From assembly GCF_000009705.1 (NCBI RefSeq), contig NC_003272.1, positions 4,680,001 to 4,712,000 on the forward strand: DNA of 32,000 nt. The letters run 5' to 3'. Under the pieces are notes generated by a model. The model saw nothing but the letters and a program-made list of their open reading frames with translations, did no database searches and was not told where the DNA came from. Below, piece after piece: positions 1 through 32,000 of the stretch. Both the position numbers and the translations under genes were made by a program. Positions within the stretch are counted from its first letter, which is position 1. Every line of letters starts with the position of its first letter. This DNA comes from Nostoc sp. PCC 7120 = FACHB-418 (GTDB taxonomy: Bacteria; Cyanobacteriota; Cyanobacteriia; Cyanobacteriales; Nostocaceae).

Positions 1-1655
1 ACCTCGACGGTTGGGTCTTGTAAAATGACGTGAGCGCTTTGAGGCCCGGTGTTATCGCCAGATTCAACTAAGTAATCCCCGATATAAGTTCCGTCAGTAG
101 TTGTATAGCCTACTACCTTACCTGTTTGCTTGTAAATGTGTGCTAGCAGACGGGTAGTGGTGGTTTTACCGTTAGTGCCGGTAACGCTGAGGATGGGAAT
201 GCGGCCGGATTGTTCATTGGGGAAGAGCATATCCATAACTGCACCGGCAACGTTGCGGGGAATGCCTTGGCTAGGGGCTACGTGCATTCTAAAGCCGGGT
301 GCAGCGTTGACTTCGACAATTACACCGTCTAATTCCCTTAAGGGGCGGCTAATGTCGGTAGTGACGATATCTAGTCCGGCGATATCTAAACCGATAATCT
401 TGACTACTCTTTGGGCTAACCAGACGTTTTCCGGGTGAATTTCGTCTGTCCTATCTACAGCAGTACCACCTGTACTCAGGTTGGCAGTTGCCCTTAAATA
501 ACAAATCGTGCCTTTTGGTGGCACGCTGTTGAGTGTGTAACCTGCCCTTTCGAGTAGTTGGTAACTGGTACGGTCTAGTTCTATCTTGGTAAGGACTTTA
601 TCGTGTCCGTCGCCACGGTTGGGGTCTTGGTTGATTTCCTCTATTAGTTCGGCGACAGTGGATCTGCCATTACCAATCACATGAGCTGGTACACGTTCAG
701 CAACGGCCACAACTTTACCATCTACCACTAGGACTCTGTGGTCGCGCCCAACGTAATATCGCTCAACAATTATTGAGCGAGAAACTTGTCTGGCTGCTTC
801 GTAAGCGGCTTCAGCTTCTTCCCAACTTCTAATATCGATAGTGATACCGCGTCCATGATTGCCATCTAGGGGCTTGATGACAATCGGATAACCGCCGACA
901 TATTCGATGGCTTCTTCCAAATCATCCAAGAAATTAATGACTGTACCCCTGGGTACCGGCACACCAGATGCGGCTAAGATGCGTTTGGTTGCTTCTTTGT
1001 CGCAAGCTAGTTCTACGCCTAAAATACCCGTTTTATCGGTCATTGTGGCCTGCATCCGCTTATGATTCACGCCATAGCCTAGTTGAATCAAAAAGCGTGC
1101 GCTCAGCTGCATCCAAGGGATGCCACGTTTCTCTGCTTCTTTGACAATTGCTTCGGTGGAGGGGCCCAGGGAAGCATCACGCCATAAATCTTTCAGGTCT
1201 TGTATATCTTGCTCTAGTTCTGCCTTGGGGTATCGACCGCGATCTACAATGCTTTGGCACAACCTGACAGCTGCTCGTCCAGCATAGCGTCCCGCTTCCT
1301 CGTTTAAATACTCGATTACTACCTGATAAATTCCAGGTGTGGCAGTTTCACGGGTACGACCAAAGCCCACGTGCATTCCAGCTAATTCTTGGAGTTCTAG
1401 GGCTACGTGTTCCACGATATGACCCATCATGGTGCCTTCTCGCACTCTCATCAAAAAACCACCATGACAGCCAGGCGAGCAATAATGACCTTCCAGACTT
1501 GGCAGCGCCTCTACTAATCCTTCATAAAATCCGGGGATTTCATTTGATGGCGTCTCGGCAAGGGTTTCCAAATCGAGGCGCATGACGATCAGTTTGTGGC
1601 GTCGAATGCTCCAGTAGTTTGGGCCGCGTAAGGTCTGGATCTTGAGGATTCTCAT
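1..1655 (-). CDS. cphA: cyanophycin synthetase, N-terminal ~551 codons (gene runs off the window at position 1)
   Basis: Absent from the ORF track because it is truncated by the window edge. Hand translation of the minus strand from ATG (complement of 1653-1655) gives MRILKIQTLRGPNYWSIRRHKLIVMRLDLE... It continues through an ATP-grasp-like region to a Mur-ligase-type P-loop, SVTGTNGKTTT (complement of ~155-190). It lies directly downstream of cphB, as in known cphBA operons. Confidence 0.9.
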   Translation of the reverse strand, partial: MRILKIQTLRGPNYWSIRRHKLIVMRLDLETLAETPSNEIPGFYEGLVEALPSLEGHYCSPGCHGGFLMRVREGTMMGHIVEHVALELQELAGMHVGFGRTRETATPGIYQVVIEYLNEEAGRYAGRAAVRLCQSIVDRGRYPKAELEQDIQDLKDLWRDASLGPSTEAIVKEAEKRGIPWMQLSARFLIQLGYGVNHKRMQATMTDKTGILGVELACDKEATKRILAASGVPVPRGTVINFLDDLEEAIEYVGGYPIVIKPLDGNHGRGITIDIRSWEEAEAAYEAARQVSRSIIVERYYVGRDHRVLVVDGKVVAVAERVPAHVIGNGRSTVAELIEEINQDPNRGDGHDKVLTKIELDRTSYQLLERAGYTLNSVPPKGTICYLRATANLSTGGTAVDRTDEIHPENVWLAQRVVKIIGLDIAGLDIVTTDISRPLRELDGVIVEVNAAPGFRMHVAPSQGIPRNVAGAVMDMLFPNEQSGRIPILSVTGTNGKTTTTRLLAHIYKQTGKVVGYTTTDGTYIGDYLVESGDNTGPQSAHVILQDPTVE

Positions 1656-1827
1656 GGGAATAGGTAGATGGAGATTCGGAACCAAAATTCTAGTTTCTTA
1701 CTGGAATTGATCGCTAAACTGTTCATGAAAAACAGTTTTTATCTTTTTACATGGTATTCCTCTGGTTTTTCTACAGCAGGAAATAAATTAAAGATCAATT
1801 CAGTCTAACCTCAGGTACTCTATTCCG

Positions 1828-2691
1828 TCAGCTGGAGATCCGGTGTACGGCAGGCAATACAGTCCTTTGGTACAGATGGAAGCGATCGCCATAGCTGAGG
1901 ATATGCAGACGTAAGTTATGCACGGTTAAAGGTTCGTTCGCGCCAACGTGGGGTTCGTTGGTGTGGGTGAGTTCGGTGGGATCGACAATGGTGACGCTGC
2001 CTTTACCCAAGACTTGGAGCCAACCATCGCGTTCAAATACAGCACAAGTATCTTCATCAATGCCAATACCTAGTCTATCGGGGTGAGCAGCGACCGCACT
2101 AATTAGGCGACCCATCCGATTGCGGTTGTGGAAATGTTGATCAACAATCACTTCGGGAATTAACCCCAAACCTGTTGCCATATCCACTAGGGAACGATTA
2201 GGTGTTTCACCACTACCGCCGCCAGCAATCATGTGATGCCCCATCACTGCTGCCCCAGCACTTGTACCTGCCAGAGTCAGTTGCCCGCCTCTCACTCGCT
2301 GTCGGATTATTTCCATTACTGGTGTATCAGATAGTACACCACACAGGCGCAGTTGGTCTCCTCCGGTTAAGAAAACACCACTACAGGCTTCAAGGGATGC
2401 CTTTACCTGGGAAGATTCGCATTGTTCCCGTTCACGGATGTCTAAAATTTCGACCTTTTCAGCACCCATTTCTTCAAAAATGCGAATGTACCGTCCACCA
2501 ATAATTGCAGGTTCGCGGGAGGCAGATGGAATAATTGTAATATAGGCTTTGCTTGCACCAGCTCGTCCAAAAAAAGTTCTGAGGATTTCGCGTCCATGAA
2601 CTTTATCTTCTGCGCCTCCGATTACGAGAACGGCGGTCTTAGTTGCTTGGGGTGTCCTCATTTCCAGCGATTTAGCTTGTAATTGCGGCAT
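1828..2691 (-). CDS. cphB: cyanophycinase (peptidase S51)
   Basis: ORF 1828-2769 contains VLVIGGAEDK and the GTSAGAAVMG serine-nucleophile motif typical of cyanophycinase. I place the start at the third in-frame ATG (complement of 2689-2691) because AGGAGA lies 6 nt upstream. In-frame ATGs at 2724 and 2769 sit inside a tandem duplication and cannot be excluded. Confidence 0.85.
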   Translation of the reverse strand: MPQLQAKSLEMRTPQATKTAVLVIGGAEDKVHGREILRTFFGRAGASKAYITIIPSASREPAIIGGRYIRIFEEMGAEKVEILDIREREQCESSQVKASLEACSGVFLTGGDQLRLCGVLSDTPVMEIIRQRVRGGQLTLAGTSAGAAVMGHHMIAGGGSGETPNRSLVDMATGLGLIPEVIVDQHFHNRNRMGRLISAVAAHPDRLGIGIDEDTCAVFERDGWLQVLGKGSVTIVDPTELTHTNEPHVGANEPLTVHNLRLHILSYGDRFHLYQRTVLPAVHRISS

Positions 2692-2719
2692 TGTGTTTCT
2701 CCTGTCAACAACTTTAGGA

Positions 2720-2815
2720 GCCATCGCCTTGGACGGTTTCCCCGGCTTGTAGCGAATGGCGTGAGCCATCGCTGTGGACGGTTAGTTTTCCCGGCTTGTG
2801 GCGAATGGCGTGTGA
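2720..2815 (-). repeat. tandem duplication (45 nt + 51 nt, ~90% identical) in the cphB leader; each copy is a potential hairpin
   Basis: Copy 1 (2720-2764): gccatcgccttggacggtttccccggcttgtagcgaatggcgtga. Copy 2 (2765-2815): gccatcgctgtggacggttagttttcccggcttgtggcgaatggcgtgtga. In each copy gccatcgc can pair with gcgaatggc (one bulge). Confidence 0.8.
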
Positions 2816-3303
2816 ATTTAACAAGGTTTAGGAGCCTGATGATGTTTGCACTTTGCTTTTTTCCTGAGGACACTGCAACATATACACACAAAGCCTCATG
2901 ATTTGTATGTCCCGTGTCCCCAAAGCCAGCGCCTTGTTCTTCACCTGTCCACTTTTTCCAGACTGGCTCATTAGTGCTTGGGGTTCAGGTTCCCCTCTGG
3001 CGCTAGGAATTAGTTTTCCCATCTGGGCTAAGAGTGAGCAGGTCATTACACACATTTTCTGAGGCTGGCTCGACGCATCCTGTAAGTTGTTAACCTGGTT
3101 AGATTATTTATTTAAATGGTAGTTGTCACAATATTTAAACATAAATTAAGTAATTAGAAAAACTTTTGATCCCAAGAAAAAGCAATAGTTCTAGTACTTT
3201 TAGATACTATTGTGAAAGCTCATCTGTACTTTTACCCTGTGTAAGCATCTTGTGTTTGATAGTCATTCAAATCTAAGATTAGTGTTCTCGAATACGAATT
3301 ACT

Positions 3304-4062
3304 GTGCGTTTTGATATAGTTACACTTTTTCCTGACTGTTTTACCTCAGTTCTTAGCTCTGGCCTGCTGGGTAAAGCTCTTGCCAAACAGATTGCCCAAG
3401 TGAATTTGGTAAATCCCAGAGATTTCACTACAGATAAACACCGCAAGGTAGATGACGAACCTTATGGTGGCGGTGTAGGGATGTTGATGAAACCAGAACC
3501 AATTTTTAGTGCTGTAGAGTCGCTGCCGATTTTAGAGCGCCGAGAAGTTATTTTGATGAGTCCCCAAGGTCAAACAATTAATCAGCCGCTATTACGAGAA
3601 TTGGTCAGCAATTATGAGCAATTAGTAGTAATTTGTGGGCATTACGAAGGGGTAGATGATAGGGTATTACATTTAGTCACCCGTGAAGTATCTTTGGGAG
3701 ATTTCATCCTCACAGGGGGAGAAATTCCGGCAATGGCATTAATTAATGGTGTGGTGCGATTGTTACCTGGAACTGTCGCCAAAACAGAATCCCTGACTGC
3801 GGAAAGTTTTGAGGAAGGTTTATTAGATTATCCCCAGTACACCCGTCCGGCAAACTTTCGCGGCTGGAAAGTCCCTGATGTTTTGTTATCTGGAAATCAC
3901 GCCGCTATTGCCCAATGGCGCTATGAACAACAGATTAAAAGAACAAGCGATCGCCGCCCTGATTTGCTAGAAAAATGGCAACAGGAGAAGAAGCAGGGGA
4001 GCAGGGAGCAGGGAGCAAGGGAAGCAGGGGGAGTAGGGGGAGAAATAACAACTGACGACTGA
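3304..4062 (+). CDS. trmD: tRNA (guanine37-N1)-methyltransferase
   Basis: GTG start. MRFDIVTLFPDCF..., YGGGVGMLMKPEP and SLGDFILTGGE are classic TrmD motifs. The last ~25 aa (QGSREQGAREAGGVGGEITTDD) are encoded by heptamer STRR DNA. Confidence 0.9.
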   Translation: MRFDIVTLFPDCFTSVLSSGLLGKALAKQIAQVNLVNPRDFTTDKHRKVDDEPYGGGVGMLMKPEPIFSAVESLPILERREVILMSPQGQTINQPLLRELVSNYEQLVVICGHYEGVDDRVLHLVTREVSLGDFILTGGEIPAMALINGVVRLLPGTVAKTESLTAESFEEGLLDYPQYTRPANFRGWKVPDVLLSGNHAAIAQWRYEQQIKRTSDRRPDLLEKWQQEKKQGSREQGAREAGGVGGEITTDD

Positions 4063-4078
4063 CAACTGACTAATGACT
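3992..4078. repeat. STRR heptamer arrays (GCAGGGA-type, then CAACTGA-type)
   Basis: gcagggg agcaggg agcaggg agcaagg ... followed by caactga cgactga caactga ctaatga. The trmD stop codon (4060-4062) and the ispF ATG (4073) both lie inside the second array. Confidence 0.8.
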
Positions 4079-4570
4079 ATGAGTATAAGAATTGGTAACG
4101 GCTACGATATTCACAGATTAGTGAGCGATCGCGCTTTGATTTTGGGTGGTGTCCACATTCCCCATGAACTTGGTTTATTGGGGCATAGTGATGCTGATGT
4201 CCTCACTCACGCCATTATGGATGCCATGTTGGGGGCATTATCTTTGGGGGATATTGGTCATTATTTCCCCCCCACTGATCCCCAATGGGCTGGGGCAGAT
4301 AGTTTAGTTTTGTTAAGTCAGGTAAATGAGTTAATCCGCACTCAAGGTTGGCGTATAGGTAACATTGACTCGGTAGTAGTTGCAGAACGTCCAAAATTGA
4401 AACCACACATTAAAACCATGCGTGACAAACTAGCCGATATTTTGCAATTAGAACCAAATCAAATTGGTGTCAAAGCTACAACTAATGAGAAATTAGGGCC
4501 TGTGGGACGAGAAGAGGGTATTTGTGCTTATGCTGTTGTCTTGCTGGTAAGTTCTGATGAGATTAGTTAA
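4073..4570 (+). CDS. ispF: 2-C-methyl-D-erythritol 2,4-cyclodiphosphate synthase
   Basis: [12 protein letters not shown] and [16 protein letters not shown] motifs; ~160 aa, typical of IspF. Confidence 0.9.
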
Positions 4571-4651
4571 CTCAAAATTGGAGGATGGAGAATGCAGGCA
4601 AAAATGCAACATAGCTAAAATATTAAATCAACTATTAGTGCATCTAAATTT

Positions 4652-6439
4652 ATGCCATATACAAATAATCTCATTTCCTTAATTAAGCGTTTTTGGATAC
4701 TCATAATTCTGGCTGCATTTACAGCAGTTACAGTTGCAGCTTGTAACCCATCTAACTTTAGAAGCTCGGCTGCTCAGATACCGCAATTAGTAACTAGTAT
4801 TCTCAGTGATCCTAAAACATTCAACTATCCTTTAAGTTCGGAATCACCTAATGTTTTTGGGTTGATTTATGAGGGGTTAATTAGCGAAAATTATGATACT
4901 GGTGAAGTCGAGCCAGCTTTAGCAGAATCTTGGACGATTTCTGAAGATAAATTAAAAATTGTTTTTACTCTTCGTGAGGGTTTAAAGTGGTCGGATGGGC
5001 AACCACTAACTGTAGATGATGTTGTATTTACTTACAATGACATTTACTTTAACGAAGCCATTCCTACAGATATCAGAGATATTATGAGGATTGGTGAAAG
5101 TCGGAAATTGCCAACTGTGAGAAAAGTTGATACTCGTCGAGTTGAGTTTGCTGTTCCCGAACCGTTCGCGCCTTTTTTACGCAGTGCGACAGGTGCGGCA
5201 ATCTTACCAGCCCATGCACTACGAGAATCTATAAAAACCAAAGATAGTGAGGGTAAGCCCACGTTTTTACAAAAATGGGGGGTAGATACACCGCCAGACC
5301 AAATTGTCGTGAATGGTTTGTACAAATTGGAGCGTTATGACACCAGTGAACGTGTAGTTTTCCGACGCAATCCTTACTATTGGCGTAAAGGCCCAAAAGG
5401 TGAATCTCAACCTTATATTGAACGATTGGTCTGGCAAATTGTCGAATCAACAGATACCTCGTTACTACAGTTTCGTTCTGGTGGTTTGGATAGTATTGGT
5501 GTTTCCCCAGACTACTTTTCTCTGCTGAAGGTGCAAGAAAAGCAAGGTAATTTTAAGATATATAATGGCGGCCCGGCGGCTGGGACAACTTTTATATTGT
5601 TTAACTTGAATAAGGGTAAAAGAGACGGTAAACCATTAGTTGATCCGGTAAAATCCCGTTGGTTTAATACAGTAGAGTTTCGTCAAGCTGTGGCTTATGC
5701 AGTTGACCGCCAAACGATGATTAATAATATTTATCGGGGTTTGGGTCAAACGCAAAATTCCCCAATTTCTGTACAAAGTCCTTATTATCTGTCGCCCGAA
5801 GAAGGGTTAAAGGTTTACGATTACAATTTAGAAAAAGCCAAGCAATTGTTATTGAAAACGGGCTTTAAATATAATGCTCAAAATCAGTTATTAGACTCTG
5901 AAGGTAATCGAGTCCGCTTTACACTGCTGACGAATGCTGGTAACAAAATTCGTGAGGCAATGGGGTCACAGATTAAACAAGATTTGAGCAAAATCGGCAT
6001 ACAGGTAGATTTTACACCCTTGGCATGGAATACTTATACAGACAAGCTGGCGAATACTTTAGATTGGGAAGCTTCCATGCTGGGTTTGACTGGCGGTTTA
6101 GAACCAAATGATGGTGCTAATGTCTGGAATCCTGAAGGCGGATTACATATGTTTAACCAAAAGCCCCAAGCAGGACAAAAGCCCATTACAGGTTGGGAAG
6201 TAGCACCGTGGGAAGCGAAAATCGGTCAACTCTACATTCAAGGTGCTAGAGAGTTAGACGAAACCAAACGTAAAGCAATCTATGCCGAAACCCAAAAAAT
6301 CACTCAAGAGAACTTACCATTCATTTACTTGGTAAATCCATATTCATTATCCGCAGTACGCGATCGCTTTGCAGGTATTCGCTTCTCAGCACTAGGTGGC
6401 GCATTCTGGAACTTGTACGAAATCAAAATAGTTAAGTAG
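4652..6439 (+). CDS. ABC transporter substrate-binding lipoprotein, family 5 (peptide/nickel, OppA/DppA/NikA-like), orphan
   Basis: 595 aa. N-terminal signal with lipobox (TVAAC). Length and overall composition match family-5 substrate-binding proteins. No permease or ATPase genes are adjacent. Confidence 0.75.
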   Translation: MPYTNNLISLIKRFWILIILAAFTAVTVAACNPSNFRSSAAQIPQLVTSILSDPKTFNYPLSSESPNVFGLIYEGLISENYDTGEVEPALAESWTISEDKLKIVFTLREGLKWSDGQPLTVDDVVFTYNDIYFNEAIPTDIRDIMRIGESRKLPTVRKVDTRRVEFAVPEPFAPFLRSATGAAILPAHALRESIKTKDSEGKPTFLQKWGVDTPPDQIVVNGLYKLERYDTSERVVFRRNPYYWRKGPKGESQPYIERLVWQIVESTDTSLLQFRSGGLDSIGVSPDYFSLLKVQEKQGNFKIYNGGPAAGTTFILFNLNKGKRDGKPLVDPVKSRWFNTVEFRQAVAYAVDRQTMINNIYRGLGQTQNSPISVQSPYYLSPEEGLKVYDYNLEKAKQLLLKTGFKYNAQNQLLDSEGNRVRFTLLTNAGNKIREAMGSQIKQDLSKIGIQVDFTPLAWNTYTDKLANTLDWEASMLGLTGGLEPNDGANVWNPEGGLHMFNQKPQAGQKPITGWEVAPWEAKIGQLYIQGARELDETKRKAIYAETQKITQENLPFIYLVNPYSLSAVRDRFAGIRFSALGGAFWNLYEIKIVK

Positions 6440-6520
6440 GTAATTGGTAATTGGTAAGCAAGAAAACTTTTACCCATTACCCATCACCCATTACCCATCA
6501 CCACATTACCCAAAATTACC
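6439..6520. repeat. STRR heptamer arrays in inverted orientation (GGTAATT x3 ... TACCCAT/CACCCAT x6)
   Basis: ggtaattggtaattggtaagc, an 11-nt spacer, then tacccattacccatcacccattacccatcaccacattacccaaaattacc. Confidence 0.8.
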
Positions 6521-7309
6521 GTGACTCAACCTGAAGCTTTGCGATCGCTCCTAGAGGCGGTTGCCAATGGTAAAGTTACCCCAGATAAGGCTTTACACTC
6601 TCTCAAAGACTTAGCCTATGAACCTGTGGGTGAGTTTGCCAAAATTGATAATCACCGTCATCTGAGAACTGGTTTCCCAGAAGTAATTTGGGGGCCAGGT
6701 AAAACACCAGAACAAATTGTGCAGATTATGGAGGTGATGCGTCAGCGCAATCCGGTAGTGATGGCTACCCGCATTGAACCAAGCGTTTATACTCTATTGC
6801 AACCAAAAATTAGAGATTTACGTTACTACGAATTGGCAAGAATTTGCGCTATCATTCCGCCGACTATCGAACCACGCTTTGCAGGAATTATCAGTATTCT
6901 TTCTGCGGGTACTGCTGACTTACCCGTGGCTGAGGAAGCAGCCGTGACAGCCGAACTGTCTGGTTTTCGTGTACAGCGTCTTTGGGATGTGGGTGTTGCA
7001 GGGATTCATCGCTTGCTGAGTAATCGCCATCTGATTGAATCAGCATCAGTGTTGATTGTCGTCGCGGGGATGGAAGGCGCGTTACCCAGTGTGGTGGCTG
7101 GTTTAGCTAGTTGTCCTGTAATTGCTGTGCCTACTAGTGTGGGTTATGGTGCTAGTTTTGGCGGTTTAGCACCTTTATTGACAATGCTCAATTCATGTGC
7201 AGCTGGTGTAGGCGTAGTCAATATAGATAATGGTTTTGGTGCAGCCGTGTTGGCTGGGCAAATTTTGCGGACAGCCGAGAAATTGCGGTTGGCATCACAA
7301 GAATCTTGA
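6521..7309 (+). CDS. larB: LarB-type PurE-like carboxylase/hydrolase (nickel-pincer cofactor biosynthesis; COG1691)
   Basis: GTG start. The C-terminal PurE-like domain has SAGTADLPVAEEA and VAGMEGALPSVVAGL...PVIAVPTSVGYG. The N-terminal ~100-aa extension is typical of LarB. Confidence 0.75.
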   Translation: MTQPEALRSLLEAVANGKVTPDKALHSLKDLAYEPVGEFAKIDNHRHLRTGFPEVIWGPGKTPEQIVQIMEVMRQRNPVVMATRIEPSVYTLLQPKIRDLRYYELARICAIIPPTIEPRFAGIISILSAGTADLPVAEEAAVTAELSGFRVQRLWDVGVAGIHRLLSNRHLIESASVLIVVAGMEGALPSVVAGLASCPVIAVPTSVGYGASFGGLAPLLTMLNSCAAGVGVVNIDNGFGAAVLAGQILRTAEKLRLASQES

Positions 7310-7363
7310 GTTATGACATCAAGGTAATTGGGGGAAATAAATTCAAAATTCAAAATTCGTCTT

Positions 7364-7404
7364 GGAAAGTTGGGCGGGACGGAAACCGACACCGCCCACT
7401 TTCC
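7364..7404 (+). terminator. GC-rich hairpin flanked by AAATTCA heptamers; candidate terminator after larB
   Basis: ggaaagttgggcgg (7364-7377) pairs with ccgcccactttcc (7392-7404), with a 14-nt loop. aaaattcaaaattttt follows. Confidence 0.4.
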
Positions 7405-7482
7405 GCAAAATTCAAAATTTTTACATGGATTTTGGGTTTGAAAATAATTTCCAACCTCTAGGCTTTACCTTAGTTACCTCAG

Positions 7483-7689
7483 ATGAACTACTTTAACGAT
7501 TTAATATTTGAGACTGTTGGGTATTTTTCTGTTAATTTCCCTATGCTGGCGCAGAATGTGACCGACCCTAACGTTGTTGGTCAGATCCAAAAAACCTGGA
7601 ATCATTTTATCCAGACAGGTCAAGTCTGGGCGCTGTTGATTGGTTTAGTTATTGGCTATATGTTCCGTAACCTGACTAAGTACGGTTGA
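7483..7689 (+). CDS. small hypothetical membrane protein (one C-terminal TM helix)
   Basis: 68-aa ORF with the hydrophobic segment VWALLIGLVIGYMF. No clear SD. An internal ATG at 7543 is possible. Confidence 0.45.
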   Translation: MNYFNDLIFETVGYFSVNFPMLAQNVTDPNVVGQIQKTWNHFIQTGQVWALLIGLVIGYMFRNLTKYG

Positions 7690-7698
7690 CAATAGTGA

Positions 7699-7814
7699 GG
7701 GCTAGGGGGTAGGGAGTAGGGAATAACGATAAATAGTAAGCTGAAAGGTTAGGGAGCAGGAGAAAGAAAATTTACCCAATCCCCAGCCCCCAGTCCCCCA
7801 ATCCCCAGTCCCCT
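7699..7814. repeat. STRR1-type heptamer arrays in inverted orientation (GGGNTAG ... CCCCAGT)
   Basis: gggctagggggtagggagtaggg (7699-7721) and cccaatccccagcccccagtcccccaatccccagtcccc (7775-7814). Confidence 0.8.
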
Positions 7815-7821
7815 TGTATTT

Positions 7822-9207
7822 ATGACCGAAAAACAAACTTGGAGTCAGCGATTTGAATCTGCTCTACATCCAGCGATCGCTCTTTTTAATGCCAGTATAA
7901 GTTTTGACATAGAATTAATAGAATACGACCTTACAGGCTCTCAAGCTCATGCCCAGATGTTGGCGCATACGGGGATTATTTCGCCGGCAGAAGGAGAACA
8001 ACTAGTTGCAGGTTTAGAACAAATTCGTGAAGAATATCGCCAGGGCAAATTTCAACCTGGTATCGATGCGGAAGATGTCCACTTTGCAGTTGAGCGACGG
8101 TTAACAGAAATTGTTGGAGATGTAGGTAAGAAATTACATACTGCGCGATCGCGTAATGATCAAGTCGGTACGGATACAAGACTTTACCTACGTGACCAAA
8201 TTTTACAAATCAAAACCCAATTACGGGAATTTCAACGGGTCTTATTAGATATAGCTGAAAAAAACGTGGAAACTCTAATTCCTGGTTACACTCACCTACA
8301 ACGCGCCCAGCCTGTGAGTTTAGCTCATCACTTGTTGGCTTACTTCCAAATGGCACAACGGGACTGGGAACGCTTAGGGGATGTTTATCGCCGGGTGAAT
8401 ATTTCGCCTTTGGGGTGTGGTGCTTTAGCTGGTACGACTTTTCCCATTGACCGCCACTACACAGCCGAATTGTTGCAGTTTGAGCGTATTTACGAGAATA
8501 GCTTGGATGGAGTGAGCGATCGCGATTTTGCCATTGAATTTTTGTGTGCGGCTAGTCTGATTATGGTTCACCTCAGCCGTCTTTCTGAAGAAATTATTCT
8601 TTGGGCATCGGAAGAATTTCGCTTCGTCATCCTCAAAGATAGTTGTGCAACAGGTTCCAGCATTATGCCCCAAAAGAAAAACCCCGACGTACCGGAATTA
8701 GTCAGGGGAAAAACTGGGCGTGTATTTGGTCATCTCCAAGCAATGTTGGTAATCATGAAAGGATTACCCTTGGCATATAACAAAGACCTGCAAGAAGACA
8801 AAGAAGGTTTATTTGACAGCGTTAACACAGTTAAGGCTTGTCTGGAAGCCATGACAATCTTGCTACAGGAAGGCTTGGAATTTCGGACTCAGCGCCTAGC
8901 TGAAGCTGTCACACAAGATTTTTCTAACGCTACCGATGTCGCAGATTATCTAGCAGCCAGGGGTGTTCCCTTCCGCGAAGCTTATAATATCGTGGGTAAA
9001 GTCGTTAAAACCAGTATTGCTGCTGGCAAACTTTTAAAGGATTTAACCTTAGAAGAATGGCAACAAATACACCCAAAATTTGCCGACGATATTTATGAAG
9101 CCATCTCCCCTCGTCAAGTTGTAGCTGCACGTAACAGTTACGGTGGTACTGGTTTTGCCCAGGTGAGTAAAGCCGTCAGCGCGGCGCGTAAGGAAATTGG
9201 AGAATAG
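7822..9207 (+). CDS. argH: argininosuccinate lyase
   Basis: 461 aa. Fumarate-lyase signature [11 protein letters not shown], plus TARSRNDQV and HLQRAQP motifs. Confidence 0.95.
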
Positions 9208-9237
9208 GGGTGTAGGGGTTATTAGCGTACATCCAAA

Positions 9238-9262
9238 CACAACTGACAACTGACAACTGACA
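9238..9262. repeat. STRR heptamer array (ACAACTG x3.5)
   Basis: acaactgacaactgacaactgacac. Confidence 0.8.
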
Positions 9263-9272
9263 CGCAAAGCGG

Positions 9273-9305
9273 AATAAAAAACAAGGGTGTACAAGACGTA
9301 CACCC
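9273..9305 (-). terminator. rho-independent terminator for the small basic-protein gene
   Basis: gggtgtac (9285-9292) pairs with gtacaccc (9298-9305). On the minus strand the hairpin is followed by TTGTTTTTTATT. Confidence 0.6.
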
Positions 9306-9348
9306 TAAAAAACAAAACACTTAAAGAATCAAAATCTGAATAGACGAA

Positions 9349-9513
9349 TTATTCAGCATCAACTGCTGCTGCGCCTTCTTCTTCCTCACTCTTAGGTGTT
9401 CTTTGTTGGAACCTTCTTTGCATTCTTCCCGTTGTAGTCCGTTTACGAAACTTTCTGGCGTATGCCTGGTTCCGTAGCGCCTTTTCTTTTTTCGGGTTAC
9501 GGCGCTTTGCCAT
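9349..9513 (-). CDS. small, highly basic hypothetical protein (54 aa) with an acidic tail
   Basis: MAKRRNPKKEKALRNQAYARKFRKRTTTGRMQRRFQQRTPKSEEEEGAAAVDAE. The ATG at 9513 is preceded by GAGGTG 5 nt upstream, and a terminator lies downstream. The longer ORF-track start (9555) lacks an SD. Confidence 0.6.
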   Translation of the reverse strand: MAKRRNPKKEKALRNQAYARKFRKRTTTGRMQRRFQQRTPKSEEEEGAAAVDAE

Positions 9514-10044
9514 ATTCACCTCGTTAATAAACAACAAAAAATGGCTGCTAGGCATTTTTTAGAGAATATCAGCCACAAACGTTATTGATAAAGCTCTGGC
9601 CTAGTTTAGCTGTCATAAATCTTTGAACAGCATACAATCCTACCCCATTTAATTTGGTTGTGTCAATGGCAACTAGCCTTAACAATTCAAAATTCAAAAT
9701 TAAAGACAGTTGGAGTCGGGGATTGAAACCCTTGAATTTAGGATAAAAAAGCGGGGTATGAGAGGAATTAATTACTGAGATAAAACTATCAACACTCAGA
9801 TACAGCCCGTAAAACACTTAAGTGTAAATACTGTGTAAAATCATATATAAGCGTTTTGAGAAGCTTGCATATCAATACAAAATAGCAAACTATAAAAAGT
9901 TTTGCCTTTTGTGAAAATTATGTTAAGGTCTTGTTTTACACTCTAAACCCATAAGAGTTAGGATAGCTGGCGGCGACAGACTATCTGTTTACTTATGGCT
10001 CCTGACTCTTAAATTCTTTTTTGAAAATAATTAGGACAGGTTAA

Positions 10045-10785
10045 ATGATTAAATATCGCCAATGGTCAAAGTATCTGGCTGTTTTATCTTCAGCCGCAGT
10101 TTTGGGAACTGATTTAGCAATTCCTTCAGCTATTGCCCAAACGACTATCAAATCATCTGTTGGTAAGGCTGTAACCTTCACCTGCAATGACTCTGAGGCG
10201 ACTATCAAGGCCAAAAAAGGTCCTAAGGTGACGATTGGACTGACAAATATTTACATCGGTTATCAGCAAGTATCATCCAATAACAAAGACCCACGCATTA
10301 TCCGTTTTGATAATGGTTTTAGAACATGGTGTCGTAGTGACTATGAAACTACAGGGGACGACGGTACAGGCTACGGATTGTATTGGGATGGAGGAAGTAA
10401 TCTGTATGGTGTTTTCACTTCTACAGGTACTCAAACAGGCAACGATTTTCGTCGTTTTGCTACTCAAGGTTGGTTGACTAGCTATGGTCGAGGTGGCGGT
10501 GCAAAAGTGGCGGTAATCGCTCGGATTAATCCCAGCAATGGTAGTGTTACCTCGGCGACTTATCTATCTGCTATCAAGATGGATGGTAAAAGTAACTCTT
10601 TGGCGGTTACTAGTCTGGCATGGAATGGCACAAATTTGACGGTGAAAGCTGATTCCTGGTGGTCTCCTCGCCGTCGTGATAAAACTCGCATGAATTGTTC
10701 TGGTACATCACCTTTTAAATACACAGTTGCATTTGCAGCCAACTTAAGAAGCGTAAGTTCAGCTTCAGCAGTTAACTGTAGCTGA
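10045..10785 (+). CDS. secreted hypothetical protein (Sec signal peptide, Cys-containing)
   Basis: N-terminus MIKYRQWSKYLAVLSSAAVLGTDLAIPSAIAQ with an AxA-type cleavage site. AGGACAGG lies upstream of the ATG. I recognise no domain. Confidence 0.6.
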   Translation: MIKYRQWSKYLAVLSSAAVLGTDLAIPSAIAQTTIKSSVGKAVTFTCNDSEATIKAKKGPKVTIGLTNIYIGYQQVSSNNKDPRIIRFDNGFRTWCRSDYETTGDDGTGYGLYWDGGSNLYGVFTSTGTQTGNDFRRFATQGWLTSYGRGGGAKVAVIARINPSNGSVTSATYLSAIKMDGKSNSLAVTSLAWNGTNLTVKADSWWSPRRRDKTRMNCSGTSPFKYTVAFAANLRSVSSASAVNCS

Positions 10786-10791
10786 GTTGAT

Positions 10792-10809
10792 AATTCGTAA
10801 TTACGAATT
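10792..10809. repeat. perfect 18-bp palindrome AATTCGTAATTACGAATT
   Basis: Self-complementary. It shares the TTCGTA half-site with the 21-bp array at 13116-13304. It lies between the convergent 3' ends of the secreted-protein gene and flv1A. Confidence 0.7.
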
Positions 10810-10864
10810 GTAGGTTTAATTTTGCTGTCAGGGTTGTATCACCTTTTTTTCAAAATACAAATTA

Positions 10865-10890
10865 CAGTGTTTTTCTCTTCATTAACACTG
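10865..10890 (-). terminator. candidate terminator hairpin downstream of flv1A
   Basis: cagtgtt (10865-10871) pairs with aacactg (10884-10890). On the minus strand TAATTTGTATTTTG follows. Confidence 0.4.
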
Positions 10891-10924
10891 CTTAGTTCAA
10901 TCCAAAAAGTAATTAAAACAGTCT

Positions 10925-12637
10925 TTAATAATGGTTACCTGATTTGCGATGATGCACGGCTGTAACACCGTCCTGATTTAGGACTTTGCCATTTTCTACA
11001 GTTGCATAAACCAGCCAGTGGTCGCCTGATTCCATACGGTTTTGGACTGAACATTCCAAATATGCTAGAGCATCTTGCAGTACAGGACTACCGTTTTCAG
11101 CTTCGGCTGTCGCCACATCAGCGAATCTATCTTGTGCGGGGCCGAATGGTTTGAGAAAGTGTTTCATCAATCCCAGGTGATTACCCTCTTTTAGAACATT
11201 GAGAACAAATTTATTCCCGGTATGGGTCAGCGTTTCTACTGCACGGTCTTTGGCAACGGCGATGGTTAAGCCAGGCGGATTAAAGCTGGCTTGAGCCACC
11301 CAAGAGGCTAACATGGCGCTGGATATTTCCCCTTGCTTGGCGGTAACAACGCAAAGTGACCCGACTATTCGTCCCACGGCTTGTTCTACATTTGTGGCTG
11401 GTACACTTTGAGTCCGGACTTTCCTGGCTTTCTTCAAGGCTTGGGCAAAGTCGGTTCCGGCTTCTTCGCACATTTGCAAGGTGACTTCGTTGGGTTTGAA
11501 TTTGACGCGAATAGAGTCAAAACCAAATCTATAACCGGCATCTTTGAGTTTACTTTCAATTAAATCAACCGCTTCACCACTCCAGCCAAAGGAACCAAAC
11601 ACGCCAGCTAATTTGTTATTGGTGGCGGTTGATAAAACTATACCTAAAGCTGTTTGCACTGGTGTGGGTGCATGACCGCCAAGGGTGGGGGAACCCATAA
11701 CAAAACCAGCAGATTTTTCGACTGCGGCGCGAATTTCTTCCGGGTCGGCAAATTCACAGTTAATTGATTCTACCGCGACACCAGCTTTAGTAATACCACG
11801 AGCGATCGCCTGTGCCAATGTCGCTGTGTTTCCATAAGCTGACGCATAAATCAATGCGACTGTCAAGTCAGCAGAGGTTTGTTGTTGACTCCATTCGCGG
11901 TAGGCGTGGGTAAGTTCAATTAAGCCGTAACGCACCAAGGGGCCGTGACCAGTTGCATACAAGCGTGTAGGGAAATCGGCAAGTTTATCTAAAGCTGTTT
12001 CCACTTGCCTGGCATGGGGAGCCATCAAGCAATCATAATAGTAACGGCGGTCTTCGTTGATTGTTGCCCAACCTTCATCAAATACTTGGTCGCCGCAAAT
12101 ATGCGCCCCAAATAGCTTATCTGTATAGAGAATTTCGGTTTGGGGGTCGTAGGTACATAATTCATCGGCGTAGCGGGGGTTAGGTGTGGGGATGAATTGT
12201 AAATTATGCCCTTTCCCTAAATCGAGGGTTTCCTCACCCCGCATAATCAGCATTGGTAAATCCGGGTTTTCTAGCACCCCACGCAAATTAATCGCCCCTG
12301 GATTAGAACAGACAAAGGTAATTTGTGGTGCTATTTCTAGTAAAGCTTTTAAGGTAGCCGCACGGTTGGGGTTAATGTGACCGAGAATAACATAATTGAT
12401 TTCTGTGACATCTAGTCGTTTCTGCAACGCATCCAGATAAATCTGCGTGAAGGTTTCCCCTGGCGGGTCAATCAGAGCCAGCTTATCACCTTGGATTAAA
12501 TAAGAGTTAGCCGTGGTTCCCTTAGCTAAAGCATACTCAATTTCAAATCTTAATCTTGTCCAACTGCGCGATCGCAGTACTGTAGTATTTGTACCAATGG
12601 GTAGGACTTGAACGTCTCGTGGTTTGGTTTGTGACAT
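10925..12637 (-). CDS. flv1A: class-C flavodiiron protein, FlvA-type (non-canonical di-iron site)
   Basis: 570 aa with metallo-beta-lactamase, flavodoxin and C-terminal flavin-reductase modules. The di-iron ligand motif reads HINPNR instead of HxExDH, the hallmark of the Flv1/FlvA clade. The symbol comes from memory of PCC 7120 gene order. Confidence 0.85.
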   Translation of the reverse strand: MSQTKPRDVQVLPIGTNTTVLRSRSWTRLRFEIEYALAKGTTANSYLIQGDKLALIDPPGETFTQIYLDALQKRLDVTEINYVILGHINPNRAATLKALLEIAPQITFVCSNPGAINLRGVLENPDLPMLIMRGEETLDLGKGHNLQFIPTPNPRYADELCTYDPQTEILYTDKLFGAHICGDQVFDEGWATINEDRRYYYDCLMAPHARQVETALDKLADFPTRLYATGHGPLVRYGLIELTHAYREWSQQQTSADLTVALIYASAYGNTATLAQAIARGITKAGVAVESINCEFADPEEIRAAVEKSAGFVMGSPTLGGHAPTPVQTALGIVLSTATNNKLAGVFGSFGWSGEAVDLIESKLKDAGYRFGFDSIRVKFKPNEVTLQMCEEAGTDFAQALKKARKVRTQSVPATNVEQAVGRIVGSLCVVTAKQGEISSAMLASWVAQASFNPPGLTIAVAKDRAVETLTHTGNKFVLNVLKEGNHLGLMKHFLKPFGPAQDRFADVATAEAENGSPVLQDALAYLECSVQNRMESGDHWLVYATVENGKVLNQDGVTAVHHRKSGNHY

Positions 12638-12892
12638 AGTTTTTAAATAAGTGCTTTGTTTTTAAACATTTTTTAGCAATTAAACGGCAATTGCTACAAA
12701 TAACTACACATTTACAATTAAAGCCTAATTTGTTTGTTTGAATTTGCGGTATTTATTATGGATAAGATAATCTTCACTTTTGTTAGAAGAGTAGGCTTGT
12801 GGCAGGGTAATTATTCCCGATATCTCGTGATTAATCGCGTCTTTCCACTCCGCTAGGCTTATTTCTGTCCACTGAGAGCGATTATAGTTTTA

Positions 12893-12957
12893 GTAGAGTG
12901 CGTCAGTATGAATAATTTCTTGGTGTAGTGAGGTTTTCTGACACTGACGCACCCTAC
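12893..12957. repeat. 15-bp inverted repeat (14/15) with a 35-nt spacer; small dispersed hairpin element
   Basis: gtagagtgcgtcagt (12893-12907) and actgacgcaccctac (12943-12957). Confidence 0.6.
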
Positions 12958-13115
12958 ATCATCTATTAAAAAAGCGATCGCCTCAAACAACGCTGTTAAA
13001 ATAAAACCATACTCGATGCCGTATCCATCCTATGACTATTGCGCCAGAAAAAAATCCGCAAACGCAAATGAACTCTGGTGAGATGACACGATGCTTTGAT
13101 TTATAAGTTTTACTT

Positions 13116-13304
13116 AAGCTGTCGTAACGACAACATAAGCATTTGCCACAAATAGATAAACGTTCGTAACGACACAAGTTGTGTTCGTAACGAACGGACA
13201 AGCTGTGGTAACGACAAAAACTTTATTCGTAACGTCTGTTTCTGTGTTGGTAACAAATGAACAAGCTGTTGTTACCACAAGAACTTGATTTGTAACGTCA
13301 CTGT
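13116..13304. repeat. nine phased 21-bp tandem units with a palindromic TCGT-N-ACGA core
   Basis: Units start at 13116, 13137, 13158, 13179, 13200, 13221, 13242, 13263 and 13284. Two units carry perfect 13-bp odd palindromes: tgtcgtaacgaca (13120-13132) and gttcgtaacgaac (13183-13195). Units 4-6 and 7-9 form a 63-bp higher-order repeat. Confidence 0.85.
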
Positions 13305-13315
13305 TGTAAAAGTGC

Positions 13316-16300
13316 TTAAATGATTCTGAAGAGGATTTGCTTTAAGCTTTGCATTGTACGAGTAGTAATATCATGCTGATGCCAAGCTTGATAGAATTTG
13401 GAGTAAGGCATATTCTGGGCGCATTCCCAGGCTAAATCGTAGTTATCACCATACAATCGCCGATAACCACTTAAAGTTTTGACTGCCTCAAAGAAATACT
13501 TATTGTCTTGTAGAATTTTCCCTAAGCTAAATGCAGCCTGACTACGGGTGTCGTCATCCACATGATTTAATAGTACGACTAGCATCAAGGCAGTGATCGC
13601 TTTTCCATTACCTGTGCCAATTTTCCCTAAGCTTTCTGCTGCTTGTCTACGGGTGTAATTTTTCACATTTTTTGATTGCAGCAATTTTACCAAAGCAGTG
13701 ATCGCATTTTCATTGCCTGGGTCGATTTTTTCTAAGCTTTCTGCTACCCGTTGGCAGGTCGAGTCATCCAGATTATTTGATTGCAGCAATTTTACCAAAG
13801 CAGCGATCGCCTTTTCATTGCCTGCGCCGATTTGCCCTAAGCTTTTTGCTGCCTGCCAACGCGTCAAGTCATCCACACTTTTTGATTGCAGCAGTTGTAT
13901 CAAGGCGGCGATCGCATTTTCATTGCCTATGCCGATTTTCCCTAAGCTTGATGCTGCCAGCCTACGGGTGTAGTCATCTACAGTAGTTGATTGCAGCAGT
14001 TCCATCAAGGCGGCGATCGCATTTTCATTGCCTGTGGCGATTTGCCCTAAGCTATCTGGTGCTAGGCTACGAGTGAAGTCACCCACACTTTTTGATTGCA
14101 GCAGTTGCAATAAAGCAGCGATCGCTTCTTTATTGCCTGGGTCGATTTTCCCTAAGCTTGATGCTGCGGACATACGGGTGTATTTATCTACATCAGGTGA
14201 TTGCAGCACTTGCACTAAAGCAGCGATTGCAATTTCATTGCCTGGGTCGATTTGACCTAAGCTGTATACTACCTGACTACGGGTGTCGTCATCCAGATTA
14301 TTTGATTGCAGTAGTTGCACTAAAGCAGCGATTGCAAATTCATTGCCTGGGTCGATTTGACCTAAGCTATGTGCTGCTAGGCTACGAGTCAACACAGCCA
14401 CATTCTTTGATCGCACCAGTTGTAGCAAGACGGCGATGGCAATTTCATCGCCAGGGTTGATTTGCCCTAAGCTATGTGCTGCTAGGCTACGAGTCAAGTC
14501 ATCCACATTCTTTGATTGCAGGAGTTGCAACAAAGTTGCGATCGCTTTTTCATTACCTATGCCGATTTTCCCTAAACTTTCTGCTGCCTGCCAACGGATG
14601 CCGTTATCCACATTATTTGATTGCAGAAGTTGCAACAAAGCTGTAATCGCAATTTCATTGCCTTTGCCGATTTTCCCTAAGCTTTCTGCCACCTGCCAAC
14701 GGGTGTAGTTTTTCACATTCTTTGATTGCAGGAGTTGCAACAAAGCTGCGATCGCTTTTGTACGGTTGATTTTTTGTAATGTTGATCTAGCTTCCTCTTC
14801 AATTGCTTTGGGAAAGCTGCTCCACTCTTTCTTTTTATCTAAATAACCAAAGCTCCACTTGACAATTTGCGCTACTATTTCATTGTCTCTATAAGAACCT
14901 TTAAACTCTGCAATTCCTGCGGCGGCTAAAAAATAGGCGCGATATTCATAAAATCCTTTATCTATATCTTCTCTATTCCGCTTGCCACATCTATCTTTAA
15001 AACTAACTAAAGCATTGATAAACTGTTGTTTTTGCCATTTGAGGTTTTCCTCTTCTCGCCCTAACCAAAGTAATATTGTTTGCTTCCATCGCGGTTCAAA
15101 AATGCGATAAGTTCCTTGATTGGGAGTATTAGGAACGTGGTTGAGAAAGAAATGCCAGTCATTGATAGCTTTAGCAGCAAAGTACTCTTGAAATGAAGCA
15201 TGAAAGAAAGCGTAAACAGGTTTTCTATTTGTATCTATCCCTACACGGTTCAGCCAGCCGTGATTTAGTGCCAATTTCAGCAGTGATTTTTCATCTTCAG
15301 CATCTCCCAAAAACCGACTAACAAAATCCTGCCGCAATCGAAAACGGGTTGCTTCTTTATCTATTGCTGCTTTAGCCAATTCCCCTAGTTTGATATTGAG
15401 TTGCTGATGCTGGTCAGATGTTGTAGCAAATTCCTCTTTTTTCCACTTGTAGAAGTCATTAACAAATTGCTGATAGAGTCCCGCTTGAGTATCGGGTAAT
15501 TTGCCATCTCCTGATTGCCAATTTAAACACAGCAGCGTCAACCGCAAAGGATTTTTTACTAAATCCTGAATCCGTTCTTTACCTGATTCTTTTAGAGCAG
15601 TGCATAACTGCTTTCCAGTTTCGGGAATAGCAGCGAACCATCTGTGAATAAATTTCTCTACCTGTTCTGGATAAGAAAAATCTAAACTGCGATAGGTATC
15701 AAAATCATCAAGTGCATTAATGCTGCCATCCCACAGATTAACTCGACAAGTCAGCACAATTCGCGCTTGAGAAATTAACCCTGCTTCACGAAATTGCCGT
15801 GCAATCTCTGTTAGAGGATTAGATGCAGACATTTCATCTAACCCATCTAGCAGCAGCCACACATTATCTTGCTTAAATAAAGCAACAAAATTCTCCTTTA
15901 GTTGCTTAGTGGCTTCAGCTTTATCTACTTTCTCAGCCACCTGAGTCAACCAAGTTTCCAACAGATAAGATTTGAGTTCCTTTCCTCGCAAATCTGCTAA
16001 AGATACCCAAATGACAATCGACTGGGGAATCTCACGAGATACCCAATTAGCAATCTGCTGTAAGAGTGTTGTCTTTCCTGCACCTGGTTCACCAATAATT
16101 GCAATTCGCTTACCTTGACTTTTAGGCGTGTTCTTCTGTTTGAGAACTTCTTCTAAAAAAGCATCATGCTCAAATGTTTTGGTGATTTCTGTCTCCTTGT
16201 ACAGTTCTGAACCCTGTTCTGGAGAAATATCACCTTGAGGCTTAGGCTGTTTTTTACGCTCAACTAATCCCAGTGGTACATAAACATCATCAACTTGGAG

Positions 16301-16429
16301 CGTTACGCCTTCCGTTGATGTCAGAGGATTTGTAGTCAGCTTGCGCCGTTCTGCAATTATTTCACAACAGATTTCACGCCAGTCATCGGGAGTTAACTTT
16401 GTCCCCTCCTCCCCTGGAGACGACTGCGG
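13316..16429 (-). CDS. NACHT-family STAND NTPase with 12 C-terminal HEAT-like repeats; open frame with no start codon of its own upstream of the P-loop (possible pseudogene or readthrough product)
   Basis: Hand translation shows the frame is open from just after the TGA at 16430-16432. Walker A is GEPGAGKTT (complement of 16067-16093) and Walker B is VWLLLDGLDE. The first ATG/GTG/TTG is the TTG at 15991 used by the ORF track, which lies downstream of Walker A. The C-terminal half is 12 x 35-aa AIAALLQLLQS...SLGKIG.GNE repeats. Confidence 0.8.
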   Translation of the reverse strand, partial: PQSSPGEEGTKLTPDDWREICCEIIAERRKLTTNPLTSTEGVTLQVDDVYVPLGLVERKKQPKPQGDISPEQGSELYKETEITKTFEHDAFLEEVLKQKNTPKSQGKRIAIIGEPGAGKTTLLQQIANWVSREIPQSIVIWVSLADLRGKELKSYLLETWLTQVAEKVDKAEATKQLKENFVALFKQDNVWLLLDGLDEMSASNPLTEIARQFREAGLISQARIVLTCRVNLWDGSINALDDFDTYRSLDFSYPEQVEKFIHRWFAAIPETGKQLCTALKESGKERIQDLVKNPLRLTLLCLNWQSGDGKLPDTQAGLYQQFVNDFYKWKKEEFATTSDQHQQLNIKLGELAKAAIDKEATRFRLRQDFVSRFLGDAEDEKSLLKLALNHGWLNRVGIDTNRKPVYAFFHASFQEYFAAKAINDWHFFLNHVPNTPNQGTYRIFEPRWKQTILLWLGREEENLKWQKQQFINALVSFKDRCGKRNREDIDKGFYEYRAYFLAAAGIAEFKGSYRDNEIVAQIVKWSFGYLDKKKEWSSFPKAIEEEARSTLQKINRTKAIAALLQLLQSKNVKNYTRWQVAESLGKIGKGNEIAITALLQLLQSNNVDNGIRWQAAESLGKIGIGNEKAIATLLQLLQSKNVDDLTRSLAAHSLGQINPGDEIAIAVLLQLVRSKNVAVLTRSLAAHSLGQIDPGNEFAIAALVQLLQSNNLDDDTRSQVVYSLGQIDPGNEIAIAALVQVLQSPDVDKYTRMSAASSLGKIDPGNKEAIAALLQLLQSKSVGDFTRSLAPDSLGQIATGNENAIAALMELLQSTTVDDYTRRLAASSLGKIGIGNENAIAALIQLLQSKSVDDLTRWQAAKSLGQIGAGNEKAIAALVKLLQSNNLDDSTCQRVAESLEKIDPGNENAITALVKLLQSKNVKNYTRRQAAESLGKIGTGNGKAITALMLVVLLNHVDDDTRSQAAFSLGKILQDNKYFFEAVKTLSGYRRLYGDNYDLAWECAQNMPYSKFYQAWHQHDITTRTMQSLKQILFRII
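13496..14755 (-). repeat. 12 x 105-nt in-frame tandem coding repeats (HEAT/PBS-lyase-like)
   Basis: Exact 105-nt period (for example tttgattgca at 13671, 13776, 13881 ...). Long identical nucleotide blocks alternate with short variable blocks. Six units carry a perfect HIP1 GCGATCGC encoding Ala-Ile-Ala. Confidence 0.9.
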
Positions 16430-16864
16430 TCAGTTGTAAGTATTGTTTTGTGTGAAATGTTCGATATTTTGAGCAACTGTAGCACCTTTCTCTGCTTTTA
16501 TTGTCTCTGCCATCTTAGTAAAATTTTTAACAACTGATGGGTGTGACTTGATTTCATCTGCTAACTTTTTAATTTCCTTAGCGGCCTCAGACTTGTCATT
16601 ATTAACTACTGCTTCTACATCCACGACAGCTTGAGCAATTTCGGGGTCTTGTGCTGCTTGTGTCAGTTCTAACACTGCTTGACCGTAATCTAATCTCTCC
16701 GGTTCATCACTGGTAAGAGATGGTGCTTGATTCTTTCGGCGTAGCAACTCTATCAACTGACCAGGAGCATTCCATAAAACATCACCAATGTTTTCGCCGA
16801 TTTTCTCTTGTGCTTTAGTCCAAAATACGGTAGCTACAGCAATCAATAAGCTCTCAATGGTCAT
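16430..16864 (-). CDS. 144-aa all-helical N-terminal module of the NLR-like gene, terminated by an in-frame TGA
   Basis: MTIESLLIAVATVFWTKAQEKIGENIGD... A hydrophobic first helix is followed by Ala/Glu/Lys-rich helices. It ends ...TQNNTYN-TGA in the same frame as the NACHT region that follows. Confidence 0.7.
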   Translation of the reverse strand: MTIESLLIAVATVFWTKAQEKIGENIGDVLWNAPGQLIELLRRKNQAPSLTSDEPERLDYGQAVLELTQAAQDPEIAQAVVDVEAVVNNDKSEAAKEIKKLADEIKSHPSVVKNFTKMAETIKAEKGATVAQNIEHFTQNNTYN

Positions 16865-17027
16865 ATATCCACTATAAATAGGCTAAAATAGCGTCAAAAT
16901 TTGTCTGTATATATTCTAGTGGTGATATTACTGATACGCCAAATGTGAAGGCGATCGCTCTTGGCGGCTGTTTAGTCAATTATTAGGTAAGATAAAGTGC
17001 GATCGCCATGACTCATCAAAGGTAATC

Positions 17028-17621
17028 TTATCTGTATTTCTCTACAGATTCCACAGCAATATTAAATTGTTGAGCAATCTGTTCTACACTCATCCCAGTT
17101 TTTAGTAACAGTGGGACAGCAACTTTCAACAGTTCTTCTCGACCTTCTTCTCGACCTTCTTCTCGACCCTCAGCTTTAGCTTCTTGATATACTCTTGTTT
17201 GCTCTAAAGTTATTCCTAGCATAGCTTCTACTTCCTGTCGACTCAAAGACGAAAACTTGTAAACAGCAATTGTCGTAATAATTTCGATGATTTCGTTTTT
17301 TGGTAGCCTACCTGTTTCTTCTAATTTTACTCGTTGAATTAGTTGCTTGGCTTGCTCTGCCATTGTTTCAGAGGATGCAATTGTTAACAGCATTAAGTTG
17401 ATGCTGATTGGCAGAGTATCAGAAGTAACTAATTCATCCAAATAAATGCGCTGCACTTGGTCGCTGTTTAAAAATATGCGATGAGTTATTGTGTCCCTTG
17501 GTTCCAGACTGCGAGTTGGAAAAATCACCACACAATACCAGTCATCATACTGGGACTGATTACGGTACAAATAGGTTAGCGACTCGGTAAAAAAGCGATG
17601 ATATAAAAACTCTACCCACAA
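17028..17621 (-). CDS. Rpn-family / DUF4351 PD-(D/E)XK putative transposase, N-terminally truncated remnant
   Basis: The C-terminal part (IYLDEL..., VYKFSSLSRQEVEAMLGI..., TRVYQEAKAEGREEGREEGREE, SVEQIAQQF) matches the cyanobacterial Rpn/DUF4351 family as I recall it. The first ~70 aa, including the nuclease N-terminus, are missing. The frame hits a TGA just upstream of a TTG start. Confidence 0.6.
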   Translation of the reverse strand: MWVEFLYHRFFTESLTYLYRNQSQYDDWYCVVIFPTRSLEPRDTITHRIFLNSDQVQRIYLDELVTSDTLPISINLMLLTIASSETMAEQAKQLIQRVKLEETGRLPKNEIIEIITTIAVYKFSSLSRQEVEAMLGITLEQTRVYQEAKAEGREEGREEGREELLKVAVPLLLKTGMSVEQIAQQFNIAVESVEKYR

Positions 17622-17635
17622 GGGGATAGAGTTTT

Positions 17636-17752
17636 GTCAGTGGTCAGTGGTCAGTAGTCAGTGGCAAAGATATGTAAAAACCACCCATTAGGGGTTGGGG
17701 TATTAGACCAGATCATTTCCACAACTGACAACTGACGACTAACAACTGACAC
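17636..17752. repeat. STRR heptamer arrays in inverted orientation (GTCAGTG x4 ... ACAACTG x4)
   Basis: gtcagtggtcagtggtcagtagtcagtggc (17636-17665) and acaactgacaactgacgactaacaactgacac (17721-17752). Confidence 0.8.
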
Positions 17753-17782
17753 GTGAAGTGCAATAAATGGAGTCGCGTTTCA

Positions 17783-19507
17783 CTAATAATGATTACCTAC
17801 CTTGCGGTGGTGAACGGCTGTCAATGCTTCGGATTTGGAAACGCGTCCGGCGTAGACTGTGCTGTATACTGCCCAGTGGTCGCCGCAGTCCATACGGCTG
17901 ACTACTTCGCATTCCATGTATGCTAAAGCGTCGCCGAGGATGGGTGCGCCGTTTTCGGCGGGTTGGGTTTTGACTCCTTCAAAACGGTCTGCACCAGGGG
18001 CGAATCGTTTGAGGAAGTGGCGCATGAGTGGTTGATAATTGCCTTCTTCTAATACATTGAGGACGAAGCGATCGCCTACTTGCATTAGTGATTCAATTGC
18101 TCTATCTTTAGCTACGGCAATGGAAAATCCTAAGGGTTTGAAGCTGGCTTGATTTACCCAGGAGGCTAACATGGCGCTGGAAACGTCGCCTTTTTTGGCT
18201 GTGATGATATATAAGCCACCACTCAGTCTCCCTAGTGCTTTGTCTAAATCAGCACCCAAGGATTTCATTGCTTTGATGCTGCGATCGCGTGTTACCCATT
18301 GTCCCAAATCTGTGCCTGCTTCTTCACACAGTTTGTAGGTGTTTTCCGTGGGTGTTTGTTTAATGCGAATGGCGGGGAAAGCGGTTGTTAAGCCCAAGTT
18401 GCGGAATTTGCTTAATAACGGGTCTATGGGTTCATCATCGCCGCCACCAGTTTCAAATATACCTACGGCTTGTTTTTCGTTAACAGACCCTAAAATGGTG
18501 CTGAGTGCGCCTTGAATACTAGCAGCACTAGCAGCCGGAGACATCCCAATTACCAGTCCAGTACACCGCCCAACTAGTTCGCGTAGTTCTTGTAAATCTA
18601 CGGCTGCACCCAAATCTACAACGTCTACACCCACACCAGTTTTCGTAATACCGTTAATAATTGCTTGGGCTAGGCGATCGCTATACCCATATTCCGAAAC
18701 GTAAAATACACCTATGCTGGTTTCTGCTTTGGTTTGGTTTTGGCTCCAAGTGCGATAACGTCCGGTGAGTTCCTCAACGTTATGGTAGAGTAATGGGCCG
18801 TGACCAGTAGCGATCATTTTCACGCTTGGCAATTCTCCCATACGCTTGAGGGCAGATAGTACCGAGCGCGCATTCGGCCCCATCAGGCAATCATAATAAT
18901 AATGAAAGTCTGGTTCAATGGTTTTTAAGTCTTCATCAAAGACAATATCGGAACAGTAGTGCATTCCGAAAGCGTCGCAGGTGTATAGGGTTTGGGTTTT
19001 GTGGTCAAAGCTAAAAATGGTGTCTGGCCAGTGTAAATTGGGGGCGATGACAAACTCAAATTCGTGACCGTTACCTAAATCTAAGCGATCGCCATTTTTA
19101 ACAATTTTCCGCTTAAATGGTTGATGTACTAAATCTTCTAGAAACTGGATGGCAACTTTTGAGCCAACCACTGTAATTTCTGGAGCCATTTGTAACAAAT
19201 CTTTGACTAAGCCACTGTGGTCTGGTTCAGTGTGGCTAATAATCAAATAATTGATCTCTGTGGGATTGATTAGCCCTGTCAGAGTATCAAAGTAAAGTTG
19301 ACGAAACTTTTCATGAGACGTATCAACTAAGGCTATCTGCTCACCGCGTATGAGAAATGAGTTATATGTAGTACCGTTTTGCAGACCAAACTCAATATCA
19401 AAGCGATCGCGTTCCCAATCTAGAGAGCGAATTGCCGTAGTATCTTGAGCAATGTCCGCAGTCTGTATGGTGAGCCGTTTTTCAGTTTTCTCGGTGAGTG
19501 CTACCAT
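17783..19507 (-). CDS. flv3A: class-C flavodiiron protein, FlvB-type (canonical di-iron site)
   Basis: 574 aa with the same three-module architecture as flv1A. It has the canonical ligand motif HTEPDH. The symbol comes from memory of PCC 7120 gene order. Confidence 0.85.
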   Translation of the reverse strand: MVALTEKTEKRLTIQTADIAQDTTAIRSLDWERDRFDIEFGLQNGTTYNSFLIRGEQIALVDTSHEKFRQLYFDTLTGLINPTEINYLIISHTEPDHSGLVKDLLQMAPEITVVGSKVAIQFLEDLVHQPFKRKIVKNGDRLDLGNGHEFEFVIAPNLHWPDTIFSFDHKTQTLYTCDAFGMHYCSDIVFDEDLKTIEPDFHYYYDCLMGPNARSVLSALKRMGELPSVKMIATGHGPLLYHNVEELTGRYRTWSQNQTKAETSIGVFYVSEYGYSDRLAQAIINGITKTGVGVDVVDLGAAVDLQELRELVGRCTGLVIGMSPAASAASIQGALSTILGSVNEKQAVGIFETGGGDDEPIDPLLSKFRNLGLTTAFPAIRIKQTPTENTYKLCEEAGTDLGQWVTRDRSIKAMKSLGADLDKALGRLSGGLYIITAKKGDVSSAMLASWVNQASFKPLGFSIAVAKDRAIESLMQVGDRFVLNVLEEGNYQPLMRHFLKRFAPGADRFEGVKTQPAENGAPILGDALAYMECEVVSRMDCGDHWAVYSTVYAGRVSKSEALTAVHHRKVGNHY

Positions 19508-19616
19508 AACTCTCTCCTTTACACAATGAGTATTTATTCCTCTAGTCTTATTGTGACACGGAATATTTGTAAATTTTTATTAAAAAACCTATAGATAACT
19601 TAAAAAATATAAAAAA

Positions 19617-20447
19617 GTGATATCACAGCAGTCTGCAAAACACATAGAAAATCAGTGGTTAGCCTTGGAAATCGGTAATTCCCGGCTACATTGGGCTTTA
19701 TTCATGGGCGAATCCCTTGAGTTTACGTGGGATACAGAATATCTACCTGAGTCAGTTATACAGCAGTTAGGTAACGGTGAGACAAAATTGGAAGTGGGAA
19801 GCGAGGAAAAGGAAATTTTCTTTACTTTTTTCCCCCTTCCCCCTGCCCCCTGCCCCCTACCTCTTTTCATCGCCTCTGTTGTTCCGCAGCAAACTGTTCT
19901 TTGGGAAAATTACCTTAATGTTCGCGTAATTACTTTAGACCAGATACCGCTTAACAATATATATCCTACCTTGGGAATTGACCGGGCTTTGGCTTTGTGG
20001 GGTGCGGGGATGAGTTGGGGTTTTCCGGTGTTGGTGATTGATGCGGGGACGGCGCTAACTTTCACGGCTGCGGATGGTGGAAAAAATTTGGTTGGTGGGG
20101 CAATTTTGCCGGGGGTGGGTTTACAATTTGCGAGTTTAGGTCAACAAACTGGACAATTACCGCAAGTAGAGATGGAAGCCATCAAGTCTCTACCTCCACG
20201 TTTTGCGCTGAATACGACAGAAGCAATCCAAAGCGGTGTGATTTATACCTTAATAGCGGGAATGAGGGATTTTACGGAAGAGTGGTTGTCTCTATTTCCT
20301 GATGGGAAGGTGGCAATTAAAGGAGGCGATCGCATCTTACTATTAAACTACCTCCAAGCTCTCTATCCTGACCTAGCAGCGCGTTTAATAGTGGAACCAA
20401 ACCTAATTTTTTGGGGTATGCAAACAATAGTAGCAGGTGTTGCTTAA
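19617..20447 (+). CDS. coaX: type III pantothenate kinase
   Basis: [12 protein letters not shown] (phosphate-1 DxGNT-like), [10 protein letters not shown] and VGGAILPG motifs. GTG start; the exact start is uncertain. Confidence 0.8.
19832..19859 (+). repeat. STRR-like heptamers (CCCCCTK x4) inside the coaX coding sequence
   Basis: ccccctt ccccctg ccccctg cccccta, encoding ...[11 protein letters not shown]... Confidence 0.75.
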
Positions 20448-20540
20448 CAGAAAATTTAAGGTATTATCATCGCCAGGAAATCATATTAGCCTCTATTACG
20501 TACTAGATTGAAATTATTGTCATGTACATGAGGTTTTGAG

Positions 20541-21365
20541 ATGTCGCTTAACGGTAAACACGCATTAGTTACCGGAGGCTCACGCGGTATCGGTAGAGCA
20601 ATCACATTAAAACTAGCCGAACAAGGGGTGAAAGTAGCTATCCACTACCACAAAAATGATGAAGCGGCGAACAATACCCTAGTACAAATACGAGAACAAG
20701 GTGGAGACGGCTTTATCGTGCAAGCCGATGTTTTACAGCCTCAAGATATTAATCGGATGTTTAGTCAGGTTAAGGATAAATTTGGCAGTCTAGATATCTT
20801 TGTCAATTGTGCCAGACCAGACTTAGCAACTTTCTACAGTTCTCCCATGAAGATGACATTAGACCACTGGCGTGCGGCTATGGATTCTCAAGCGCAGGCC
20901 TTCCTATTGGGAACTCAACAAGCCGCCAATCTGATGCGAGATGGAGGCAGAATCATCGCCATCACCTATTCACCAAGTGGGCGTACTGGTAGCTGGCAGC
21001 CTTGGATGGCAATGGGAACGGCTAAAGCTGCTTTAGAATCGCTTTGTCGCTATTTTGCCGTTGCCCTTGGTTCCCGTGGTATTACTGTTAATGGAATTAG
21101 CCCTGGAGTTATCTTTGGTGAACCAAACCCCTTGGAAGGAGGAGTCTTGCGTTCTTTACCAACAGCAGCACAGGAAGCCACTCAAAATTGGCATGAGAGT
21201 GGATGGACACCCATGAGACGGGTGGGAACTCCAGATGATATTGCTAATGCAGCTATGCTCTTATGTATGCAGGAAGCTAGCTTTATTACAGGTCAAATCA
21301 TTCATGTGGACGGTGGTGCTTCCATTATGGACTCGATGTGTCCTCTGGAAATTCAGCAGGGATAG
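20541..21365 (+). CDS. SDR-family oxidoreductase, FabL-like
   Basis: ALVTGGSRGIGRA Rossmann motif and ...GTAKAALESLCRYFAVAL. There is no Tyr at K-4 or K-7 relative to the conserved Lys. The 3' end overlaps the convergent hydrolase gene by 13 nt. Confidence 0.8.
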   Translation: MSLNGKHALVTGGSRGIGRAITLKLAEQGVKVAIHYHKNDEAANNTLVQIREQGGDGFIVQADVLQPQDINRMFSQVKDKFGSLDIFVNCARPDLATFYSSPMKMTLDHWRAAMDSQAQAFLLGTQQAANLMRDGGRIIAITYSPSGRTGSWQPWMAMGTAKAALESLCRYFAVALGSRGITVNGISPGVIFGEPNPLEGGVLRSLPTAAQEATQNWHESGWTPMRRVGTPDDIANAAMLLCMQEASFITGQIIHVDGGASIMDSMCPLEIQQG

Positions 21366-22180
21366 GACTGGGAATTGGTGATAAACTCCCGAATTTCTCC
21401 AGCTACAAGCCCAACACAGGATTCTGGTAAGTTACTTTCAGCATGAGCAATGATCTTTAACTCTGCTTGAGGAATCAGTTTAGTATAAACCTGACTTCTA
21501 GCTAAGGCATCTGGCGTGTCTTTGCCACCTTGCAAAACTAACACTGGGATTTCTAATTTAGATAAATAGCTTTGCAATAATTCTGCTTCGATTTCTGGTT
21601 GCTGCCGTTGAAATAATAGCTTGGCAGCTGTAGGGTTTTGCAGCAATATTTGGCGTGTTTGCCAATCTTGTTCTATTTTTTTGTCTAGCCCAAAAATCTT
21701 AGTTAAAAAACTGAGCGATCGCATTATTTTAAATAATAATGGCGATCGCTTAATTAACTGCCGCATTTTCTGGCAATTTTGTACTTGTCCCTCTATCTTT
21801 ACACCCTCTGGCGCTAACAAAACTAAGCCATAGACTTGTTCCGGATACTTTAAGGCATAACTAGCGGCAATCCAAGCACCTAGTGAATCTCCCAATAGAT
21901 AGACTTTTTCTAGCTTTAAAGCTTGGAAAAACTCAGCTATACACTCTACTTCTAAATCAATTGAATAATTAATATTAGGTTTCTCTGATTCTCCAAAACC
22001 TAATAAATCTGGCGCAAAGCAATGAAAACTCTGTGAAAGCGATTCCATTACTTCCACCCATTGGCTACTCTCATGCCAAGCCCCATGTAACAAAACTACA
22101 GGAATCCCCTCACCAGCTTCACGCCAGAATAATAGCCCTTGAGATAGTTTTCTCCGGGCGTTACGTAATAGCGTATCCAT
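21353..22180 (-). CDS. alpha/beta-fold hydrolase
   Basis: VVLLHGAWH oxyanion region and GDSLGAW nucleophile elbow (GxSxG). Confidence 0.8.
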   Translation of the reverse strand: MDTLLRNARRKLSQGLLFWREAGEGIPVVLLHGAWHESSQWVEVMESLSQSFHCFAPDLLGFGESEKPNINYSIDLEVECIAEFFQALKLEKVYLLGDSLGAWIAASYALKYPEQVYGLVLLAPEGVKIEGQVQNCQKMRQLIKRSPLLFKIMRSLSFLTKIFGLDKKIEQDWQTRQILLQNPTAAKLLFQRQQPEIEAELLQSYLSKLEIPVLVLQGGKDTPDALARSQVYTKLIPQAELKIIAHAESNLPESCVGLVAGEIREFITNSQSYPC

Positions 22181-22283
22181 TTTTAATGTAGTGTTTATCT
22201 TTCTGTGGATTTGCGATTCTTAATTAGAATATTCAGACTTTATCCAGAATCGTTAACTTTAACCCAAAATTTCACATAAGTTT

Positions 22284-22778
22284 TTATGCTAGCGTTGTTA
22301 ATCCGTTTAAGTAATCCTGTATTTGTCGAGCATGATCATGAGACATTGGCCCTTGGGGTAGGGAACTAGGGGTAAAAGCCTCGATTTCCATGACTTCCAA
22401 GGTATCCTGAATGTCCATTTTCCCTTCTACTTCGGCTTCAACCACAACACAAATCGAATGGATTCTGGGGTCGCGGTCTGGTGAAGAGTAAACTCCCACC
22501 AAACGCCTAATTTTTGTCAATTCTAGGCCAGTTTCCTCCAAAAGCTCACGGCGGACTGTAGTAGGAATATCTTCTCCCCAGTCCACCATACCGCCGGGCA
22601 ATGCCCATAAACCATCGTCTCGCCTACGAATTAAGACAATCCGACCATCGGATAGTATTGGGATGATACTGGTTCCCGTAATGGGATGACGGAATATAAT
22701 ACCCAATACCGTTTGTCCAATACGCCACAAACTACGTGTAGATTGGATTGGTGATTTAAAAAAAGCAATAACGTTCAA
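22284..22778 (-). CDS. NUDIX hydrolase
   Basis: Nudix box GGMVDWGEDIPTTVRRELLEETGLE. Confidence 0.85.
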   Translation of the reverse strand: MNVIAFFKSPIQSTRSLWRIGQTVLGIIFRHPITGTSIIPILSDGRIVLIRRRDDGLWALPGGMVDWGEDIPTTVRRELLEETGLELTKIRRLVGVYSSPDRDPRIHSICVVVEAEVEGKMDIQDTLEVMEIEAFTPSSLPQGPMSHDHARQIQDYLNGLTTLA

Positions 22779-22850
22779 TCTAAAAATATCTATGGTTGAG
22801 TTTTTTAACCGTCTACCACTCGCACAATCTCAGCTCATTAAGAGTTGAGT

Positions 22851-22875
22851 TTTGCATTATAATATATAATGCAAA
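22851..22875. promoter_or_regulatory. perfect 10-bp inverted repeat with a 5-nt spacer upstream of the NUDIX gene
   Basis: tttgcattat-aatat-ataatgcaaa, 73-97 nt upstream of the NUDIX start. Candidate operator only. Confidence 0.3.
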
Positions 22876-23281
22876 TATATGTTAGTGCTTGGCAAATATA
22901 TTTTAACTACATTCATAATGAGATATCAACTTTTTAAGATATCAAGCTTTCTTTTTATTTACAAATAAATTTACTGTGTTTGGCTATACATTAGCCAGAT
23001 TCAAGAGCAATAGTATGAGGCGATCGCCATAGATTAAAACCGATGTAACTCATAACTGAGAACTTGTATTTTTCTATTTTTTGCATGATCAATTAGGTGG
23101 CGTTGTCTATTCTAGAATCTGGGGCAGATCAATTAGTAACTGATGATTTTGTTACTCCTATAGGTAGATAGTTGTGAGTTTACGCCACCTACTGGTATGA
23201 AGAAAATAGAAAAATCGTATACAAAAAAACACACATAGTATATGTGATGTATTCAATAAAAATATTTAGTTTCAGGACAAT

Positions 23282-24481
23282 GTGATGCAGACAAATTGGA
23301 GAATCGGGTCTTTATTTGGTATTCCCCTATTTTTAGATCCTTTGTGGTTTGTGATTTTGGGTTTAGCAACACTGAACTTTGGCGTGGCTTACCAAGAATG
23401 GGGAACGGTGACAGCATGGACGGCTGGGCTGATTATGTCGTTGCTGCTATTTGGTTCGGTGTTATTACATGAGTTGGGTCATAGTTTGGCAGCGCGATCG
23501 CAAGGGATTAAAGTTAACTCTATTACTTTATTTCTGTTTGGTGGGATTGCCGCCATTGAGGAAGAATCCAAAACTCCGGGTAAAGCGTTTCAAGTAGCTA
23601 TTGCTGGGCCTTTGGTGAGTATCGGCTTATTCTTACTCTTAAGGTTGGGGAGTACAGTAGTATCTGATAGTAGCCCAGTCAGTATGATGGTGGGTGATTT
23701 GGCGCGGATTAACTTAGTTGTTGCCTTATTTAACCTAATTCCTGGTTTACCTTTAGATGGGGGTCAAGTGTTGAAAGCTGCACTCTGGCAAATTACCGGA
23801 GATCGTTTTCAAGCGGTACATTGGGCAGCCAAAGCCGGACAAATTTTAGGTTATGGTGCGATCGCCTTAGGTTTTGCCGTAGACTTCTTTACAAGAGAAT
23901 TAGTCACAGGCTTGTGGATTGCCCTGTTGGGTTGGTTTGGGGTTCGCAATGCCAACAGCTACGACCGCGTAACCACATTACAAGAAACCTTGCTGGAGGT
24001 AAAAGCTGTGGATGCCATGACTCGTGATTTTCGTGTCATTGATGCCAACCAGACCTTACGTTCCTTTGCTGATTCTTACCTATTGGCAACTAGCAACCCA
24101 GAAGTTTATTTTGCTGCTTCCGATGGACGTTATCGCGGTATGGTCGCCATTGAGGATTTACGCTTGGTGGAAAGAAGCGAATGGGAAACTCAAACTCTCC
24201 ACAGCATCGCCCATCCTTTAACCGAAATACCTACAGTCGCGGAATCAACTGCCATAGCTGGAGTCATCAACAAGTTAGAAAATGAACAGTTACCGCGTGT
24301 CACCGTACTTACTCCGGCTGGCGCTGTTGCTGGAATCATTGACCGAGGAGATATTGTCGGCGCATTGGCACAAAAATTAGGTTTGCGTATGACTGACGCA
24401 GAAATTAAGCGCATCAAAGAAGAGGGTAGTTATCCGCCAGGGTTGCAATTGGGGGTAATTGCCAAGTCTATTAATCAGTAG
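23282..24481 (+). CDS. site-2 (M50) zinc metalloprotease with tandem CBS domains
   Basis: HELGHSL zinc motif, NLIPGLPLDGG motif, multiple TM helices and a C-terminal CBS pair. Start is GTG 23282 or ATG 23285. Confidence 0.85.
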   Translation: MMQTNWRIGSLFGIPLFLDPLWFVILGLATLNFGVAYQEWGTVTAWTAGLIMSLLLFGSVLLHELGHSLAARSQGIKVNSITLFLFGGIAAIEEESKTPGKAFQVAIAGPLVSIGLFLLLRLGSTVVSDSSPVSMMVGDLARINLVVALFNLIPGLPLDGGQVLKAALWQITGDRFQAVHWAAKAGQILGYGAIALGFAVDFFTRELVTGLWIALLGWFGVRNANSYDRVTTLQETLLEVKAVDAMTRDFRVIDANQTLRSFADSYLLATSNPEVYFAASDGRYRGMVAIEDLRLVERSEWETQTLHSIAHPLTEIPTVAESTAIAGVINKLENEQLPRVTVLTPAGAVAGIIDRGDIVGALAQKLGLRMTDAEIKRIKEEGSYPPGLQLGVIAKSINQ

Positions 24482-24500
24482 TGGCGTGGAAGAGGCAGGA

Positions 24501-24635
24501 TCTGACAGATGTAGGTTTTTGACACTTCACCCTCAAAATACGGGTGTAGGGGTATAGGGATTGAGCAAACTATTATTCTTTCGTTAGTGTGAGAGTCGTC
24601 ACTCATCACTTGATTAAAAACCTACACCTGTGAGA
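24501..24635. mobile_element. 135-bp MITE with 20-bp terminal inverted repeats and a 9-10 bp target-site duplication
   Basis: TIR-L is tctgacagatgtaggttttt (24501-24520). The reverse complement of 24616-24635 is tctcacaggtgtaggttttt (18/20). The direct repeat gaggcagga abuts both ends (24492-24500 and 24636-24644). No ORF inside. Confidence 0.75.
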
Positions 24636-24937
24636 GAGGCAGGAGGAGGAAAAAGCAACGATTCTTACTCACAACTCAGCACTCACAGCTTTTCAAGTCA
24701 ATGGAAATAAATTAAATTATGTTAAGTAATGTAAAATTATTATAGGCTCTCTAGTCAGGGTTTGAGTCACATTTGTTTGTACAAGCATCCTGTACAAAAG
24801 ACCGCGCCGACTTGTTAAAAACTCATAATCCAAGAAGTCGCCCATCATACAAATACCGACACCAAGCAATTTTTAATCATTTTCCCTGCTTTCTATCACC
24901 TATGGTCTCTAATATTGATTAAAACTATCCAGCGCAT

Positions 24938-25432
24938 ATGAAAAAACGCTATTTTTTACAAACTAGTGCTGCATTAGTTGGCACAGCTTTGTTACCACCG
25001 TATATTTTCCACAGGTCAAGCATCATGGCAACTTCTAATACCAAGTTTGAAATCGCTAAATCTGAACAAGAATGGCAAACAATATTAACCCCTGAACAGT
25101 TCCGTGTATTGCGGAAACATGGCACTGAAAGGGCTTTTACTAGTCCACTCGATAAAGAATATAGTCAGGGGACTTATGTTTGTGCTGCTTGTGATCAGCC
25201 CTTGTTTACATCTGATACTAAATTTAACAGTGGTACTGGCTGGCCTAGTTTTTTCAACCCCATTGAAGGTGGAATTGGTACTACTGTAGACAGGTCGTTT
25301 TTCATGACTAGAGTTGAAGTACATTGCAGTCGTTGTGGTGGACATCTAGGTCATGTGTTTGATGATGGCCCTGCCCCCACCGGTAAGCGCTACTGTATGA
25401 ATGGTGTATCGTTAAAGTTTGAGCCTGCCTAA
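24938..25432 (+). CDS. msrB: peptide-methionine (R)-S-oxide reductase with an N-terminal signal-like extension
   Basis: CAAC and CSRC zinc motifs, GHLGHVF and catalytic RYCMNG. The N-terminus MKKRYFLQTSAALVGTALLPP looks like an export signal. An internal ATG (MATSNTKF) would give a cytosolic form. Confidence 0.85.
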   Translation: MKKRYFLQTSAALVGTALLPPYIFHRSSIMATSNTKFEIAKSEQEWQTILTPEQFRVLRKHGTERAFTSPLDKEYSQGTYVCAACDQPLFTSDTKFNSGTGWPSFFNPIEGGIGTTVDRSFFMTRVEVHCSRCGGHLGHVFDDGPAPTGKRYCMNGVSLKFEPA

Positions 25433-25475
25433 GGTACGCAAAAGCAAGATTAGTCTTAGTCCCAATTAAAGATGA

Positions 25476-25519
25476 AAGCGATCGCCTTCTAATCTGTGAT
25501 AATTAGAGAGCGATCGCTT
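25476..25519. terminator. bidirectional hairpin terminator built on two HIP1 sites, between convergent msrB and the radical SAM gene
   Basis: aagcgatcgccttctaat (25476-25493) pairs with attagagagcgatcgctt (25502-25519), 16/18. Both flanks are T-rich. Confidence 0.5.
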
Positions 25520-25535
25520 ATTATTTTCTATTTAT

Positions 25536-27137
25536 TTAACTAACTACAGCCTCAGCTTTTGTCTCTTGTGTCTCTACAGGAGGGAGAACATAAGGTTTCT
25601 CCGCACCTTGGGCTAGATATTCAGCTAGTTGTTTTTCAATTTCGTCGCGCACAATTTGGCGATATTCTAGAAAATGCTCATTGTGGGCGCAGGCGGAAAT
25701 ATAATGTTCAACAACTCCAGGGTTACGCTTGAGGATGCTAAATAAGTGATGCCAGAATTTCCAGCGCGTTTCCCGTTTGACACCTTGTCGCCAAATGACA
25801 ATTAACAAGGCTTTAATTACTACCAATTCCGGCATTTTAAATGGTGTTTTGTAACGTGGCGCACCCAACATGAGGAAACAACGATAGGTGCGGTCTAAGT
25901 AATTTACCGGGTCGTATAGAGTACAAAATGCTTCAATATATTCCCTGGCAATATCTTCTAGGGGGCGGGTGGGGAGGAAATTCATCAACGTTGTTTGGTT
26001 GATGTTACCATCTTGATTTTCCCGTAGTCGTCCTTCCTTCTTCAGGCGATGCCATAATGCTGTGTTGGGTAAGGCTTGCAACATGGCAAATGTGGTGGAG
26101 GGAATGCCGGCTTGTTCAGCAAAACGGACAATGCGATCGCCTGCACCTGCTTTTTCACCATCAAAACCGATGATAAACCCAGCCATTGGGCGCAGTCCAG
26201 CTTTAATGATGGTTTGCACTGCATCTGTTAGGGAACTGCGGGTATTTTGGAATTTTTTGGTTAGTTGTAAGCTATCTTCATCTGGTGTTTCAATTCCCAA
26301 GAAGACCGCAGAGAAGCCAGACTCGACCATTAAATCTAGCATTTCTTGGTCTTGTGCTAGGTCAACGGAAGCCTCTGTATCAAATTTGAAGGGATATTGA
26401 TGTTCAGCCATCCAGACTTTCAACTCTTTCAGCAACAATTTCACATTGCGCTTGTTACCGATAAAGTTGTCATCTACCATGAACACACCACGCCGCCAGC
26501 CTAATTCGTAGAGGTAATCTAACTCTGCCAATAACTGTGCTGGGGTTTTGGTACGTGGTTTGCGTCCGTAGAGAACAATGATGTCACAAAATTCGCACTG
26601 GAACGGACACCCGCGCGAGAACTGCACCGACATCATGTCATAGGCATTCAGTTCTAGTAAATCAAACCGGGGTACGGGTGTGCTTGTGACATCTGGCTTT
26701 TCTGCGGTGCGGAAAGTCCCAGAAGTTTCCCCCCTTTGTACTGCTTCCACAAACATGGGTAGGGTGATTTCCCCTTCATCGAGAATGAGAAAATCCGTCC
26801 CGACGTTCTGCACATCATGAGGTGTGGAGGTGGGATAGGGGCCGCCGACAGCTACTAACTTACCACGCCGTTTTGCTTCTTGAATTTGCTCAAGTAAATC
26901 TTGTTTCTGGACAATCATCGCTGAGAAAATGACGATATCAGCCCAAGCCCATTCTTCTTCGGTGGCTGGACGGATATTGCGGTCTACCAGCTTAAATTCC
27001 CATTCCTGGGGCAGAATCGCTGCCACTGTTACTAAACCCAAGGGTGGTAACAACACCTTGCGATCAACTAAGGCTAGAATTTTTTCGTATGACCAAAAGG
27101 TTTTTGGAAATACTGGATAAACTAGTAGAATTCGCAT
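25536..27137 (-). CDS. B12-binding-domain radical SAM protein (DUF4070-type C-terminus)
   Basis: N-terminal cobalamin-binding-like Rossmann region and the CPFQCEFC (CxxxCxxC) radical SAM cluster motif. The long helical C-terminal extension is typical of the cyanobacterial DUF4070 group, from memory. Confidence 0.8.
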   Translation of the reverse strand: MRILLVYPVFPKTFWSYEKILALVDRKVLLPPLGLVTVAAILPQEWEFKLVDRNIRPATEEEWAWADIVIFSAMIVQKQDLLEQIQEAKRRGKLVAVGGPYPTSTPHDVQNVGTDFLILDEGEITLPMFVEAVQRGETSGTFRTAEKPDVTSTPVPRFDLLELNAYDMMSVQFSRGCPFQCEFCDIIVLYGRKPRTKTPAQLLAELDYLYELGWRRGVFMVDDNFIGNKRNVKLLLKELKVWMAEHQYPFKFDTEASVDLAQDQEMLDLMVESGFSAVFLGIETPDEDSLQLTKKFQNTRSSLTDAVQTIIKAGLRPMAGFIIGFDGEKAGAGDRIVRFAEQAGIPSTTFAMLQALPNTALWHRLKKEGRLRENQDGNINQTTLMNFLPTRPLEDIAREYIEAFCTLYDPVNYLDRTYRCFLMLGAPRYKTPFKMPELVVIKALLIVIWRQGVKRETRWKFWHHLFSILKRNPGVVEHYISACAHNEHFLEYRQIVRDEIEKQLAEYLAQGAEKPYVLPPVETQETKAEAVVS

Positions 27138-27360
27138 CTTGTATCAATCCTCACGCTGTGATTGTGATCCCACGCTAACAAAAATAATTACTTATTAACT
27201 TGTTTTCTAAATTGGCTTCAGTTTACCGTTAATGCTTTTGCTTGGCAATTATTCAAACAATACACTACGTATCTGACTTGATCTCACAGGGTGGTGTTCC
27301 ATGAAGATGGCAAAATTCAAGTCATTTATAATTGACAAAAAGTATTTTATGTGATATTGG

Positions 27361-27774
27361 CTATGAGCTACGCTGTGCGGTCACTCCATCTTTGAGTCCT
27401 AATGCACTATTTTCTAGTTGTTTTAGTTGCTGCGATTTCTCTGATAATTGCAGTGCCAATCGCTGACAAACCAACTCACACAATTCAAAAATTATGGGGT
27501 CAGCAATTTCATAAAAGACACTCACCCCTTGGGGTTGACGTTTGATAATACCAGTCTGCGCCAAAATTTGCAGGTGTTTGGAAACATTAGCTTGTTTAAG
27601 TTGGGTAATTTCTATAATTTCAGTCACATTTTTTGCACCAGATTTAAGCGCACACAATACTTGTAAACGACTCACTTCAGACAATACTTTGAAATACTCG
27701 GCTACTGGTGCGAGTGCAGTTGGTGACGATTCGATCATACTTGAGAGCAATTTCAGTATATTTTTGATTGACAA
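27361..27774 (-). CDS. ArsR/SmtB-family repressor, SqrR/BigR-like (candidate persulfide sensor)
   Basis: Winged-helix region VTEIIEITQLKQANVSKHLQILAQTGII. Cys41 in helix alpha2 (QVLCAL) and Cys99/Cys103 in the last helix (ELCELVC). It is divergent from a persulfide dioxygenase operon. Confidence 0.75.
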   Translation of the reverse strand: MSIKNILKLLSSMIESSPTALAPVAEYFKVLSEVSRLQVLCALKSGAKNVTEIIEITQLKQANVSKHLQILAQTGIIKRQPQGVSVFYEIADPIIFELCELVCQRLALQLSEKSQQLKQLENSALGLKDGVTAQRSS

Positions 27775-27810
27775 TTTATATTAAAGCATTATAAAACATA
27801 AATATTATAT

Positions 27811-27830
27811 TACTATATAGTAGTATAGTA
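27811..27830. promoter_or_regulatory. candidate operator: 12-bp perfect palindrome TACTATATAGTA plus an extra TATAGTA half-site
   Basis: tactatatagta (27811-27822) followed by g-tatagta (27824-27830). It lies centrally in the 83-bp divergent intergenic region. Confidence 0.5.
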
Positions 27831-27857
27831 GACACAAGCCCCTATTTATCAAAAACT

Positions 27858-28559
27858 ATGTTATTTCGGCAACTTTTTGACCCAGAGACCAGCACTTACA
27901 CTTATTTGATTGCAGACTTGGAAACTAAAACTGCGGCATTGGTTGACCCAGTGCTGGAACAAGTAGAACGTGACCAGAAGTTATTGACAGAACTGGATTT
28001 GACACTAGGCTACTGTTTGGAGACACATATCCACGCTGACCACATCACAGGTGCGGGGAAACTGCGAGAGAAAATAGGATGTGAAAACATTGTGCCTTTT
28101 GGCGCAAATGCTGCCTGTGCTAACAAAAAAATGCAGCCTGGTGACGTGCTGCAATTTGGGTCAGTTGTCATTGAAGCTATTGCTACACCAGGACACACGG
28201 ATAGTCACTTGGCTTATTTGGTCAATAAAACCCACTTACTCACAGGAGATTCCCTGCTGATTCGTGGCTGTGGACGCACGGATTTTCAAAGTGGTAGTGC
28301 AGCAGTACTTTACGACAGTATTACCAAAAATCTCTGGACACTACCTGAGACGACACTCGTTTATCCAGGTCACGATTATCACGGACAAACAGTGTCCACA
28401 ATTGGCGAAGAGAAAAAGTTTAATCTGCGATTGGTTGGGCGCAGTCGTTCAGAATTTATCGAGTTGATGGGCAATTTAAATCTGCCAAATCCGCAGAAAA
28501 TTATGGAAGCTGTGCCAGCAAACCAGCGCTGCGGCAATGTGGCGATGACTACTCTTTGA
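27858..28559 (+). CDS. persulfide dioxygenase (ETHE1/Blh-type metallo-beta-lactamase fold)
   Basis: MLFRQLFDPETSTYTYLIAD N-terminus, HIHADHITG, TPGHTDSH, GDSLLIRGCGRTDF and YPGHDY, the ETHE1-family pattern. Confidence 0.8.
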   Translation: MLFRQLFDPETSTYTYLIADLETKTAALVDPVLEQVERDQKLLTELDLTLGYCLETHIHADHITGAGKLREKIGCENIVPFGANAACANKKMQPGDVLQFGSVVIEAIATPGHTDSHLAYLVNKTHLLTGDSLLIRGCGRTDFQSGSAAVLYDSITKNLWTLPETTLVYPGHDYHGQTVSTIGEEKKFNLRLVGRSRSEFIELMGNLNLPNPQKIMEAVPANQRCGNVAMTTL

Positions 28560-28604
28560 GTTTCAGGGTTTAGAGATTAGTATTTTTGACAAGGAATTAA
28601 AACA

Positions 28605-29138
28605 ATGACAAACACTAAAAATTTGACGGAAATCGATGCAATCACACTTAAGCAATGGATAGAGGATAATACAGTTATATTAATTGATGTGCGCGAAGCG
28701 GCGGAGTATGCAGCAGAACATATTCCTGATGCAAAGCTACTTCCTTTATCTAATTTTCGTGCTGACCAAGTAACACCACAAAGTGAAAACATCGTTTTAT
28801 ATTGTCGTTCAGGGAATCGTTCCAATCAAGCTTTGCAGAAATTGATAGATGCGGGTGTTAGCAACGTCTATCAACTCCAAGGCGGTCTACCCACCTGGAA
28901 AGCAGCAGGTTTACCCACAAAAATTAACCTCAGCGCCCCTATTAGCTTGATGCGACAAGTACAAATTGTTGCAGGTTCCTTAGTCTTTCTAGGAACAGTA
29001 TTAGGTGCGTTTGTCTCACCTTGGTTCTTAATTTTGAGTGGGTTTGTTGGTGCTGGGTTGGTGTTTGCTGGGGTGACGAATACCTGTGCGATGGGTATTT
29101 TACTGGCGAAACTACCTTATAACCGTCGGATGGCGTAA
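28605..29138 (+). CDS. membrane-anchored rhodanese (YgaP-like: rhodanese + DUF2892 two-TM tail)
   Basis: Active-site loop CRSGNRS. The C-terminal hydrophobic hairpin is VAGSLVFLGTVLGAFV...GAGLVFAGVTNTCAMG. Confidence 0.8.
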   Translation: MTNTKNLTEIDAITLKQWIEDNTVILIDVREAAEYAAEHIPDAKLLPLSNFRADQVTPQSENIVLYCRSGNRSNQALQKLIDAGVSNVYQLQGGLPTWKAAGLPTKINLSAPISLMRQVQIVAGSLVFLGTVLGAFVSPWFLILSGFVGAGLVFAGVTNTCAMGILLAKLPYNRRMA

Positions 29139-29140
29139 AT

Positions 29141-29989
29141 ATGACTTGGATAATTGGTCATCTTCTCGCCGTTGGTATTGGCATTAGTTTGGGGCTACTG
29201 GGTGGGGGTGGTTCGGTGCTGGCTTTACCTGTGTTGGTATATGTCATGGGAATTGCCCCAAAAAATGCGATCGCTATGACTTTAGTAATTGTTGGTACAG
29301 TTAGTTTATTAGGAAGTATCTCCCATTGGCGTGCAGGAAATATCCGGTGGAAAACTGCTTATATTTTTGGTGGGGCGACAATGTTAGGGGCTTTCTTCGG
29401 TGCTAGGTTGGCAACTCTGCCATTTATTACCGATAATATCCAGATGTTGCTGTTTGCGCTGTTGATGTTGGTGGCTAGTATCATCATGATTCAACGCAGT
29501 ATGGGAACTAAAACAACTCATGATGAGTTACCTTACCCACCACCAGTATGTAAACATTGCTGGTTGTGGTTGATGAGTGAAGGAATTATCGTTGGTGGTT
29601 TGACGGGGTTAGTTGGTGTTGGTGGCGGGTTTGCGATTATTCCAGCTTTAGTGTTACTCGCTAAATTACCGATGAAGGCAGCAATTGGCACATCTTTATT
29701 CATTATCGCCATGAATGCGATCGCTGGATTTCTTGGTTACCTGGGACACATCACCCTAGACTGGAGTCTCATATTTAGTTTTATCCTCGCTGCTAGCGGT
29801 GGGACTTTAGTTGGTGCGTACTTGACTCAGTTTGTACCAGCGACGCAATTGCAAAAGAGTTTTGGCTATTTTCTCCTAGCAGTAGCAGCGTTTGTATTAT
29901 TTCAAAACCGTGGCGTATTTTCACCAAAGTCGGCAGCATCGGCAAAAGTTAGCTGGCAAAAGCAGGCATTTATTGACGATACTTTTTAA
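29141..29989 (+). CDS. TauE/SafE-family (DUF81) anion/sulfite exporter
   Basis: Polytopic membrane protein with two GGGG-containing halves (LLGGGGSVLALP and VGVGGGFAIIP). The start is 2 nt after the rhodanese stop. Confidence 0.8.
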   Translation: MTWIIGHLLAVGIGISLGLLGGGGSVLALPVLVYVMGIAPKNAIAMTLVIVGTVSLLGSISHWRAGNIRWKTAYIFGGATMLGAFFGARLATLPFITDNIQMLLFALLMLVASIIMIQRSMGTKTTHDELPYPPPVCKHCWLWLMSEGIIVGGLTGLVGVGGGFAIIPALVLLAKLPMKAAIGTSLFIIAMNAIAGFLGYLGHITLDWSLIFSFILAASGGTLVGAYLTQFVPATQLQKSFGYFLLAVAAFVLFQNRGVFSPKSAASAKVSWQKQAFIDDTF

Positions 29990-30071
29990 AGTAGAGGTAG
30001 AGCCTAAATCTTCCTCGTTGACTGCATCTGGGTTTGCCGCAACGCCGAATTTTAGTAGAGTGGAATGAATT

Positions 30072-30650
30072 ATGACTGCTTTAACATTACAGTTACCGCC
30101 TCATCTCAAATTTACGGATGAGGAATTTGAACAGATTGTGGCTGTAAATCAAGAGTTGCGTTTGGAATTAACTGCGGAAGGGGAATTGGTCATCATGTCA
30201 CCCACTGGGGGGGAAACAGGAAACCGCAATTTTGATTTATTGGGTCAACTATGGTGGTGGAACAGTCAGAATAATTTAGGTAAAGCTTTTGATTCTTCCA
30301 CTGGTTTTAAACTTCCCAATGGTGCAACCCGTTCTCCTGATGCTTCTTGGGTCAAGATGGAAAGATGGGAGATTCTCACACCACAACAAAGAAAAAAATA
30401 TCTTCCTTTGTGTCCAGATTTTGCCGTGGAGTTGGTTTCAGAAACTGATGATGTAGAAGATACTCAAGCCAAAATGCTGGAATATTTAGCAAATGGTTTA
30501 CAACTTGGTTGGTTAATTAACCCCAAAGATAAGCTAGTGATAATTTATCGTCCTCATCAAGCACCAGAAGTATTACAATCTCCTATAAGTTTATCTGGGG
30601 AAAATGTTCTTCCTGGTTTTATTTTAAATTTACAGCCAATTTTTGCATAG
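30072..30650 (+). CDS. Uma2-family (DUF820) PD-(D/E)XK endonuclease
   Basis: 192 aa. ELxxGELVIMSP, PDxxV and CPDFAVELVSETD motifs typical of this cyanobacteria-expanded family. Confidence 0.75.
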   Translation: MTALTLQLPPHLKFTDEEFEQIVAVNQELRLELTAEGELVIMSPTGGETGNRNFDLLGQLWWWNSQNNLGKAFDSSTGFKLPNGATRSPDASWVKMERWEILTPQQRKKYLPLCPDFAVELVSETDDVEDTQAKMLEYLANGLQLGWLINPKDKLVIIYRPHQAPEVLQSPISLSGENVLPGFILNLQPIFA

Positions 30651-30658
30651 ATTGAGAA

Positions 30659-31618
30659 TTACTGGTGAGAAGCATCAACACCGCTAATTTTTAGAACATC
30701 AGTCATAGTTGCACAGTAATTTGGCAAGCCAAAACTATCGGGATTAATCACAGTGTTGTATGTGAAATGGCGATAGTTCATACAGAATCTATCCCAATCT
30801 GCCATCTGAATGCGAAAGACGGCAATGATGAGATTTGCCAATGATAAAGATAGGGGGATACGGAAGGAAATCTTTTTGCCTAGATAGGAGCAAAGTTGTT
30901 CTATTGCTTGGTTAGCAGTTAAACGCTTTTGACCTAATACTAATCTACGTGATGTATTTTCTTGAGGAGGATTGGCTATTAAATATTTAACTACGCTGGC
31001 AATATCTTTGCCGTGGATGAAGTGGAAACTACCATCAGCTTGTAAAAAGCGAATTAAATTAACATACTTGGTAACTTCGGGGATACCTGATGTGAGATGA
31101 GAATAAGGTTTTTTGCTATCACCACCTAACACTAATGTGGGAAAAACTGTGGTGATTTTAGAGGCAATACCTAATTCTGATATTTTATGTAAGCATTCAT
31201 ATTTAGAACGAATATAATCTGTGCCGATTTCCCCTGCTTCTTTAAGTGGCTGATTTTGACTATCTAAAACGCTGGCTGTAGAAAAATAAATAACTTGTTG
31301 ACAACGGTCAGGGTCTAATAGATTAAGTAACTCTATAGTTTTAGATACATTAATATCAAAGGTTTGCTCACCACCCCAAGCGGTTGCGGTGAGGATGGCT
31401 ATATCAATTGTGGATAATAAATCAGCAAATTGACTAATATTTTGCATATCACCCTGTAAGACGGTGACACCCGGACGAACCTGAGTATCAACTTGTAATT
31501 TACTGGGGTTTCTAACTAGTAAATATAGTTCGTAATCGGTTTCTTGAATTAAGGTTTCGCTAATATAATGACCTATGCAGCCACTAGCACCGGTCACAAA
31601 AATTCTTTTTTTGGTCAT
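30659..31618 (-). CDS. NAD(P)-dependent epimerase/dehydratase-family oxidoreductase
   Basis: IFVTGASGCIGHYI Rossmann motif; 319 aa extended-SDR architecture. Confidence 0.7.
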   Translation of the reverse strand: MTKKRIFVTGASGCIGHYISETLIQETDYELYLLVRNPSKLQVDTQVRPGVTVLQGDMQNISQFADLLSTIDIAILTATAWGGEQTFDINVSKTIELLNLLDPDRCQQVIYFSTASVLDSQNQPLKEAGEIGTDYIRSKYECLHKISELGIASKITTVFPTLVLGGDSKKPYSHLTSGIPEVTKYVNLIRFLQADGSFHFIHGKDIASVVKYLIANPPQENTSRRLVLGQKRLTANQAIEQLCSYLGKKISFRIPLSLSLANLIIAVFRIQMADWDRFCMNYRHFTYNTVINPDSFGLPNYCATMTDVLKISGVDASHQ

Positions 31619-31760
31619 GTGTTTGCAGTTTGGTTATTAGTTGTAGTGATAAATTGACAACTAATAAATACGCTAAGTTCCTAAGTATGATTTATTCACG
31701 CAGAGACGCATACCGCAAGCGGAACCCGTAGGGTAGGCGCAGAGAGAAAATAAGAGAGTT

Positions 31761-31861
31761 TGTCAACTGTCAACTGTTCCTTCGGGTTCGCCAGTTGCTT
31801 ATGGGGGAAACCCCCAAGACCGCACTGGCTCACAACCGACAACTGACAGCTGACAACTGAC
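31761..31861. repeat. STRR heptamer arrays in inverted orientation flanking a GC hairpin
   Basis: tgtcaactgtcaactgt (31761-31777) and acaaccgacaactgacagctgacaactgac (31832-31861). Between them lie gccagttgc...gcactggc and gggggaaaccccc. The last heptamer overlaps the hemE stop. Confidence 0.75.
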
Positions 31862-32000
31862 TACACCAAAACATTTAGTTGCTTGGCTGTTTCAAAGAAG
31901 AAGGCGACGTTTTCTTCTGGTGTGTCTGGTAGTACACCGTGTCCAAGGTTGAGAATATGACCCCAGTTACCAGCTTTGCGAACGGTATCGATGATGCGAT
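31861..32000 (-). CDS. hemE: uroporphyrinogen decarboxylase, C-terminal 45 codons (gene runs off the window)
   Basis: Hand translation of the minus strand gives ...[44 protein letters not shown]. The NLGHG(V/I)LP motif is diagnostic of HemE C-termini. Confidence 0.85.

Follow-up and report, generated by a model that had tools for sequence, protein, structure and literature searches.

A conserved in-frame UGA between a small helical protein and a NACHT-HEAT NLR in Nostoc sp. PCC 7120 and its relatives, a probable site of readthrough

In a 32,000-nucleotide stretch of the Nostoc sp. PCC 7120 genome (the window; NC_003272.1, positions 4,680,001 to 4,712,000), the genes all3893 and all3892 of Anabaena/Nostoc PCC 7120 form one reading frame divided by a single UGA. 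The ribosome very probably passes this UGA on occasion, so that one frame would give both proteins, because the UGA is conserved in about 80 genomes, the RNA fold behind it is conserved and the sensor part is without a conserved start. In the explanation that we consider probable, programmed readthrough would yield much free Bell-like effector and a small amount of an effector-motif-NLR fusion. If it is true, the all3893/all3892 type is a one-ORF amyloid-signalling NLR; no published description of such an arrangement was found in a literature search, and among the papers searched one mentioned the two genes, only as neighbours of flv genes.

Reading frame and sensor domains

The features of the locus were assigned as follows.

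16913..16942, (-): promoter-like site 5' of the 144-codon ORF (consensus match only; weak evidence)
16433..16864, (-): upstream ORF, 144 codons, 15.9 kDa, 100% identity with BAB75592.1 (all3893), Nostoc sp. PCC 7120
16799..16858, (-): hydrophobic N-terminal helix 1 (IESLLIAVATVFWTKAQEKI), from alignment A1 and the model
16433..16495, (-): C-terminal N/Q/G-rich tail (AEKGATVAQNIEHFTQNNTYN), ending exactly at the UGA
16429..16432, (-): in-frame UGA (16432-16430) and the following C (16429), the proposed readthrough site
13316..16429, (-): continuation, 1037 codons, with NACHT, helical region, 12 HEAT repeats, NCC-H and TAA stop
16361..16429, (-): linker (PQSSPGEEGTKLTPDDWREICCE), 23 codons, ending in the DW..C motif of the NACHT module
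15632..16108, (-): NACHT NTPase (Pfam PF05729, 8.5e-13, residues 108-266 of the continuation)
13515..14759, (-): HEAT-like array, 11.9 copies of 105 nt (35 aa) (Tandem Repeats Finder)
13379..13459, (-): NCC-H, NACHT C-terminal Cys/His (Pfam PF22730, 4.3e-11)

The residues before the TGA are ...TQNNTYN, and the frame after it goes on as PQSSPGEEGTKLTPDDWREICCEIIAERRKLTTNPLTS.... Past the TGA, 146 sense codons go by before the first in-frame ATG, GTG or TTG, which is the TTG at 15991; Walker A (GEPGAGKTT, 16067-16093, (-)) is thus reached from the TGA without any such codon, and Walker B (VWLLLDGLDE) lies at 15833-15862, (-). The annotation of all3892 uses a late start within the continuation. 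All of these particulars (144-aa ORF, TGA, frame, Walker A and B, 146 codons, TTG 15991) had been given in a preliminary description made from the sequence and were reproduced, its count of 12 HEAT-like repeats agreed with the 11.9 copies above, and the Pfam search that it had proposed returned NACHT downstream of the UGA together with HEAT_2 (7e-56) and HEAT_PBS (5.5e-26). The HEAT array is presumed to be the sensor. Joined to the upstream ORF, the continuation gives a predicted readthrough product of 1182 aa and 132 kDa, and a promoter/terminator-type consensus scan of the (-) strand returned no terminator-like site between the two coding parts. The nearest homologues of the continuation are about 90% identical, and the UGA cassette was found ahead of two NACHT subtypes with HEAT repeats and also ahead of NB-ARC with TPR repeats.

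Conservation of the UGA and of the RNA behind it

The same order of N-domain ORF, TGA and in-frame long ORF (up to 1165 codons past the TGA) was found in 79 of the 83 related loci, the stop being followed by C in 78 of the 79 and by A in one, and CUA follows the UGA in most loci. L001 (Nostoc) and L002 (Calothrix PCC 6303), for example, have the same ORF, the TGA and 23 open codons after it. As a control, the terminal stop of the long ORF in the same loci was TAA in 36, TGA in 14 and TAG in 4, and never TGA-C. The recurrence of TGA, frame and spacing is far beyond chance; since the 83 loci are kin by descent, these counts exceed the number of independent events. A sense codon at the junction was found in none of the 109 N-domain and 743 NACHT homologues. 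In a distant relative (L097), on a short contig with a frameshift further on, the homologous codon is TGG and the linker after it is also homologous. In L037 and in unit 1 of L098, which have lost the sensor, the cassette has decayed and TAA serves as the stop.

Ten loci, the window among them, have no ATG, GTG or TTG before the P-loop, and in the others the first in-frame start stands at codon 24, 25, 30, 31, 34, 36, 42, 43, 44, 51, 72 or 76. Codon +24 is Ile in 45 loci, Met in 17 and Leu in 11, with ATA/ATT as the majority state; as judged from the alignment, the sensor part is without a conserved start. In 75 loci the linker has precisely 23 codons, in frame and without a stop. The DW of its DW..C motif (codons +16 to +21, with an invariant Trp at +17) recurs inside the proteins of relatives with an EAD10 fusion or of BASS5 type, in which its translation is certain. 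The dN/dS ratio of codons +24 to +112 was 0.19, and 0.20 in the ten start-less loci; values near 0.2 imply that these codons are translated, and hence, on codon statistics, that the sensor part is under purifying selection 5' of any start.

The RNA that begins 8 nt past the UGA contains the following elements.

16388..16421, (-): conserved RNA element (RNAalifold for stem 1, pairing statistics)
16421-16417 x 16405-16401, (-): stem 1, GUCUC x GGGAC
16413-16409 x 16392-16388, (-): stem 2, GGGAG x CUCCC
16400-16393, (-): loop 3 (AAAGUUAA)

Stem 1 was predicted by RNAalifold and is 98.5% paired, with compensatory double changes in three of its five pairs (UA to CG in 13 sequences, CG to GC in 14 and CG to UA in 4) and at least five haplotypes. 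Stem 2 is 95.4% paired; it covaries in L042-45, where GGGA/UCCC is replaced by CAGG(A)/(U)CCUG, and has no in-register double change in the main group. Sliding of the stem partners lowered pairing to 31-58%. The dS of codons +3 to +15 was 0.118 against 0.34-0.41 in the flanks, about threefold lower, and third codon positions of the linker are no freer than first positions. Covariation of stem 1 and these rates show, at the level of sequence comparison, that the stretch after the UGA is under RNA-level constraint. The two stems together would form an H-type pseudoknot, which is a prediction because stem 2 is one. With the window sequence alone, the minimum-energy fold was a nested alternative of unexceptional energy (z = -1.23), and the pseudoknot is therefore not proven. 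The element had no match in Rfam.

The preliminary description had offered a choice between a single nonsense mutation that has killed the gene and a UGA that is read through, to give much free N-domain and a little full-length sensor. The comparison of related loci excludes the former for the family and argues strongly for the latter: UGA-C is kept across genera, the sensor part is without a conserved start and is under purifying selection 5' of any start, and a conserved RNA structure follows the stop.

The small protein, the proposed mechanism and its alternatives

The all3893 protein, which would be the termination product, appears to consist of a Bell-like helical domain and a C-terminal tail. 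Its homologues are stand-alone proteins of 85-180 aa in 109 of 109 cases, with an NTPase fusion in none of these closer relatives. An AlphaFold2 model of the 144-aa protein has helices throughout (pLDDT 76.6), with low pLDDT in the tail. No family was matched in Pfam or NCBIfam, and neither a PDB sequence search nor Foldseek gave anything significant for the N-domain; the Bell assignment is made by likeness to published motif pairs and by shared features rather than by a profile match. Helix 1 of the relatives begins MEP[VIL]T or MVTVT (alignment A1) and resembles, as a likeness only, the 'MEPIS' N-terminal region of Bell/Hell domains (10.1101/2024.11.07.622273). The tail is the most variable region of the family, with at least four types, and is a candidate amyloid signalling motif. 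A small helical membrane-targeting module, as had been suggested for this protein, fits the hydrophobic helix, the all-helical model and the sister Bell/BASS5 pair described below; of the structural check proposed for it, the helical model was obtained and the Foldseek match was not. The preliminary description did not include the RNA element, the likeness of the tail to an amyloid motif, or the fact that the arrangement is a family trait.

Two related loci (the sister locus L011, and L084) have the classical two-gene layout, in which the tail ends in a double stop (TGA-TAA), the NLR starts at an ATG of its own and repeats the tail at its N-terminus, and the RNA cassette is absent. Both loci correspond to published BASS5 pairs. 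The tail of L011 is of BASS5 type, with its second copy at the NLR N-terminus, and the agreement of L011 and of P0001 with such pairs is nearly verbatim (KLADKIGQVV..GGTG.. and MPEDSGKFADKIG..).

From these comparisons we infer the readthrough, its efficiency and the inserted residue. A single mRNA with a single long frame would be initiated at the AUG at 16864, and most ribosomes would stop at the UGA (16432-16430) and release the free 15.9-kDa protein, the Bell-like domain with its N/Q-rich tail. A minority would decode the UGA, most likely by tRNA-Trp, aided by the weak UGA-C context and by a compact RNA fold that begins 8 nt downstream and is probably an H-type pseudoknot, and would produce the 132-kDa fusion of Bell-like domain, tail, 15-residue linker, NACHT, 12 HEAT repeats and NCC-H. 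The tail would act as a bacterial amyloid signalling motif, which is needed on effector and NLR alike; the classical layout provides it by two genes with two copies, and here one copy would be put on the sensor by readthrough. Binding of a trigger by the HEAT sensor would cause the NACHT domains to oligomerise and gather the tails, which may then template those of the free protein, present in abundance; the helical domain of this free protein would attack the membrane, so that the infected cell dies, in a presumed anti-phage role.

It is unlikely that the small protein simply ends at the UGA and that the NLR of a two-gene operon is separately initiated, without readthrough, at a non-canonical or variable codon such as AUA, AUU, AUG or UUG at +24. 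The RNA structure would then serve coupling or regulation and mask the SD-like GGGGAGGA until an upstream ribosome unfolds it. Bacteria often use structure-gated translational coupling, and stem 2 pairs an SD-like 5' arm with an anti-SD-like partner (CUCCC). Codon +24 invariably encodes Met, Ile or Leu, residues whose codons are start or near-start codons, and many homologues are publicly annotated from the Met at this place. However, fused relatives have Met, Ile or Leu at the +24 position too, as an internal hydrophobic residue (AML, TML); the invariant Trp and DW..C lie 5' of it, and their second codon positions are the most conserved, as in coding sequence. No start-like triplet occurs 5-10 nt past the SD-like run, and the conserved loop 3 has none; an untranslated spacer would not keep the frame, openness and length of the linker; the requirement for UGA-C would be left unexplained; and the true two-gene relatives have TGA-TAA and ATG without the cassette. 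Scarcely credible is a plain pseudogene in PCC 7120, with the full-length gene dead and just the 144-aa protein or nothing made. Degraded copies of the family are known (L020, L038, L053 and L066) and PCC 7120 has ATA where annotators of other genomes use a Met codon, but ATA/ATT is the majority state at +24, the window copy is intact (1037 open codons, Walker A and B, repeat array, NCC-H, stems 1 and 2), and the 'defect' is shared by about 80 genomes as their ancestral, selected state.

Readthrough may also be real and follow another logic, in which the free N-domain is a regulator (decoy, inhibitor or chaperone) of the N-domain carried by the full-length NLR, or a by-product that holds the sensor at a low level, with the fusion alone active; we regard this as conceivable but doubtful. 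Its recoding evidence is identical to that of the explanation preferred here, and because distant relatives with the N-domain directly fused to an NTPase exist (P0331, dynamin-like GTPase; P0346, NACHT), a fusion alone can be a working architecture. A need for the fusion only would nevertheless predict that sense codons at the junction are common among close relatives, and none was found in the homologues counted above; the N/Q-rich tail that diversifies in types and the tail of L011, duplicated on the NLR just as in published BASS5 pairs, also speak against it. Insertion of selenocysteine at the UGA, with the downstream structure as a SelB-bound SECIS element, is highly improbable. An in-frame UGA with a conserved stem-loop close downstream is the signature of bacterial selenoproteins and is present here, but the UGA stands in a linker that joins a variable tail to the sensor, not in a redox centre, relatives carry Ser or Trp at the UGA position and not Cys, and an Rfam SECIS match was absent.

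Comparison with known systems

Bell/BASS amyloid-signalling gene pairs adjoin bacterial NLRs (Dyrka et al. 2020, bioRxiv 10.1101/2020.01.06.895854), and Bab/Agp is an experimentally studied antiphage system (10.1101/2024.11.07.622273). As in the Bell/BASS pairs, a small helical protein (100-140 aa), which begins with a hydrophobic helix and ends in a short N/Q/G-rich motif, is encoded directly 5' of a NACHT or NB-ARC repeat protein and collinear with it, in both cases in filamentous cyanobacteria. In the published pairs, however, there are two coding copies of the motif, the NLR is initiated at a start of its own, and the ORFs either overlap or are separated by a few bases, with no constant frame, whereas the all3893/all3892 type encodes the motif once and has a UGA-C in frame, a conserved RNA structure and an NLR without a start. 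Stop codons or readthrough are absent from 10.1101/2020.01.06.895854, and its tables contain neither all3893-type tails nor PCC 7120. The proposed output would be that of a leaky stop, which divides translation between much short product and little long fusion.

The same division is made in murine leukaemia virus gag-pol, whose readthrough signal consists of a stop codon, an 8-nt spacer and an H-type pseudoknot, and viral readthrough contexts include the UGA-C / CUA type. The all3893/all3892 type shares the C after the UGA, the 8-nt spacer, a predicted compact two-stem structure and an A-rich third loop; unlike gag-pol, it is a bacterial chromosomal gene facing the bacterial release factor RF2, its stems are only 5 + 5 bp, and their stimulation of readthrough is putative. 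In phage Q-beta A1 and other cases of bacterial UGA leakiness, tRNA-Trp rarely decodes UGA and gives a functional C-terminally extended protein, as is proposed here for the extended product; no dedicated downstream RNA structure is known there, and Q-beta A1 is a phage gene, whereas the all3893/all3892 type is a conserved cellular gene family.

The predicted fusion has the order of helical killing domain, NTPase and repeats seen in fungal HeLo/Hell-NLRs, plant CC-NLR resistosomes and bacterial Avs2/bNACHT (MEPIS-like N-terminus), but these all-in-one NLRs are made by ordinary translation, without a free effector from the same frame. EAD10-NACHT (PF19954) shares the NACHT clade and its N-terminal boundary (IDWxxIxxxML..RLTTNPLTS) at 55-66% identity; there the adaptor domain is fused without a stop, and the protein is without the Bell-like domain, the tail and the RNA cassette that mark the all3893/all3892 type.

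The all3893/all3892 reading frame

On the minus strand of the window, a small ORF encoding the N-domain and its tail is followed in the same frame by a long NACHT/HEAT continuation, with a single UGA between the two. The following features were located.

16864 (ATG) to 16432-16430 (TGA), minus strand: 144-codon small ORF ending ...TQNNTYN-TGA, by sequence reading
To 13318-13316 (TAA), minus strand: 1037-codon continuation in the same frame, by sequence reading
16067-16093, minus strand: Walker A, GEPGAGKTT, by sequence reading
15833-15862, minus strand: Walker B, VWLLLDGLDE, by sequence reading
13515-14759, minus strand: HEAT-like repeat array, 11.9 copies of 105 nt, by repeat finding, with HEAT_2/HEAT_PBS by Pfam

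The earliest in-frame ATG, GTG or TTG past the TGA is the TTG at 15991, which lies 146 sense codons on and beyond Walker A, and the 891-aa call that begins there is without a P-loop, as the preliminary description had pointed out; every other factual statement in it (UGA position, frame, Walker motifs, TTG 15991 and repeats) was borne out by sequence reading. By Pfam search the continuation matched NACHT (PF05729, 8.5e-13, above the gathering score), HEAT_2/HEAT_PBS and NCC-H, and the NACHT/STAND domain proposed earlier was thereby recovered by HMM. The window thus holds an NLR-like STAND NTPase with both Walker motifs, with 12 HEAT repeats present as well; the N-terminal module would be joined to them only via UGA readthrough. 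A homologous protein from a public short-read assembly (P0094) was 100% identical over the covered part of the query and used the same TTG start, with 786 aa against 891; the shortfall equals about three 35-aa HEAT repeats of the array at 13515-14759 (minus strand), and reflects either strain variation in repeat number or assembly collapse of the 105-nt array.

The small protein was 100% identical to BAB75592.1 of Nostoc/Anabaena sp. PCC 7120. The flanking ORFs of 574 and 570 aa are flavodiiron proteins, and because the published gene order of PCC 7120 is flv3a-all3892,all3893,all3894-flv1a (flv gene review, PMC4390876), the small ORF was assigned as all3893 and the NACHT gene as all3892. In A. 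variabilis flv3a adjoins flv1a (PMC4390876). Together with the DUF2887 gene all3894, all3893 and all3892 form a three-gene insertion between the flavodiiron genes, and arrival of the effector/NLR unit by a mobile or recombination event is suggested; related loci occur in other settings, e.g. beside a CheA-like gene or an ABC transporter, and from these varied neighbourhoods the unit therefore moves. The gene all3894 (17031-17621, minus strand; DUF2887 and a resolvase-type HTH) lies just upstream of the effector/NLR unit (13316-16864, minus strand), and the insertion is flanked by flavodiiron genes (flv3A, flv1A) at 17786-19507 and 10928-12637 (both minus strand). Two small ORFs were seen between the NLR stop and flv1A, one of 72 codons (12983-13201, minus strand), whose product had no match in Pfam, and one of 54 codons (13114-13278, minus strand).

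The UGA and the RNA element after it

The nearest NACHT homologues were about 90% identical and are annotated from a Met aligned to Ile169 of the window frame. At the loci of two relatives, Nostoc (L001) and Calothrix PCC 6303 (L002), a 146- or 152-codon ORF was followed by TGA and then by exactly 23 open in-frame codons before the annotated Met. Searching proteins with the 144-aa part gave 109 homologues (47-99% identity, spread over many Nostocales genera), each a stand-alone protein of 85-180 aa, with an NTPase fusion of the N-domain in 0/109. For comparison at the DNA level, 80 genomic loci fetched by an N-domain profile were combined with the window, L001 and L002 (n=83). An N-domain ORF, a TGA (78 TGA-C, 1 TGA-A) and a long in-frame ORF were found in 79/83; at 75 of these the DW motif stood at a fixed offset, with the P-loop usually at codon +112 after the UGA, and at the other 4 the frame entered a different NTPase. 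One locus had the classical two-gene layout and three were orphan or degraded copies. As a control, the stop at the far end of each long ORF was scored; it was TAA at 36 of these loci, TGA at 14 and TAG at 4, with no case of TGA-C. Stop identity and 3' context are thus kept beyond expectation (TGA-C in 78/79 against a TAA-dominated control), and by this comparison the conserved TGA is a family feature, not an accident.

Variation within the family is greatest in the ten codons of the tail that precede the UGA, and nucleotide conservation is highest in the 23 linker codons after it, where third positions are no freer than first. The dS value was 0.118 over codons +3 to +15, where dN/dS was about 1.15, and 0.34-0.41 in the coding sequence on either side; such a pattern marks an RNA element lying within coding sequence. 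Two stems were placed in it.

16421-16417 with 16405-16401, minus strand: stem 1, by RNAalifold, intact in the window
16413-16409 with 16392-16388, minus strand: stem 2, by alignment pairing, intact in the window

Stem 1 (5 bp, beginning 8 nt past the UGA) was 98.5% paired over 79 sequences, with compensatory double changes in 3/5 pairs (UA to CG in 13 sequences, CG to GC in 14 and CG to UA in 4) and at least five haplotypes (GUCCC/GGGAC, GUCUC/GAGAC, GUCCG/CGGAC, GCCCG/CGGGU and GCCCG/CGGGC). The encoded amino acids change with these substitutions (SSQGEDGT to SPDGEKRV), and the tighter constraint is therefore on the RNA. Stem 2, in which GGGAG of the stem 1 loop pairs with a downstream CUCCC, was 95.4% paired; at four NB-ARC-type loci GGGA/UCCC is replaced by CAGG(A)/(U)CCUG, and at one locus the pairing register is shifted. 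Slid partners, as a control, paired only 31-58%. Both stems and a conserved A-rich loop, AAAGUUAA, were combined into an H-type pseudoknot. Stem 1 is considered established and stem 2 likely, and the pseudoknot is the best model, not a proven one. A conserved 3' structure accordingly lies at the right spacing, and its stimulation of readthrough is predicted. An Rfam search of the junction gave chance-level matches only and no family.

Folded as a single sequence, the window's element takes as its minimum-energy structure a nested alternative of unexceptional energy, in which an outer stem CAGUCGUC/GAUGACUG encloses stem 2. In the alignment this outer stem was only 85% paired and breaks whenever one side changes, and stem 1 was therefore preferred. 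The outer stem (8 bp; window 16361-16427, minus strand; A2 columns 22-29 with 61-72) is possible in most main-type loci and is without covariation support. It and stem 1 are mutually exclusive, and the pair may form a conformational switch. An out-of-frame 4-codon mini-ORF, AUG GGA CAA AGU UAA, lies inside the RNA element of L001, L002 and most main-type loci (A2 columns 41-55), its AUG abutting an SD-like GGGGAGG; it is missing from the window (GAG instead of GAT) and from variant haplotypes, and is therefore probably incidental.

Proposed decoding of the region after the UGA

At 10 loci, including the window, there was no in-frame ATG, GTG or TTG between the TGA and the P-loop, and at the remaining loci the earliest in-frame start fell at codon 24, 25, 30, 31, 34, 36, 42, 43, 44, 51, 72 or 76. 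Codon +24 encodes Ile at 45 loci, Met at 17 and Leu at 11; in relatives that carry their N-terminal domain as a direct fusion, with no intervening stop, it aligns with a hydrophobic residue inside the protein. The dN/dS ratio was 0.19 over codons +24 to +112 and 0.20 in the ten start-less loci. Upstream of +24 lie an invariant Trp (+17) and the DW..C motif, both common to EAD10-fused and BASS5-type relatives, in which they are surely part of the protein. In-frame coding conservation past the stop is thus found together with a search for an independent NLR start that gave no conserved ATG, GTG or TTG and no start-like triplet after the SD-like run. If the region including DW..C is translated, as these comparisons indicate, ribosomes would have to enter upstream of +16, and the sole way would be via the UGA. 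Peptides predicted to be encoded upstream of every canonical start are LTPDDWR, EICCEIIAER and LTTNPLTSTEGVTLQVDDVYVPLGLVER, and the junction peptide predicted if UGA is read as Trp is GATVAQNIEHFTQNNTYN[W]PQSSPGEEGTK. Public records start many of the close NACHT homologues at the Met at +24 or at a later TTG or GTG, and label several of them 'partial'. Should readthrough be real, the N-termini of hundreds of cyanobacterial NACHT/NB-ARC proteins are probably mis-called and truncated, some of the calls, e.g. the 891-aa call of the window, being without a P-loop.

The main rival is independent non-canonical initiation of the NLR with structure-gated coupling to the small ORF. It would accommodate the RNA element, but it is at odds with coding constraint ahead of +24, with the fixed frame and constant 23-codon length of the linker, with the requirement for UGA-C, and with the lack of a start-like triplet after the SD-like run. 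Insertion of selenocysteine at the UGA is unlikely, since relatives carry Ser or Trp, not Cys, at this position, the site is a linker, and the Sec-decoding trait is missing from the cyanobacteria analysed (PMC1273633). The preliminary description had also allowed for a gene killed by a single nonsense mutation; retention of the TGA in 79/83 loci, which from an alignment of orthologous loci of other Nostocales is a conserved TGA, excludes this for the family, and for the window copy, which is intact, it is unlikely. Nor are two separate genes with a bona fide NLR start the consistent state of the orthologues, this having been seen at 1/83 loci. It is possible that the free protein has a different role, as an inhibitor or a by-product.

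Under UGA readthrough, the mechanism proposed here, most ribosomes would terminate at the UGA to give a free 15.9-kDa effector, and a fraction would decode it, probably as Trp, to give a 132-kDa effector-motif-NLR fusion. By analogy with HET-S/NWD2 and Bab/Agp, the sensor would bind ligand and oligomerise, and the oligomer would nucleate an amyloid fold of the tails; this fold would then template the tails of the free protein, whose helical domain would damage the membrane. The recoding steps draw on comparative evidence and the signalling steps on the analogy. A further and rather improbable reading is that the level of readthrough is itself a sensor input, the dose of full-length NLR being set by RF2 termination at a weak, structure-tuned UGA; any effect of phage or stress on translation could then increase the dose of sensor-effector fusion and so arm or set off cell death, be it through extra or suppressor tRNAs, depletion of release factor, modification of the ribosome, or temperature or Mg2+ acting on the pseudoknot, and a translational-fidelity guard would be added to ligand recognition by the HEAT repeats.

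The small protein, its partners and known NLR pairs

The 144-aa protein had no significant match in Pfam, NCBIfam or PADLOC. Its AlphaFold2 model was all-helical with a hydrophobic helix 1 (residues 3-22), a feature of the Bell-domain fold, and the helical N-domain with a hydrophobic first helix that had been proposed is upheld by this model; neither a sequence profile search of the PDB nor Foldseek with the model gave a significant match, so that a fold relative was not obtained. The family consensus at the N-terminus is M(E/V)(P/T)VTLTAVATAIA (A1, the N-domain family alignment), and relatives begin MEP[VIL]T..., resembling the 'MEPIS' N-terminal region reported for Bell/Hell domains and for some antiphage NLRs. 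As with Bell proteins, the small protein is the collinear neighbour of an NLR-type gene, in the window and in 79/83 loci. Bell domains are not modelled in Pfam, NCBIfam or PADLOC, and the link to them, an indirect one, runs through a Fortiea locus (L011).

The N-domain of L011 is 73% identical to that of the window, and its tail ends ...KLADKIGQVVIGGTGTIENMTF-TGA-TAA; an ATG 17 bases on opens an NLR starting MPEDSGKLADKIGAYAGYGGTVNINNLTV..., followed by a 14-residue linker and then the same DWREIC motif. A second locus (L084) has the same arrangement with a decayed N-domain. Both are near word-for-word matches to BASS5 Bell/NLR pairs (Dyrka et al., Table S2), such as KLADKIGQVVMPGGTGNIQNQ with MPEDSGKFADKIGVFAAPGAQVNIGTQI in Nostoc carneum and Tolypothrix tenuis. 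The tails of the family are N/Q/G-rich and of several types, and from this composition, with alternating hydrophobics, and likeness to BASS3/BASS5, the tail is a candidate amyloid or prion motif. In the classical layout of L011 and L084 the motif is encoded twice, the NLR has its own start, the stop is doubled and the RNA cassette is lacking, whereas in the window it is encoded once, with UGA-C, the RNA cassette and no start, and the post-UGA sequence PQSSPGEEGTK... holds no repeat of the tail. The distance from the end of the tail motif to the DW motif is about 15 residues in either layout, and therefore a readthrough product would carry the tail motif where the classical NLR does; the function of a one-copy motif could be served by readthrough placing it on the NLR. 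Readthrough-type loci were also present in Nostoc carneum NIES-2107 (L039) and Tolypothrix tenuis PCC 7101 (L067), whose genomes according to the published Table S2 also hold a classical BASS5 pair, T. tenuis a BASS9 pair too, so the two layouts coexist in one genome.

One and the same cassette of N-domain, tail, UGA-C and RNA element stands in front of two NACHT subtypes (HEAT repeats and NCC-H) and also of an NB-ARC with TPR repeats. A metagenome scan by cassette pattern added 12 loci, in each of which the upstream domain belonged to this N-domain family and not to another. An exhaustive profile search gave 263 clusters of N-domain relatives, nearly all stand-alone and of 120-170 aa. Among distant relatives, P0331 (823 aa) is a true fusion to a dynamin-like GTPase in place of a STAND NTPase, and P0346 is a NACHT fusion through a sense TCC codon. 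A third distant relative (L097) has TGG (Trp) at the codon homologous to the TGA, followed by a homologous linker, with stem 2 lost; it carries limited weight because its contig has a later frameshift. At sensor-less copies (L037 and L098 unit 1) the stop is TAA and the cassette has decayed. Decayed or orphan copies were seen at L020, L038, L053, L066, L037 and L098 (196-630), with an early TAA in the N-domain, sensors cut by deletions or frameshifts, or orphan N-domains with TAA and a degenerate cassette.

Conserved structure-assisted stop-codon readthrough is textbook biology of viruses and, to our knowledge, almost unknown in cellular bacterial genes. Each component has precedent, in Bell/BASS-NLR pairs and in viral readthrough pseudoknots. 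The combination of a Bell/BASS-type NLR pair with a readthrough cassette is not described in the Dyrka paper, and literature searches on bacterial or cyanobacterial readthrough, bacterial readthrough pseudoknots and stop codons in amyloid-signalling NLRs gave no earlier account of it. What appears to be new is a conserved cellular UGA readthrough cassette in bacteria, through which the two partners of an NLR signalling pair would share one frame. The family would number about 80 examples or more, including one in the tractable Anabaena/Nostoc PCC 7120 (all3893/all3892), and it would be explained why many cyanobacterial Bell-type proteins adjoin NLRs seemingly without the matching motif. If true, this would be a third NLR architecture between 'all-in-one' and 'two-gene', in which decoding sets the effector-to-sensor ratio.
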